Below, piece after piece: positions 1 through 64,000 of a stretch of 64,000 nt of DNA. Each line of letters opens with the position of its first letter. Positions within the stretch are counted from its first letter, which is position 1. Under the pieces are notes generated by a model that searched no databases, was not told the DNA's origin, and was given only the letters and a program-made list of their open reading frames with translations. A program made the translations under genes and the position numbers. The stretch is from an uncultured cyanobacterium. Lineage in GTDB: Bacteria; Cyanobacteriota; Cyanobacteriia; PCC-9006; JAAUQQ01. Location: the NCBI GenBank assembly GCA_963718615.1, contig OY970368.1, forward strand, positions 672,001 through 736,000. Reading direction: 5' to 3'.

Positions 1-186
1 GAGGGCGATCGCCTCTTTGAACCCTTCTTTCGGGCAGACAATGCGAAGAAAAAGCCCGGCTCGGGGTTGGGCTTGGCGATCGTCCAGACCTGTGTGACGC
101 TCCACGGGGGGGAGGTGGCGATCGAGAGTAGCCTAGGGCAAGGAACAACCGTTACGGTGAAGTTGCCGATGAATCCTGCTGTTTGA
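1..186 (+). CDS. Sensor histidine kinase, C-terminal HATPase_c end (partial, runs off window)
   Basis: Frame +1 reads EGDRLFEPFFRADNAKKKPGSGLGLAIVQTCVTLHGGEVAIESSLGQGTTVTVKLP..*, with F box and G2 box (GxGLGL). Confidence 0.9.
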   Translation, partial: EGDRLFEPFFRADNAKKKPGSGLGLAIVQTCVTLHGGEVAIESSLGQGTTVTVKLPMNPAV

Positions 187-529
187 GATAGCTGAGCAGC
201 CAGTTGGCGATCGTGGCGCGGCGGGTTTTGCGAGGAATCAATTCACCGATTTTGTAGCCTTGAAACCCTAGCTGTTCCTTGAGCAGTTGCTTGTGAGGTT
301 TGGGAATCGATCGCGTCAGCATTACCGTTGCCGGACGGCTTTCAATAAAATTCGGTGGCTCTGGATAAGCCTCTCGCCAATCCACCGCCACCGCTGCGTT
401 ATTCCAAGCTTCATGCTCCCAGCGATAGCCCAATGCCTGCCAAACCAACTGATTGGCGGTTTCGTCAGCCACCTCATCCTTGAGAATGGCCCAGACCGTT
501 TCCACAGAAATTTCAGGTAATGAGCTCAC
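152..529 (-). CDS. Conserved cyanobacterial protein (DUF1823-like)
   Basis: 125 aa with PPNFIESRPATVMLTRSIP and RKTRRATIANWLL motifs, recognised from memory. Confidence 0.7.
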   Translation of the reverse strand: MSSLPEISVETVWAILKDEVADETANQLVWQALGYRWEHEAWNNAAVAVDWREAYPEPPNFIESRPATVMLTRSIPKPHKQLLKEQLGFQGYKIGELIPRKTRRATIANWLLSYLKQQDSSATSP

Positions 530-546
530 GGAATTACGGACCTCGC

Positions 547-897
547 TTAGCTGCCGACGAGGGGAAGTCGGTTGCCACGAACCGGGGTAACCCGATAGGG
601 TTCGGAATCAGGACCGTAGGCGATGGGCAGAACCGCTTCGACGTTTTCGTGGGGACGGGGAATAATCACCCAGGTTTCGAGGGTGCCACCGGGGGTATTT
701 TTGGCGGCTTCTTTACCCGCTTCCATGGCCGTTTTGACCTCAGAAACATCGCCCCGAATCGTCACCGTAAACCGCGCACTTCCCGCTCGCAAATACCCCA
801 CAAGCGTCACCCGACCAGCTTTGACCATGGCATCGGCTGCTGCGAGTACCGGCGGAAAGCCTTTCGTTTCAAGGGAACCAACGGCCTCTAATGACAT
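547..897 (-). CDS. ccmK4: Carboxysome shell protein CcmK4
   Basis: BMC domain AVGSLETKGFPPVLAAADAMVKAGRV...WVIIPRPHENV; GSARF pore motif; follows ccmK3. Confidence 0.9.
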   Translation of the reverse strand: MSLEAVGSLETKGFPPVLAAADAMVKAGRVTLVGYLRAGSARFTVTIRGDVSEVKTAMEAGKEAAKNTPGGTLETWVIIPRPHENVEAVLPIAYGPDSEPYRVTPVRGNRLPLVGS

Positions 898-987
898 TGC
901 AAACTCCTAACGGGTGACCAGTGAAAAAAATCTATACCAATCCAAGACCCTATTCTAGGACAAACTGGGTCGCTCCCTCGGCGGTCC

Positions 988-1326
988 TTAAGATGCAGGT
1001 TCAGAGCCAGGGGGAAAATGGCTGCGGAAGGGCTCGGAGGCCGCACTGTAGCCGATGCCCAGCAAATCCACAACGTTGTCTGTGGGGTTGGGCACGATGT
1101 AATAGTTGACGACGATCTCGGCTTTGACGGCTTCGGCGGCTTTGATGCCCGCTGGCATGGCCAGTTGTACTTCGGAGTTAGGGCCTCGGATGACCAAATA
1201 AAAGTTGGCACGTTCGGCGAGGTCAAACTGGACCAGCGTGACCCGCGCAGCTTTGAGCATGGCATCGGCGGCGGCGAGGGTTCCGGGAAACCCGTCGATT
1301 TGGATCATTCCAACGGCTTCGGACAT
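988..1326 (-). CDS. ccmK3: Carboxysome shell protein CcmK3
   Basis: BMC domain AVGMIQIDGFPGTLAAADAMLKAARV...YIVPNP; tandem with ccmK4. Confidence 0.88.
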   Translation of the reverse strand: MSEAVGMIQIDGFPGTLAAADAMLKAARVTLVQFDLAERANFYLVIRGPNSEVQLAMPAGIKAAEAVKAEIVVNYYIVPNPTDNVVDLLGIGYSAASEPFRSHFPPGSEPAS

Positions 1327-1434
1327 GGATGTGGGGTTGAGCGTGGGATTGGGGTGGCGATCGCATTAAACGATCGAAGTCAATTGTAAATTGCGGCGGT
1401 GACCTTGCTCACGGGGCGATTCTGTAGATGACCC

Positions 1435-1752
1435 TCACCCTTTGTTCTCATCGGAGCGATTTTTATTTTTTTGAGACAAGAGGGCCTGCGTCAATGTCCC
1501 GCCCCCGCCTCCTAGCAAGCCTAAGGCTCCGCCAAACAAAGTGCTCGGCAGGTTGGTGTGTCGATTTTTCTCGGATTGCTCGCGCAACTCATATTCCTTA
1601 TCGACAACTTTATTGACAAGGGCGAGGATTTCTGTAGACTCTGCCCCTTCCGTTGCGGCTAAAACCTGAGCCAATAAACTCGGAGGGGTAGTGTTTGAGG
1701 GCAGTTGAATAATGGCAGAGGATGGAGAGATTTCTTCCGGTTGAGGGGTCAT
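1435..1752 (-). CDS. Hypothetical protein with Gly-rich hydrophobic C-terminal segment
   Basis: 105-aa ORF starting 3 bp after the upstream stop; LFGGALGLLGGGGG segment. Confidence 0.55.
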   Translation of the reverse strand: MTPQPEEISPSSAIIQLPSNTTPPSLLAQVLAATEGAESTEILALVNKVVDKEYELREQSEKNRHTNLPSTLFGGALGLLGGGGGTLTQALLSQKNKNRSDENKG

Positions 1753-1755
1753 TGG

Positions 1756-2358
1756 TTAGAGGGTCTGAAAGGCTTGGTCAAGAATTTGAGTGGCGAGATA
1801 CGCGGCGTGATTGAGGGCGTAGTTCTGATCTCGACAAATCATGATGTAGGCATCTGCTTCGCCGGGTTGCCGAGGTGCGGGGGAGACGACCCACTGAGGA
1901 TTTAACCGCTTGAGCTCAGCGATGTAGGTTTGGAAGTATTCGCGATCGCCCTGGGAGGAATTCGCTGGAAGGACAAAGCGCTGGATCTGAGGCGGAGAGG
2001 GAGCGCCTTGGGCCTTCGTCTCTGCTTGAGGGGGAATGTCTAGGGGGTTAACTTCTGGAGGGTCAATCTGAGGAGGGCGATCGCGAACAAGCGGATCTTC
2101 CAGAATAGTGGTGGCGCGATATAGGCGTTTGTTACGTTGAGCGTCTTGGTTTTGAATCGCTAGCCGTTCGGCTTGGTAGAAGGCTTCAAAGGTTTTGTCT
2201 TGCTCGGAGAGTTCGTCGAGTTCGTGGATGTGGCTTTCGAGGTCTGGGGCGATCGCCATGATTGCTTCTGGCAACTCAATCCCCCTTGCCGAGCAGGCTG
2301 CCAAGGCGGCTCGGAAGGCAGCTAGATCGATGGCTTGTAGATTACGAGGGGGGGTCAT
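1756..2358 (-). CDS. Hypothetical protein
   Basis: 200-aa ORF whose ATG overlaps the stop of the CHAT remnant (ATGA). Confidence 0.7.
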   Translation of the reverse strand: MTPPRNLQAIDLAAFRAALAACSARGIELPEAIMAIAPDLESHIHELDELSEQDKTFEAFYQAERLAIQNQDAQRNKRLYRATTILEDPLVRDRPPQIDPPEVNPLDIPPQAETKAQGAPSPPQIQRFVLPANSSQGDREYFQTYIAELKRLNPQWVVSPAPRQPGEADAYIMICRDQNYALNHAAYLATQILDQAFQTL

Positions 2359-2930
2359 GGGTTCCCGGTCAGAATGAAGGCTGCCCAGTAATAAGGGTGA
2401 TTATAGGGGCGATCGCTCTCTTCCATTGTACTCAGTTGAAGCAGCTGGGTCTTCAGAAAACTCCGTAGGGCTTTGAGGTTGGGATCTTCTTTCCAGGTGG
2501 TGTAGAGCGCGCGGAGGTCTTGAACGGTGAGGTGAGGGAGCCAGGTTTGAGCCCCACGGTAGGCAAGGGGGACGGAAAGACCATTGCTAAGTTGGTGATA
2601 GAACTGGTAAGCAAATAAAGCACTGGCAGCGGATTCGACGGTCCAGATTGTGCTGAGGACGTGGGGAATGCCTTGGGCGAGGAGGGCGCTGGTGAGGCCG
2701 ACGTATTCGGCGGTGATGGTTTGGTTGCCGGTCAGGGCGGTTTGGGGAGTGGGTGGGGTGATGGGGTGGGAGGGAATGGGGTGGTTGGGGCTGTGGTGCC
2801 AGTGGAGGATAGCTTGGTGGGGTGGGAGTTGCTGGTAAATCTGTTGGAGTTGTTCGGGGGTGAGGCTGAGGCTGGGGGCTTGGGCTTCGGCGAGCAGCTA
2901 GGTAAGGATCCAAGGGTGACGGCAACGGCT
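2355..2930 (-). pseudogene. CHAT (caspase-like) domain protein remnant, internally deleted
   Basis: Not in the ORF track. Manual translation: ..QQLPPHQAILHWHHSP..QTALTGNQTITAEYVGLTSALLAQGIPHVLSTIWTVESAASALFAYQFY..YNHPYYWAAFILTGNP*; in-frame TAG near 2899; 5' boundary approximate. Confidence 0.8.
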
Positions 2931-3044
2931 AACCCGGCCTGGATGCGTTGGGGTGCAGGAAGGAAATGCCAATTTTTGTGATGAAATCGTTGAAAGGTCA
3001 TTGATCTTATAAAAGTTAGTAAAATTTCAAGATGCTATTTCGTA

Positions 3045-4103
3045 TTATTGTTTGGGTAGATTTTCCTGTAAAAACCGAGTCATCCGAGCTTCACAAAGGT
3101 CCAACAAAGCCTGGGTTATAGAATGGCGTTGAGCAATTTGGGTACTGATTGAGATATGTCTGGCTAGGGTGAGCAATGAATACGCTTGAATTGCAATTCG
3201 ATTTCCATGGGGAGAGATAGTCAAAAATCGTTTTGCGATCGCGGTTTCATAGTCTTGAAAATAGGTTACTTGCCCAAAGCACCGTAACCCCAGCTCCATT
3301 AAATGTCCGATAAAATTACCAATGTCTAAATTTGGATTTCCGCGACAGTAGAGATCTAAATCAAGCAGATAGAACTGGTCGCCCTGCACTAAAACTTGAT
3401 CGGGATAATAATCCCGATGAATACCCACTAAGGGTTGGCAGGGAATCAGAGTAGCGATCTCTTCGCAGCGGCCTATGAGCTGCTGGAGACGCTCATGCCA
3501 GGAAGGATAGAGTTGAGTGACCCGCCCTAAGCGATCGCGCAAAAGGGCGAGCTCATCGTCTAGGGTATGGCAACGAGAAGTTTCTAGATTCGTTTGATGG
3601 AGTTTGTGAACAACATCTGCCATGTGGCTCATCGTTTCCAGGGGTAGAACACCAGACGTTGATAACAGCCGCTGGGTCATCGGAGTGCCGGGAACCTCCG
3701 TTTGCAACCACATCTTCCATGGGGGAATTGCACCCAGAGTTTTGGGCACAGCAATCTGATCTTCGGATTGGGGGTTAAAACCGACTTCAAATAAATGACG
3801 TTGAAGATGATAGGTTGTCTTGTCAAAGCCTTTGGCTCGTACCTTGCCTAAGACTCGGATGGGGGTGAGGCGATCGCCATTCCTCCGCTCTAGACCATAG
3901 GCAATCAGACAGCGCCGTCCAAGCTTATGACGCAGGACTTGAATTTGGCTTAATTCTAAATCGGGTTTGGTTTCAGAAGATATCTCAAGGCAATCCAGTA
4001 AGATATTTCTCGCGACTTCTGGAGAGAAGGCCGGGGCTAAAAACGTCAGACTTGTGTCATCTAAGACCGTCTTTGGATCAATGGTGATTTTGGGGCTTAA
4101 CAT
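3045..4103 (-). CDS. Aminoglycoside-phosphotransferase (APH/kinase-like) family protein
   Basis: IHRDYYPDQV and LLDLD kinase-like motifs; start chosen at the ATG adjacent to the upstream stop. Confidence 0.85.
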   Translation of the reverse strand: MLSPKITIDPKTVLDDTSLTFLAPAFSPEVARNILLDCLEISSETKPDLELSQIQVLRHKLGRRCLIAYGLERRNGDRLTPIRVLGKVRAKGFDKTTYHLQRHLFEVGFNPQSEDQIAVPKTLGAIPPWKMWLQTEVPGTPMTQRLLSTSGVLPLETMSHMADVVHKLHQTNLETSRCHTLDDELALLRDRLGRVTQLYPSWHERLQQLIGRCEEIATLIPCQPLVGIHRDYYPDQVLVQGDQFYLLDLDLYCRGNPNLDIGNFIGHLMELGLRCFGQVTYFQDYETAIAKRFLTISPHGNRIAIQAYSLLTLARHISISTQIAQRHSITQALLDLCEARMTRFLQENLPKQ

Positions 4104-5435
4104 GTTTGTTCTACCCATCTGTTTCCAGCCTTTTCCGGGATAGACTGGAGGATTTTTCGGATCCGAGTCAAGACCCTTGGAATGCGTTGGGGCCAATCGG
4201 AATAACGATATCGAAAGGGTTCTGGCGTGAGTAAAAATAGCCCAAAGGCGGTGTAGATCTTGAGGGCCTCTCGGGGAATCTGGTAACCAATACTTTCATA
4301 TCCGGTTAACAATGATGATTCTAACAACCGCACTTGCTCGAAGGATCGTTCCTCCCAGAAGGGCTTGACGCTCAAGATGGGCGATGAAATTGCCAATATC
4401 CTGAGCGGGATGCCCTAGGGCTGCTCTATCCAGATCAATAATGGCAATGCGGTCGTCGCGCCACAGCACTTGATCCGCATAAAAATCCCCATGAATGGCG
4501 GTGGTTAGGGACGGAAGCTGCATCAATCGTTGACTCAGGATTTGGGCGACTTCAACGGCCTCCAAGCGCCACGATGGGAGCAAAAAGCCAATCCAATCCG
4601 CCAGTTGCAACAGCGTCTGACGTTGATGCGTTAGATTCAGGTGTTTCAAGTGACTCGGCCCTTGTCGATGGAGCTGGGCGAGGGCCACGCCAACGCGGCT
4701 CAAATCATCGTGGCTAAAACCTGGATCTGACATCCAGTCTGGCAGGGGAACTCCCGATAACCAGTCCCACGCCAAGAGGTGATATTTGTCTCGTTTGCCG
4801 ATGAGGGGCGCGATCGCCAACTCCGGTTGCGACTGGAAGCCATTGGCATGACGCCAGGCTTTCTCATAGTTTGGAGCCGTATAAGCCTTGATCAGAGCTT
4901 GGGGGGTATCTTGACAACACCATTGCGCCACCAAGCGTCGTTCAGGTTTATAGCGCAACAGCCTCAATTGTCCTGTATTAGAGATTCTTTTGGCCGGCAA
5001 GAGCTTTGCTATCGTAGGGGCTTGGTGATGGGGCTCTAAAAGCTTGATTAAGGATTTCAGCTTCGCATCATTGGGGAGAACAGAGAGTTTGACCGATGCT
5101 TCGAGCCAAATCCATCGTCCTATGCCCAACACTTGAGACATTCCGGGTCTTTGTTGCCATTTTTGCAACTTTGCATCGTCATCCATACGAAAAGCTTTGG
5201 CATAAAGCCAAAGGGATTGCCAAGGCCCCTGGGCCTTGCTCACTTGGGCCTCCAGCGCCACCAAACAGTTCGTTTGAGGTTTATAGCGTATGTAACGACT
5301 GTGGAGCGATCGCCATTGCAGCTGCGGCCAGGTGAGTTGCAAATACTCCAAGAGAGCCGCGTCATCAAGGAGTACCCGTAATCCGGGTAGAAATGGCTCA
5401 CGTTGAATCAAATTTTTGTCAGCAGTAAGAAGCAT
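4097..5435 (-). pseudogene. APH-family phosphotransferase with a frameshift near 4350
   Basis: IHGDFYADQV/IIDLD motifs in ORF 4296..5459; the likely natural C-terminus (..SLLTGYE..PEPFRYRYSDWP..) lies in ORF 4097..4396 in another frame. Confidence 0.75.
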
Positions 5436-7278
5436 CAGACACCTCATCGGATTCCGCATTCATGAATTGCCGCGTCGCGGACTGAAGCTGATATAAAGCC
5501 CCATAGCGACCGTTGAGTTCCATCAGCTGACGATGGGACCCTTGCTCTAAAATTTGGCCTTGCTCAAGATAAATAATGTGATCCGCTCTGGAGGCCAGCT
5601 TTAAATCATGGGCGACCATCAAAGTCGTTTTATGTTGGGCGAGGCGCTGCAATGCTTCCACGACCTCCGCTTCATTTTTTGGGTCGAGTCCTGTGGTGGG
5701 TTCGTCCAAGATTAATATGGGGGCATTGCGAACGGCGGCGCGAGCAATGGCCAATCGTTGCCGTTGACCGCCGGAGAGGGTAGATCCCTGTTCACCCAAG
5801 ATTGTATCGTAGCCGTTGGGTAAGTTTTGGGTGATGAAGTCATGGGCATTGGCTAACTTGGCGGCAGCAATAATCTGTTCATTGCTGGCATCACTCTTTC
5901 CGTAGGCAATGTTTTCCCACACGGTTGCGGCAAATAGCAGGTTTTCTTGTAAGACGATACTAAACTGCGATCGCAGCGAAGCCAGGGTAAAGTTTCGGAT
6001 ATCTTGAGAATCTAGGCGAATACAACCTTCAACCGGATCATATAGGCGTAAGAGAAGACCGATTAACGTCGATTTTCCGCTTCCAGATGGCCCGACCAAC
6101 GCCACGGTTTGACCGGCGTGAATGGTCAGTTGAATTTTTTTAAGCACGGGACAATGGGAATTGTAGGCGAAACTCACATCGTCAAACCGAATCACCCCTT
6201 CAAGGGCTGTGATGGCAAGGGCTTCGGGAGAATCAACCACGTCCGAAGATTGGTTAAACAGATGTAAGATTCGCTCCCCAGCCGCTGTTCCTTTCGCCAA
6301 CCGTCCTACATATTTAGCAAAATCCCGCACCGGTCGAAAGGCATTTTTAAGATAGGACAAAAACACCAAAAGATCCCCCGGCGTCAGACTCTGATCTAAA
6401 ACAAGCTGGGTACCCCGACCGAGGACCAGGGCCGTTGCGATCGCAATCAACAAATCGACCGTCCGTTCCAACCTCGCGGCTAGGCGTTTAGCCTTGACCC
6501 CATCTTTCAGGCTACGACGACTTTGGCTAGAGAATGTTTGGGAAAATTGATCTTCTAGGGATAAAGTTTGCACCACCTTAATGGCATTCATAGATTCTGC
6601 CGCCGTTGAAGCCATCACGCTTTCCCGTTGCCGTTGGGAGCGAGAAACCGACTGAATTTTGCGGCTGAGCCGCTGGGTCACCAGTCCAAACAAGGGAAGA
6701 GTTGCCATGGCAATTAACATCAGCTCAGCATTAAGCCAAAGCATGAGGGCAACCATACCGACCAAAATTAAGCTGTTGGCCATCAGGGGAAGAAATGCCG
6801 TCACGACAATATCTTGCAAAAGACCGACATCACTAATCACCCGGATGGTGAGATCCCCTTTCCTCGCCTTGTCATGGAAGGATAGGGAGAGCCGCTGAAG
6901 GTGGTCATAGAGATCATTCCTTACACGGGTTAAGACGCGATTCCCCACTAAGGCAAAGCCAACGGTATTGAGATAGGCGGCAAAGGCCCGGAGCCCTGTG
7001 ATCCCAATTAGGGCGATCGCAGCGAGTCCCAACAGTGTCATCGGTTCTAGCTCGGCCAAGACTAAAGGGATGCCCGCTAGGCCATCTTCCGGATCAATCA
7101 CCCCGTCAAAAATAAACTTGAGCGGCCAAGGCTCCATGAGGCGAAACCCAACCTCAGCCAACAAGGCTACAAAAGAGGCGATTAATAAGGGTTTTTCCGT
7201 TTGGGCGTAGGGCCAAAAGGCTCGTAAGACCTGCCAGAAACCGGGAAAAATTTCTTGGAGTTTTTGGGGACGCCCCAT
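5419..7278 (-). CDS. ABC transporter, fused permease/ATPase (MsbA-like exporter)
   Basis: TM domain, Walker A GPSGSGKS, LSGGQ signature, Walker B ILILDE; TAATG coupling to upstream gene. Confidence 0.93.
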   Translation of the reverse strand: MGRPQKLQEIFPGFWQVLRAFWPYAQTEKPLLIASFVALLAEVGFRLMEPWPLKFIFDGVIDPEDGLAGIPLVLAELEPMTLLGLAAIALIGITGLRAFAAYLNTVGFALVGNRVLTRVRNDLYDHLQRLSLSFHDKARKGDLTIRVISDVGLLQDIVVTAFLPLMANSLILVGMVALMLWLNAELMLIAMATLPLFGLVTQRLSRKIQSVSRSQRQRESVMASTAAESMNAIKVVQTLSLEDQFSQTFSSQSRRSLKDGVKAKRLAARLERTVDLLIAIATALVLGRGTQLVLDQSLTPGDLLVFLSYLKNAFRPVRDFAKYVGRLAKGTAAGERILHLFNQSSDVVDSPEALAITALEGVIRFDDVSFAYNSHCPVLKKIQLTIHAGQTVALVGPSGSGKSTLIGLLLRLYDPVEGCIRLDSQDIRNFTLASLRSQFSIVLQENLLFAATVWENIAYGKSDASNEQIIAAAKLANAHDFITQNLPNGYDTILGEQGSTLSGGQRQRLAIARAAVRNAPILILDEPTTGLDPKNEAEVVEALQRLAQHKTTLMVAHDLKLASRADHIIYLEQGQILEQGSHRQLMELNGRYGALYQLQSATRQFMNAESDEVSDASYC

Positions 7279-8474
7279 TACGAAACCTCCCTTGTCTGGG
7301 GAGTCGCTCGATGGGGGTAAGCCAAATCTAAAATTTGGCTCACAATCGCGCCCCAACTATGGTTTGCGAGCACCTGCTTGCGTGCCGTTTCTCCCAGTTG
7401 CGATCGCAAACTTGGTACCTGCAACAGCTGCTTTAAAGCCTCTGCCAAAGCTGAGACATCACCAGGGGGATAGAGGATTCCATTTTCCCCATGGTGCAGG
7501 AGTTGAGCCAATTGTCCTGTCTCACTGGCAACTACAGGCAATCCCGCTGCCATCGATTCATAGACCTTTAAAGGGGAGAAGTAGCAGGGCGCTTGGGCGG
7601 CATAGGGGGCAACCGCGACATCCATAGAGGCTAAATAAGCCGGAATTTGATCCGGGGGAACTAAACCCGGCATGACCACCGCTTCGGCAGAGGTTTGGGC
7701 GATCGCTTCGGCCTCAATGACCGCCCGATTGGGACCGTCTCCGACCATTAACAGCCGCGCTTGGAGATGACTCTGGTAGAGCAAACGAAACGCTTGCACC
7801 AGGGTTTGGAGATCATGCCAAGGCTTCATCGTGCCGACAAATCCCACTACAAATTCGTTAGCTTGTTTGGGGCGTAATGGCGCTAAATCGGATGGATAGC
7901 GTTCAGGGTGGACACCGTTGGCAATCACATATATCTTGTCAGGATCAATGTCGAACTGCTGTAAGTAGTGAGCAATCTCTTCGGACACGGCAATGATTAC
8001 AGAGCTGGCGGCTAATGTTCTTGCGCTCATTTGCTCAGCCCCTAGCCGATTCACCAGTCCCCGATGGGTAGATTGTTCGTCCATCAACGGCGCATTCACC
8101 TCTAGCACGGCGGGAATCTGCGACCATTGCGCATATTCCATACCTGTACAGCTCCAAAGGGAATAGCGTTCATAAACCAGGTCAAATGGCCCGCAATGGT
8201 CTAGGGCCTGTCTCAGGTCTTCGTTTGCCGAAATCGCAGCAAGTTCACGCTCCGCAATCATCTCAAGCGTTTTACCCTTCGGGAGATGGGGTAATTGATG
8301 CATTCGAATATCTTTGAGACTGTTGAGGGGAGGCCCACCCAGACGGGATGCAAATAGCTCGACCTCATGTCCCTGCTGCAAGAAAGTTTGGAGCACAGAT
8401 TGGACATGAATGGAGCATCCCTTATGACCAAAGACGGGCACCCCTGGATCTGCACATATATAGGCAATTTTCAT
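7278..8474 (-). CDS. Glycosyltransferase family 4
   Basis: MKIAYICADPG start, VGFVGTMKPWH, SPLKVYESMAAGLPVV. Confidence 0.92.
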   Translation of the reverse strand: MKIAYICADPGVPVFGHKGCSIHVQSVLQTFLQQGHEVELFASRLGGPPLNSLKDIRMHQLPHLPKGKTLEMIAERELAAISANEDLRQALDHCGPFDLVYERYSLWSCTGMEYAQWSQIPAVLEVNAPLMDEQSTHRGLVNRLGAEQMSARTLAASSVIIAVSEEIAHYLQQFDIDPDKIYVIANGVHPERYPSDLAPLRPKQANEFVVGFVGTMKPWHDLQTLVQAFRLLYQSHLQARLLMVGDGPNRAVIEAEAIAQTSAEAVVMPGLVPPDQIPAYLASMDVAVAPYAAQAPCYFSPLKVYESMAAGLPVVASETGQLAQLLHHGENGILYPPGDVSALAEALKQLLQVPSLRSQLGETARKQVLANHSWGAIVSQILDLAYPHRATPQTREVS

Positions 8475-9712
8475 CTTTTGACCTCCATCTTTGCTGGAGA
8501 TTTTGCGACTGAGGTTTCCCAGCCTAACAACTGCCGTTGTTTCAACGTATTGCAATGAATATCAAACTCATGCTCGATCAGCAACCGAGCATTCTGGGCA
8601 AGTGTAATGCCCAGGGATTCGTTGCCTAAGAGTCGTTCTAAAGCATCGGCTAGTTCTGTTGGGTTCCCTGGGGACACGAGCAAACCCGTTTGATGATCGC
8701 GAATCAGTTCTGGAATTCCGGTCACATCCGTTGACACACAGGGGGTCCCTAACGCCATTGCTTCTAGTAAGACTGTGGGGAGGCCATCTCGATTGCCATC
8801 TTGGCCCAAAATACAGGGAGCGGCAAACACAGCAGCCCCTTGAATGAGTTGCCGGAGTTGGGCTTGGGGGCGGGGGCCTGCTAACCGCACATGAGTCTCA
8901 AGCTGGAGAAGGGCAATTTGCGATCGCAACGCTGCTTCTAGCTCTCCGATCCCAATAATTTGGCAATCAAAGTCAATGCCTCTTTGTTTAAGCCGCTGAC
9001 AAGCTGAAATTAAATCAGCAAATCCCTTTTTCTCAACGAGACGACCGACGGCCACAATCCGGGGAGGGCGATTTTGCGGCATTAGAAAGGGAAAGCGGTC
9101 TAAATCTAAACCGTTATAGATTCGGTGAACCTGTTGAGCGGCATCACCGTAGGTCCCCTGAAGAAATTTAAGATTGAAATCACTCACGGTGATGGTGGCT
9201 CGCGCATCGGCAAGCTTCGCCGTTAGGTCTTGGGGATTGACCGATTCATGGAAAATATCCTTGGCATGGGCGGTGAAACTATAGGGTATCCCCGTAAAGA
9301 AACTCACAAGCCTTGCCACACCGGAGGCGGAGGTTGCAAAATGAGCATGCAAATGGGTAATTCGACGCTCATAAACCTGACGGGCTATCTGTAAGGCCTG
9401 ATAAATCTCACGCGAGTCTTGCCCTTTGGCTAATGCAAGCTTTGACCAAATATCCGGATAAACTTGGCTGGCTGATTCCAAGGCTTGCCAAAAATCAGCA
9501 ACCTTCGGACTGGATGCTAAACAATAGGTCACAGAGGCTTGAACTTGAGCCAGCAGATCTTGAAAATGACTATCAATCGTTGGGCGTAGCGCAAAGATTT
9601 CAATGGCGAGACCTGTAGCTTCATGGGCCAAAATTTCATTGACGACAAAGGTTTCCGAATAGCGAGGATAACGCTTCAGAATATAGGCAACCCGAGGTTT
9701 TATTTCAGACAT
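8471..9712 (-). CDS. Glycosyltransferase family 4 (WcaL-like)
   Basis: YPRYSETFV, HLHAHF, GRLVEKKG, DGLPTVLLEAMA. Confidence 0.92.
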   Translation of the reverse strand: MSEIKPRVAYILKRYPRYSETFVVNEILAHEATGLAIEIFALRPTIDSHFQDLLAQVQASVTYCLASSPKVADFWQALESASQVYPDIWSKLALAKGQDSREIYQALQIARQVYERRITHLHAHFATSASGVARLVSFFTGIPYSFTAHAKDIFHESVNPQDLTAKLADARATITVSDFNLKFLQGTYGDAAQQVHRIYNGLDLDRFPFLMPQNRPPRIVAVGRLVEKKGFADLISACQRLKQRGIDFDCQIIGIGELEAALRSQIALLQLETHVRLAGPRPQAQLRQLIQGAAVFAAPCILGQDGNRDGLPTVLLEAMALGTPCVSTDVTGIPELIRDHQTGLLVSPGNPTELADALERLLGNESLGITLAQNARLLIEHEFDIHCNTLKQRQLLGWETSVAKSPAKMEVKR

Positions 9713-11037
9713 TAAAATTTCCTTTCTGTCCCACTGCTAGCTAAACATCTACATAGATTGCTGACCTGCTGGGTAAAGCGGTTTAGCCCTTGTAAATCAA
9801 TGGAATTGCGGACAGAGGGCTGAGCGATCTCCCGATGTAGCCAATCGCCTAAAGCCTGTGGGCTCAGGTGTTCCGGGTGAAGAACATCAAGGAGCTCTAA
9901 GCTTTGCAACCGTTGGGCTCTAATCCATTGCTCCAGACGGGGGGACACTCGGGGAACCAGAAGAGCGGGTTTGCCAAAAGAGAGAATTTCACAGGTGGTG
10001 TTGTAGCCTCCCATGGCAATAACACGCTGTGCCTGTTGCATCAAAAGGGTAGGTTCGGCGAAATAGTCTAAAACTTGCAAACGGGGATTGTCTTGAGCCT
10101 GAATGCGTAGCCGTTCTCGTATTTCCCCTGGCATAAACGGCCCAGTCAGCAAAATACCATGTAGACCTTTCGGTAAGGCGGTTTGCACAAAGGCTTGGGC
10201 CAATTGTGCACCATCTTGGCCGCCACCGACACAACATAAAACGAAGGGACTTGAGCTAAGATTGAGCTGTTTTAGCCCTTCAAGGGTCTGCGAAGGGAGT
10301 GACTCTAAACGGGAGCTTTGGTCTAAATATCCCAGATATTTGAGCTTATATTCCATTGCCGAAGACCAATGATATTCTTGGGCGAGGTCATAAACATTGC
10401 GATCGCCATAAACCCAAACCTGATCGAAGTATTTGCGAATCGCTGATTCATTTCTGAGCTTTGCCCACTCTTGAACAACAGTATTGGGTTGGTCAAGGAC
10501 GTCTCGCAATCCCAAAATACAACGTGTCCGGGACCGCCAACGCAGCATTCTTAAACTTGAGTTGAGTTCTTGACCCACACCACGGGGAACATTATCAACC
10601 ATGAAAATATCTGGCTGAAATGTTTTCAAAGCGGCTTTAATCGTCTTAGAGCGAAGCTGAATTAAATCATCAAACGACAATCGAAACGACCGAGATCGAT
10701 AGCGTCCAGTAGATTCTTTATAGAGCGAGGGCAACGTTAAATAGTCAATACCGGTGGGCATTGAGCTACCGTGAATCTCACAAACCCCCATTATCATTAA
10801 GATATCTGCATTGACATCCGACTTAACCAGTGTTTCCGCTAAAAGCCGATTACGGCGTTTGTGGCCTAGCCCCATGGTGTCATGGGAATAGAATGCAATT
10901 CTTGGTCGAGAGTGCGATCGCCCTAAGGATTGAGTCCAAGATTTTGTTGTAGCGTTCAGATCTGCCACTGGGCTTGCAGAATCATTCTTTTCCTCATTCC
11001 CTTGACTTTTCGAAGTTATCAATGACACATAACTCAT
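9712..11037 (-). CDS. Predicted GT-B glycosyltransferase (COG4671-like, GT28 C-terminal domain)
   Basis: YSHDTMGLGH, GGGQDG, MGGYNT, PRLEQWIRA. Confidence 0.88.
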   Translation of the reverse strand: MSYVSLITSKSQGNEEKNDSASPVADLNATTKSWTQSLGRSHSRPRIAFYSHDTMGLGHKRRNRLLAETLVKSDVNADILMIMGVCEIHGSSMPTGIDYLTLPSLYKESTGRYRSRSFRLSFDDLIQLRSKTIKAALKTFQPDIFMVDNVPRGVGQELNSSLRMLRWRSRTRCILGLRDVLDQPNTVVQEWAKLRNESAIRKYFDQVWVYGDRNVYDLAQEYHWSSAMEYKLKYLGYLDQSSRLESLPSQTLEGLKQLNLSSSPFVLCCVGGGQDGAQLAQAFVQTALPKGLHGILLTGPFMPGEIRERLRIQAQDNPRLQVLDYFAEPTLLMQQAQRVIAMGGYNTTCEILSFGKPALLVPRVSPRLEQWIRAQRLQSLELLDVLHPEHLSPQALGDWLHREIAQPSVRNSIDLQGLNRFTQQVSNLCRCLASSGTERKF

Positions 11038-11134
11038 CTATCCCCCCCTGCCCCCTATCGCTCTCTAACCCAACGTTCACCAATTTGCAGCTATGACGAA
11101 GGTCTTGAGGTGGGAGTTCCTGCTTACCCTGCTC

Positions 11135-11299
11135 TTATGTACGTGTCAAGGGATTAGGCATAATTAAGAGCGTGTCCTGGGCAATGATAGCGATTTCTAA
11201 GTCCCTGAGCTCCTCTAAACTCATCTCTGAAGCAATACGATCGTACTCTGCATCACTGGGCTCGGTAGCAAGCCAATCCATAATCTGCTCAAAGGTCAT
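11135..11299 (-). CDS. Small acidic hypothetical protein (54 aa)
   Basis: MTFEQIMDWLATEPSDAEYD..; ATGA overlap with the upstream ORF. Confidence 0.55.
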   Translation of the reverse strand: MTFEQIMDWLATEPSDAEYDRIASEMSLEELRDLEIAIIAQDTLLIMPNPLTRT

Positions 11300-11592
11300 G
11301 GGTCTGCTCCTGGAGGTATTGGGGGACGGGGCAACTTCATCAGGTGACCCCCAATCTGGTACTTGATATACGGGCCATACCCCAGCAAGCACAAGGTATG
11401 AACCAAGTCCCTCGCTGATAGATCGTGGAGATAGGCACCGTGCCCGTCCATGGTCGATAAGCGGTCCTTGAGGGCATCTCTCAGGATCTCATTCCCAGGG
11501 CCTCGCAGCTCGCTCGTGGGCTCATCTGGGTGGTTCGTGGGCAGTAGCATCTCGCTATCAGGCTCATTGGTCAGGTACAGTTTTATGGTCAT
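11296..11592 (-). CDS. Hypothetical protein, phage-like context
   Basis: 98-aa ORF coupled by ATGA overlaps on both sides. Confidence 0.65.
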   Translation of the reverse strand: MTIKLYLTNEPDSEMLLPTNHPDEPTSELRGPGNEILRDALKDRLSTMDGHGAYLHDLSARDLVHTLCLLGYGPYIKYQIGGHLMKLPRPPIPPGADP

Positions 11593-12152
11593 TTTCGGCT
11601 CATAGCTCCTAACGTAATAAGCGTATGGTCTGGGTACTCCTGTAAGAACTTGATAAAGTCCTGCTCATACAGAAGCTCTTGGATACCCATGCTCGTAACC
11701 TCCTGGAATGCGTACCCTCGCGGGAACCCCGACCACTTGTATTCTTTACCTACATACGGTTTGCTGAAGTCCCCCGGAACCGCTATCTCAGTATCAGCAT
11801 ACCCAGGATCCCCTGTCAGTAGTGAGAGCTTTTGGCGGTCACCTGGATTGGGTGCTTTGCTCTCCACCCACTGGATTATAGCCTCTGTCAGATCAGGGTC
11901 TATGTAGTTCATGCAGTGCGTTAGTTCATGAACAAGAGTCTTGTAGAACCGAACGGGTTCTTCCGGGTCAAAGGGCGGAAGCACGTAATCCTGCTCAACC
12001 TCCATTGTAGTAGCCCCAGCTTGAGCGTAAGATCTTCCATTCACTGTTGCTTTGGTCGTTACCTTGTGGGATGGAGCGGCGATACGGTTCAAAGCGGAGG
12101 AGCCATCGTACACGTACTTTGGACCCGCTAGATTGGCCCAAAGTTGAACCAT
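11589..12152 (-). CDS. Zincin-like HExxH domain, probably a 5'-truncated fragment of a larger phage-type protein
   Basis: LVHELTH plus downstream YVGKEY..EVTSMG; frame stays open upstream of the ATG. Confidence 0.6.
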   Translation of the reverse strand: MVQLWANLAGPKYVYDGSSALNRIAAPSHKVTTKATVNGRSYAQAGATTMEVEQDYVLPPFDPEEPVRFYKTLVHELTHCMNYIDPDLTEAIIQWVESKAPNPGDRQKLSLLTGDPGYADTEIAVPGDFSKPYVGKEYKWSGFPRGYAFQEVTSMGIQELLYEQDFIKFLQEYPDHTLITLGAMSRK

Positions 12153-12234
12153 TTCCTTGATGCTTTGCTCCGAAACACCTGGGGTACTAGAGGTCTCGAT
12201 CGTGATACTGTCTATACATCTGATGTCTGAGCAA

Positions 12235-14658
12235 CTAAACCCTCGCTAAAATCAGAATTCCCCAAAGCACTGCGATCGCCGCCATCACCGCCGCCCATAT
12301 CGGATGCCCCCGCTCCGAAGACCGTCCCCCCGATGTCGTCCGCAGTTGCTCCACATCTAGCCACAGCGTCGCGCCCCGGCGTAGCCAACCACTGACGACG
12401 ACCTCGCGACCCAGCAAAAAACTGGGGCGTAAAAACTTGGGCCAAAGATTCCCCGCCGGACCTAAGGGCGAACACCAGTGCAGCCGCACCGGCCCCGCTT
12501 CGGTTTGCAGGAGCAGATCCTGGCCCAGCCAGTTGCTCACCCCCGCTCGCCCGGTTAGTCGTCCCGTCAACTGTACCGGTTCCGCATCCATCGGCAACAA
12601 AAAGGGTTGGGGCAAAATCGTCGCGATCGCCCGGTCCGCTGCCGTTTCCCGTTGCGCTCGCTGGGGAAAAAACGAATTTGTCCGCAGAATCAATCCTAGC
12701 CCCACACCAATGGGAATACAACCCCAGATCAGCGTGCGATCGCCAAACATCCAGTCCAGTTGCCAAAGGCCAAACAAACTCACCGTCGCCCCGATGCCCC
12801 AGAGCAGCAAACCCATGAGCAAACCCGCGATCGCCCCATAGAACGGAGCCCCTTGGAGCAATAGCGGTCCCCACAGTTCAAAACAACGCCGGAGCGCAAC
12901 TCGGCGATCGCCCCAGCCTTTTTCCGAGGTCCAAGCGACCCAGAGATTGAGCGAGTCCCGTTCGGGAGCAGGCAGCATCACATCCGGCGGTTGCTTCGAG
13001 CGAATGCCGTAGCCATTCAGTAAGGAGAGGCGATCGCCCAGCAGCGGATGGGCATTGTTCAGATTCAGCCAGCGACGGTAGGGGCTAGAGCAGTCCCAGG
13101 CCAGCCGCGCATCCGCCTCTAGGTCGACGATCGGTAGGGCTGCGGTCAGGGCTACAGATGCGCCTAGGGGTAAGAGCAATTCAAAGCCTTCCAGCAGGGG
13201 CAATGTCTGCTCCTGTTGGGCCAAGGCTTCACAGAGGGCTTGGGCATAGGACCGCAGCGCCCGACTGTAGGCCGCCGGATCTCCGAGAAAATCCGCCGCC
13301 GCGCGATCGCCATAGAGAACCCGCCAGCGGGACAAGCCGAGCAACGGCCAGCGCCAGAGTTTATAAAGACCGTAGGCGATCGCCCCGAAAACGCCGCCCA
13401 GGACCATGCCCGTCCGAAACAAAAACCGAAATCCCGCATCCAGTTTGTGATTCGATACCAGCTTTTCACGACAGCGGTTGCCCACCCCAGCGCAGAGCCA
13501 ATACAAACCGTAGGGGAGTTGGAGCAAACCGTTGAGCCAGGGTAGGACGAGGGCGGAGTGGGTGGCGAATTTACCGAGTTCTCCGGCGATGAGGGCGGCG
13601 ATCGCCTCACTGTTCAACCGTTCCAGCAATCCCCGACTTAGCACAATGCGACCATCGCGGGGCGAATGACCCACGGAAAAGATAATCGGAACCGACGTTT
13701 CTAGGAGCAGCAACCGTTCCGGCGAAAGACTCCGTTGTTTTTTGAAAAAGCGTTCCAGTAAGGCCATGGCATCGGCGCTGTGGGGTTTGAGGTCTTCCAA
13801 GGGAAAATCTTGCCCAGGACTGTAGAATCGCAAGATCCCGGCGATCGCCCAGGGCAACCCCACCAGCAACGCCACCGCTGCCCAGCGCAGCGGCTCCTGC
13901 AAGGGCGTCCAGTCGGGGATCGAAACGAAGGAGGAAATCCAAGGCAGGCGAGCCAGACCCCGGTCGAGAGCCGTCGTGATCCAATCCAGGGAGAAGGGAA
14001 TGGCCCAAAGGGTGAACCCCACGGTCAACAGTTCCACCAGCCGCAGTTTGAGCGGACCGAGCTGCTTTGCCAGAGACTGATGGCCAATCCAGAGAATCGC
14101 AAAGAGAATGACGCCCAGAACTGCCACGACCCAGCGTTGGTAATCGCTCAGCCAAGCCGGCCAAAACCCCAGCCCCGACAACTGACTCAGCCCCCAGATC
14201 AGCACCCCCGACCAGGCCAACCAAACCCAGCGCTCCGTGCGCAGCGGCGAGAGCGGACGCCAACTGGGATTGCGCACGGACAAATCGGAAATCGGCTGGG
14301 ACGGTTCCGGCGGGGCTTCAAAGGCTTGGGTGGGCGCTTCGGCGGTTTCCATTTCCTGCTGTTTGGCGCGCCATTTCAGCTTTTTGAGGCTTTTCTTCGC
14401 CCAGGCTTGGGTTTCGGGTTTGGCGCTGCTGTGGAGGGGATAGCAGAGGGCGATCGCCTTTTCAAAATTCTCAATGCGATCGTAGGCCACGATCAACGCC
14501 ATCTGGGCCTGTTCCCAATAGGCTCCCCTGGGGACTTGACGCAGATGGGCGATCGCCCCATCATAATCCTCCTGCTTGAGTGCCGCTAAGCCCGCTTTGA
14601 GCTTCGCTTTAATCAGGGTTGATGGGTCTATTTGGGAAGAAGTCGGCTGGCTAGACAT
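12235..14658 (-). CDS. Membrane M48/HtpX-like protein with N-terminal TPR; zinc motif degenerate
   Basis: RIVLSRGLLERLNSEAIAALIAGELGK, GDRAAA, HPLLGDRL; several TM segments. Confidence 0.8.
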   Translation of the reverse strand: MSSQPTSSQIDPSTLIKAKLKAGLAALKQEDYDGAIAHLRQVPRGAYWEQAQMALIVAYDRIENFEKAIALCYPLHSSAKPETQAWAKKSLKKLKWRAKQQEMETAEAPTQAFEAPPEPSQPISDLSVRNPSWRPLSPLRTERWVWLAWSGVLIWGLSQLSGLGFWPAWLSDYQRWVVAVLGVILFAILWIGHQSLAKQLGPLKLRLVELLTVGFTLWAIPFSLDWITTALDRGLARLPWISSFVSIPDWTPLQEPLRWAAVALLVGLPWAIAGILRFYSPGQDFPLEDLKPHSADAMALLERFFKKQRSLSPERLLLLETSVPIIFSVGHSPRDGRIVLSRGLLERLNSEAIAALIAGELGKFATHSALVLPWLNGLLQLPYGLYWLCAGVGNRCREKLVSNHKLDAGFRFLFRTGMVLGGVFGAIAYGLYKLWRWPLLGLSRWRVLYGDRAAADFLGDPAAYSRALRSYAQALCEALAQQEQTLPLLEGFELLLPLGASVALTAALPIVDLEADARLAWDCSSPYRRWLNLNNAHPLLGDRLSLLNGYGIRSKQPPDVMLPAPERDSLNLWVAWTSEKGWGDRRVALRRCFELWGPLLLQGAPFYGAIAGLLMGLLLWGIGATVSLFGLWQLDWMFGDRTLIWGCIPIGVGLGLILRTNSFFPQRAQRETAADRAIATILPQPFLLPMDAEPVQLTGRLTGRAGVSNWLGQDLLLQTEAGPVRLHWCSPLGPAGNLWPKFLRPSFLLGREVVVSGWLRRGATLWLDVEQLRTTSGGRSSERGHPIWAAVMAAIAVLWGILILARV

Positions 14659-14947
14659 AGGCGACAGATGCAAAAAAACCCGCTCAGTTTTATTGTTCAC
14701 CAACCCCTTGGAGGATGGAACATTCCGGTCTGAATACACCGAGTCACGCGATCGTGAGTTGGGCGCTCTGGTTTCCCCTAGAGCCTAGCGCTGCGGCAGC
14801 GATTTTTGCAGGTGCCGCATCGTGGAGTCATGGGAATCGTGGTCGATTGGGTGATGAACACCTCTCAGTACGCTAATCTTGATCTCTGTGCCAAAATCCT
14901 GTGTGCCCCCAAGATCCTGTCCTTTGTCTTCACGCTGAACCTGAACC

Positions 14948-16462
14948 ATGTCCGATCTCCGCGATACTCGCCTGGAAAAAGCCGAACAGCTCCGTCAGTT
15001 GGGGCAAAATCCCTACGCCTACCGTTGGGAATCCACCCATAGCGCCGCTGTACTCCAGGAGAAATATGCGGACCTGGAGAATGGGGAAGAGGTGGAGGTA
15101 GAGGTGGCGATCGCCGGTCGGATCATGGCGCGGCGCGTCTTTGGCAAACTAGCCTTCTTCACGCTTCAGGACGAAACCGGCCAAATTCAACTCTTCCTCG
15201 ATAAGAAAAAGATCCAAGCCACCCTGGGCGAGGCCGACCCCGAAGCCTTTAGTCATCTGAAAAACCTCACCGATGTCGGAGATTTCATCGGCGTCAAAGG
15301 CAGCGTGCGTCGGACCGACAAAGGCGAACTCTCCATCAATGTAGGGTTTTATCAAATCCTGACGAAATCGCTGCTGCCCCTGCCGGACAAGTGGCATGGC
15401 CTCACCGATGTGGAAAAGCGCTACCGTCAGCGTTATGTGGATCTCATCGTCAACCCCGAAGTGCGGGAAACCTTCCGGCGGCGGGCGAAAATCACCGCTG
15501 CCATTCGCCGTTACCTTGATGAACAGGGCTTCATCGAAATTGAAACCCCCGTCCTCCAATCCGAAGCAGGCGGAGCCGCAGCTAAGCCCTTTGTGACCTA
15601 CCACAATGCCACGGAAATGGAGATGTATTTGCGCATCGCCACGGAGCTACACCTCAAGCGGCTGATTGTGGGAGGATTCGAGAAGGTGTTTGAACTGGGC
15701 CGAATCTTCCGCAATGAGGGCGTTTCGACGCGGCACAATCCCGAGTTTACGTCAATCGAGGTGTACCAAGCCTACGCCGACTACAACGACATGATGGCGC
15801 TGACCGAGGCGATTATCACCGATTCCGCTCAGGCGGTACTAGGCACCCTAGAGATTGAATACCAGGGTGAGGCCATCAATCTCAACACCCCCTGGAAACG
15901 GATGACAATGCATGAGGCAGTTCGTGAGGCAACTGGCGTAGACTTCTCAGCAATTGAAGATCTGGAAGCGGCAAAAGCCGCTGCCCAAGCAGCGGGAATT
16001 CACGGCGTTGGCGAAGCAACCTCTATCGGCAAGATCCTCAACGAAGCCTTTGAGCAAAAAGTCGAAGAAACGCTAATTCAGCCCACCTTTATTCTCGACT
16101 ATCCCGTAGAAATTTCGCCCTTGGCCAAACCCCATCGCTCCAAGCCGGGATTGGTAGAACGATTTGAATTGTTTATTGTGGGTCGAGAAACCGCGAATAG
16201 TTTCTCGGAGTTGACGGACCCCATTGATCAGCGAGAGCGTCTTGAGGCACAAGCCGCGCAGAAGGCGGCAGGGGATGAGGAAGCCAATAGCGTTGATGAG
16301 GATTTTCTCACGGCATTGGAGTATGGCATGCCACCCACCGGAGGCTTAGGCATTGGCATCGACCGATTGGCGATGCTGTTGACAGATTCACCGAGCATTC
16401 GGGATGTGATTGCGTTTCCGCTGTTGCGGTCGGAAAAGTCAGCCCAGGATGAAAGTGAGTAG
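14948..16462 (+). CDS. lysS: Lysine--tRNA ligase
   Basis: OB fold, [33 protein letters not shown]. Confidence 0.98.
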
Positions 16463-16777
16463 GAGTTGTCAAGCCTTTCTAGGTTATGCAGTCCCGTTAT
16501 GCAAGCGAAGCTGCGGGCGTTGGTGGATGAGTTGGGTGAGGGTGGGGGCTGGGATAGTCTATGGGGATGAGCGGTATGTGGGGGCATTTGGGGACGATCG
16601 GGGTTGGTGACACCTTGGAATTATCGCAAGAACTTAGTTGTAGACATCTTCTGCTTTTTTCCTTTAGCCCCAATTGCAAAGCTAAAATCTTTTGCTACCG
16701 TTTTATATGCAAGTTGATTGCAAGCATAGGTTACCGGTAGCCTGACTTAAAAAAATGAAATTTTTGAGTTTGTCGAT

Positions 16778-17242
16778 CTAGTAAGTCTTTGTAGAACTCT
16801 GGCTCTGATGGTTATCTTGCTTCAACTTATTTGTCCAATCATCTGACGAGGCAGTTCCTGGTGAACACAAGCTGGGATCAATGCGCTCCCTGAGCACAAG
16901 GCCCTGATTCCGGTAAGATTCTCGAGCATCTTCAGTGAGAAGACCATAATAATGCCCCAAAATATGATCCACTTGTTCAATCCAAAAATTAAGTAGTGCA
17001 TCGTCGATTGCTGCTTCCAAAATCTTGTCAACCTTTTGCTCTTCTTCTTCTAAAGGCTCGACAAGCTGTGATAAACGTCCGTATTCCAGCACCTTCTCTT
17101 TTATGTCCGGAGTAGTTTGCTGCAATAGGTTTTCATCTAGAAGCTGGCTGATTTGTACATAGTCGTTCTGAGTTTCCATTCTTGCGTTCCCTTCTATGCA
17201 ACATTTCAATGGTGTTGCTCCACTAACACTTGTTAGCACCAT
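16778..17242 (-). CDS. Hypothetical protein, divergent from the sigma-like gene (start may be 17179)
   Basis: 154-aa acidic helical ORF in an AT-rich segment. Confidence 0.65.
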   Translation of the reverse strand: MVLTSVSGATPLKCCIEGNARMETQNDYVQISQLLDENLLQQTTPDIKEKVLEYGRLSQLVEPLEEEEQKVDKILEAAIDDALLNFWIEQVDHILGHYYGLLTEDARESYRNQGLVLRERIDPSLCSPGTASSDDWTNKLKQDNHQSQSSTKTY

Positions 17243-17318
17243 CTACTGTGTATAGTAGATATAAATGAATGCGTTTTACAGTGTAGAGAGCTGAATTAAA
17301 AGAACAATCAAGCATGAT

Positions 17319-17537
17319 CTATTTCATCCTGTGTACTGGGCCGTTAAATAAGAGATAATTGCTCTGATAGCTTAAGAAGAGATAGATGTACTGGTGTTTA
17401 AGTTTTGCTACATCCCTCTTCAGTTGAGCTTTGTACTGTTCCCATAAGCGATGTAACGAATTCGGATCTTGGTATTCTAGGAGAATTACCTGATGGCACC
17501 ATCGCTTGGAAATAATAGAAGCCAGTACGCTATCCAT
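17319..17537 (-). CDS. Possible small hypothetical protein
   Basis: 72-aa ATG-started ORF co-oriented with 16778..17242; no recognisable motif. Confidence 0.3.
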   Translation of the reverse strand: MDSVLASIISKRWCHQVILLEYQDPNSLHRLWEQYKAQLKRDVAKLKHQYIYLFLSYQSNYLLFNGPVHRMK

Positions 17538-17995
17538 GGTGTTGTTTCTTTCGATTGTGGATGAACTGGACGAGACAAGAGCACCCCCAGCTCAAGGAGC
17601 AGAGGGGTAAGTAATACCTTTTGACTTGCACTCAAGACTTTGTGTATCACGGGCCGATTATGTGACCCATTTTCTTTGTGATACAGATGAACTTTTGTGA
17701 CAGCACTCATAATTTTGATGTGATGGTTGGAGATGTCAACACTGGCCAAAATGTTGTAAGGCTAGTAAATCCATGTAGCCATATAAGTCGTGCATGATCT
17801 GTATGTCACAAAAATCTCTAGTGAATCACAATTCTTCGGAGTGACTCGTGTGGTTTGGCTGTGGGAGCCAGGGGAGGCGTGCCGCTCATTTTATTGCTTT
17901 TCCCATGGGTGGAGAAATGAGAGAGGCACATCAACGTCAACAGGGTTGGAATCTATGGCTCCACCCTCGCGAAACAACATCGTGGAGATGATGTA

Positions 17996-18673
17996 ATGAC
18001 AAACCAATTCAGGCAGCAGGGCACAGATGGGTCCCAGGAGTTCGTAAATCAGGATTCCGTTGGTTCTGTCGATTTTTATTACTCGGAGGAAGAGGGGACT
18101 CCAGGTATTTCGGAGGAGCTGGCTTGTCATCGATTTCGCATCGAATTTTTGCGGGTGACAGATCCAGATACGAAACAAGGCGCGATTTTGTACGCTGCGG
18201 TTTCGAGGGTGCTGAAGTCCTATCGATTATCCGGTTTATACAGCATTATTGATGTGTTGAATGAAGCCTATGAGCGGGGGGTGCAGGCGAATCAGAAAAA
18301 GGAGATTGAGAATGTTGCGGGTTGGATTCGCCGGACAGGGCGCAATATTGCGTCTGAATGGAGTCGCCTAGAAGATCGTACGGTGTCAGCCGATGAACGA
18401 TTGGCAAACTGGCCAGCGGTAGATCCCTTAGATGGGAATGATTTGAGTCAGGAGCTCAAACGAGTGCGTCTAGCGACTCGAAAATTAGAGCCTCGTGATC
18501 AGCGAATTCTACAGCTCAAAATCGTTGAAAGGCTTCCTTGGTCTGAGGTTCAGCAGATTCTTCGAGATGAAGGGTTTGGTGACTGTACGATTGTGGGGCT
18601 CCGCAAACGCAAGGAGCGGGCACTAACCAGACTTCGGTTGCTTTATCACGAGACGTCTTTGAAAGAGGAGTAA
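17996..18673 (+). CDS. Sigma-70/ECF-like factor
   Basis: Region-2-like DVLNEAYERG..AGWIRRTGRN and region-4-like LEPRDQRILQLKIVERLPWSEV..LRKRKERALTRLR. Confidence 0.75.
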   Translation: MTNQFRQQGTDGSQEFVNQDSVGSVDFYYSEEEGTPGISEELACHRFRIEFLRVTDPDTKQGAILYAAVSRVLKSYRLSGLYSIIDVLNEAYERGVQANQKKEIENVAGWIRRTGRNIASEWSRLEDRTVSADERLANWPAVDPLDGNDLSQELKRVRLATRKLEPRDQRILQLKIVERLPWSEVQQILRDEGFGDCTIVGLRKRKERALTRLRLLYHETSLKEE

Positions 18674-18824
18674 TGCGTTTCAGGCTTCTGTTGTCTTTTG
18701 CATTGGGTTGCACCTTCTCTGTTGCAAGCGATCGCCCCACCTCGGCAAATTCAAGAAATTTAATCCCTATGACATCCCTACACCTGCTCAAATAGAATTT
18801 GTCTTGATCGCTTGTATTCCCTGT

Positions 18825-20935
18825 ATGTCCAACCTCAGCCAGCTCGAAGCCTCTCTCTGGGAGGCGGCTGATCAGCTCCGCGCCAATTCAAAACTGAATG
18901 CCTCTGAGTACAGCATGCCGGTACTGGGGCTGATTTTCCTGCGTCACGCGACCAATCGCTACGAGGTCGTGCGGGAGGAGATTGAGAAGACGCTACCGAC
19001 GCGGGGCGGCAAGAAGCGAGCCCTGACCGCTGCGGATTTTAAGAGCAAGGCGGCGCTGTTTTTGCCGGAGACGGCGCATTATGACTATCTCCTGAACCTT
19101 CCAGAAGACAAAAATCTCGGTGCAGCGCTGGTCCAGGCGATGAAGGACATTGAGGAGCAGTCCGACCTGCTGAAGGGTGTGCTGCCGAAGGAGTACACCG
19201 GGTTTGATAAGGCGCTGTTGCGTGACCTGGTGCGGATTTTTGGGCGGGATGAGTTGAAGACGGCCCAGGGCGATGTGTTTGGCCGGATTTATGAATATTT
19301 CCTCAATAAGTTTGCGATGAGCGGTGCCCAGGAAGGGGGCGAGTTTTTCACGCCGCCGTCGCTGGTGCGGATGATTGTGAATGTGATTGAGCCGAAGCGG
19401 GGGGTGGTGTTTGACCCGGCCTGCGGCAGTGCGGGGATGTTTGTGCAAACGGGGCATTTTTTGGAGCGGCTCGGTACGAATCCTTCGGAGAAGGTGACGT
19501 TCTTTGGGCAGGAGAAGTCGGAGACGAATACGCGGCTGGCGAAGATGAACCTGGCGGTGCATGGGCTGGATGGGAATATCCAGCTCGGCAATACGTTCTA
19601 CGACTTTCGCAAGGAGCTGGTGGGAGCCTGTGACTATGTGATGGCAAATCCGCCATTCAATGTGGATTTGGTGGATCCCAAGAAAATCAAGAACGACGAC
19701 CGGCTGTTTACCGAGAAGAAGATTCCGGGCATTAGCCCCAAGACAGAGACGGTAAGCAATGCGAACTACCTGTGGATTCAGTATTTCCATGCCTATCTGA
19801 AGCCGGGTGTGGGTCGTTCTGGGTTTGTGATGGCGAGTTCGGCGTCGGATGCGGGCCATGGGGAGAAGACGATCCGCGAGCAGATTATTGAGACGGGAGA
19901 CGTGGATGCGATCATCTCCATCGGCACAAACTTCTTTTACACGCGCTCATTGCCTTGCACGCTCTGGTTCTTTGACCGGGGGAAGCCGGAGGCCCGCAAG
20001 GACAAGATTTTGATGATCGATGCCCGGAATGTGTTTCGGGTGGTGACGCGGAAGATTAATGACTTTAGCGAGGAGCAGCTTCAGAATCTAACGGCGATTA
20101 CTTGGTTGTATCGCGGGGAGACGAAGCGGTTCTTGGGGCTGGTGCGGTCCTATATTGAGCAGGTGTATGGCGAGGCGGAGCCTTTGGTGGAGCGGCTGGC
20201 TGGCTGGGATACAGCGCTGGAGCCGTTGATGGGTCGGTTGAAGCAGCTAGGGGAAACGGTGCAGCCGCTGATGACGGAGAAGGCTGAGGTGACAGCGGAG
20301 TCGGTGGAGGCGTTTAAGGCGCAATGGGTGGAGCTGGAGGCGGCTGTGGTGCAGCTAGGTGAGGACCGAGCAGCGTTGATGGCTGGCATTGGGGCTTTGC
20401 CGATGCCGGAGGAGCTGGAGACGAATGAGGCCCAGCATAGGTGGGCGGAGCAATTTGGGGCGCAGGTGTCGTTGTGGAAGGCGGTGCAGAAGGAGACAAA
20501 TCAGGTTTATAAGCTGGTGGGCCGAGGGGTGGAGTTGGCGGAGAAGCAGTTGGGGGCAAGGGGGCTGAAGGACTGGAATAGCCGGGAGGTGCGGCAGGAG
20601 CGGCAGGGGCTGGAGGCGGCGCGGGATGGTGTGGTGGCTGTGGTGAACAGGTGCTGTATTTCGAGCAGCAGGTGCTGTGGTTGCAGTCACGGTTCCCGGA
20701 GGCGGCGATGGTGGATGTGCCGGGGCTTTGTCGGGTGATTGAGCGGGGTGAGATTGAGGATGGGAGTTTGACGCCGGGGCGGTATGTGGGCGTGGCTGCT
20801 CAGGTGGAGGATGAGGATGAGGAGGCGTTTGAGGAGCGGATGCGGGCGATCCATGGGGAGTTGGCGGGGTTGAATGCGGAGGCGGTGGAGTTGGCTGAGG
20901 CGATTCAGAGCAATTTTGCAGAGCTGGGTTTTTAG
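18825..20935 (+). pseudogene. hsdM: Type I R-M methyltransferase HsdM, frameshifted near 20647
   Basis: GEFFTP, DPACGSAG, NPPF motifs; C-terminus (..SLTPGRYVGV..) continues in ORF 20651..20935 in another frame. Confidence 0.9.
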
Positions 20936-20938
20936 CTA

Positions 20939-21436
20939 CTAGGCGGGAAGCCCCGCGCTCTCCCGAAGGGGAGCGTCGGGATGAGAGCCAGGGGCACTGA
21001 GGGGGTTCGATGCCCCCGAAGTGCCCAAAACAGGAGAATCTTGCTGCTCAATGTACCGCTTCAGGACGGATACCGTGACCCCTCCACAACTGGCAATGAA
21101 GTACGACTCATTCCAGAGCACTGACTTCCAATAGAACTTGTTCACGCGCTCTGAAAACTCAGACCGCAGTCTGCGGCTAGAGACAGACTTCAAGTTGTTG
21201 ATGAACTTGGGCAGCGCCATCTGAGGGTAGTACTGAAACAAGACGTGGATATGGTCGGCCTCACCGTTGACCTCTATCACCTTGCAGTCCCACTTCTCAC
21301 ACAGGTCGCCAACTACTTCTGTCAGTCGTTGCAGCATCTCAGCAGTGAACACTTTGCGGCGGTATTTTGTGGTCAGCACCAGATGGGCTTTAAGGTCTGA
21401 AACCGACCGCCCACTCGAAACAAAGTCGTCTTTCAT
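20939..21436 (-). CDS. tnpA: IS200/IS605 Y1 transposase
   Basis: HLVLTTKYRR, HUH motif DHIHV, catalytic Y in KRYIEQQ. Confidence 0.95.
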   Translation of the reverse strand: MKDDFVSSGRSVSDLKAHLVLTTKYRRKVFTAEMLQRLTEVVGDLCEKWDCKVIEVNGEADHIHVLFQYYPQMALPKFINNLKSVSSRRLRSEFSERVNKFYWKSVLWNESYFIASCGGVTVSVLKRYIEQQDSPVLGTSGASNPLSAPGSHPDAPLRESAGLPA

Positions 21437-21471
21437 TAATCAGTGTGCCTTGAAAGTGTTACACTCATTGT

Positions 21472-22752
21472 ATGCGAATAGCCTACCAATATCGACTGCA
21501 ACCAACCTACGAACAGCGGTGTCAGATGAGCTGCTGGCTTGATATGTTGCGGCACCAGTACAACTGGTTGCTGGCAGATCGCTTTGATTGGTGGGAGATG
21601 AACCGCTGCCCAGTCAACGCTTGCCCGCTGGTGACGAGTATCGCTGAGCTACGGGAGCGGCCCAACTACTACAGTCAGAAGCGGTCATTGGTACCCCTAA
21701 AGGGTGAACGGCCTTGGTACAAAGAGGTTCACTCCCAAGTCCTTCAGGACATGGTGAAGCGGGTTAACTTGGCGTTTGAGCGATTCATCAAGGGCGATAG
21801 CTCGGGCAAGCGTAGTGGCAAGCCCCGGTTCAAGGGGCAGCACCGCTATCGCACGTTCACCTATCCCCAGGCAAGTCACGACTGGCTAGACGGCAACCGT
21901 GTCATGCTGCCTAAGATTGGGGCAGTGAAGTTCATCTGCCACAGGCCATTACCTGAAGGGTTCGCGCTCAAGACGGTGGCAATCTCGCTCAAGGCCGATG
22001 GTTGGTACATCACGTTCTCCCTAGAGGACAAGTCGGTGCCAGAAAATCCCCTGCCTGAGGTTGTCCCGACCGAGGCAAACAGCATCGGGGTTGATGCTGG
22101 GTTGGAGTATTTCGTCGCTTGTTCAGACGGCACCACGAAGACGCCACCCAAGTTCTACCGCCAAGCTGAAGAAAGGCTGGCCAAGCTTCAGGCGAAGCGT
22201 GAACTGAGGCCCAAAGGGTCGAAGGCGCGGCGAAAGCTGAATGCCAAAATTGCCAGGTTGCACCAGCGCATTGCTAGGCAGCGGCGGCAATGGCATTTTG
22301 AAACGGCTGGCGAGTTGGTTGCCAAAGCTGATGTGATTTTTGTGGAGGATCTGCAAGTTGCCAACATGACCCGCCGCTGCAAGCCGAAGCAGAGTGAGGG
22401 CGGCGGTTTCTTGCCCAACGGTCAGGCGGCCAAGTCTGGGTTGAATAAAAGTTTTGCTGATGCTGGGATAGCGGGGTTCCTAACCAACATCCTTCCGTAC
22501 AAAGCTGAGAAAGCTAGGCGGCTGGTCGTGAAAGTTAACCCCGCTGGGACATCCCAGCATTGTGCAATTTGCCTGAACCGAGTACCAAAGGAGTTATCCG
22601 ACCGCTGGCATGATTGCCCCCACTGTGGAGCCTCTATGCCGCGAGACGTGAATTCTGGAGTACTCATCAGAAAAGTGGGCCTGGGGCATCGGCTCACTAT
22701 AAAACGCGAATCTGGGGCAACCCGGAGGAGAAGCCCGCGCCGTACCGCCTAA
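21472..22752 (+). CDS. tnpB: RNA-guided endonuclease TnpB
   Basis: RuvC motifs GVDAG / VEDL / RDVNS and CxxC..CxxC zinc ribbon. Confidence 0.95.
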   Translation: MRIAYQYRLQPTYEQRCQMSCWLDMLRHQYNWLLADRFDWWEMNRCPVNACPLVTSIAELRERPNYYSQKRSLVPLKGERPWYKEVHSQVLQDMVKRVNLAFERFIKGDSSGKRSGKPRFKGQHRYRTFTYPQASHDWLDGNRVMLPKIGAVKFICHRPLPEGFALKTVAISLKADGWYITFSLEDKSVPENPLPEVVPTEANSIGVDAGLEYFVACSDGTTKTPPKFYRQAEERLAKLQAKRELRPKGSKARRKLNAKIARLHQRIARQRRQWHFETAGELVAKADVIFVEDLQVANMTRRCKPKQSEGGGFLPNGQAAKSGLNKSFADAGIAGFLTNILPYKAEKARRLVVKVNPAGTSQHCAICLNRVPKELSDRWHDCPHCGASMPRDVNSGVLIRKVGLGHRLTIKRESGATRRRSPRRTA

Positions 22753-22817
22753 GCGGTCGGCGTCGGGAGTATGTCACTGGAGTCTCTAGAATGGCGGTAG
22801 TGATGAGGAGATGGGGT

Positions 22818-23060
22818 ATGAGAACGTTTGAGGCGCAGGTGACGGTTTCGGCGGATCGGCGGTTGATGATTGAGCTGCCGGAGGGCGTTGAGGCGGGGAG
22901 CTATCAGATCGTGGTGGTGATGAATCGGAGTGATGAGGTGCAGGCGGAACCTCAGGCGAGGCGGGGGCTGGATGGGTTGGCGGGTCGGGTGCGATCGTTT
23001 GCGGCGGTGGATGCGGTGAGCTGGCAGCGGCAGGTGAGGTCTGAGTGGAATGACGCTTGA
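22818..23060 (+). CDS. Putative antitoxin
   Basis: 80-aa ORF with GAGGAG RBS, overlapping the PIN toxin gene. Confidence 0.7.
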   Translation: MRTFEAQVTVSADRRLMIELPEGVEAGSYQIVVVMNRSDEVQAEPQARRGLDGLAGRVRSFAAVDAVSWQRQVRSEWNDA

Positions 23061-23421
23061 CTATGTTTTGGATACGAACATTTTTATTCTGCTGTTCAAT
23101 GACCAGTTGGCTGAGCCAATCCCGGAGGGGCGTTTAGGCTTTTCTGTGATTACGGAGATTGAGCTGCTGTCGTTTGCGGGGCTGGCTGAGGAAGATGAGC
23201 GGCTGATTCGTCAGGAGTTGCAGGTGTTGGAGCGGGTGCCTTTGGATGAGGCGGTGAGTGAACGGGCGATCGCCCTACGCAGGCGCTCTCGGCTGAGGAC
23301 ACCGGATGCGATCGTGGCGGCGAGTGCTGAGGCAACGGAGGCGATGCTGTTGACGAATGATCAGCAGTTGCTGGCGGTGGAGGGGATTCGGGCGCAGGCG
23401 TTGAGAATGCGGGGGGAGTAA
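23050..23421 (+). CDS. vapC: PIN-domain (VapC-like) toxin
   Basis: VLDTN, ITEIEL, PDAIVAA, LTND. Confidence 0.9.
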   Translation: MTLDYVLDTNIFILLFNDQLAEPIPEGRLGFSVITEIELLSFAGLAEEDERLIRQELQVLERVPLDEAVSERAIALRRRSRLRTPDAIVAASAEATEAMLLTNDQQLLAVEGIRAQALRMRGE

Positions 23422-23490
23422 GCGATGGGATGGGTGCGATCGCTCTATCCGGCGCTGGGAGGTTTAGAGTAATTTTGAGGAGCTGAATTT

Positions 23491-24756
23491 ATGAGTTGGA
23501 AGTCATTGCTTATCGGCAACTTGGTGGAGGAAGGGCATATCGATATCCAGACAGGACCCTTTGGAACTCAGCTCAAAGCTTCTGAATATACCGAAATAGG
23601 AACTCCTGTGATCAATGTTCGTAATATTGGTTACTCCAGTTTACGAGCTGACAAATTAGAATTTGTACCTGAACAAAAGCGAGATCAGCTAGCGCAACAT
23701 GTTCTATTAGAAAACGATATTGTTTTTGGGCGTAAGGGAGCAGTTGATAGACATCTTTTTGTACAAGAAGAACAATCAGGTTGGGTCCAGGGTTCAGATT
23801 GTATTCGGTTGAGATTTCTATCTAATAAGATTAGTCCAAGATTTATTTCTTATCTTTTTTTGCTTGATTCTCATAAAGAGTGGATGCTGACCCAGTGCTC
23901 TAATAAAGCTACGATGGCATCCTTAAATCAAGATGTTATCAAGCGGATACCTGTAAAGATTCCGAATGAAACAACTCAAGAAAAAATCGTTGAATTTTTG
24001 TCAAATTATGACGACCTCATCGACAACAACAACCGCCGCATCGCCCTGCTAGAGGAAGCCGTGCATCGCCTGTACCGCGAGTGGTTTGTGCATTTGCGCT
24101 TTCCGGGGCATGAGCGGGTGGCGGTGGTTGATGGGGTGCCGGAGGGGTGGGAAAAGATAGCTTTAGGAGAGATCGCAGACCGCTATAACGGAATTGTTCA
24201 AACTGGTCCTTTCGGCTCTCAGCTTCATAAAAGTGATTATGTTGAGCAAGGTATTCCAGTGGTCATGCCGAAAAATATTAAAGGAGACAAGATAGCTTTA
24301 GATACGATCGCTTTTATCGATGAAGCAACTGCTACTCGCTTGTCAAGACATATCTTAAATATTGGAGATATCGTATTTCCACGTCGCGGTGACTTGAATA
24401 AAAGGGCTTTAATATCAAAAAATGAAGCAGGATATTTATGTGGAACAGGATGCTTAAAGATAAGCATTCCTCAGCAAAAATTATCTTCGCTTTACCTGTT
24501 TAATTATCTAAGAGGTCAGGAAGCTGTCAATTTTATTAATAACAATGCAGTCGGGGCTACTATGGCTAACTTGAGTGCAGGAATTCTGAAATCTTTGCCA
24601 GTCCTTCTGCCGCACAAAAATGTACAAAAGCACTTTGAGAAAATAACAAGTCCTGTCTTTGAACAGACTAATTTGTTGCATAGCCAAAATGTTTTATTGC
24701 GCGAAGCCCGCGATCGCCTCCTCCCCCGCCTGATGAACGGCAGCATCACCGTCTAA
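23491..24756 (+). CDS. hsdS: Type I R-M specificity subunit
   Basis: Two TRDs; conserved DDLIDNNNRRIALLEE..YREWFV..FPG spacer and ARDRLLPRLMNG end. Confidence 0.93.
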   Translation: MSWKSLLIGNLVEEGHIDIQTGPFGTQLKASEYTEIGTPVINVRNIGYSSLRADKLEFVPEQKRDQLAQHVLLENDIVFGRKGAVDRHLFVQEEQSGWVQGSDCIRLRFLSNKISPRFISYLFLLDSHKEWMLTQCSNKATMASLNQDVIKRIPVKIPNETTQEKIVEFLSNYDDLIDNNNRRIALLEEAVHRLYREWFVHLRFPGHERVAVVDGVPEGWEKIALGEIADRYNGIVQTGPFGSQLHKSDYVEQGIPVVMPKNIKGDKIALDTIAFIDEATATRLSRHILNIGDIVFPRRGDLNKRALISKNEAGYLCGTGCLKISIPQQKLSSLYLFNYLRGQEAVNFINNNAVGATMANLSAGILKSLPVLLPHKNVQKHFEKITSPVFEQTNLLHSQNVLLREARDRLLPRLMNGSITV

Positions 24757-27216
24757 AATCACAACCGCCCGGAGTCTTAATCGCTACTCTTGTAGAAAAG
24801 AAAGATCCGTAAGACCCACCGGGCCACCCCATGAGCGCCGAATACTCCGAAGACAAACTCGTCCAAGAAACCTACGCCGACTACTTCGAGCAAAGCCTCG
24901 GCTGGCAAAGCATCTTTGCCTACAACGACGAAACCCTCGGACCCACCGGCACCTTAGGCCGCACCAGCCAAACCGAAACCCTCCTGCTGCGCCCCCTCCG
25001 CGCCGCCCTAGAACGCCTCAACCCCGGCCACCCCGCCACCGCCTACGACCAGGCCATCGAAAGCGTCACAAGCTACAACCCCTCCACCCCCCTGCTCAAA
25101 ATCAACCAGAGCAAACACCAGCTCCTGCGCGACGGCATCCCCGTCAAATACGACGACCCCACCAGCGGCGACCCCCTCGAACCCCGCCTCAAAGTCATCG
25201 ACTTCGACCAGCCCGACCAAAACGAATTTCTCATCGTCCGCGAACTCTGGATTCAAGGCCCCTACAAACGCTGCCGCCCCGATATCCTCGGCTTCGTCAA
25301 CGGCATTCCCCTCCTGTTCATCGAACTCAAACGCACCGACAAAAAACTCCAAACCGCCTACGACCAAAACCTGACCAACTACAAGCAATACATCCCCGAA
25401 CTCTTCCACCACAACGCCTTTTGCATCCTCAGCAACGGCGACAGAGCCCGTGTCGGCACCTTCGCCAGCCCCTACGCCTTCTTCAACGAGTGGAAACGCC
25501 TCGACGAAGACGAAGTGGGCCGCGTAGACTTCGAGACGATGCTCATGGGCATCTGTGACAAACGCAACTTCCTGGACCTGGTGGAAAACTTCATCCTGTT
25601 TGACGACAGCAGCGGCGAACTCGTCAAAATCCTGGCCCGCAATCATCAGTTCCTCGGCGTCAACCGCGTTATTCAGCGCATCCAAGAGCGGCGGACACTC
25701 CGGGACAGTGAGGATCCAAAGGTTCAGGAAGCGATCAAACGCCTCGGCGTCTTTTGGCACACCCAGGGCAGCGGCAAGTCCTACTCCATGGTCTTCCTAA
25801 CCGAAAAAGTCCACCGCAAAATCGGCGGCTACTCCTTCCTCATCGTCACCGATCGCCAAGAACTCGACCGCCAAATCGCCGAAACCTACGTCGGCACCGG
25901 AGCGGTCCAGGCCACCGCTGGCAAACAACTCCCCAACCAAGCCACCAGCGGCGAAAGCCTCAAAACCCTGCTCCAGGGCAACCAACGCTACGTCTTCAGC
26001 TTGATTCACAAATTCAACCAAGACATTGCCGACAATGACCCCGTGGGCTATAGCGACAGAGACAACATCATCGTCATCTCCGACGAGGCCCACCGCACCC
26101 AGTACGGCAAGCTCGCCGTCAACATGCGCAAGGCCCTCCCCAACGCCGCCTTTATCGGCTTCACCGGCACGCCCCTGATGGAATCCGAAGAAGACCAGAA
26201 GACCCGCGAAGTCTTTGGCGACTACGTTTCGGTGTATGACTTCCAGCGGGCGATCGAAGACGAGGCCACCGTGCCGCTCTACTACGACAACCGAGGCGAG
26301 AAGCTGGAGATCACCACCGATGAGGTCAACGAGCGGGTGGCTGAAAAGCTAGAGGAACATGACCTCAGCGAAGCAGACGAGGCGCGACTGATGCGGCGGC
26401 TGGGGGGTGACTACGCTGTGATTACGGCTCAAGAGCGGCTAGAGCATATCGCGCAGGACTTGGTGAAGCACTTTTGCGATCGCTGGCAAACCGGCAAAGC
26501 CATGCTCGTCTGCATCGACAAAATCACCACGGTCAAGATGCACGCTCTGATCGATCAGTACTGGAAGCAAGAAATCAAAGCCCAAGAAAAGTTAGTTCGC
26601 AAGGCAACCGATGAGCAGGACAAACAGGACCAGCAGCGCAAGCTCGATTGGCTGAAAGAAACCGAATACCACGTCGTGATCAGCAAAGCCGCCGATGAGG
26701 TCAAGGTGTTTCGGGATCATGAGCTGGATATTGTGCCCCACCGGCAAGTGATGGAGCAGCGAGATTTGGAAACCGAGTTTCGCAAAGATGATCATCCCTT
26801 TCGGCTGGCGATCGTCTGTGCCATGTGGCTCACCGGGTTTGATGTGCCCAGCCTCGCCACGCTCTACATGGACAAGGCCATGCGCGGCCACACGCTGATG
26901 CAGACGATCGCCCGCGCCAACCGCGTTTCTGAAGGCAAGAACAACGGCCTGCTCGTGGACTACAGCGGTATCCTCAAAAGCTTCCGCGCTGCCCTGGCCA
27001 AGTATGGCAAGGCAGCGGTGGAACAGACACAAGGTAATCGCCTCACCGCCCAAGAAGCTGGAGGAACGTATTCAGTGGGCGACAAGAATGCTCCCTACAA
27101 CGCCATGGAAAAGCTGCGGGACGACTACGCCGCAGCCGTGCAAGCCTGTGAAGTGACCCCCAAAACCTGAACAGAAGCGAGAGAGAGTAAGCTAAAGTCT
27201 AGGAGGCAAAAGGGTC

Positions 27217-27519
27217 ATGGCAAAAAGACAGAGAAATTACAGCAGCGAGTTCAAGGCCAAGGTGGTACTGGAAATGGTCAGCGGCCAGCGGTCGCCGACG
27301 GAGGCAAGTCGAGCTCATAAGGTCCATCTATCAGTGCTATGCCGGTGGAAGAATGAATTTCTCAAGCAGGCCCATCGAGCATTTGAAGGGAAAGAATCAA
27401 ATGACGAAGCCTCAGAGAGAATAAGCGAATTAGAAAGAATGATAGGTCGATTGACAATGGAGCTGGAAGTGTCAAAAAAAGCTTCGGATGTGTGGAACCT
27501 GAGCGGAAACGGAAAATGA
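27217..27519 (+). CDS. IS3 transposase OrfA (HTH)
   Basis: YSSEFKAKVV..RWK; slippery A7G tract at ~27474-27481. Confidence 0.9.
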   Translation: MAKRQRNYSSEFKAKVVLEMVSGQRSPTEASRAHKVHLSVLCRWKNEFLKQAHRAFEGKESNDEASERISELERMIGRLTMELEVSKKASDVWNLSGNGK

Positions 27520-28361
27520 TAGAGGAGTTCAAGGAAGACTATCCCATTCAAATTATTTGCGATGTGATTGGATACAGTCGAAGCCGATATTACTACAAGC
27601 CGAAGTCAGAGAAAGAAGATGAAGACGAAAAGCTCAGAGTAGCGATTATCGAAGTTGCAGGAAGATATCCGACTTACGGTTACAGACGGATAACGAAACA
27701 ACTTCAGCGAGAAGGATGGAGTGTCAACCATAAGCGAGTGAGTCGTCTGATGAGGCAGTTAGGTCTACTAGCTCAAAAGCGGGTGAGGCGGAAGCGAACG
27801 ACGAACAGTGTGCATGGCTATCGGCGTTATCCAAATCTGGAGAAAGGGCTGTTGGTAATGCGTCCTGAGCAGGTGTGGGTGGCGGACATCACCTATATCC
27901 GCTTGAAGGAGGAGTTTGTCTATCTGGCAGTGGTGATGGATGTATTCACCCGCAGTATACGAGGATGGCACCTGGATAAGACAATGGAGAAGAGCTTGAC
28001 GATAACAGCACTGGAGAAGGGATTGATGAAAGCAATTCCCGAGATACATCATTCAGATCAAGGGGTGCAATATGCAGCGAATGACTATGTAAAAATGTTG
28101 GAAGAACACAACGTTAAGATTAGTATGGCAGCTATCGGGAAAGCCTGGGAGAATGGATATGCGGAAAGATTAATGAGAACGATCAAAGAAGAGGAAGTAG
28201 ACCTATCAGAATACCGAAACTTTAGTGAGGTCTATGAGCGAATAGAAGAGTTTCTAGAGGAAGTGTATATGAAGAAAAGAATCCACTCGTCATTGAGCTA
28301 TTTGACACCGGCTGAATTTGAAGAAAAGTGGATGCGCGGGCAACAGAATGCAGAAGTGTGA
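27516..28361 (+). CDS. IS3 transposase OrfB (DDE)
   Basis: YGYRR, WVADITY, HHSDQG, ENGYAER; in -1 frame with ATGA overlap to orfA. Confidence 0.92.
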   Translation: MIEEFKEDYPIQIICDVIGYSRSRYYYKPKSEKEDEDEKLRVAIIEVAGRYPTYGYRRITKQLQREGWSVNHKRVSRLMRQLGLLAQKRVRRKRTTNSVHGYRRYPNLEKGLLVMRPEQVWVADITYIRLKEEFVYLAVVMDVFTRSIRGWHLDKTMEKSLTITALEKGLMKAIPEIHHSDQGVQYAANDYVKMLEEHNVKISMAAIGKAWENGYAERLMRTIKEEEVDLSEYRNFSEVYERIEEFLEEVYMKKRIHSSLSYLTPAEFEEKWMRGQQNAEV

Positions 28362-29419
28362 TAAAAGTAAAACAACTCTCGCTTAGGCCAGATCTTTCTG
28401 TCCAAAGGAAGGGGTTCACTTCACTGCACCGACCACCTGGCCAATCTGGGCTTTGACCTCAACCAGCTCATAGAGGCCGAGGGCATCGACAAAATCATGC
28501 TCCTGAGTGACACTGGCCCTGCCCTCAATGCCATCTGCACCAACGATGAAAGCCGCATCCGCTTTGAAGTGCTGACCCAGGACCTGATGCGGAAGCACAA
28601 GGCCCTATCCGGTCGGTTCGATCTACTGCAACCCTACAACCGCTGCTACAACGCCCTGGAAGCGCTGTACAAAAAGCTGCTAGAGATGCGGCGTTCTGAC
28701 ACCGACCTAGGCGAGATTTTTCGGGAGATTTGCGCGGAAGTGGGGGAGACCATTACTGTCAAAGCAACCCAGGCTCCCGGTGCTGAATCTGAGCAGATCT
28801 ATGACCTGAGCAAGATTGACTTTGAGCGGCTCAAGGCTGAGTTTGCCAAGTCCACAGCAAAGAAAGTTCAGGTGCAAGAGGTGAAGGACGCGATCGCAAA
28901 ACGCCTCGCAAATCTGATGCAGCAGAATCCCCAGAGCAAAGAGCGTCGGGACCTCCAGGCCCGTTACCAGGAAATCATCAGCAACTACAACCGCGAGACC
29001 GATCGCGTCACCATCGAGCAAACCTTTGAAGAACTGCTGCGACTGGTCGAAGCCCTCGACGACGAGGAGAAACGCCACGTCCGCGAGGGCCTCACCGAGC
29101 CAGACCTCGCCCTGTTTGATATCCTCTGTAACTACAAGCAGGGCATCAAATCCAGTACCCGCGATCGCCTAAAGCAAGTGGCTCAGTCGTTGCTGCAAAC
29201 CATTCAGCAGAAGCTGCAAGAGCTGGAAAACTGGCAGCAGAAAGAGACGACTCAATCCGATATTAAAACCCTGATTTACGATCATCTCTACAGCGAGGAA
29301 ACGGGGTTGCCGGTGGATGACTTTGAAGATGAGGACGTGAAAGAATTGTCTAAAGTAATCTTTCTGCATATCTATCAGCATCCTCCTGTGGCAGGAGTGG
29401 ATAAATCAAAGACAGCGGC

Positions 29420-29665
29420 TTAACGTATTGATTCTAGAAAAGCCATTGCTCCAATTCCAATGATGGATACTCCCATCAGTTTTCCAAGGAGTGGCCAAAC
29501 AAAGCCAATGAGAAAATCAGAGATCTCAGTTGCTTCTAGAATCTGGCCCAAAGAGCCCACAAGAATAAGGCCTAAGAGCGAAAAAAGCAAAAATCTAGAA
29601 AAGTAGCCCGATAGCCTAACGAAATGACTATCTGTGTAAATCGGTCGATTACGCTTGCCTTGCAT
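29420..29665 (-). CDS. Small membrane protein (2 TM)
   Basis: 81 aa, two hydrophobic segments. Confidence 0.55.
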   Translation of the reverse strand: MQGKRNRPIYTDSHFVRLSGYFSRFLLFSLLGLILVGSLGQILEATEISDFLIGFVWPLLGKLMGVSIIGIGAMAFLESIR

Positions 29666-30104
29666 AGCTGAAAGCCCCTATGAGTTAACGATTTTGCCGG
29701 AGAGCGATCGCAGGTGATTACGCGGTAATTCACGACAACGACGAGTTCTGGAGATGGAGTGGCGCGGTTGCCAAGATGCTCGGGAAGTGCGGCGATGGCG
29801 ATCGTCACTGAAGTTGATACTCATGCTTCATTCTGAAAGAAAAACTGCTAGAAATTGAAAAAGAGTAAGTGCATCACTTAATACAAAAGTGATTTTTTGA
29901 TTGAAAATGTGACCATTTTTGATTGACTTTCTCCATTTCAATGTCACTGCTTAGTTGTGATAAAAAAGCTAATTTTGTGATTTGAATGTATGAATTTAGA
30001 CAGGCCATGAGTATGGGTCACAGTCTTGCTCAAAATCGCACAATACAGTGTACGTAGCCTTGACGAGGTTGCGTTTTCACTTCCACTGATCGGAGGACTG
30101 CCTC

Positions 30105-30341
30105 ATGTTTGGCATCAAATCTCTCAAGATCCTCTTTGATAGTTTAGGGAAACCTTCCGAGCAAAATAGTGAAGCCGTTGCCGTGGTTCTCATCCACGCA
30201 ATGTCTATCGTTTTCTACGTCATTTTTCAAACGGTCGCTGTGTTGCCGCTCATGCACCATCACCCCTCTGAGCCAGAACCTATCGTTGACTCCTGCCTTG
30301 CCCCGAAAATCCAAGCATCATCTCTCAGCTATGATTCCTAA
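30105..30341 (+). CDS. Small hypothetical membrane protein
   Basis: GGAGG RBS, one long hydrophobic segment, downstream hairpin. Confidence 0.55.
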   Translation: MFGIKSLKILFDSLGKPSEQNSEAVAVVLIHAMSIVFYVIFQTVAVLPLMHHHPSEPEPIVDSCLAPKIQASSLSYDS

Positions 30342-30383
30342 CTCCCCCTAACCCCAAAGCCCTGCCACACTGAATAATTGATG

Positions 30384-30421
30384 CAATCTGCCATGATTCC
30401 TCTAGGAGTGATGGCAGGTTG
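30384..30421. terminator. Hairpin, probable terminator
   Basis: CAATCTGCCATGATTCC-TCTA-GGAGTGATGGCAGGTTG imperfect inverted repeat. Confidence 0.5.
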
Positions 30422-30548
30422 ATCTGAAAGGACTCATCTACCCCATCGCCACCCGCTGCGACCTCCGCACCTGCCCCTCCAACCGCTTCAACCGCTGCTC
30501 CAGATTCACCGGCTCCGTCGTATCTCCCCGCAACAGCAGCGCCAGCGC

Positions 30549-30689
30549 ATCACACGATAATCTGAATTCGGTAACGCTTGGGGTGAACTGTTGAGCAGGA
30601 TTCAGACCGTTGAACTAAAAGAAGGTCAAACCGGCAATATCGTGGCTGCCGATTTGGCGAGCCTCACGGCCAAACACGTTGAAGACTAC
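30549..30689 (+). repeat. 141-bp imperfect direct repeat, copy 1 (GNAT leader + 5' end)
   Basis: Aligns without gaps to 31730..31870. Confidence 0.92.
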
Positions 30690-31187
30690 GACCAGTTCTG
30701 GCAGCCACTGCTGCGTGAATTCGGTGAAGACGACAAAGCCCTGAGCTGGCGGTTCAAACAGCAGCTCGCAGAGCGCCAACCCAACTGGGAATGCTACGCG
30801 ATCGAATACGAAGACCTAACCCAGGGCCTCATCTTGCTCGAAACCCAGTTCCATGGTTCCCAGTTTAATTGGGGGCAAAAGCTGGTCTACGTCGAAACCA
30901 TCATGACAGCACCTTGGAACCGACCTCGGATTCAGCGCCCGCCAGAATTTAAGGGCATCGGGAGACAGATGATGCAGTTTGCCCAACAGCGGAGCTTGGC
31001 CTTGGGCTATCAGGGACGGGTGGGATTACTGTCGTTGCCTGACGCAGTGGGGTTTTATGAACGGATCGGCATGACCCGTCTGGAGCTAGATCCTGAAGAT
31101 ATAGTAGATGCAGAGGAAAACTTACCCTATTTTGAATACAGAGCCCTGCGCCAATCTGAGGATCGCGACCATGACCCCGAGCCTTAA
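30591..31187 (+). CDS. GNAT-family acetyltransferase
   Basis: VYVETIMTAPWNR..FKGIGRQMM..SLPDAVGFYERIGM. Confidence 0.85.
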   Translation: MSRIQTVELKEGQTGNIVAADLASLTAKHVEDYDQFWQPLLREFGEDDKALSWRFKQQLAERQPNWECYAIEYEDLTQGLILLETQFHGSQFNWGQKLVYVETIMTAPWNRPRIQRPPEFKGIGRQMMQFAQQRSLALGYQGRVGLLSLPDAVGFYERIGMTRLELDPEDIVDAEENLPYFEYRALRQSEDRDHDPEP

Positions 31188-31692
31188 CCACACCTATCCA
31201 ACACCTGGGGAGCTGTCCGCCGAGGAATGGCAGCAACTGACCCAAGATTCTGCATGGCAGGCTGCTGTGGATGAGGCAGAGCAAGCGGCTGGTGGTGTCC
31301 TGGCGAATGGTTTCCAACAGCGGGGTTGGATGAAGACTTGGCCGGAGCTGCCAACCTATTCTCACTATATGCAGGTGCGATCGCTCGTCCTCCGGGGCTT
31401 CGATGCCATCCTGCGCGAAGGTAACCTCGGCGTCGGCTACCAGGCTGCTTCGGGCTGCGGCAAAACCTTGGTGTATGAGCGCTTTTTTGAACCTGGCGAA
31501 GCGGTCAAAGCGCGTCTTTTAGCCCTCCTAGAAGGTGAACTGCTGGGTCCACCGCCCGAGATGACACCGGAACGGTTGGCGGGGGTGCGGTCAGTCTTAC
31601 AGGAAGTGCTCACCGCAGAGGATTGGGAAAAGATTGCCCAGGCTGCGGCCCAGCAGGTGCAGCAGCAAGTGATGGATTTGCGGGTTGCGTAG
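31171..31692 (+). CDS. Hypothetical protein coupled to the GNAT gene
   Basis: ATG at 31171 overlaps the GNAT 3' end. Confidence 0.7.
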   Translation: MTPSLNHTYPTPGELSAEEWQQLTQDSAWQAAVDEAEQAAGGVLANGFQQRGWMKTWPELPTYSHYMQVRSLVLRGFDAILREGNLGVGYQAASGCGKTLVYERFFEPGEAVKARLLALLEGELLGPPPEMTPERLAGVRSVLQEVLTAEDWEKIAQAAAQQVQQQVMDLRVA

Positions 31693-31729
31693 CTCCCTGC
31701 ACCTAGCCCATCGCTACCGGCTCCCACGT

Positions 31730-31870
31730 ATCACGCGATAATCTGGATGCGGTAACGCTTGGGGTGAACCGTTGAGCAGGATTCAGACCGTTGAACTGAA
31801 AGAAGGTCAGACCGGCAATATCGTGGTTGCGGATTTGGTGATCCTCACGGCCAAACACGTCGAAGACTAC
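31730..31870 (+). repeat. Direct repeat copy 2; truncated GNAT 5' fragment
   Basis: Encodes MSRIQTVELKEGQTGNIVVADLVILTAKHVEDY, then similarity ends. Confidence 0.92.
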
Positions 31871-31900
31871 CACGGAGCCTACGGGGGTTGGGTTTCTGGG

Positions 31901-32494
31901 CTAGTTGGCCACCTCAGCCATCTCAATAATGCGTCCCTCGTAGTCTTTTACCAAAAAGTTCAGCGGCTTTTCCCTGCGGATTTTGTACTTCAGCCCCCGC
32001 GTCTGCACCCGCATCAGCAGCGCATCAAGACAATCGCGATCAAAACAAACATGGCGCTGGCGATTCTTTTCACCGATGCTTGCCCCGCTAATGACATGGA
32101 GCTGTGTATTTTTCCGCAGCTGATACCACAGCCCCTCAGAAGGCTGACCCGCCGCCTGGGCATAGCGAGACCCACTCGTCATCGAACTCGCCGACATATA
32201 GAGCGGATCTAAACTCCCTGCCCCTAGGGTCTGCTCATAGTTGTAGTAATAATGTAGCGGTACCTCCGCCGCAGGCAGATTCAACATCCCTTCATAGAGA
32301 TCTCGGGCAACATTCAAATCCGACACCATCACCGTGTGCACCTTCGGCGCACTGCTCAGGAACATCCACATCGCCCCTGCATAAGCTAGCAAAAGCACCA
32401 CCATAATGCCCTGGGTCGAGAGCAAACTATCTAGGGCGGGCAGTAGGGACGCTAGGAACGAGGGGGGGATCATTGGACTCAGGATACTGAACAT
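31901..32494 (-). CDS. Membrane-anchored VOC/glyoxalase-like protein
   Basis: VHTVMVSDL..RHVCFD..FLVKDYEGRIIEMAE. Confidence 0.8.
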   Translation of the reverse strand: MFSILSPMIPPSFLASLLPALDSLLSTQGIMVVLLLAYAGAMWMFLSSAPKVHTVMVSDLNVARDLYEGMLNLPAAEVPLHYYYNYEQTLGAGSLDPLYMSASSMTSGSRYAQAAGQPSEGLWYQLRKNTQLHVISGASIGEKNRQRHVCFDRDCLDALLMRVQTRGLKYKIRREKPLNFLVKDYEGRIIEMAEVAN

Positions 32495-32749
32495 AGACTC
32501 CCGATTTGATATAGATAGGTTCTATAAAATACCGAATATCAACTATATTAGCGAACCCATTCCCCCACTTCGGCGGGTTGAGGGGTCGGTTTACCGACAA
32601 AGAGATGACTGCCAGCGGACCCGTGAGACTATTTTAACGAGCATTAAGCGATCATCAAGGGAATTATAGAGACAGGTCAGGGGCAACTCGGTGCAGCTTG
32701 ATGCGGCACCCAATCAATCACCTCCCATGGACTCAAAAGGGGTTCCCTG

Positions 32750-33133
32750 ATGAACGACGATCGCAATCAACTCATTTTAGACCAGCTCCAACGCCAGACG
32801 GAACTACTTGAACGTCTAATCACCCTTGTAGAACAACGACCTATCCCGGCCCCCAACTACGAGGCCAGTTTAGCCACGTTTGATCGATTTGACTGGCAAA
32901 GCATTGGCGCAGCCGTAGAAGAGGACGACGAAGACGGGGTCGCCGTGGTGCGGTGGCGTGGCCATCGCTACCGCCGCCGCAGTGCCGACAACAAATTTGC
33001 CCCTGCCATTTGGTTTAGTCGATCACTGGGTAAAGACGAAGCCGGTAATAACCGCTATGAGCGTCTGATTACGTTCAAGACCCTGGCTGAAACAGAGCCC
33101 CTACCGCAGAAAGTCAAGCAAGAGGCGGCTTAG
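32750..33133 (+). CDS. Conserved cyanobacterial protein, putative ssDNA-binding
   Basis: FDWQSIGA..RRS..NKF..AIWFSR..YERLITFK; family recognised from memory, function tentative. Confidence 0.6.
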   Translation: MNDDRNQLILDQLQRQTELLERLITLVEQRPIPAPNYEASLATFDRFDWQSIGAAVEEDDEDGVAVVRWRGHRYRRRSADNKFAPAIWFSRSLGKDEAGNNRYERLITFKTLAETEPLPQKVKQEAA

Positions 33134-33151
33134 GACCGAGCCGACAAAAAC

Positions 33152-33203
33152 AAAAAATCCCCAGCCTTGGCCGAGGATTAAGAGTCAGGGTGCATCTACC
33201 ACT
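33152..33203 (-). ncRNA. nsiR1: NsiR1-like small RNA (single copy)
   Basis: Minus strand TGGTAGATGCACCCTGA..AATCCTCGGCCAAGGCTGGGGATTTTTT: NsiR1-type 5' motif (recalled) plus terminator hairpin. Confidence 0.65.
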
Positions 33204-33235
33204 TATTACTACTAGGCGGGATGGACCCAGCCGGA
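33204..33235 (-). promoter_or_regulatory. DIF1-like promoter (TCCGGC near -35)
   Basis: TCCGGC (one mismatch to TCCGGA) at 33235-33230, ~30 nt upstream of the sRNA motif. Confidence 0.5.
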
Positions 33236-33311
33236 CAAAATTAGAAAATTCTGAGGTGGCTTCTGAGGCAGCTTAGGTGATTGATATTGCTCAGTGCTGT
33301 CGCGTTTTCCC

Positions 33312-36300
33312 CTAGAACCGAGCTTCATATTCTACCAGCGCCCGATTTTCCCCTTGGAGATCCGTTGTCCCCCGCAGCGTCAGGTTGTCATTGAGCTGAT
33401 ACCGCAGACTAAACTGCGCGGGTAAATCCACCGTCAGCAGCTTTAGGGCCGAGAATGAGACGCTGTTGGTGATGTTGATTCCGATCTCTCCGCCCAGGGC
33501 GAATACCGATTTTTGCTTATCGTCCCCATTGGCCACTTGGTTGCGTTGTTTTTGAGAATCGACGATAGCTGGGAAAAGGCGTACTTCCACCGGCCCGCTG
33601 AGGGCATTGTTAATGGCAGCCTGTAGATTACCTAACAACGCCGAACCGGCTAAATTGGCCAGCGCCAATGTACTATCTCCTCCTCGACCCAGCGTATCCA
33701 CAAAGCCCCCGCCAATGAGTGACACAATTTCGCTCTGGGTACGGGCAGGACTGCTGCTCAAGGTAATATTGTCGAGGAGACTGCTGGCTGAGCCATTCAC
33801 CTGAGCCCTCACCCGCACCGTTTGCAAACTGCCAAAGTCACCGGGCTCAATTTCGTCGCTGATTTCCGAGGTGGAGGTGTTGTCAAACAGACTGCGACGG
33901 CGAGAGACTTCGGTTACCGCCGCGACGAGCTGTAGCTGTAGCTCCGGATCTAGCCCCTGATCGGGGTCAAAAATAGCGACATTGCGGGCTCGACGGGCAA
34001 GGGTGAACCGAGTGGTAAATAGATTGACTTGCCCTTTGGTGAGCAAGATTGCCCCTTCCAATCGAGGATTGGTGAGGTCCCCAGTGAGTCCTAAATCGCC
34101 CTCGGCAAAAAAGCTAAAGACCGGTTCTGCGGCAACCCGTACATTTTGTCCTAACACGAGTTGGAGCCCATTAAAGCTTGGAACTCGAATGGGAATTTCA
34201 CCGCTGCCGATTTGAATGCCGTCTGTGGGGGCAACCGAGTCAAACTCCTGGGCCGCAGCGACGCTCGGATCCGGCAGGAGGACTTGACCATCGGTCAAAA
34301 GAATTTGTCCCGCTAAATCTGGACTGAGGACCGACCCATTGATCTGGACATCACCACTGGCTCCGCCTCGATAGAGACCGCGCAAATTGAGCGCTAACTC
34401 TCTAAAGTTGACCTTGAGCGGGTCGTTGGTTTGGATATCCGATCGCGCAATGGGAATCGTTCCCTCTGCCTGAACTTTGCCGTTGCTAAAATCCGCCTGC
34501 AATCCATCTACCCGCACCCGGTCTTGATTGAACCGAACTAAGCCCGTGACCCCCGTCAGTAATTCGTCCGGTAAAAATTGGGCCGCTAAAACCGCATCTT
34601 CAAATCGCGCGCTGCCCGTGGCGATCGGCTCTGAGAGGGTCCCTGCAACCTGCATTTGGATTTCGCCTTGGCCCTGGAGCCAGCGCACTTGGTCACGGGT
34701 GAGTAAATTGAGAAACGCTAAACCCTCATTTTTGACATCTAGCGTCAGGGCCAACTGGTCACTATCCGGCTGAACCTGACTGAAAGGCAGGGCATAGGGA
34801 ATACTCCCTGAGATTCTGACAGGCTCACGTTCTGCGGCTGTGGTCGGAGGGCTGGGAGGTGTTCCGGAGGCCACCGGGGAGTTGATCTGAGGATCGAGCG
34901 AGGGATCGAGCGGATCGTCGACAAAACTCAGCGCCCCTCTAAAGCTCAGCCTCGCATTGACATAGTTAAACCCGGCCTGCTGGGTCTCGATGCGAGTGCC
35001 GTTGAGTTTGCCATTGGTGAGGTTGAGACTGCCCACGGCCTGGGGATTGTCCGCACTTCCCGATACAGTAGCAGATAGGTCCATTTCACCATCCAAATCC
35101 ACCGGTAAATCAATAAAATTACGAGCCAGGGACAGCGGGACCTGACTGGCGCGCAGTTGGCCGGACTGGCGATCGCCCCCCAACTGACCACTAAAGGCGA
35201 TCGCCGCATCGCCATCCGTCACCCGCACGGGCAACAGCGTCAACACGCCATCGGCAAACTCCCCCTCCGCCTGGACACTATCAATGTCGTATTGTCCCCA
35301 GGCCCAGTCCTGTCCTTGGATTTTGAAGGTTGACTGGATACCACTTTGGAGCGAACCCGAGGCTTCGACCCGCCCTCCAAATTGCCCTTGCAACGCCACC
35401 AGAGAGGGAATTCGCGCTTCATTCCGCTGCTGGGCCTTTTCCTGGGCCACGAGCTGTTCGATTTCGGCAAAGCGGCGCAGTTGGTTGAGCAATGAAGCCT
35501 GGGATAAACCGACGCTGTTGACGGATAGGTCTGCACCTTTGGCATAGGTCGGAGCGATTAATCCTTGGGCCACATCCCCAAACTCAAACCACTGGACCAT
35601 GCGCAACAGTCCCTGGATATCACCGTTGTCGATGGCGATCGCCAAATCAAACTTCGGATCCTTTCCCAGAACGACCTCCCCCTTTTCCACCCGATAGCGG
35701 GTTTGCACAGGCTCTAAACAGCGATCGCCCTGCTGTTGCTTACACAAATCCTGGGTCAGCGCCGCATTTTCCAGCCGCGCCACGTTATTGGCCAAGGAAA
35801 AGTCCCCCGAAAAGGCTGTGCCCTTGAGCGTCCCCAGGGCAGGATTGGTGATCCGCAGATTGCCCCGAGCAGTCAGGGGATTGAGCTGCACCGTGGCATT
35901 GCCAGAGGCAACGCCCTGGAGCGCCACATCCCCTAGGCCCAGGGACGGACGCAGATTGAATGCCGCTAAGGAAAATTCGTCAAGTTTAATCGCATATTGA
36001 TCGTCCCCGGTGCGATTGCCTCGGGCGATCGCCTCTCCCTGTTGCACCAGAAAGCTGCGAGGTTGGAACTGACTGTCGAGATCGAGATTAATGCGATCGC
36101 GATCGCCCGCCACATTCAACACCACCCCCTCAGGGGCATAGCTGATGCGACCATCGAGACTCGACTCAAAGGGCAAATTATTGACCCGAAACTCCCGCAG
36201 GGCCAAGGTTCCCTGGGCACGCAGCGCCTCCAGAGGCCCCTGCACCCTGCCCTCAAAGTTGGCGAATCCCCCCAGATCCAGGGCGACGGGCAAATTGCCC

Positions 36301-38357
36301 GCCGAGGCAAAAGGGAGGGATTGCACATCGAACCCCCGTGCGCTAACCGCTAAATTCAGCCCTGTAACCGTAGGGGTATCGGCGACCGCAGCTTGGACAA
36401 TACCACTCGCCTCTAACCCTGGTGCGGTTGCGCTAGCAACGATAATTTGACTGCGGGCTCCGTCCCAGCGAAAGTTAGCGGTGAGCGGGTCACTCACCAA
36501 GGCGATGCCCTGGGAAAACGTCACCAACCCCTTCGCCTCTAGCCGATTGAGATTAAACCCCTGGACTGGCCCCGAGAGCAGGACATCCCCATTTAAGCTA
36601 CCCCGCAGTTGCTCAGAAAACTGGGTTAGCTGGAGCCCAGAGAGATTGGCCGTCCCGGAGAAGCGATCGCCCGTCCAAGACCCCTGACCGCGAACCGTGC
36701 CTTCCGCAACCCGGAGCAGCAAGTCCTGAACCTGGAGCGTACCCTTCTCCAAAACCGCCTTTCCCCGAGCCGGATAGGTGGATTCGAGGGCCTGAAACTG
36801 AATTGTCGTACGCGGCTGCTCCAGGGGGCCAAACACCCGAGCCTGGGCCGTAATCGGGCCAATGGCAAAGGGCAAACTGCCGGTGCTGTAAAGCTGCACC
36901 AGGTCGTCTCCCTGGAGTCCCGTGGCGTTGGTGTCGATCGCAATCCCACCGCTGGGGCCGGTGATCACTTGGCCGCTACCTGTGATTAGTCCTCCGGAGC
37001 TGGGTTCAGCCCGGATTTCGCTGAGGCTGAGGGTCGAGCCCTGCCACTGAAACCGGCTGGAAGCCGCCGCAAACGGCACTTTATCCACTGTCAGCGTCCG
37101 CAAATTTTTGACCTTACCGGTGATGATCGGTCGTTCCGGTTGGCCCGTGACCTTGAGATCCTCGGCGATCGCCATCCCCGCCACCGTCACCGGTAGCTTC
37201 ACCTGAAACAGATCCAGAACCTTTGGGGCTTCCACGGGTTTCACCTGAGCCGTGAGGTTTAGCCCATTTTCCAGATGGATCAGCCCCTGGGCTTGCAATT
37301 CTAGCGGCCCATAATTGCCCGTGGAACTGAGCAGTTGAATCGCCTGGTTTTTGATCGTGAGCTTGCCCTGGGCATTCTTGACCGGCTGGGGCAATTGCGG
37401 AACCTTGGCAATCACTTGATTAAAATCGATCGTCCCCGCAATTTCGACCGGCTGATTCGGCACATAGCCAATCTTGAGATCCGCATCCACGCGACCTTGG
37501 TCAAACGTGACCTCCGGAAACTGCACCGTTTTGTCCAGCAGGCGCTTCACATCGCTGAGCAGGAGATTTTTGCCCTGAATATCGAAGTTGAGCCGAGGTC
37601 CTGGCGAAGGCGATTTAGCCGATTGGGGTAAATCAGTGGAAGCGTTTGGAGCAGAAGCGTTTGGGGATGGAGCTGGAATTTTAGATTCTCCCTCCGTGCG
37701 CAGCCGTCCGGCCTGACCCACGACTTGGCCATCTGCCTCAAACTTGAGCAGCTTGCCGTCCTCGCGAACCTTCAAAACCCCTTGGACATCATCGAGGGCG
37801 ATCGCCTCCCCTGGATTAGCGCCCTGCGCCCCATAGGGCACCGCTATCACCTTACCCCGCCGCAGCTTGAGCTCATCCAGCTTAATTTGCAGGGGTCCAT
37901 TACCTGGCTCTAGGTTGAGCTGGGTCGCCACCCATTCACCGCTTTGATCCTGTTCAAGATAGAGATCCGGCTCCACCAAGGTCACATCCAGATCGAGCCG
38001 TCCCCCCGTCTGCAACAGTTGCAGCGGATTAAACCCTACCTCGACCTGACGGGTTTCCGCCGTGTCGAGCTCGGTGGGGGTGGCGGGTAGACGCGATCGC
38101 CCGAACGTTATCCCAAAGGGTGTAATCCGCTCGATTTCACCGATTTCAACGGGGCGGTCCAGAATCTTCCCCAGTTGGGTCTCAACCTGGGGCGTTAGAT
38201 CCGTTTGGACATAGCGCCAAAGCCACCAGAGGCCCGCACCACCGGCCCCCGCTAGCAGCACCCCCAACACTAAAAGGGTACGTATCAAGCTCCCCAGACA
38301 GGAACGACGATGCCCTTTAACCGTCGGGGTGGAATTGTCTCCCGGAGTCTGGGTCAT
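33312..38357 (-). CDS. TamB/DUF490 translocation and assembly module protein
   Basis: 1681 aa; N-terminal TM, repetitive beta-rich body, C-terminal LSSSPARTQSEIVSLIGG..EYEARF. Confidence 0.88.
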   Translation of the reverse strand: MTQTPGDNSTPTVKGHRRSCLGSLIRTLLVLGVLLAGAGGAGLWWLWRYVQTDLTPQVETQLGKILDRPVEIGEIERITPFGITFGRSRLPATPTELDTAETRQVEVGFNPLQLLQTGGRLDLDVTLVEPDLYLEQDQSGEWVATQLNLEPGNGPLQIKLDELKLRRGKVIAVPYGAQGANPGEAIALDDVQGVLKVREDGKLLKFEADGQVVGQAGRLRTEGESKIPAPSPNASAPNASTDLPQSAKSPSPGPRLNFDIQGKNLLLSDVKRLLDKTVQFPEVTFDQGRVDADLKIGYVPNQPVEIAGTIDFNQVIAKVPQLPQPVKNAQGKLTIKNQAIQLLSSTGNYGPLELQAQGLIHLENGLNLTAQVKPVEAPKVLDLFQVKLPVTVAGMAIAEDLKVTGQPERPIITGKVKNLRTLTVDKVPFAAASSRFQWQGSTLSLSEIRAEPSSGGLITGSGQVITGPSGGIAIDTNATGLQGDDLVQLYSTGSLPFAIGPITAQARVFGPLEQPRTTIQFQALESTYPARGKAVLEKGTLQVQDLLLRVAEGTVRGQGSWTGDRFSGTANLSGLQLTQFSEQLRGSLNGDVLLSGPVQGFNLNRLEAKGLVTFSQGIALVSDPLTANFRWDGARSQIIVASATAPGLEASGIVQAAVADTPTVTGLNLAVSARGFDVQSLPFASAGNLPVALDLGGFANFEGRVQGPLEALRAQGTLALREFRVNNLPFESSLDGRISYAPEGVVLNVAGDRDRINLDLDSQFQPRSFLVQQGEAIARGNRTGDDQYAIKLDEFSLAAFNLRPSLGLGDVALQGVASGNATVQLNPLTARGNLRITNPALGTLKGTAFSGDFSLANNVARLENAALTQDLCKQQQGDRCLEPVQTRYRVEKGEVVLGKDPKFDLAIAIDNGDIQGLLRMVQWFEFGDVAQGLIAPTYAKGADLSVNSVGLSQASLLNQLRRFAEIEQLVAQEKAQQRNEARIPSLVALQGQFGGRVEASGSLQSGIQSTFKIQGQDWAWGQYDIDSVQAEGEFADGVLTLLPVRVTDGDAAIAFSGQLGGDRQSGQLRASQVPLSLARNFIDLPVDLDGEMDLSATVSGSADNPQAVGSLNLTNGKLNGTRIETQQAGFNYVNARLSFRGALSFVDDPLDPSLDPQINSPVASGTPPSPPTTAAEREPVRISGSIPYALPFSQVQPDSDQLALTLDVKNEGLAFLNLLTRDQVRWLQGQGEIQMQVAGTLSEPIATGSARFEDAVLAAQFLPDELLTGVTGLVRFNQDRVRVDGLQADFSNGKVQAEGTIPIARSDIQTNDPLKVNFRELALNLRGLYRGGASGDVQINGSVLSPDLAGQILLTDGQVLLPDPSVAAAQEFDSVAPTDGIQIGSGEIPIRVPSFNGLQLVLGQNVRVAAEPVFSFFAEGDLGLTGDLTNPRLEGAILLTKGQVNLFTTRFTLARRARNVAIFDPDQGLDPELQLQLVAAVTEVSRRRSLFDNTSTSEISDEIEPGDFGSLQTVRVRAQVNGSASSLLDNITLSSSPARTQSEIVSLIGGGFVDTLGRGGDSTLALANLAGSALLGNLQAAINNALSGPVEVRLFPAIVDSQKQRNQVANGDDKQKSVFALGGEIGINITNSVSFSALKLLTVDLPAQFSLRYQLNDNLTLRGTTDLQGENRALVEYEARF

Positions 38358-38479
38358 TCAAGCCTCTCTAAACCAGCAATTTTAAGATGATACCCATTTT
38401 TTATTTAGGCACGTACTAATGCCGGTGTCACGAGGGCTTGGAGCCAAAACGATGCCGAAATGACGACATAGCAAGGTTT

Positions 38480-39466
38480 TTAGGAAGACAGGTCTCGATG
38501 GGCAACGCACATCAGGGAGAGGGCGGCGGCGGACGTATCCGGATCTAGACCCGATAGCCTTTGACTGAGACGCGTTTTGAAGGGCGATCGCCCCAAGTCT
38601 CCCAAAAAGATCTCGGACCCGACGTCAGGGTTATGGGGATAAAGATGCACTGAAAAGCCCAAAGGTTCCAGTACCTTTCGATAGAGATCGGGCTCTAAGC
38701 CAACCCCTGGCTGGCGATTATGACGTTCTGTCGCGAGCTGCCAGATCCGCTCATCTGGGTTTTCGTCTTCAAACAACCAATCCGGAAGCTGCCACTGCTG
38801 GAGCCAGAGCCCCCACCCCTCTAGGGTCCAGGCACTGCGCTGAGGATCAAGGTCAGTGATGAGAATGCCGCCAGACTTCACCAACCGACCCGCTTCCGCC
38901 AGGACCCGCGCCATATCGTCACAGTGGTGCAGGAGCGCATTGGCCACCACCACATCGGCACAGCCATCCGCCAGCGGCAAGTGGTGGGCATCGGCCAGAA
39001 TGGGCAAATAGCCCTGTTGTTGGGCATGGCGCAACGCGCCATAGCTAATATCAACCCCCATCAGCGCCGCCGGTTGTCCCCCCAGGGTGGCAAAGAGATT
39101 ACCAGGGCCACAGCCCAGATCCACCACAATTTTTTGATCCCAGCCCTGGGCAAGATCTAGACGATGGAGAGCATGTTGCCAGCGATCGCGAAATCCCCTC
39201 CCCCGATGAGCCTCTGCCAAATATTTCTTCGCCCAGCGGGGATGGCCAAAAAAATAGGCATTGGCCAACATACTCTGGCTATAGACCGGCAGTGGCGCAA
39301 GGGCAATCCCATTCGCGTCCCATCTCACGGTTAGTTCAGGCTGGAGATAGGTCTGGAGGCGCTCGGCTTGGGTTGTCCGGGTATCAACAAAGGCAAAGGG
39401 ATGCATCAACAGGCTCCGGGTTGAGCGAGAGAACAGCACAACGAAACAATCACCGGACCCCCTCAC
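38480..39466 (-). CDS. Class I SAM-dependent methyltransferase (start may be 39406)
   Basis: VVDLGCGPG, GVDIS, ADAHHLP, LHH. Confidence 0.88.
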   Translation of the reverse strand: MRGSGDCFVVLFSRSTRSLLMHPFAFVDTRTTQAERLQTYLQPELTVRWDANGIALAPLPVYSQSMLANAYFFGHPRWAKKYLAEAHRGRGFRDRWQHALHRLDLAQGWDQKIVVDLGCGPGNLFATLGGQPAALMGVDISYGALRHAQQQGYLPILADAHHLPLADGCADVVVANALLHHCDDMARVLAEAGRLVKSGGILITDLDPQRSAWTLEGWGLWLQQWQLPDWLFEDENPDERIWQLATERHNRQPGVGLEPDLYRKVLEPLGFSVHLYPHNPDVGSEIFLGDLGRSPFKTRLSQRLSGLDPDTSAAALSLMCVAHRDLSS

Positions 39467-39537
39467 GAGAACCGGGGTAGAGACCTGATGGCCTTAGGCT
39501 TCCCCAATCCCACCCAAAGGCGACATCCCCCCTTCCC

Positions 39538-40713
39538 TCAACTCGACCAAGGCGTCTGACGACCCAGATTTTGATTCAGCGCCACCCAATATTCCATATT
39601 GCGCAAAATCGATTGCCACACCCCATACCCCCGTGGATTCAGATGAATGCCATCCGTCGTCAGATCCGCAAACATCGCACCTTTGGCATCTGTAAACTGA
39701 CTATGGAGGTCTAAATAGGTGACCTTTTCCTCCCGGCTGATTTGGGCAAGCTGGGTGTTAATCCGGCGGATGCGATCGTTATCAATCTTGGGCGTGGCGG
39801 TGGGCAAAATCGACTGGACAAAAATTTCAGCCTTGGGATGGTTTTGGCGCAGTTGCCGCATGATTTGCCGCAGATTTGCTGTAATCTCATCATCGCCATA
39901 GCCATTTTTCAAATCATTCACCCCCGCCATGACATAAATACTCTGGGGACGGGTATTTTTGAACGCCGAGAGTCGCTGCAAAATGCCTCGGGTCGTATCG
40001 CCGGAAATGCCTTGGTTCATCCAAAGCTGAGCGCGGGAGAGATCCTGCATCGGCAACCATTGACTAATCGAATCTCCCACCACAATGCTGAGGCGATTGC
40101 TGCCCTGTCCGCCCCCTACGGCCTTGGCCTCTAAGGCTAGCAGGCTTTTCCACTGGTTATAGTCCGGGTGAGCCGTGACATGAGTCCAAGCAGTGCGAAA
40201 GCTATCGGCGGGCAGCCGGGTGTAGAGATGGCCTGCCTTGAGCGCGGCAAGACGTTGATAGTAAAGCTGTGGCCCGGATCGGGGTCCATTAGCACTGGGC
40301 TGACTGGTGCTGAAATTGGGGGTGGTTTGCCAATAAAAGGGATCGCTGAGACGAGAAAGGGGTTGGCTCGTCGCTGTAGCGCGGGCGACGGTGCTGACAC
40401 GCCCCTTTGCCAATTTGGATAACTTCGAATCGGCAACCTTGGCACGGGTCTGGCATTGGGACTCATCCTCAGCCATGCCCCGCCCAGGGCTAAATTCAGC
40501 GGCGGCAAAACTGTGGGAAACCTCGACCGTTTGAGCAAACGCCGGGGAGCTAAAGAGTCCCCAGGAGGGGCGATGGGCGGTGGGTTGATAGGGATGATGC
40601 TTGGCTTGGGGGCTCAGACGATCTAGGGCGATCGGTTCGGGCTCAATGGAAACCGGATGATCTGCCGCCTGCATTTTGGCCACCATGGCGGCAACCAGGC
40701 AAAGTTCGCTCAT
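39538..40713 (-). CDS. SGNH/GDSL hydrolase
   Basis: GDSI, NQGISGD, GVND, DGIH. Confidence 0.9.
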   Translation of the reverse strand: MSELCLVAAMVAKMQAADHPVSIEPEPIALDRLSPQAKHHPYQPTAHRPSWGLFSSPAFAQTVEVSHSFAAAEFSPGRGMAEDESQCQTRAKVADSKLSKLAKGRVSTVARATATSQPLSRLSDPFYWQTTPNFSTSQPSANGPRSGPQLYYQRLAALKAGHLYTRLPADSFRTAWTHVTAHPDYNQWKSLLALEAKAVGGGQGSNRLSIVVGDSISQWLPMQDLSRAQLWMNQGISGDTTRGILQRLSAFKNTRPQSIYVMAGVNDLKNGYGDDEITANLRQIMRQLRQNHPKAEIFVQSILPTATPKIDNDRIRRINTQLAQISREEKVTYLDLHSQFTDAKGAMFADLTTDGIHLNPRGYGVWQSILRNMEYWVALNQNLGRQTPWSS

Positions 40714-41151
40714 TGATCTTTGAGAAGTAGCGAATGGAATCTGTTCTACTTCTCGCTATCTAGAGCATGACATCAGGAAAGTCTGAAAAAGGGCGGGTGA
40801 GGGGACGCCGCCGTTGAGGTGTTTTCCTGTCATCTTTATTACGTTCCTAGGTTTAGAATTTCCCGCTGCTGGACTGGAGTTGCGCGCTTCATCCAAGGCT
40901 CAAGAAATCTTTGCCTCAGCCTTATGGTTGGGTGGGCTGGGGCTGCCGGTATTTTCGTTGCCGCATTCTTTGCCGCAACCGCAGATAACCCCAGGGAATA
41001 CCGGTCCCTCAACAAAATCTCAGCGAATCATTCCGATCCTTTCAGATCTCGCTCATCGTCTTCTCAGCTCTCTCCCCGATAGTCATACTCAACAACCGAG
41101 GCGGTCAGTCCAAGGAATAACCGCCCGTCACACAATCCCGGAGTCACAGCT

Positions 41152-41421
41152 ATGAAACCGATTACCCGCGTTCTTTCTGCCCTCGCATTTGCTGGTACAG
41201 TCTTCGCTGCCACGGCGGCCTTTGCTTCTCCTGTCAGTATTGCGCATCAAGCCTATCGGGGTGAACTGAAAGGTATCCCTGGCTATCAGCAACTGGAACA
41301 GGGCCTCAATTCCCACACCATCAGCATCGATGACATTATCAAGGCCGCTGGCGAAACACCTACGCCAGAGCTAAGAGCCTCTGTCCGCAGCTCTTTGCGG
41401 ACGATTGCTGACCTCAACTAG
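41152..41421 (+). CDS. Small secreted protein
   Basis: GGAG RBS, signal peptide ending AFA, AYRGELKGIPGY. Confidence 0.75.
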   Translation: MKPITRVLSALAFAGTVFAATAAFASPVSIAHQAYRGELKGIPGYQQLEQGLNSHTISIDDIIKAAGETPTPELRASVRSSLRTIADLN

Positions 41422-41471
41422 ACCATTCCTCGGAACAAGTTAGGACACCGATTTTTCAGGAGACCTTCACG

Positions 41472-41648
41472 ATGAAATCCTTCACCCGCACGTTTTCGGC
41501 TCTGATGTTTACAGCTACGCTCTTAGCAACCCAAGCATCCTTTGCGGCAACACCGACGCAAAATCTTAGCCAAAGACCCCAAGGGCAAAGCTTGATTGAA
41601 TATCAGTTCGGTTTGTTCTCCAGTGCCCACGAAAAGAATAACGATTGA
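41472..41648 (+). CDS. 58-aa secreted peptide (below ORF-track cutoff)
   Basis: AGGAG RBS; MKSFTRTFSALMFTATLLATQASFAATPTQNLSQRPQGQSLIEYQFGLFSSAHEKNND*. Confidence 0.7.
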   Translation: MKSFTRTFSALMFTATLLATQASFAATPTQNLSQRPQGQSLIEYQFGLFSSAHEKNND

Positions 41649-41715
41649 GGTTACAACTGCTTCACGTTTCTTTTCGGTTGATTTAAATTAGAACGACAAA
41701 TTTTCTATGCCAGTC

Positions 41716-41748
41716 TGGCTCCTACTCCATGGGTAGGAGCCATTTATT
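41716..41748 (+). terminator. Intrinsic terminator
   Basis: TGGCTCCTAC-TCCATGG-GTAGGAGCCA followed by TTTATT. Confidence 0.65.
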
Positions 41749-42265
41749 GTTCATGGTATAGATTTACTGTGATGAAGCTCTACCTCTAGTCCTAAAGCCT
41801 GCACGGTTTTTGCACGGTCCATCCGGCAAGGTAGAACTATCCACGCTCCACCTGGATACTCACCCATGGTTTCATCGCCCCTCACCTCGACAACGCCAAT
41901 TGCTAAAACTCCAGTTTCTGTTTCCCCCACCTCTGGAAGCCAGCGAAATCATTTGATTAGCAAACTAGCTGATTGCATTGAGTCCGTTTGGCAGCAATTT
42001 CTTGATCTTTCGCCCTACGAAATTCCTGACGATTTAGGATACGTCGAAGGCACCCTGGAAGGCGATCGCCTCGTCATCGAAAACCGCTGTTATCAAACCC
42101 CTCAATTCCGCAAACTCCATCTTGAGCTGGCGAGGGTGAGCGATCGCCTCCATATCCTTCACTGCGTCATGTTCCCCCGAATTACCTACCAGAAATTTCC
42201 GCAGTGCTCCGCCTATACCCGAAGGGTTAGGGGGTGGTGAAGCGGAGCGCGACCGCAGGAAGCAA

Positions 42266-42679
42266 CTAATCAATCTCGGCCTGCTGTTGAATATATTGCC
42301 TGAGAACAGATATGGGGGCTCCGCCACAAGAAATAATGCAGTAGGAACGACTCCAAAAAATCGGCTTATCTTGGTAGATCTGATTAAGGTGTTCACCAAA
42401 CTCTTTCCTGAGTAACCGACTAGAGACAGTTTTTAAGTTGTTCACCAACTTTGACGGCTGAACCTTGGGATTGATCGAGATAAGAAGATGAACATGGTCA
42501 GCCTCCCCATTAAACTCAAGCAGGTCGCCATCCCACTTAACGAGCGTCTGTGCGAATATCTCTCGCATCCTTTCCAGCATGGGTTTCGTGATGCACTTTC
42601 GTCGGTACTTAGTGCAAGCGACTAAGTGGAATTGAAGATTATAGGAGCAGTGGTGGAGGGTGTTTAACTGTTGCGACAT
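42266..42679 (-). CDS. tnpA: IS200/IS605 Y1 transposase
   Basis: HLVACTKYRR, DHVH, RQYIQQQ. Confidence 0.95.
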   Translation of the reverse strand: MSQQLNTLHHCSYNLQFHLVACTKYRRKCITKPMLERMREIFAQTLVKWDGDLLEFNGEADHVHLLISINPKVQPSKLVNNLKTVSSRLLRKEFGEHLNQIYQDKPIFWSRSYCIISCGGAPISVLRQYIQQQAEID

Positions 42680-42706
42680 TGTGGGCGACTAAGCTAGAAT
42701 AAGACC

Positions 42707-43894
42707 ATGCTAACACTGACCTATGAGTACAAGCTGAAGCCAACCGCTCAGCAGATTGAGGAGCTAGAAAATAGCTTGGATGTTTGCCGAAAAGTCTGGA
42801 ATTATGCCCTCAAAGAGCGCAAGGACTGGATTGCTTCAAGAAAGTGTCCTATCAATGCTTGCTCAATTCGGGGTGAGTACATCATGGCGGCGGATGCTCC
42901 CTATCCCGGTTTTGCTCACCAGTGCAAATCCCTGACCCAAGCCAAGAAGACTAATCCTGAGCTCAAGTCTGTCAATGCTCAATCCCTTCAGCAAGTGCTG
43001 AAGACTTTAGAAAAGGCATTCAAGGATAGGGCAGAGCGGGGGTTTGGGTTTCCTCGGTTTAAGAAGTCGGGGCAAATGAAGTCGTTTCTGTTTCCTCAAT
43101 TGGGCAAGACTCCACTGGGAGACGGGTGGGTAAATCTTCCCAGTATCGGGGAAATTGCTATCCGGCAGTCTCGGCCCTATCCCGAAGGCTTCCAGGTGAA
43201 GCAGGCCAGGATAGTGAAGCGGGCGTCAGGGTTTTATGTGATGCTCTGTTTTCAAGCGGAGTTGTCCATTCCCGATGTGCCATTGGTAGGTCAGTGTGTG
43301 GGTGTCGATGTGGGGTTGGAATATTTCCTGTCAGCCTCGGATGGGCTGCAAGTTCATCGTCCTCGGTTTTTCGTTGACCTGCAAAGCGAGCTGAAATTGC
43401 TGCAACGCAGACTCAAGAAAAAGGTGCTGGGGTCGAAGAACTGGAAAAAGCTTCAACTCAAGAGCGCAAAGCTGCATGAACGAATCAGCAACACTCGCAA
43501 GGATTTTCACTTCAAGATTGCTCATCTGCTCTGTGACCGGAGCGATGTGATTGTGGTGGAGAATCTGAATCTAGTGGGCTTGTCCCGTGGCATGTTGGGT
43601 AAACACATGCTCGATGCTGGCTTGGGACAGTTCCTGAATCAGATTTTGCCCTGGGTGTGTTTTAAGCGAGGGAAGGGGTATCTAAAAGTGGATGCCCGTG
43701 GAACCTCTCAGCAATGCCCTGATTGTGGTCATGCTGTCAAAAAGACGCTTTCAGACCGTTGGCATAATTGTCCCCATTGCGGGTCATCGATGCCTCGGGA
43801 CATTGCGAGTGCAATTGTAATCAAACAAAGAGCCGTGGGGCGCACGGTTCAAGAAAAGGCTTGTGGAGACGGTCTAGCGGGGGTGGCGGCATGA
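42707..43894 (+). CDS. tnpB: RNA-guided endonuclease TnpB
   Basis: GVDVG / VENL / RDIAS RuvC residues and CPDC..CPHC zinc ribbon. Confidence 0.95.
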   Translation: MLTLTYEYKLKPTAQQIEELENSLDVCRKVWNYALKERKDWIASRKCPINACSIRGEYIMAADAPYPGFAHQCKSLTQAKKTNPELKSVNAQSLQQVLKTLEKAFKDRAERGFGFPRFKKSGQMKSFLFPQLGKTPLGDGWVNLPSIGEIAIRQSRPYPEGFQVKQARIVKRASGFYVMLCFQAELSIPDVPLVGQCVGVDVGLEYFLSASDGLQVHRPRFFVDLQSELKLLQRRLKKKVLGSKNWKKLQLKSAKLHERISNTRKDFHFKIAHLLCDRSDVIVVENLNLVGLSRGMLGKHMLDAGLGQFLNQILPWVCFKRGKGYLKVDARGTSQQCPDCGHAVKKTLSDRWHNCPHCGSSMPRDIASAIVIKQRAVGRTVQEKACGDGLAGVAA

Positions 43895-44619
43895 ATGTGC
43901 TGTTATCTAGCCAAGAGTCTGTGAAACAGGAATCTCCATCCATATCGCCTAGCGATTGGGTGGATGAGCGTCAAGATTTGCCAATCTTTGGGGCCGATCT
44001 CGTGGGCCAAACCCATTCTATTAGTGCTGCGATCGCCGATCTTTCACCGGTCCAGAGCGATCGCCAGCTTCCCGCAGCCTATCAAACCGCCCTCAAATCA
44101 CTGCCCGAGATACAGTTTTCTGAACCTCGTGCCTTGCCAGACTGGGGAGATATTTTTTCTGATTTCTGTTTATTTGTGCGGCCTCAAACCCCGGAGGAAG
44201 AAGCGTTGTTCTTTGAGCGAGTCCGGAGCTTTTTAAGCTTACATTGCCAAATCGCAACCGCCTCAAAACCGCTGCAATCGCAATCGGCGATCGCCCCTAT
44301 CCAAGCCGGACACCAACATTACTGCGATCGCCAGCGCCAAAACGACAAAACCCGCCGCGTCCTCGTAATGTCCTTTGGAGAAGCCTGGGCCGATCGCTAT
44401 ATGAAAACCATGCTGTTTGACGATCCAGCCTCTTGAGAGAGATTTATAGATTTTTAAGTCCGTTTTCAAGACCTTAATATTCTCCAATCTTGACGCTAAC
44501 CCAAGGATAAGAAGAATTAAGGAACAAAGAATAGGGAAATCAAGGGCGAACCATACCAAATTTTCTTTGAACTTGCCTTTTCTTATTGTTTTTTCACATT
44601 TTCCGAAACAATTGTTTAC

Positions 44620-44650
44620 TGCTTTTACAGAACTTTATCTTCTATAATTG
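44620..44650 (+). promoter_or_regulatory. Probable cpc operon promoter
   Basis: TATAAT at 44643-44648 in an AT-rich stretch ~370 nt upstream of cpcB. Confidence 0.5.
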
Positions 44651-45015
44651 CACAAGAATTGCACAATCAGGTTGCTTTAATCGAAATCAGGTTCAAATGG
44701 CACTTAGTTCTTGACTGTCTCCAGACAAGAATTAACCGCTAGGCTCCGCTGGCGGAGTTTCGATTCTGCCAGTGTCGTCTTAGCGGGGCTACCGCGAACA
44801 CCTGGGTCCGACAAAGGGATTTGTTGTCCAGATTTCAGCATAACCATTGCCGAGCGACCTTGAATTAAAGCAAGATTTCATCTTTCCAATCGAGTCCAAA
44901 GGCTTGATCGCTGATTGCTCGGTTGGAGGGTGTTTTCATCAAGAGCGTTCGCGGATTGAGCGGATTAAATCAATATCCACCCTTTTTAATAAGGTTTATT
45001 AGGAGAACAACAAGA

Positions 45016-45534
45016 ATGCTAGACGCTTTCACCAAGGTAGTTGCCCAAGCTGATGCTCGCGGCGAATTCATCAGCGGTAGCCAAATCGATGCTCTTAACG
45101 CCATGGTTGCCGATGGCAGCAAGCGTATGGACGCTGTCAACCGGATGACCGGAAATGCCTCCACGATCGTTGCAAACGCAGCTCGTGCACTGTTTGCTGA
45201 GCAGCCCGCTCTGATCGCTCCCGGTGGTAATGCTTACACCAACCGCCGCATGGCTGCTTGTCTGCGGGACATGGAAATCATCCTGCGCTACGTCACCTAC
45301 GCAACCTTTGCAGGTGATTCTTCCGTACTAGAAGATCGCTGCCTCAATGGCCTGCGTGAAACCTACCTCGCTCTGGGCGTTCCCGGCGCGTCTGTTTCAG
45401 AAGGCGTGAACAAAATGAAGGCTGCCGCTCTCGACATCGTCAACGACCGTAACGGTATCACCCCTGGCGATTGCAGCGCTTTGGTTTCCGAAATCGGTGG
45501 CTATTTCGATCGCGCTGCTGCTGCGGTCGGCTAA
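45016..45534 (+). CDS. cpcB: Phycocyanin beta subunit
   Basis: [32 protein letters not shown]; 172 aa; AGGAG RBS. Confidence 0.98.
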
Positions 45535-45601
45535 ACGTCACATCGATTTAGATGCTGACTTTAACTTTCGAATTTTTGTAAAACATCGAGACATACCATC
45601 A

Positions 45602-46090
45602 ATGAAAACCCCTCTTACTGAAGCCGTCGCTGCTGCTGATTCCCAAGGCCGTTTCCTGAGCAGCACCGAAATGCAAGCTGCCTTTGGCCGTTTTCGCCAA
45701 GCCACTTCTGGTCTGCAAGCCGCTAAAGCACTGAGCGACAAGGCTGACTCCTTGGTCAACGGCGCAGCTCAAGCCGTTTATGGCAAGTTCCCCTACACCA
45801 CCCAAATGCAGGGCAACAACTTCGCAGCGTCTTCGGAAGGCAAAGCGAAGTGCGCTCGTGACATCGGTTACTACCTCCGCATGGTCACCTACTGCCTCGT
45901 TGCAGGCGGCACTGGCCCCATGGATGAGTACCTGCTTGCCGGTCTCGACGAGATCAACAAGACCTTTGATCTCTCCCCCAGCTGGTATGTTGAAGCGCTG
46001 AAGTACATCAAAGCAAACCATGGTTTGTCTGGTGACCCCGCTGTTGAAGCGAACTCCTACCTCGACTACGCCATCAACGCACTGAGCTAA
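45602..46090 (+). CDS. cpcA: Phycocyanin alpha subunit
   Basis: [29 protein letters not shown]; 162 aa. Confidence 0.98.
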
Positions 46091-46135
46091 TCTCTCATTG
46101 CCTGTTCTTGAGATTTTCTTGAATTAGTGAGAGTT

Positions 46136-46197
46136 GAGTTCGGGACAGTTTGAGATGGCTTTGATCGGCGATCTCTTGCTGTTCCGACTCGTTTTTT
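46136..46197 (+). terminator. Stem-loop after cpcA (partial terminator or stabiliser)
   Basis: GAGTTCGGGACAG..CTGTTCCGACTC followed by a T-run. Confidence 0.6.
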
Positions 46198-46248
46198 AGA
46201 GCGTTTTTTGTGTTGCGGTTAATTGTGTTGCAATTAAGGAGTTAAACC

Positions 46249-47067
46249 ATGTCTAGTTTGACGGCTGCCCGCCAGCTTGGGTTTGAGCCCTATGCCAACA
46301 CCTCTCCGGTCGAGTTGCGGGAAAAACAGACCGAAGAAGATGTGCAGGCAGTCATCCAAGCTTCCTACCGGCAGATCTTCGGTAATGCACATTTGATGGA
46401 AATGGAGCGGCTTAGCAGTGCTGAGTCGCTTCTTCGTCAAGGGAACATTCGCGTTCGAGACTTTGTGCGACAGCTTGCCCTGTCGGAGCTCTATCGCAAC
46501 AAGTTCTTTTACTCAACCCCCCAGGTTCGGTTCATTGAGCTGAACTTTAAGCATTTGCTGGGTCGCGCTCCCTATGATGAGTCTGAGATCGCTTACCATG
46601 TTGATCTCTACGTCAATGAAGGCTATGAAGCAGAGATCGATTCTTATATTGATTCTGCCGAATACGAGGATAGCTTTGGAGATTCGGTCGTCCCCTATTA
46701 TCGGGGTTTTGAAAGCCAGAACGGTCAAAAAACTGTAGGTTTCAACCGAATGTTTCAGCTGTATCGCGGTTATGCCAATAGCGATCGCTCCCAGGGTAAA
46801 AACAAATCTGCTTGGCTTACGCAATCCTTGGCTATGAATCTGGCCAATGCGATTCAAACGCCGGAGTTTGGTAAGGCGCTGGCGGGTACAACCAAGGGCG
46901 ATCGCAGTAAGTTCTTCCGGGTTCAGGTCAACCAAGGGAGCAGCAAAGGTGCAGCCCAGCGTCGTCGCAGCATGGGCGAATATGTGGTGACCTATGAGCA
47001 GCTCTCGCCAACGCTTCAGCGTTTAAATCAGCGCGGCGCGCGCATCGTCAGCATTTCACCCGCTTAG
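46249..47067 (+). CDS. cpcC: Phycocyanin rod linker (~30 kDa type)
   Basis: [14 protein letters not shown] linker domain plus CpcD-like C-terminus. Confidence 0.92.
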
Positions 47068-47159
47068 CTTAGGCCAAATGAGCTCAATTTGGCGCGCTCA
47101 CGAAGGGATAAACCATTCCCTTCCCCTCATCTTTCCATTTTGTCCAAGGAGAAGAATCT

Positions 47160-48029
47160 GTGGCCATCACAACCGGAGCATCCCGTTTAGGAACTAGTGC
47201 ATTTAGCAATGCTAGCCCAACGGAATTGCGCCCTAACTTTACCCAAGCTGAAGCTCAAAGTGTGATTAATGCCGTTTATCGGCATGTGCTCGGCAATGAC
47301 TATGTCATGAGCAGTGAGCGTCTTGTTGCACTGGAATCGTTGCTCTGTAACGGACAACTCACCGTGCGAGAATTTGTACGGGCCGTGGCGAAGTCTGATC
47401 TGTACAAAACGAAGTTTCTCTATCCTCATTTTCAAACGCGGGTGATTGAGCTCAACTTCAAACATTTGTTGGGTCGCGCTCCCTACGATGAATCTGAGGT
47501 CATTGAGCACCTCGATCGCTATCAAACTGAAGGGTTTGAAGCCGATATCGATTCCTACATTAATTCCGCTGAATATGAGGAAAACTTTGGCGATGCCATT
47601 GTGCCTTATTATCGCGGTTTTACCACTCAAACCTCGCAGAAAATGGCTGGGTTTACGCGCATGTTCCGTCTCTATCGGGGCTACGCCAATAGCGATCGCG
47701 CCCAGATCGGCGGTGCATCTTCGCGTCTCGCCACCGAATTGGCTCAAAATAGCGTTTCCCCCATCGTTGCGCCCTCGGGCGGCAGTTCTGGCTTCGCTTA
47801 CAAGCCTTCGGAACGCAATACGGCACCCAAGCGAGCCTTTGGCCAATCTTCGTTTAATGCGTCGAAGAATCTTTATCGGATTGAGGTGGCAGGTCTTGCC
47901 CTGTCTCGCTATCCGAAAGTGCGTCGTAGCAATCGGGAATTTATCGTTCCCTACGAACAGCTATCCAGCACATTGCAAAAGATTCAGCGGTTAGGTGGCA
48001 AAGTCGCCAGTGTTACACTTGCTCAATAG
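47160..48029 (+). CDS. cpcC: Phycocyanin rod linker (~33 kDa type)
   Basis: [11 protein letters not shown] start, linker domain, [12 protein letters not shown] end. Confidence 0.93.
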
Positions 48030-48051
48030 ATTATTATTCGGGAGGATTGCT

Positions 48052-48300
48052 ATGTTAGGACAATCGACATTGACAAATGCAGCCAGTTCCTCAGCAAACA
48101 ATCGCTTGTTTGTTTATGAGGTCGAAGGGTTGCGGCAAAATGATCAAACGGAGCAATCCGCTCATGCGATTCGCCAAAGCGGAACGGTTTCCATTGCGGT
48201 TCCCTATAGTCGAATGAATGAAGAAATGCGTCGGATTAGTCGTCTTGGTGGCAAGATTGTAGCGATCCGGTCGGCGGATGCGGCTGCGACTGAATCCTAG
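48052..48300 (+). CDS. cpcD: Rod-capping linker
   Basis: MLGQS..FVYEVEGLRQ..VPYSRMNEEMRRISRLGGKIV; GGAGG RBS. Confidence 0.95.
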   Translation: MLGQSTLTNAASSSANNRLFVYEVEGLRQNDQTEQSAHAIRQSGTVSIAVPYSRMNEEMRRISRLGGKIVAIRSADAAATES

Positions 48301-48334
48301 AAGTTTGCTGGCAAGAAGTTATCTAGAAGTTGAG

Positions 48335-48363
48335 AGAAAGGTGCGATCGCACCTTTCTTTTTT
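48335..48363 (+). terminator. Intrinsic terminator centred on a HIP1 site
   Basis: AGAAAGGTGCGATCGCACCTTTCT followed by a T-run. Confidence 0.75.
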
Positions 48364-48453
48364 ATATTTTCCTTTTTTATACTTTTCGTTTTAGATTCTT
48401 TTCTATGTGAAATATGATGGTGCTGACCCTATTAGCATTAATAGCCTCAAGCT

Positions 48454-48906
48454 TTAGCCCAAACCAAACTCCTGCATCGCCGGTAAAAAGTTATGATTTT
48501 CATGACTCGGACGACTCAGTTTGATCAGGGCAAAGCGCTGTAGCGGCGTTAACTGAATCCAATCAGAGAGCGATAGGGTCAAGTCAAATTCCTGTGCCTT
48601 CTGCAAAACAGCTGGGGGCACTTGGGCGGTATCTAGCCAAGCAGGATGGGCATCAATCACTAAGGTTTTAGCGGGTGACCCCGTTTGTTCTGTGATTAGG
48701 GTTTGTAGATAATCTCGATAGGCAGCAGAGGTTTCCGCCGTTTCACAAGGCTGGTCAATGAGCATTTGTTTTTGAGCCGTGGTAAACCCATTCCAATGGG
48801 AAAGTTTGAGTTTCACACCACAGGTATCAAGATTCAGTCGAACCTGCATGGGAATGCAGCGAAGCGACTCGATAAACTCAGTTTCAAACTTAAAAAATTG
48901 CGCCAT
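48454..48906 (-). CDS. narM: Nitrate reductase-associated protein
   Basis: [38 protein letters not shown]; overlaps narB end. Confidence 0.9.
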
Positions 48907-51136
48907 ACTTTTGCTCGATTGTAAGCGATCGCACCAAACCGAACAACAGGCCCGTCTCCACCCCCAGCCCTTTCGAGTCCTCCACCTCAATCGGCAATAG
49001 CTGTACCGCACAAGCCTTCAACTCCGGCTGCAACGAGATCGGGCACACTTCGCCATGGGTTAAGGCATTGGCTTCCGCATCGTTTGCCCATAAAAAACCC
49101 CAATGCATCGGCACAAACACCATACCAGGGCAAATCGCTCTGGTCACCAACAAGGGAAGTCGGGCGGTGCCCCGTTTCGAGCGAACCTCGATCACCTGAT
49201 TCGCCCTAAATCCTAACCGCTCCGCATCCCGAGGATGGATTTCAAGCTGGGCTTGGGGATGCAGCTTGCGAATCTTTTCAATATGCCCTGTTCGGGTCTG
49301 GGTATGCCAATGACCATACAACCGTCCCGTTGTCAGAACAAAGGGATACTCTGAATCCGGCGGTTCGGCCAAGCCCTTAGCATGGAACGCAACAAATCTA
49401 GCGCGTCCACTGGGCGTGTAAAAGCGATGGTCCGTATAGAGACGCTTATTCAACTTTTCTGCTGCCGTTGCCTCCGTTTCTATCTGGGGCAACGGCCATT
49501 GCAGTGGCCCCGTAGCTAACCGCTCATGACTCATGCCGCTCATGTCACAGGGACGACCCGCCGTGAGCGCGACAAATTCAGCATGAACCTCTGCCGCCGT
49601 GGTTGCTTCAAACTGGGCCGCAAAACCCAACCGTCGTCCCACCTCCGCAAAAATTTGCCAATCCGCTTTGGCCTGACCTCGCGGTCGCTTAAAGGCCTTG
49701 CACAGCGTCACGACCCGTTCAGAATTAGTCATCACCCCCGTCTTTTCGCCCCACTGGGCCGCAGGCAAAAGCACATGGGCAAACTCGGTGGTTTCGGTGG
49801 GGAAATAGGCATCCTGACAAATAGTAAAGGGCGAATTGCGCAGCGCTTTCTTCGTTCGCTCTAAGTCCGGCATACTCACCGCCGGATTCGTTGCCGCCAC
49901 CCAAAACACCTCCACCTCGCCTCGCTCTAAGGCCAAAATCATCTCCCAAGCAGCCAATCCCGGCTGGGGTGAAATTGAGTTTGCTGGCAATTGCCAAGCT
50001 TGTTCTAGGACCCGGCGGTCCTCGGCGTTTTGAACCAAGCGATACCCTGGCAAAATATGGGACAGTCCCCCGGCTTCGCGACCGCCCATGGCATTGGGTT
50101 GCCCTGTCAACGAAAACGGTCCAGCCCCTGGACGACCCATATTGCCGGTCAGCAAATGGAGGTTGATAATGCTGCAAACCTTGGCGGTCCCTTCGCTAGA
50201 CTGATTAACCCCCATAGACCAGAGCGATAAAACCCGTTTTGATTTAGCCCAGAGTCGGGCGGCGGCGGCGAGATGCTGGATTGAGATCCCACAGACTTCT
50301 GCAACGACGTCCGGTGGATAATGCTGAACCGTTTCAGCATAGGATTTGAAGTCTTCAGTACAACTCTCAATGTAGCCGTAGTCAATTTTGCCCCACTTTA
50401 ACAGCAAATGCGCAATGCCATTAAGGAGCGTGATATCGGTTCCCGGCTGAATGGCTAAATGTAGCGTCGCTGCTTCAGCGGTTTTTGTACGACGCGGGTC
50501 TACGACAATTAAAGTCGCCGTTCGACGATTTTTCTTCAGATGTTTGTGCAAGCGATTAAAAATAATCGGGTGACAGTCTGCGGTGTTGGTGCCGATGAGA
50601 AAAGCACAGTCGGTTTCTTCTAAATCGTCATAGCAACAGGGGGGGCCATCCGCGCCAAAGTTTTGGATATATCCGGCCACGGCTGAAGACATGCAGAGCC
50701 GAGAATTAGCATCAAAATTATTCGTACCCAGACAGCCCTTGATCAGTTTTTGCGCTGTGTAATAATCCTCAGTTTGGAATTGGCCTGAGCCATACATACA
50801 AATTGAATCGGGGCCTTTTGTGGCGATCGCCCGCCGAATTTTCGACACAACCAAACCATAAGCCTCTTCCCATTCCACTTGCCGAAAGGGTTGATCCAAC
50901 GATTCCCTCACCATTGGGTAGAGCAAACGGCTTTTGTCCAATGCTTCTCCCACCGTTGCCCCTTTAACACAGACGAGGCCCTTGCTAGAAGGATGGGTGC
51001 GATCGCCCCGCGCTTGCCAAAGGGGGGTTCCTTCCGAGTCTCGGTTGATCGCTTTTCCCGGCTGAGCTGGGGGCACCACTTCAAGACCACAGCCTACGCC
51101 ACAGTAAGGACATTGGGTTTTCGTAAACTCAGCCAT
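48890..51136 (-). CDS. narB: Ferredoxin-nitrate reductase
   Basis: [32 protein letters not shown] molybdopterin motifs. Confidence 0.96.
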
Positions 51137-51176
51137 TGACCCGACTCCATGTTACCCATGGGCGAAATGCTTCACG

Positions 51177-51218
51177 AGCGTAGAAGGTTCAGAACAGGGA
51201 CTTTGTTACAACAGCTAC
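51177..51218 (-). promoter_or_regulatory. NtcA-activated promoter of narB
   Basis: Minus strand GTA-N8-AAC (51218-51205), 22 nt, then TACGCT (-10); an AT-N11-AT LysR/NtcB-type box at 51247-51261. Confidence 0.75.
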
Positions 51219-51285
51219 TCAAAAATCATCAATTTGCTTTCTATTCATAAATAATATGCATTTTTTGAATTACCTGAAACGGCAA

Positions 51286-52596
51286 CTAAGTCCACTCTTT
51301 TAAAGCAAATGCTACTCCTGCAAACCATTGCTCCGATGCTTGTTCACCCGGCTCTTGCGATGCTTGAAGCGCTTGAAGACGCTCTTTTCCGCTGTAGATA
51401 TCTAGACGCTTGAGAGCAGTTAGGACATGCCATCGTACCCCTACATGGGGAATAGCAAGATATGTGACCAAAGGATCAAAGGCGATCGCCTGGGAAAGTT
51501 GACCGAGACTGTGGGCGATCGCCTGCTGAAGCTGTATGGTCCCCTGCTGCTGAACGGGGATTAAAACCGCCAGCAAAATCTCTGTCGCTTGTACCTTTAG
51601 GGACGGAGAGGGAGGGGCAGCATCTTCCACTCGACCCAAAACTTGAATGATTTCTAAGGCAAGTCGTGCTGCTCCAGGATCGGTTTTGAGGTGACCCACC
51701 CGTCTCACAAGCTGCCGTTGCAAGATTTGCAATCCTAGGCCTGAATGGCTCCAGCCCAAGGCACGGATAACCTGGACGAACAGCCGTTCTGGGACAGGGA
51801 AAGCCCCGTGAGGCGGACGAGCAGCGGGGTCCGCTCTGCACAAAAGTTGCTCTAGAGGCATCAGGGCTGCAGCGGTACCCAGACGACCCAGAACCATGGC
51901 CGCTTGTTCCGCAATCTCCAGATTGCCGTCGCCCAAATGCTCCTCCAAAACAGGGATTAACTCTAGGCTTTGAGTCTGAGGATCCAGTGCGGCTAAGCGT
52001 GAACCCAGTCCTCGCAATGCGGCTAGCCTGACAGGCGATTCGTCATCCTGGAGCGACTGGATCAAGATCGAATCAATGGGGCGATCGCGAAATCCGCTCA
52101 AGGCTTCTACCGCCGCTGCCCGCACTGAGGGATTGGGGTCTTGGGCCACCTCCAGCAACAGCGCCATTGCCTCCGGTAAATACAATTGCGCGAGGGCCTG
52201 TACCGCTAATAGTCGCGTTTCTGATGCGTTAAGCAAGGCTTGCAAGGGGGGAATCGCTAGGCGATCGCTTTCAATCAACGCCATTGCCGCCACAGAAGCC
52301 AACTCGGGTTGCTCCGCTTGAGACACTAAATCGGCGAGGATGGCGATCGCTCTAGGGTGTTTGAGTTCTCCAAGTATCCGCGCAATAAACCAACATAATT
52401 CTGCATCCTCTGCCTCTGTCTCCAGCAACATCACCAGCTTCGGTAAAATTTCAACCCCATACCCGATGAGTTGCTTGGCAACGTCCCATCGCACCTGGAA
52501 ATCCCCTTGCAATAATTTCTCAATGAGCCTTGCGACCTGGGGCTCATCCCGAATCGGTGGCTGAAAAGATAAGGAAACAGAAGATAGATCAGTCAT
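51286..52596 (-). CDS. nirB: HEAT-repeat protein, NirB-like
   Basis: PBS-lyase-type HEAT repeats; divergent from nirA (cyanobacterial nirB context). Confidence 0.7.
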   Translation of the reverse strand: MTDLSSVSLSFQPPIRDEPQVARLIEKLLQGDFQVRWDVAKQLIGYGVEILPKLVMLLETEAEDAELCWFIARILGELKHPRAIAILADLVSQAEQPELASVAAMALIESDRLAIPPLQALLNASETRLLAVQALAQLYLPEAMALLLEVAQDPNPSVRAAAVEALSGFRDRPIDSILIQSLQDDESPVRLAALRGLGSRLAALDPQTQSLELIPVLEEHLGDGNLEIAEQAAMVLGRLGTAAALMPLEQLLCRADPAARPPHGAFPVPERLFVQVIRALGWSHSGLGLQILQRQLVRRVGHLKTDPGAARLALEIIQVLGRVEDAAPPSPSLKVQATEILLAVLIPVQQQGTIQLQQAIAHSLGQLSQAIAFDPLVTYLAIPHVGVRWHVLTALKRLDIYSGKERLQALQASQEPGEQASEQWFAGVAFALKEWT

Positions 52597-52768
52597 GAAA
52601 ACACCTTAATCAGGGTCTCGAATACCCGGTCAAACTACCCAATACTGTTATTAACGGGCCATCCCCAGAGCATTGTTGCAGCCCAGACTGGTTATAAAAG
52701 TCTCAAAAGCAGATCAAGACAAAAAACGCATTGCCATCATGCACATTACTCAATCCAGACAGATTTCT

Positions 52769-52810
52769 GTAGCATCAGCTACCAAGAATTTCGAGGGAGT
52801 TTTCTACATT
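52769..52810 (+). promoter_or_regulatory. NtcA-activated promoter of nirA
   Basis: GTAGCATCAGCTAC (GTA-N8-TAC), 22 nt, then TACATT (TAN3T). Confidence 0.88.
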
Positions 52811-52948
52811 TTCTCTAGCTCTAAAAAACTAATTCAAGTGAAGTAAGGACAAAAAGAACCTTTGCGCCACGACAAAATGGTCTTTGTGCAACGTTCTTCA
52901 AGAGCTTTGCCTCTTGCCTCGCGCTCAAGCTGTTTCAAGGGTAAACCT

Positions 52949-54493
52949 GTGTTGAGTACTGAAAACGTTCCCACCAAACTTAATCGATTTGAGCAATACA
53001 AAGTTGATAAGGATGGTCTAGAGGTTAAGAACGATCTCGATCGCTTTGCTCAAATGGGCTGGGAAGCTATTGATGATGACGATCGCAATCGTTTGAAATG
53101 GCTAGGCGTTTTCTTTCGCCCAGTGACTCCTGGCAAATTTATGCTGCGGTTGCGATTACCCAATGGCGTTTTAAATGCAACTCAAGTTCGGACCTTAGCG
53201 GAAATTGTCCAACGCTACGGCGAAGAGGGCAGTGCCGATATTACAACCCGACAAAATCTACAGCTTCGCGGCATTCAAATTGGCGATATTCCTGACATTT
53301 TTAGACGGATGCAGGCCACCGGCCTGACGTCGATTCAATCAGGCATGGATAACGTGCGTAATATCACAGGATCGCCCGTGGCTGGCATTGATGCAGATGA
53401 GCTCTTTGATACACGAGCACTCATTCAGCAAGTTCAAGACATGATTACAGCCAGTGGAGAGGGCAACCGAGCCTTTAGCAATTTACCCCGAAAATTCAAT
53501 ATTGCAATTGAAGGCGGACGGGACAATTCCATCCACGCCGAAATCAATGATATTGCCTTTATTCCAGCATTCAAAACGGTTTTAAAGGGTCAACAATTTG
53601 GCTTCAATGTATTGGTCGGAGGTTTCTTTTCCGCTACTCGCGTGGCCGCTGCACTTCCCCTCAATGCCTGGGTCTTACCCGATGACGTAACGGAGCTATG
53701 CCGCGTTATTCTCGAACTTTTTCGAGACCATGGATCTCGGGCCAATCGGCAGAGAGCTCGCTTGATGTGGCTCATTGATGAATGGGGCATGGATCGCTTT
53801 CGAGCTGAAATTGAAACCCAGCTGGGGCATCCCCTACAAACCGCTGCTTCGAAGGATGAAATGGACTGGGACAAGCGCGATCATTTAGGGATTTATAAGC
53901 AAAAGCAAGCGGGGCTGAATTATGTCGGTCTACTGGTCCCGGTGGGTCGGTTGTCTGCGGAGGATTTGTTTGAGCTGTCGCGGTTAGCAGAGGTCTATGG
54001 CGATAGTGATGTGCGTCTCACGGTGGAACAGAACGTTATTTTAGCGGGGATTCCTGACTCACGTTTGGATGCATTGTGCCAAGAACCGCTGCTGCAAAAG
54101 TTCACGGTAAAGCCGACACCGCTGATGCGATCGCTCGTCTCCTGCACCGGTGCTCAATTCTGCAAGTTTGCCTTGGTCGAGACCAAGCAGCGAGCCTTGG
54201 CGATCGCCCGCGAAGTCGAAGCTGAACTGGAGATTCCCCAATCCGTGCGAATGCATTGGACCGGCTGTCCCAATTCCTGTGGTCAACCCCAGGTGGCGGA
54301 TATTGGATTGATGGGCGCTAAAACCCGCAAGGACGGCAAAACTGTCGAAGCCGTTGATATTTTTCTGGGGGGCCAAGTCGGCAAAGAAGCCAAGCTTGGA
54401 GCCAAGGTCATGAAAGGAATTCCCTGTGAGGATCTTAAGCCAGTGCTGCGGCAACTCCTCATTGAACAGTTTGGAGCGAGTCTCAAATGCTAG
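52949..54493 (+). CDS. nirA: Ferredoxin-nitrite reductase (start approximate)
   Basis: TTRQNLQ, NLPRKFN, CTGAQFC..GCPNSC siroheme/4Fe-4S motifs. Confidence 0.96.
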   Translation: MLSTENVPTKLNRFEQYKVDKDGLEVKNDLDRFAQMGWEAIDDDDRNRLKWLGVFFRPVTPGKFMLRLRLPNGVLNATQVRTLAEIVQRYGEEGSADITTRQNLQLRGIQIGDIPDIFRRMQATGLTSIQSGMDNVRNITGSPVAGIDADELFDTRALIQQVQDMITASGEGNRAFSNLPRKFNIAIEGGRDNSIHAEINDIAFIPAFKTVLKGQQFGFNVLVGGFFSATRVAAALPLNAWVLPDDVTELCRVILELFRDHGSRANRQRARLMWLIDEWGMDRFRAEIETQLGHPLQTAASKDEMDWDKRDHLGIYKQKQAGLNYVGLLVPVGRLSAEDLFELSRLAEVYGDSDVRLTVEQNVILAGIPDSRLDALCQEPLLQKFTVKPTPLMRSLVSCTGAQFCKFALVETKQRALAIAREVEAELEIPQSVRMHWTGCPNSCGQPQVADIGLMGAKTRKDGKTVEAVDIFLGGQVGKEAKLGAKVMKGIPCEDLKPVLRQLLIEQFGASLKC

Positions 54494-54681
54494 CGGGCGA
54501 AGTCACCGATGATGGCTCACCGGATGCCTTGCATGACGAAGAAAAGCTGCAGGGCTATGGGCTACCAGGATTTGCTCATCCCAAGTTATCTCAAGGGCAA
54601 CGTAGTGCTTGATCTTGTTTGATTGGGGGGACGCTAGGGAACTCTAGAAACGTCTCCTGAATTTGCCTTCAGCGTCTACCC

Positions 54682-55362
54682 TTGAAATCGGCGTCCGCCG
54701 CATCTACACCCGTGAGCCAGAAAATTAAAGTTCTCGTCATTGACGATAGCACTAGCACACGTGCCTATCTTCGGCAAATGCTGCCCGACTCAGCGGAAAT
54801 CGTCGAGGCAGCCAATGGGCTAGAGGGCCTCCACAGCATTGAAACCAGTCAGCCCAATTTGGTCCTACTCGACTGCCAAATGCCGAAGATGGATGGGATT
54901 ACGCTCTTGCAGCAAATTCAAGAGCATTCCCAGTTTCGCCACATTCCGGTGGTCCTGATGTCCGCCCGTCCAGATGAAGTGTTGACGGTTTTGAAGGAAA
55001 TTCCACCGGAGATTGAGTTTCTCAGCAAGCCGTTTACCTCCGTGCAGTTGCTGAAGGCAAGTCACCAGGCTATCAAAAAAGCACGACAGCGGCGGGAAGC
55101 AACAACTCGTCAGCGTGACCCAGTCGCAGGCCAACCGGTGAGCCAAACCCAGGGAGAAGCGACCCAGGGGTTTATGCGAGAGTCGTCTTCCCCGAGAAGC
55201 CGAGATTCAGCCCGTCCGGTGGAGTCTTGGCAATATGCGGTGCGTGGCATTCAACAGGAGGTGGTGATGCTGCGGAGGCAAAATGAATCCTTGGAAGAGA
55301 CCGTGAAGGAATTGCGATCGCAGCTCAATCAAGTCATCCGTATCGTTCGGGCGCTCAAGTAA
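54682..55362 (+). CDS. Response regulator (receiver + C-terminal coiled coil)
   Basis: VLVIDD, LLDCQMPKMDG, KPF. Confidence 0.88.
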   Translation: MKSASAASTPVSQKIKVLVIDDSTSTRAYLRQMLPDSAEIVEAANGLEGLHSIETSQPNLVLLDCQMPKMDGITLLQQIQEHSQFRHIPVVLMSARPDEVLTVLKEIPPEIEFLSKPFTSVQLLKASHQAIKKARQRREATTRQRDPVAGQPVSQTQGEATQGFMRESSSPRSRDSARPVESWQYAVRGIQQEVVMLRRQNESLEETVKELRSQLNQVIRIVRALK

Positions 55363-55400
55363 GCATCAGCGACATTGGCTATATTGGTTGTATACAAATA

Positions 55401-55433
55401 AGCGGTTAGACAGCTTCAAGCCATCTAACCGCT
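55401..55433. terminator. Hairpin between convergent genes
   Basis: AGCGGTTAGA..TCTAACCGCT. Confidence 0.55.
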
Positions 55434-55481
55434 AGACCGACTGTCTTGATGCAGTTTCTACAAAAATCCCTCCAGAAGTTC

Positions 55482-56888
55482 TTACAACTGCTTGATTTCC
55501 GCCACCAGTCCAGCCACCGCTTCCTTGGCGCTGCCAAAGTACATCATCGTATTGTCACGATAGAACAACTGGTTATCCACGCCTGCATAGCCCGGACTCA
55601 TCCCCCGCTTGATAACAATCGTGTTTTTTGCCTTTTCGACTTCTAGAATGGGCATACCGTAGATTGGGCTCGCCGGGTCTTCCTTCGCATCGGGGTTGAC
55701 CACGTCGTTGGCACCAATGACCAACGCCACATCAGTGCGCTCAAACTCTGGATTGATATCGTCCATATCGTAGAGCTGGGCGTAGGAAACATTGGCCTCC
55801 GCCAAGAGCACATTCATATGACCCGGCATCCGTCCGGCTACGGGGTGAATGGCGTATTTGACCTCAACCCCTTTCTTTTCCAGTTGGTCGGCCAACTCTC
55901 GCACACTATGCTGGGCTTGGGCAACGGCCATACCGTAGCCAGGGACAATCACGACCGATCGCGCATACCCCAACATCATGGCCCCCGCTTCTGCATCGAT
56001 CTGATGAATCGATTGGTCGCGGCCATCCGATCCGGCTCCACTAGCGCCACCCGCAGGCGCACCGCCAAAGGCCGAGAACAGCACGTTCGGCAAGGAGCGA
56101 TTCATGCCCTTACACATGATTTCCGTCAGAATTAAACCCGACGCCCCCACCAAAGCCCCGGCAACGATGAGCACATTGTTCATCACCACAAAGCCCGCCG
56201 CACTCGCCGCCAAACCGGAGAGCGAGTTGAGGAGTGAAATCACCACGGGCATATCGCCTCCGCCAATGGGTAACACCAGGAAAAGGCCCAAGACCAGCGA
56301 AATTCCGGTGATACTCAAAAACGCCAGGGTATTCATGGGATCCACGAGCAAATAGCCCGACCCCACTAAGAACCCAGCAAACAAGGTCGCGTTAATAATG
56401 TGTTGTCCCGGCAACGAGACCGGCTTGCCTGTAATCAAGCCCTGCAACTTAGCAAAGGCCACCAAACTGCCTGTAAACGTCACGCCACCAATCAGACTGC
56501 CCAGAATTGCTGTGACCGTGGCATTGATCGGCACATGACCGTCTGCAAAGAGGCGATAAAACTCGGCGACCGCCACTAGGGCAGAGGCTGCCCCGCCCAA
56601 GCCATTGAGCAGACCCACCATTTGGGGCATCGCGGTCATGGCTACTTTTTGGGCCGCCACAATGCCAATGATTGTACCGAGGGCGATCGCCCCCCCAATC
56701 ATGCCGTAGTTCACCACCTGCAAATCTAGCAAGGTTGCAATCACGGCTATCAGCATCCCCGCCGCCGCCAAACCATTTCCTTGGCGAGCCGTCGCCGGAG
56801 AGCCAAGTTTCTTGAGCCCTAGAAAGAAGAGGGCCGTCGCGACGATATAGCTCAGTTGAATCCCCGTCGGGATAAAAGTCATGTCCAT
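55482..56888 (-). CDS. pntB: NAD(P) transhydrogenase beta subunit
   Basis: PGYGMAVAQAQH, HPVAGRMPGHMNVLLAEA, GANDVVNP. Confidence 0.97.
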   Translation of the reverse strand: MDMTFIPTGIQLSYIVATALFFLGLKKLGSPATARQGNGLAAAGMLIAVIATLLDLQVVNYGMIGGAIALGTIIGIVAAQKVAMTAMPQMVGLLNGLGGAASALVAVAEFYRLFADGHVPINATVTAILGSLIGGVTFTGSLVAFAKLQGLITGKPVSLPGQHIINATLFAGFLVGSGYLLVDPMNTLAFLSITGISLVLGLFLVLPIGGGDMPVVISLLNSLSGLAASAAGFVVMNNVLIVAGALVGASGLILTEIMCKGMNRSLPNVLFSAFGGAPAGGASGAGSDGRDQSIHQIDAEAGAMMLGYARSVVIVPGYGMAVAQAQHSVRELADQLEKKGVEVKYAIHPVAGRMPGHMNVLLAEANVSYAQLYDMDDINPEFERTDVALVIGANDVVNPDAKEDPASPIYGMPILEVEKAKNTIVIKRGMSPGYAGVDNQLFYRDNTMMYFGSAKEAVAGLVAEIKQL

Positions 56889-56897
56889 CGAGAGTCC

Positions 56898-57176
56898 CTA
56901 TTTCTTAAACATTTGCAGCATGCGATCGGTCACCAAAAAGCCACCCACCACGTTGACCGTGGCCAAGACGATGGCAATGAGTCCCAGCACCACCGTCAAA
57001 TTCAAATGGTCTGGTCCAGCCACAACGATCGCCCCAATCACCGCGATCCCCGAAATTGCATTGGCCCCCGACATCAGGGGCGTATGGAGCGTCGGTGGCA
57101 CCTTCGTAATTACTTCTAATCCTGCAAACGACGCCAGCACAAAGACAAACAGCGCCGAAATCAACGTTTCAGACAT
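56898..57176 (-). CDS. pntA: NAD(P) transhydrogenase alpha subunit, membrane part
   Basis: LHTPLMSGANAISG..GGFLVTDRMLQMF. Confidence 0.95.
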   Translation of the reverse strand: MSETLISALFVFVLASFAGLEVITKVPPTLHTPLMSGANAISGIAVIGAIVVAGPDHLNLTVVLGLIAIVLATVNVVGGFLVTDRMLQMFKK

Positions 57177-57261
57177 GAATTCACCATTCCTTCAACAGAA
57201 CCGATTACGTCTCCGGTCGGGGCGCGCCGTCTGCGCCCTGGGTGGGGAAAGCTCCATCCCC

Positions 57262-58416
57262 CTAGACCGTCGCACCCTCCAACAGCGATTTCACTCGACT
57301 ATTGCAAATTTCACCTCCATGGGTGACACAGGCTCCGCTGATAATTTCGTCTTCAAAGTTCAGCGTTAGTTCATCCGCCGGAACCAAGAGTTTTAGCAAA
57401 GCCGAAATATTTCGTGTATAAAGCTGGCTCGCATCCGCCGCCACGGTCGAGGGCAAATTTAACGGCCCCATAATCGTGACGCCATCGTGAACCACCGTGC
57501 CGCCAGGTTCGCTATAGGCACAGTTGCCCCCCTGATCCGCCGCCATATCGACGATCACCGCACCGGGGTGCATGCCGCCAATCATCTCCTCTGTGACGAT
57601 CCGAGGTGCTTTTTTGCCGGGAACTTGGGCCGTCGTGATTACCACATCGGAGCGCTGGACATGATCCGTCAAAACCTGCTGGGTGTGGGCCTGGGCCGCT
57701 TGGGAAAGCTCCTTGGCATAACCCCCTTCCCCTCGGGTCTCTTCCTCAAACGTAATATCAATGAACTGAGCGCCTAAACTTTGGACCTGCTCCTTCACCT
57801 CTGGGCGGACATCAAAGGCTTCAACCACGGCTCCCAGACGACGGGCGGTGGCGATCGCCTGCAAACCCGCCACCCCCGCACCAATCACCAGCACCTTGGC
57901 TGGAGCCACCGTCCCAGCGGCAGTCGTGAGCATGGGGAAATACTTGGGCAGTTGGGTCGCCGCCAACAGCACCGCCTTATAGCCGGCAATACTGGCCTGG
58001 GACGAAAGGGCATCCATACTTTGGGCGCGGCTGATGCGCGGCACCAGCTCCATGCTAAAGGCCGTGATCCCCTGCTGCGCCATGCGCTGCACTAGCTCCG
58101 GTGAACCTAAGGGATTCAAAAAGCTAATCAGGACCGCGTGGGACGAAAGCTGCTGTAGCCGCTCTGGCTGCTCGGCCAAAAGCCGCGAGGCCGAGACAGC
58201 CAATAGCACATCCACCTCGGACCAGAGGGCATCTGCCGGAACCAAACGAGCACCGGCAGCCTCATATTCCGTATCGGGATGGGATGCGCCTAAACCGGCC
58301 CCCGGTTCGACCCACACCTCCAAGCCCTGCTTGACCATCCGGCGAACGCCGTCCGGCACCAGCGCAACGCGCTGTTCTCCCTCAATTTCCTTGGGGACGC
58401 CTAACTTCAACGTCAT
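57262..58416 (-). CDS. pntA: NAD(P) transhydrogenase alpha subunit, NAD-binding part
   Basis: RAQSMDALSSQ, GAGVAG, GEGGYAK. Confidence 0.95.
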   Translation of the reverse strand: MTLKLGVPKEIEGEQRVALVPDGVRRMVKQGLEVWVEPGAGLGASHPDTEYEAAGARLVPADALWSEVDVLLAVSASRLLAEQPERLQQLSSHAVLISFLNPLGSPELVQRMAQQGITAFSMELVPRISRAQSMDALSSQASIAGYKAVLLAATQLPKYFPMLTTAAGTVAPAKVLVIGAGVAGLQAIATARRLGAVVEAFDVRPEVKEQVQSLGAQFIDITFEEETRGEGGYAKELSQAAQAHTQQVLTDHVQRSDVVITTAQVPGKKAPRIVTEEMIGGMHPGAVIVDMAADQGGNCAYSEPGGTVVHDGVTIMGPLNLPSTVAADASQLYTRNISALLKLLVPADELTLNFEDEIISGACVTHGGEICNSRVKSLLEGATV

Positions 58417-58777
58417 GAAAATACCCCACAAAGCGCAGAATGATCTCGCTGCTCCAGCACACCTAAAACCGCAGCGATACCTTCGGATCCTAGGCTGATC
58501 CCCTGGGGAGGGAAAACATCGTTACGTTCCTTGAACATTCTCAAGGAACAGAAATATAAATTTAACCGGATGTTAGCAGCGGCGTGCCTTTGTTTATCTT
58601 TGGTAATCTTCTGGGCGATCGCTGGGCGATCGCGGCTAGAGGTGGGAAGGCGATCCCATTTCTCGATGCCCTCTCCGCATTTCCAGCAGTAAAACGATAA
58701 ATGTCACGGTTAATTCTAGCAATCTCTCGGCAACATTTTCTTACAAGAAGCCGTCATAATTAAACAGATGTGCCTTA

Positions 58778-59401
58778 TTGACGCAGGAGTTCATGCTGCC
58801 TATGTTGCCTAAATCGTTTGTCAAGCCCGCTTTCTCCGCAATGGCGATCGCCGCCTGCGTCCTAACCGGTGGTCTTGTCACCGAGCAGGGCTTTACCGGA
58901 GGCACCCAGGCCAATGCCCAAGGGTTACCGGGGATCACCTTTCGCTGGAACAACCGCGAAGGCTTCCATGAACTGTCCCATGTGATCGAACTGAGTAATT
59001 CGCCGAATAACTATGGTCGCTATCGGTTGCAGCTCAAGGCCAGCGACATGAAGCTTGCAGCCTCCCAGTTTACGGTCAATATTCCCGATCACTTTGACGG
59101 CAAATTTGACGAGAAAGAAATCGAGCTGCGCGTTTGCTCTACCCCTGGCAACTTCCTGCGCCGCGCAAAATGCGAAGCTGTTCCCGTGGATGATGTTCGG
59201 GTTGATATGGAGGCTCGGCAAATTGCCATCTATCCCGCCCAGCCCATCCCCGCCAAGACGAATGTAGAGCTCGTGTTTAGCAATGTGAAAAATCCTCGCA
59301 GTCCAGGGATGTACCAATTTAACGGGCTCGTGGAAGTGCCCGGTGATGTTCCCCTACTGCGTCCGCTGGGAGCCTGGATCTTGACCTTCGATCGCGGCTA
59401 A
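58778..59401 (+). CDS. Secreted DUF2808-like protein (start may be 58793/58802)
   Basis: Signal-like N-terminus; NVKNPRSPGMYQFN..GAW. Confidence 0.7.
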   Translation: MTQEFMLPMLPKSFVKPAFSAMAIAACVLTGGLVTEQGFTGGTQANAQGLPGITFRWNNREGFHELSHVIELSNSPNNYGRYRLQLKASDMKLAASQFTVNIPDHFDGKFDEKEIELRVCSTPGNFLRRAKCEAVPVDDVRVDMEARQIAIYPAQPIPAKTNVELVFSNVKNPRSPGMYQFNGLVEVPGDVPLLRPLGAWILTFDRG

Positions 59402-59482
59402 GGGACGGAAGACTGAGTCTAACCAGAATCAGTTACAGGGTCGGCATTCCCGGCCCTGCAAAGCACCCCAAAAACTAGAACA

Positions 59483-60382
59483 TCACCCCATCACCTCATA
59501 AGACGTCACCACCACTTCCGTAATCTTGCCTCGACGCCCCCCCTTCGAATTAATTACCCGTCCAGCAGTAATTGTATGGATTGGAAAGTCTCGATACAAC
59601 TCCCGAATAAAGGGACAGTCTGAATTGGAGAGCATCACTTTAACCCCGTTCTGAGCCAATACGCCAAAGACCTCGCGCAACTGCCGCTGTTCCGCCTCAC
59701 CAAAGGCTGCGCGACTATAGGCCGTAAAACTGCTGGTGGGGCTTAGGGGAAAATAAGGGGGATCAAAATAGACAAAATCGGTTGGACCTTGGGCTTGGTC
59801 GAGAATCGCCGTAAAGCCCTGCCGTTGTAGCTGAGTGCCTTGTAACGCGACTGAGGCCGTTCGCAATCGCTCCGGATCATAAATGGCCGGTTTTTTATAT
59901 TGACCCATGGGCACGTTGAACTGTCCCTGGCGATTTTCGCGGTAGAGCCCGTTGTAACAGGTTTTGTTGAGATAGATAAAGCGGGCTGCATGGTCGAGAC
60001 CCGAGAGATCGTGTTGCGATCGCACCTGATAATAATACTCCCGGCAATGCAGACGCTGATGTATTTGCAAGCGTTCCAACAGGGCATCCCCCTGGTCTCG
60101 CACGCAGCGATAGACATTCACTAAGGCCGGATTGATATCTGATAGATACGCACCTTGTTCCCCCGGACCCATCAGCCCCTGGGGTTGCAGATGAAAGAAA
60201 ACGGCCCCTCCCCCCAAAAACGGCTCGTGATAGCGCTGCCAATCCTGGGGGAAAAGCGCTGCGTACTGGTCCAGCAAGCGACCTTTTCCCCCCGCCCATT
60301 TAATAAAGGGACGCGGTTCAACAACGGACACAGATGGGGATAAATTGAGCGGAACAGCCATCACGAACGATCGACCAATCAA
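59483..60382 (-). CDS. dam: Orphan DNA adenine methyltransferase (Dam/D12 class)
   Basis: KWAGGK, EPFLGGG, DPPY, SNSD. Confidence 0.88.
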   Translation of the reverse strand: MIGRSFVMAVPLNLSPSVSVVEPRPFIKWAGGKGRLLDQYAALFPQDWQRYHEPFLGGGAVFFHLQPQGLMGPGEQGAYLSDINPALVNVYRCVRDQGDALLERLQIHQRLHCREYYYQVRSQHDLSGLDHAARFIYLNKTCYNGLYRENRQGQFNVPMGQYKKPAIYDPERLRTASVALQGTQLQRQGFTAILDQAQGPTDFVYFDPPYFPLSPTSSFTAYSRAAFGEAEQRQLREVFGVLAQNGVKVMLSNSDCPFIRELYRDFPIHTITAGRVINSKGGRRGKITEVVVTSYEVMG

Positions 60383-60643
60383 TCAATAAATGAATCAAAA
60401 TCGCAAACTCGTCACCTATCGTCTCACCCATTCTTTAGGGGCCAGAACAGGCGATCTATTAATCCTCTGCAATTAGCCTAGCCCATTGGGTCGCGAAAAG
60501 CTGCAAGCAGAGCTGCAAAGTTTACAAGACTGTCTAGCGTCCTGCACAAGCGTTCAGGGGTGAGGATTCAGATAAAATCCTGCAATTCGCAGCGGGGCTG
60601 ATCAAAGGCGCTAGAATTGTTGGGGTTACTCCCCAAAACAGTC

Positions 60644-60877
60644 ATGAAGGACTTTTTCGTCAACGTCTCTCGCTACCCTCGGTATTTCATCACCTTCCTC
60701 GCCGGAATTTTTTATTCCATCTACCAGTGGGTCAAGCCGATGATCAAAAGCCGGACCACGGTTGTGGCGCTGGCCGGAATCCTGATGACAGGCTTTTTGT
60801 TCATTACCTTTACACTACGGGCCATGCTGGGCATGACCGATACGGGGTTGACCCCACCTCCCGTTGATTTTTTCTAG
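60644..60877 (+). CDS. DUF751-like membrane protein
   Basis: MKDFFVNVSRYPRYFIT..TLRAMLG; upstream of rbfA. Confidence 0.8.
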   Translation: MKDFFVNVSRYPRYFITFLAGIFYSIYQWVKPMIKSRTTVVALAGILMTGFLFITFTLRAMLGMTDTGLTPPPVDFF

Positions 60878-60905
60878 GTTGATTTTTCTGGGTTGATTTT
60901 TTTAG
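60863..60905 (+). repeat. 3x tandem 14-15-bp repeat GTTGATTTTT..G
   Basis: gttgattttttctag gttgatttttctgg gttgatttttttag. Confidence 0.85.
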
Positions 60906-60914
60906 GAGGATGCC

Positions 60915-61334
60915 ATGGCTAACAATCGTCGCGTGGAGCGGGTGGCTTCTCTGATTAAACGGGAAGTCAGTCAGATGCTGATGTCAGATATCAAGGACGA
61001 TCGCGTCGGCGCAGGCATGGCCAGCGTCACGGATGTTGAAGTCTCTGGCGATTTACAACATGCCAAAATTTTCGTCAGCATCTACGGGGACGAAGCGGCT
61101 CGGGCCTCGACGATGGCGGGGCTACAGTCGGCAACGGGCTATGTACGTCGAGAAATTGGCAAGCGGGTGCGGCTGCGCCGGACACCGGAGGTAATCTTTG
61201 CGGAAGATCTGGGGATTGAACGCGGTAGCAATGTGCTGAATTTACTCAGCCAACTTTCCTATGCACGGGCAGAGAGAGGCGATGACCCGGACTTAGAAGC
61301 CGAGGACGCTGCCTGGGCGGATGAAGAGGAATAG
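60915..61334 (+). CDS. rbfA: Ribosome-binding factor A
   Basis: [29 protein letters not shown]. Confidence 0.96.
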
Positions 61335-63597
61335 GGTGCTGGATCTAACGAACTGCGATCGCGAACCCATCCACATTCCCAACGCTATCCAACCCCACGG
61401 GGTTTTGCTAGTAGTGGAACCGGAGGACTTTTGCATTCTCCAGGTGAGCGACAACACCGAGGCATGGCTGGGTCAACCGGCTGAAACACTGCTACGGTCA
61501 GCCCTCGCCAATTGGATTGATTCCGCTGCCATCGAGCAGATTCAGCGCTGCTTATCCGCTGATTTTGAGGTGGTTAATCCGCTGCGGTTGGTGGTGAGCG
61601 ATCGCCCCTTTGATGCCATTGTCCATGGGGTGGACGGCTTGATTGTGCTCGAACTCGAACCCACAGCCGCCGAGCCTGCAATTAACTTTTTTGATTTTTA
61701 TCGGTTTGTCAAATCCCCACTCGACCGGTTTCAACAAGCCGATAATCTTGACTACCTTTGTCAGGCGATCGTGCAGACCGTAAAAGAAATAACGGGCTTT
61801 GACCGAGTCATGGTCTATCGCTTTCACAAAGATGGTGTGGGCTCTGTCATCGCTGAAGCTTGTCAGGCTGAGCTAGAACCGTTTTTAGGACTGCACTATC
61901 CCGCCACTGACATTCCTAATCAGGCCCGAGCGCTCTATCAACGCAACCCGCTGCGGCTGATTCCCGATGCAACCTATCGCCCCGTAACCTTGGTCCCCGA
62001 GATCAATCCGGTGACCCAGCAACCTCTGAACATGAGTCAGTGTGTCCTGCGCAGCGTGTCGCCATTACATCTAGAATATCTGCACAATATGCAGGTAACT
62101 GCCTCCATGTCGATTTCGCTGGTGCAAGGGCAACACCTTTGGGGGCTGATTGCCTGTCATCACGCGTCGCCCAAACGCATTCCCTACTCCACAAGGACGC
62201 TGTGTGAATTTATTGGACAGGTGGCGGCGATCGAAATCAAAAACAAGGAAGAAAGCCAAAGTCTGGACTATCGCCTTAAACTGGCGATGACGGAATCTCG
62301 GTTGATTGAATCCATCGCCCAAGCCAAAGATCTTTTCCAAATTTTGGAACAGTATCCCCAAGAATTACTGTCTTTGGTCAACGCAACCGGAGCAGTGATC
62401 TACTATCAAAATCAACAAATTTGCCTGGGAACAACGCCCCAGTCCGAGCAAGTCAGTGCCTTGATTCAATGGCTGGAACACCCCCTCAGCCAAGAGACCT
62501 GCTATTGCACCACCTCGCTGAGCAAAGACTATCCTGACGCAACAGACTTTGCCGATGTTGGCAGTGGCCTCTTGGCACTGACGCTCTCTCGGTTACAAAA
62601 TATCTACATTTTGTGGTTTCGACCTGAGGTCGTTCAAACCATTCATTGGGGCGGACAACCGGACAAACGCCAGACCCGAGCAGAAGACGGAACGATTCAG
62701 ATTTCGCCTCGCACCTCCTTTGCCCTTTGGCAGGAAATCATGGGTGGGCAATCGGAGCCATGGCTGGACTGTGAGCTGGAAATCGCCCAGGAGTTTCGCA
62801 GCAGCCTGCTCAGTTTGCTCATGAGAAATGCGGATGAATTAGTCCAGGTCAACCGCGAACTGAGCCGCAGCAACGATGAGCTCGATGCCTTCGCCTATAT
62901 TGCCTCCCATGATTTGAAAGAGCCGCTGCGTGGCATTCACAACTATGCCAGTTTCCTGATTGAGGACTATGGCGATCGCCTCGATGAAGACGGGGTCCAC
63001 AAGCTCAACACCCTTATGCGGCTGACCCAACGCATGGAGGACTTAATCAATTCACTGCTGCATTTTTCCCGTCTCGGTCGAGTGGAGCTCAATCTTATTC
63101 AAACCGATTTAAATCTTCTGGTTAGGGATGTTTTAGAAACTCTCAAGGTTAGTCGAAAAACTGATGAAGCTGAAATTTTGGTTCCGCAATTGCTTCCTGT
63201 GATTCGGTGCGATCGCATCCAAATCAACGAACTCTTTTCCAATTTACTCAGCAACGCCATTAAATACAACGAAAGTCCTCAAAAACGGATTGAGGTTGGC
63301 TGGCTATCTGACGAATTAGCCCAGGAGAAGCTTGCCCAGCAGGGCATTACCACCCCATCGGGACAGGTGCCGCAGGTTTTTTATGTGATGGATAATGGCA
63401 TTGGAATTCGCGATCGCCATCTCGACACCATCTTTCGCATCTTTAAGCGCCTGCATGGTCCCCAACGCTACGGCGGCGGCACAGGCGCGGGCTTAACCAT
63501 TGTCAAAAAAATTGTTGAACGTCACAGTGGAATAATTTGGGTAGAATCAATCTATGGAGAAGGAACCACCTTCTACTTTACGCTTCAAGCAGGCTAG
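61321..63597 (+). CDS. Bacteriophytochrome-type histidine kinase (CphB/AphB-like)
   Basis: [25 protein letters not shown], HATPase; GAF Cys position is Leu (SPLH). Confidence 0.92.
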
Positions 63598-63638
63598 TCC
63601 TCTTCTTGCGGTATTCCTTGTCTCGGGTTGTAGTTCCT

Positions 63639-64000
63639 ATGGGCCAAGCTCCTTCACCGATCGATCCCTCAGGATTGGTCCCACAAGTTATTGCCGACCC
63701 TAGTCGGTCCTTGCTTGTGGTCGAAGATAGTGATGAAGATTTTGAAGCCCTCACTCGCTTGATGCGAAACGCGCAGCTCAGCAATTCAATCCATCGCTGT
63801 ATCGATGGCGAAGAAGCCTTGGACTTTTTGCATCGGCGAGGACCCTACGCCCAATCGACATCCCTTCAGAGTCCTTCGATCATTTTGCTCGACCTCAATT
63901 TGCCTGGGACAGATGGACGGGAAGTCTTACGAGAGATTAAGGAAGATAAAATTCTGCGAAAAATTCCTGTTGTGATTTTAACCACATCTTCTAGCCCCAA
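63639..64000 (+). CDS. Phytochrome-cognate response regulator (Rcp-like), partial
   Basis: Manual translation LLVVEDSDED..DGEEALDFL..LLDLNLPGTDG..IPVVILTTS; runs off the window. Confidence 0.9.
   Translation, partial: MGQAPSPIDPSGLVPQVIADPSRSLLVVEDSDEDFEALTRLMRNAQLSNSIHRCIDGEEALDFLHRRGPYAQSTSLQSPSIILLDLNLPGTDGREVLREIKEDKILRKIPVVILTTSSSP

Follow-up and report, generated by a model that had tools for sequence, protein, structure and literature searches.

The DNA analysed (the window, 64,000 nucleotides; positions 672,001 to 736,000 of contig OY970368.1, assembly GCA_963718615.1) belongs to an uncultured cyanobacterium whose genome is one closed contig of 6.1 Mb. In the window, a pcyA gene (pcyA2) lies upstream of a phycocyanin operon and is interrupted by an insertion sequence (IS). 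The features of the locus are as follows (window coordinates):

41799-41816, + strand: direct repeat resembling an L box (CTGCACG-GTTT-TTGCACG, 3 mismatches to the consensus), 49 nt 5' of the pcyA2 ATG
41866-42189, + strand: pcyA2 5' half, 108 codons, ending ...FPRITY
42190-43974: IS200/IS605 element of 1785 bp, inserted in pcyA2
42190-42265, + strand: left end of the IS, with the guide tetranucleotide AGTG (42203-42206) and an imperfect subterminal hairpin, conserved in 6 copies
42266-42679, - strand: tnpA, Y1 HUH transposase of 137 aa, divergent from tnpB and antisense to pcyA2
42707-43894, + strand: tnpB, RNA-guided nuclease family, 395 aa, co-oriented with pcyA2 and cpcBA
43832-43974, + strand: right end and presumed omega-RNA scaffold, with GAAT (43930-43933), a hairpin (43935-43964) and the terminal TCAA (43971-43974)
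43975-43990, + strand: presumed 16-nt guide GATTTGCCAATCTTTG, with which the pcyA2 3' half begins, positioned by the ISDra2 rule
43975-44436, + strand: pcyA2 3' half, 153 codons plus stop, beginning DLPIFGADLVG
44648-44665, + strand: perfect L box TTGCACA-AGAA-TTGCACA, 351 nt upstream of cpcB
45016-48300, + strand: cpcB, cpcA, two cpcC-type rod linkers and cpcD (cpc2-like operon), intact by tblastn and open reading frames (ORFs), with PBS_linker_poly and CpcD domains

Anatomy of the insertion in pcyA2

The junctions were located by sequence inspection. On the left, CGAATTACCTAC runs up to 42189 and is followed by the element start CAGAAATTTC; on the right, the element end GAGCGTCAA at 43974 is followed by GATTTGCCAATCTTTG. 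An earlier reading of the window, made from the sequence only, had described a 1785-bp element splitting pcyA between codons, just upstream of an intact cpcBA, and both points were confirmed: the inserted block is 42190-43974, the gene is split exactly between codons (...RITY/DLPIF...) with no residue lost or duplicated, and pcyA2 ends 580 nt upstream of cpcBA, with the cpcB start at 45016. The ORF of the 5' half reads on into the IS for a further 16 codons, with its stop at 42240. Being interrupted by 1785 bp, pcyA2 is not an uninterrupted expressible gene.

The two halves belong to one PcyA protein. The 5' half matched Pfam Fe_bilin_red (1.3e-21) and covered positions 6-93 of the NCBIfam model NF002760 (120.4 bits), of which the 3' half covered positions 94-242 (207 bits, cut-off 206); the pebA and pebB models scored far below the PcyA model on both. 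The halves were collinear with the solved Nostoc PcyA 2g18 (residues 14-102 and 103-252), and the segments of the presumed catalytic region, including FGADLV, were identical or conservatively replaced in the alignment. We take Glu76, His88 and Asp105 (Synechocystis numbering) to be the catalytic residues of PcyA.

The tnpA product matched Pfam Y1_Tnp (2.9e-40) and NCBIfam transpos_IS200 (132 bits, cut-off 55). When aligned to the TnpA of IS608 (residues 8-134, E = 9e-22), its H62/H64 and Y129 fell on the HUH motif and Y127. TnpB matched guided_TnpB (257.6 bits, cut-off 100) and carried OrfB_IS605, Cas12f1-like_TNB and HTH domains. Aligned to ISDra2 TnpB (residues 71-377, E = 1.7e-28), its RuvC residues D201/E285/D365 corresponded to D191/E278/D361, and both CxxC pairs were kept. 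The earlier description of the TnpA HUH/Tyr and TnpB RuvC residues as intact agrees with these alignments, and both proteins are predicted to be active. Divergent tnpA and tnpB genes are the IS605 arrangement; in IS608 the two genes are co-oriented, in contrast to the divergent pair found here.

The left flank of the element is CTAC (42186-42189), the last four bases of the pcyA2 5' half. This tetranucleotide is the target of the transposase and, by analogy with related elements, presumably also the TAM of the element's TnpB. At the left end, AGTG immediately precedes CTCCGC, a possible pairing partner of GCGGAG; the DNA fold of this hairpin is weak and ambiguous (-14.1 kcal/mol, z = -1.55), and the motif CGCAGTGCTCCGCC is conserved in three relatives of the element (L045, L051 and L044). 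At the right end, GAAT stands one base 5' of a clear DNA hairpin (z = -2.55), with its foot 10 nt before the end of the element, TCAA. The CTAC flank, the TCAA end and the IS608-type tetranucleotides AGTG and GAAT, all named in the earlier reading, were thus found in place, the tetranucleotides beside subterminal hairpins of which the left one is weak.

The element resembles IS608/IS605 of Helicobacter pylori in its Y1 HUH TnpA and TnpB, in the lack of target duplication and in its insertion 3' of a tetranucleotide. It also shares with IS608 the right end TCAA, the 10-nt distance from the hairpin foot and, less clearly at the weak left hairpin, the placing of 4-nt guides 5' of the subterminal hairpins (IS608 values as given in the available part of PMC3201880). 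It differs in the target (CTAC, TTAC in IS608), in the left guide, which has changed to match the target (AGTG, AAAG in IS608), and in the distance of the left cleavage site from the presumed hairpin foot (17 nt, 19 nt in IS608).

Copies of the element and the presumed guide

The genome contains six intact full-length copies of the element: the pcyA2 copy and 5 others, 96-98% identical. The further copies match element positions 1-1785 or 3-1785, which confirms the boundaries. All six lie 3' of CTAC and end in TCAA; the tnpB ORF is intact and the ORF covering tnpA is open in every copy. Among the variable codons of tnpB, 59 show synonymous changes only and 24 change the residue, a pattern suggestive of purifying selection. 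Element positions 1643-1785 form the most conserved stretch among the copies, with 4 variable columns versus 92 in the tnpB region.

Related elements in other cyanobacterial genomes have the CTAC target and the GAGCGTCAA end too. Their left end was readable in L044, L045, L048/L049 and L051, and their right end in L043, L044, L045 and L051; the 4 distinct insertion sites in these genomes are also 3' of CTAC, and the assignment of CTAC as target and TAM is drawn from these 6 + 4 insertion sites. Judged by its sequence, the element is a member of an active-looking IS200/IS605 family (tnpA plus tnpB type), a kind already known.

The pcyA2 copy differs from its nearest genomic copy at 32 positions and carries 5 private changes; the insertion in pcyA2 therefore did not arise by a recent jump from any copy that the genome still has. 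The element would have entered pcyA2, 3' of CTAC, by the single-strand "peel and paste" route. The cumulative GC skew of the genome, examined to see whether the active strand of the element is the lagging-strand template, was noisy and gave no clear origin or terminus.

In ISDra2, the guide is formed by about 16 nt of right-end flank, and the donor joint (TAM plus right-end flank) is the designed target of TnpB, according to the available parts of PMC8612924 and, for the donor joint, of bioRxiv 10.1101/2023.03.14.532601. The present element resembles ISDra2 and the Geobacillus IS elements in taking its presumed guide from the right-end flank and in the identity of TAM and transposase target (Karvelis 2021, PMC8612924; Meers 2023, bioRxiv 10.1101/2023.03.14.532601, as far as available). 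The scarless donor joint would likewise recreate the target, and the RuvC D/E/D residues and the zinc finger are conserved. The right-end RNA would carry the pcyA2 flank as guide, as in every such element, and TnpB would cut the scarless excision product, CTAC + GATTTGCC. The cut empty site would then be repaired from an IS-bearing copy of the chromosome, which would favour retention.

The 16-nt guide has no second exact match in the genome. Among sites next to CTAC, none in the whole genome comes within 3 mismatches of it, and the sole near-match has 4. The second pcyA of the genome (pcyA1, below) was considered as an off-target and rejected, its homologous site being CTAT followed by 6/16 mismatches. 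A consensus fold of the right end from 9 sequences showed compensatory change in 10 of 40 pairs. An Rfam scan of 41700-44700 (E up to 1) matched no named omega-RNA family; its snoRNA match (17 bits, gathering score 39) was attributed to chance.

The sequence-only reading had drawn attention to a guide aimed at the repaired gene. The match itself stands, in that a scarless excision would bring CTAC and the 16 nt back together, but it does not set this insertion apart: such a match is built into how the IS605/TnpB family works and is found for every IS200/IS605 insertion. A TnpB guide that matches the repaired host gene should not, in general, be read as special.

A second pcyA and a conserved L-box/cpc module

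An intact second pcyA (pcyA1; G000 C1:2987422-2988195) encodes 257 aa and scores 356.4 bits against the PcyA equivalog model (cut-off 206). It is unlinked to pcyA2, and the genome also carries pebA and pebB. Since pcyA1 is present, the disrupted pcyA2 is not the sole source of phycocyanobilin; the premise that the element had split an essential or near-essential gene fails here, and the simpler alternative named beside it, a second pcyA, turned out to be correct. The pcyA tree places pcyA2 beside the cpc-linked pcyA of three genomes of the same family (100/96 support) and separates it from pcyA1: by its sequence, it is an old accessory paralog conserved in the family. All 19 other pcyA loci fetched carry an uninterrupted gene. 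In the open-access literature searched, no paper was found on two pcyA paralogs or on an IS inside pcyA. Under red light, pcyA1 may not fully compensate.

For the regulatory repeats, TTGCACA-N4-TTGCACA was taken as the L-box consensus. The L box at 44648-44665 is its only perfect match on both strands of the whole 6.1-Mb genome (estimated chance expectation about 0.05), and the genome has three cpcBA operons. The repeat upstream of pcyA2 is presumed to be an RcaC-type activator site. Four relatives (L024, L025, L038 and L039) have a comparable repeat with 0-2 mismatches to the L box upstream of their cpc-linked pcyA and a perfect or 1-mismatch L box between pcyA2 and cpcB. L boxes thus stand at both positions in 4/4 cpc-linked pcyA loci, and the order L box, pcyA2, L box, cpcBA is a conserved module in these genomes.

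The available parts of PMC8256508 and PMC5737509 describe phosphorylated RcaC as an L-box-binding activator of pcyA and cpc2. By analogy, the module of L boxes, pcyA2 and the cpcBA-linker operon is probably a red-light-induced regulon of the RcaC type, as in type III chromatic acclimation. It resembles the type III regulon of Fremyella diplosiphon and Synechococcus sp. PCC 7335 in that pcyA and a cpcBA-linker operon each stand behind an L-box-type repeat, and in the presence of pebAB and further phycobiliprotein operons. It differs in that the pcyA presumed to be regulated is a second paralog beside a constitutive-looking pcyA1. A family-conserved second pcyA heading an L-box cpc operon bears on the balance of bilin and apoprotein in chromatic acclimation.

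We consider it likely that the locus records the knock-out of an accessory pcyA2 by a CTAC-targeting IS200/IS605 element, tolerated via pcyA1. The disrupted gene would be an accessory phycocyanobilin:ferredoxin oxidoreductase gene heading the L-box/cpcBA module, and its clean knock-out would be tolerated because the unlinked, intact pcyA1 supplies phycocyanobilin. The phenotype would be mild or absent. The cpcBA genes retain their own L box and promoter region 3' of the element. Read in this manner, the locus shows nothing out of the ordinary: an element of a known kind has inserted into a gene that is redundant.

The orientation of the genes also allows a regulatory side effect, in which transcription from the light-regulated pcyA2 promoter would continue into the element, expressing tnpB and the omega RNA and running antisense to tnpA, so that retention of this copy becomes light-dependent or cpc2 expression is altered. 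The co-orientation of tnpB with pcyA2, the antisense tnpA, the L-box-like repeat upstream of pcyA2 and the lack of any terminator-like site on the + strand of 41743-44735 are in its favour. The argument is, however, purely positional: the promoter and terminator scans did not exceed shuffled expectation (4 versus a mean of 3.5, and 3 versus 3.4), and cpcB has its own perfect L box 3' of the IS. We give this explanation very little credence. There is an equally slim chance that, with this copy lying in sense orientation behind a promoter activated by red light (RcaC/L-box), light colour sets the ratio of TnpB and omega RNA (sense read-through) to TnpA (antisense) and makes retention of the insertion light-conditional in a polyploid filament. 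If true, the locus would act as a reversible IS605 "switch" found in nature and coupled to the environment; filled and empty alleles would occur side by side in the population, and the extra bilin for inducible phycocyanin would be light-conditional.

The empty allele and the nature of the insertion

Public metagenome runs were searched as Logan contigs. The best runs, X1 and X2, contained shares of 0.41 and 0.26 of the sampled words, and none reached half. In X1, one contig of 439 nt carries a precise empty site with 438/439 identity: 42189 is joined directly to 43975, with flanks of 142 + 297 nt (0 + 1 mismatches) and a joint with neither shared nor extra bases. The insertion accordingly left no target-site duplication. 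X1 and X2 also contain the flanks of two other genomic copies of the IS. No contig joining pcyA2 to the IS was seen in X1, and runs X3 and X4 held the IS only, with foreign flanks and no pcyA2 sequence.

An environmental sample carries an empty allele that is nearly identical, which makes the insertion polymorphic at the strain level; this empty allele is a population polymorphism or the ancestral allele. The contig is single, of low depth, from a community sample and not from the same cell line, and it is no evidence for heteroplasmy or for switching within a cell. The earlier suggestion to look for the empty junction was therefore productive in one metagenome contig, as evidence at the population level and not of within-cell switching. 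The empty allele may be ancestral or a product of excision.

An uninterrupted pcyA2 could also be the true majority allele, the assembler having misplaced the IS or chosen a minor haplotype. The element is a 6-copy repeat, and the only read-level evidence, from X1, shows the empty allele and gave no contig linking pcyA2 to the IS. Against such an artefact, the genome is a closed 6.1-Mb contig and the junctions are base-exact at a proper CTAC target; the pcyA2 copy has 5 private substitutions and differs from each of the others at 32 positions or more, so it is not a collapsed or misplaced duplicate. Moreover, rare variants drop out of contigs, and X1 is a low-depth community sample. We judge an artefact to be highly improbable.

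The sequence-only reading had proposed a reversible pigment switch, in which IS-bearing and excised pcyA2 alleles coexist in polyploid cells, and excision against homing sets the phycocyanobilin supply. All the parts needed are present and look intact, excision would restore the pcyA2 reading frame, and the empty allele exists in nature at near-identity. In the available part of Meers 2023 (bioRxiv 10.1101/2023.03.14.532601), a mini-transposon interrupting lacZ acts as an excision/retention colour switch, which demonstrates the principle. However, the second intact pcyA removes the selective tension, the IS-bearing allele stands alone in the assembly, and the empty allele is known from a single low-depth metagenome contig that is not of the same cell line. 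The logic also holds equally for each of the six copies and for IS605 insertions in general, and nothing singles out the pcyA2 copy as a regulated switch. The proposal is not supported, and we regard it as very improbable.

Under the preferred reading, a tolerated knock-out of accessory pcyA2, the locus is a clean natural example of an IS605/TnpB element known with its target motif and presumed guide, and with its site in both the filled and a near-identical empty state. Under red light, the disruption of pcyA2 might show as a visible change of pigment, and the locus offers a convenient system for measuring TnpA excision versus TnpB homing in a polyploid cyanobacterium.

The interrupted pcyA2 and its IS200/IS605 element

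The cpc-linked pcyA (pcyA2) is split exactly, with zero bases lost or duplicated, by a 1785-bp IS200/IS605 insert (IS, 42190-43974) that contains two ORFs. The left junction (42189/42190) reads ...AATTACCTAC/CAGAAATTTCCGCAGTGCTCCGCC... and the right junction (43974/43975) reads ...GGATGAGCGTCAA/GATTTGCCAATCTTTGGGGCC... in the window, where the locus is laid out as follows:

41866-42189: 5' piece of pcyA2, 108 aa; positions 6-93 of the PcyA equivalog model NF002760
42266-42679, minus strand: tnpA, 137 codons; Pfam Y1_Tnp 2.9e-40, NCBIfam IS200/IS605 transposase 132 bits
42707-43894, plus strand: tnpB, 395 codons; NCBIfam RNA-guided endonuclease TnpB 257.6 bits
43975-44436: 3' piece of pcyA2, 153 aa; NF002760 positions 94-242
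45016: ATG of cpcB, followed in the downstream cpc operon by cpcA, two rod-linker genes and cpcD
48890-51136, minus strand: molybdopterin oxidoreductase gene, downstream of the cpc operon
51286-52596, minus strand: HEAT-repeat, phycobilisome-lyase-like gene, downstream of the cpc operon

The two pieces align with residues 14-102 and 103-252 of the solved Nostoc PcyA (2g18), the break falling at FPR..Y/DLP.FG.DLVG, and the two motifs that we take to carry the catalytic Glu, His and Asp are conserved in these alignments. Both transposon proteins look catalytically intact: TnpA keeps the HUH histidines H62 and H64 and places Y129 opposite the catalytic Y127 of IS608 TnpA (2a6m), and TnpB (further Pfam domains: OrfB_IS605, Cas12f1-like_TNB, HTH_OrfB_IS605) places D201/E285/D365 opposite D191/E278/D361 of ISDra2 TnpB (8bf8/8exa), with both CxxC pairs found in the same alignment.

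In the IS608 layout, the right-end hairpin foot lies 10 nt from cleavage, the terminus is TCAA and the left-end distance is 19 nt (PMC3201880). The right end here is IS608-like (10 nt from hairpin foot to cleavage point, terminus TCAA), with GAAT one base 5' of the hairpin, in line with that layout. At the left end, AGTG stands directly 5' of a possible stem, with 17 nt to the cleavage point as against 19 nt in IS608, and the hairpin is statistically weak (z = -1.55). The anatomy described in the sequence-only reading (1785-bp IS splitting pcyA between codons, intact tnpA and tnpB residues, CTAC left flank and TCAA right end, cpcBA downstream) was confirmed.

The second pcyA and the cpc module

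The same reading had treated pcyA as essential or nearly so, naming another pcyA as a simpler alternative to a pigment switch. Searching the entire source genome (one 6,095,823-bp contig, C1, with the window at C1:672001-736000) for Pfam Fe_bilin_red gave five matches: the two pcyA2 halves and three intact genes.

C1:2987422-2988195: pcyA1, intact, 257 aa; PcyA equivalog model 356.4 bits (cut-off 206)
C1, ~3.993 Mb: pebA and pebB, intact tandem pair; 358.9 and 425.6 bits, respectively

The intact pcyA1 refutes the essential-gene premise and bears out the alternative. When 30 related genomes were surveyed with the C-terminal half of PcyA2, 29 had a match and four (G001, G004, G007, G018) had two PcyA-type genes, the copy closest to pcyA2 being directly upstream of cpcBA in each; all other pcyA loci fetched (19/19) were uninterrupted. 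In a tree of C-terminal halves, three same-family genomes contribute the cpc-linked copies that cluster with pcyA2 (support 100/96), and pcyA1 sits apart from them beside the other family copy (100/100); as judged from these groupings, pcyA2 is an old accessory paralog.

The source genome has three cpcBA operons, starting at C1:717016, 3984663 (minus) and 4850039 (minus). CpcA of the second is identical to that of the window and its CpcB shares 92% identity; for the third, identity is 71-77%, and a more distant phycobiliprotein pair lies at C1:3662113.

A single site in the genome, 351 nt upstream of the window cpcB, is a perfect match to TTGCACA-N4-TTGCACA, which we take to be the L-box consensus; an L box with 3 mismatches precedes the pcyA2 ATG by 49 nt, and L boxes occur at both positions in 4/4 cpc-linked relatives. 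Two extra near-perfect L boxes suggest a wider RcaC-type regulon:

C1:4850387, minus strand: TTGCATG-AATT-TTGCACA, 348 nt upstream of the third cpcBA operon
C1:3989907, minus strand: TTGCACA-GTTA-CTGCACA, ~218 nt upstream of a rod-linker gene cluster near pebAB

Phosphorylated RcaC is described as the protein that binds L boxes and switches on pcyA and cpc2 during type III chromatic acclimation (PMC8256508; PMC5737509). From this literature, the cpc linkage and the L boxes at both positions, pcyA2 is read as a putative light-inducible bilin-synthase copy of the RcaC/L-box (type III chromatic acclimation) regulon. The best reading, which we favour with good confidence, is that an active IS605-family element has knocked out an accessory pcyA, probably one induced by red light, and that the knock-out is strain-level and tolerated. 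A bolder possibility, which we consider highly improbable, is that transcription from the pcyA2 promoter in red light runs on into tnpB and the omega RNA, antisense to tnpA, and so ties retention of the IS copy to light colour.

The presumed TnpB guide and the empty site

According to Karvelis et al. (2021, PMC8612924) and Meers et al. (10.1101/2023.03.14.532601), the TnpB guide is ~16 nt of DNA flanking the IS right end and the TAM is the transposase target, so that scarless excision re-forms the TnpB target, and the element is regained when recombination follows a TnpB cut; a mini-transposon interrupting lacZ served Meers et al. as a colour read-out. The claim that the guide is aimed at the repaired gene agrees with these mechanics but confers no special status on pcyA2, because it is true of all six full-length copies in this genome and of any such insertion. 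With generic mechanics and a refuted premise, the interpretation given in the sequence-only reading is only partly supported. The presumed 16-mer guide occurs once in the assembled genome, adjoining the IS right end, and no CTAC-adjacent site with up to 3 mismatches to it was found there. The homologous site in pcyA1 has CTAT followed by a stretch with 6/16 mismatches, so pcyA1 would not be a TnpB target.

Public runs, each covering less than half of the stretch, were searched as assembled contigs. In the community sample X1, a 439-nt contig (depth 3.9) matches 42048-42189 with 0 mismatches and then 43975-44271 with 1 mismatch, skipping exactly 1785 bp at an unambiguous joint. X1 and a second run, X2, also contain IS ends whose flanking sequence is identical to that at two other copies in the source genome (3.02 Mb and 1.61 Mb), which indicates that a very close strain is present. 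Given the empty-site contig and this strain, the pcyA2 insertion is polymorphic among near-identical genomes; the empty allele is either ancestral or excised. The precise empty junction sought by the sequence-only reading thus exists, but because contigs carry no allele fractions it does not document a switch inside a cell.

Copies, relatives and derivatives of the element

A DNA search of the source genome with the 1785-bp IS gave 17 matches: six full-length (96-100% identical, ends alike) and the others fragments. In each of the six full-length copies, the tnpA and tnpB frames are open, the terminus is TCAA and CTAC stands directly 5' (at one locus, where the left end is duplicated, 5' of the outer one). 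The copies differ pairwise at 26-81 positions, and variable tnpB codons (59 synonymous only versus 24 residue-changing) point to selection for a working protein. The IS is a real, multi-copy element and probably active. The pcyA2 copy carries 5 changes of its own and differs from every other copy in the genome at 32 or more positions, which argues against both misassembly and a very recent jump from a still-present copy.

Conservation is highest in the final 143 nt, and the terminal bases have a fold common to relatives, with compensatory change in 10/40 predicted pairs (9 sequences); the omega RNA would be expected in this folded part, and Rfam gave no family match for the IS region. Other cyanobacterial genome records contain close relatives of the IS (TnpB identity 85-91%), which, wherever their ends are readable, share the CTAC target and GAGCGTCAA terminus. 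Right ends of a second, related family (L020, C1:389878-390021; L021, C1:43516-43659) are 71-72% identical over the final 143 nt, with motifs CAGGAATC and GAGCGTCAA in common and compensatory changes in the hairpin.

Several variants were observed. At L014 (C1:4881651-4881730), the first 80 nt of an IS copy are repeated in tandem ahead of it, with CTAC before the outer left end; L012 and L019 (C1:770912-772287) form a tnpA-less derivative that retains the left end and positions 506-1751 (92% identical); and L013 and L015-L018 are decayed or deleted solo left-end and right-end fragments. The copies at C1:3063138-3064921 and 3021060-3022843 are variants: one has a 1-bp deletion that alters the last TnpB residues (400 aa instead of 395), and another an altered start (first bases CG not CA), the longest listed tnpA-strand frame being 190 codons from TTG, not 137. 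In run X3, a 902-nt contig (record 16, depth 45.7) is an internally deleted IS that joins 42186-42236 to 43214-43974, is devoid of tnpA and of the 5' portion of tnpB, and has flanks unlike those of the window; another organism may thus carry the IS in a non-autonomous, MITE-like form.
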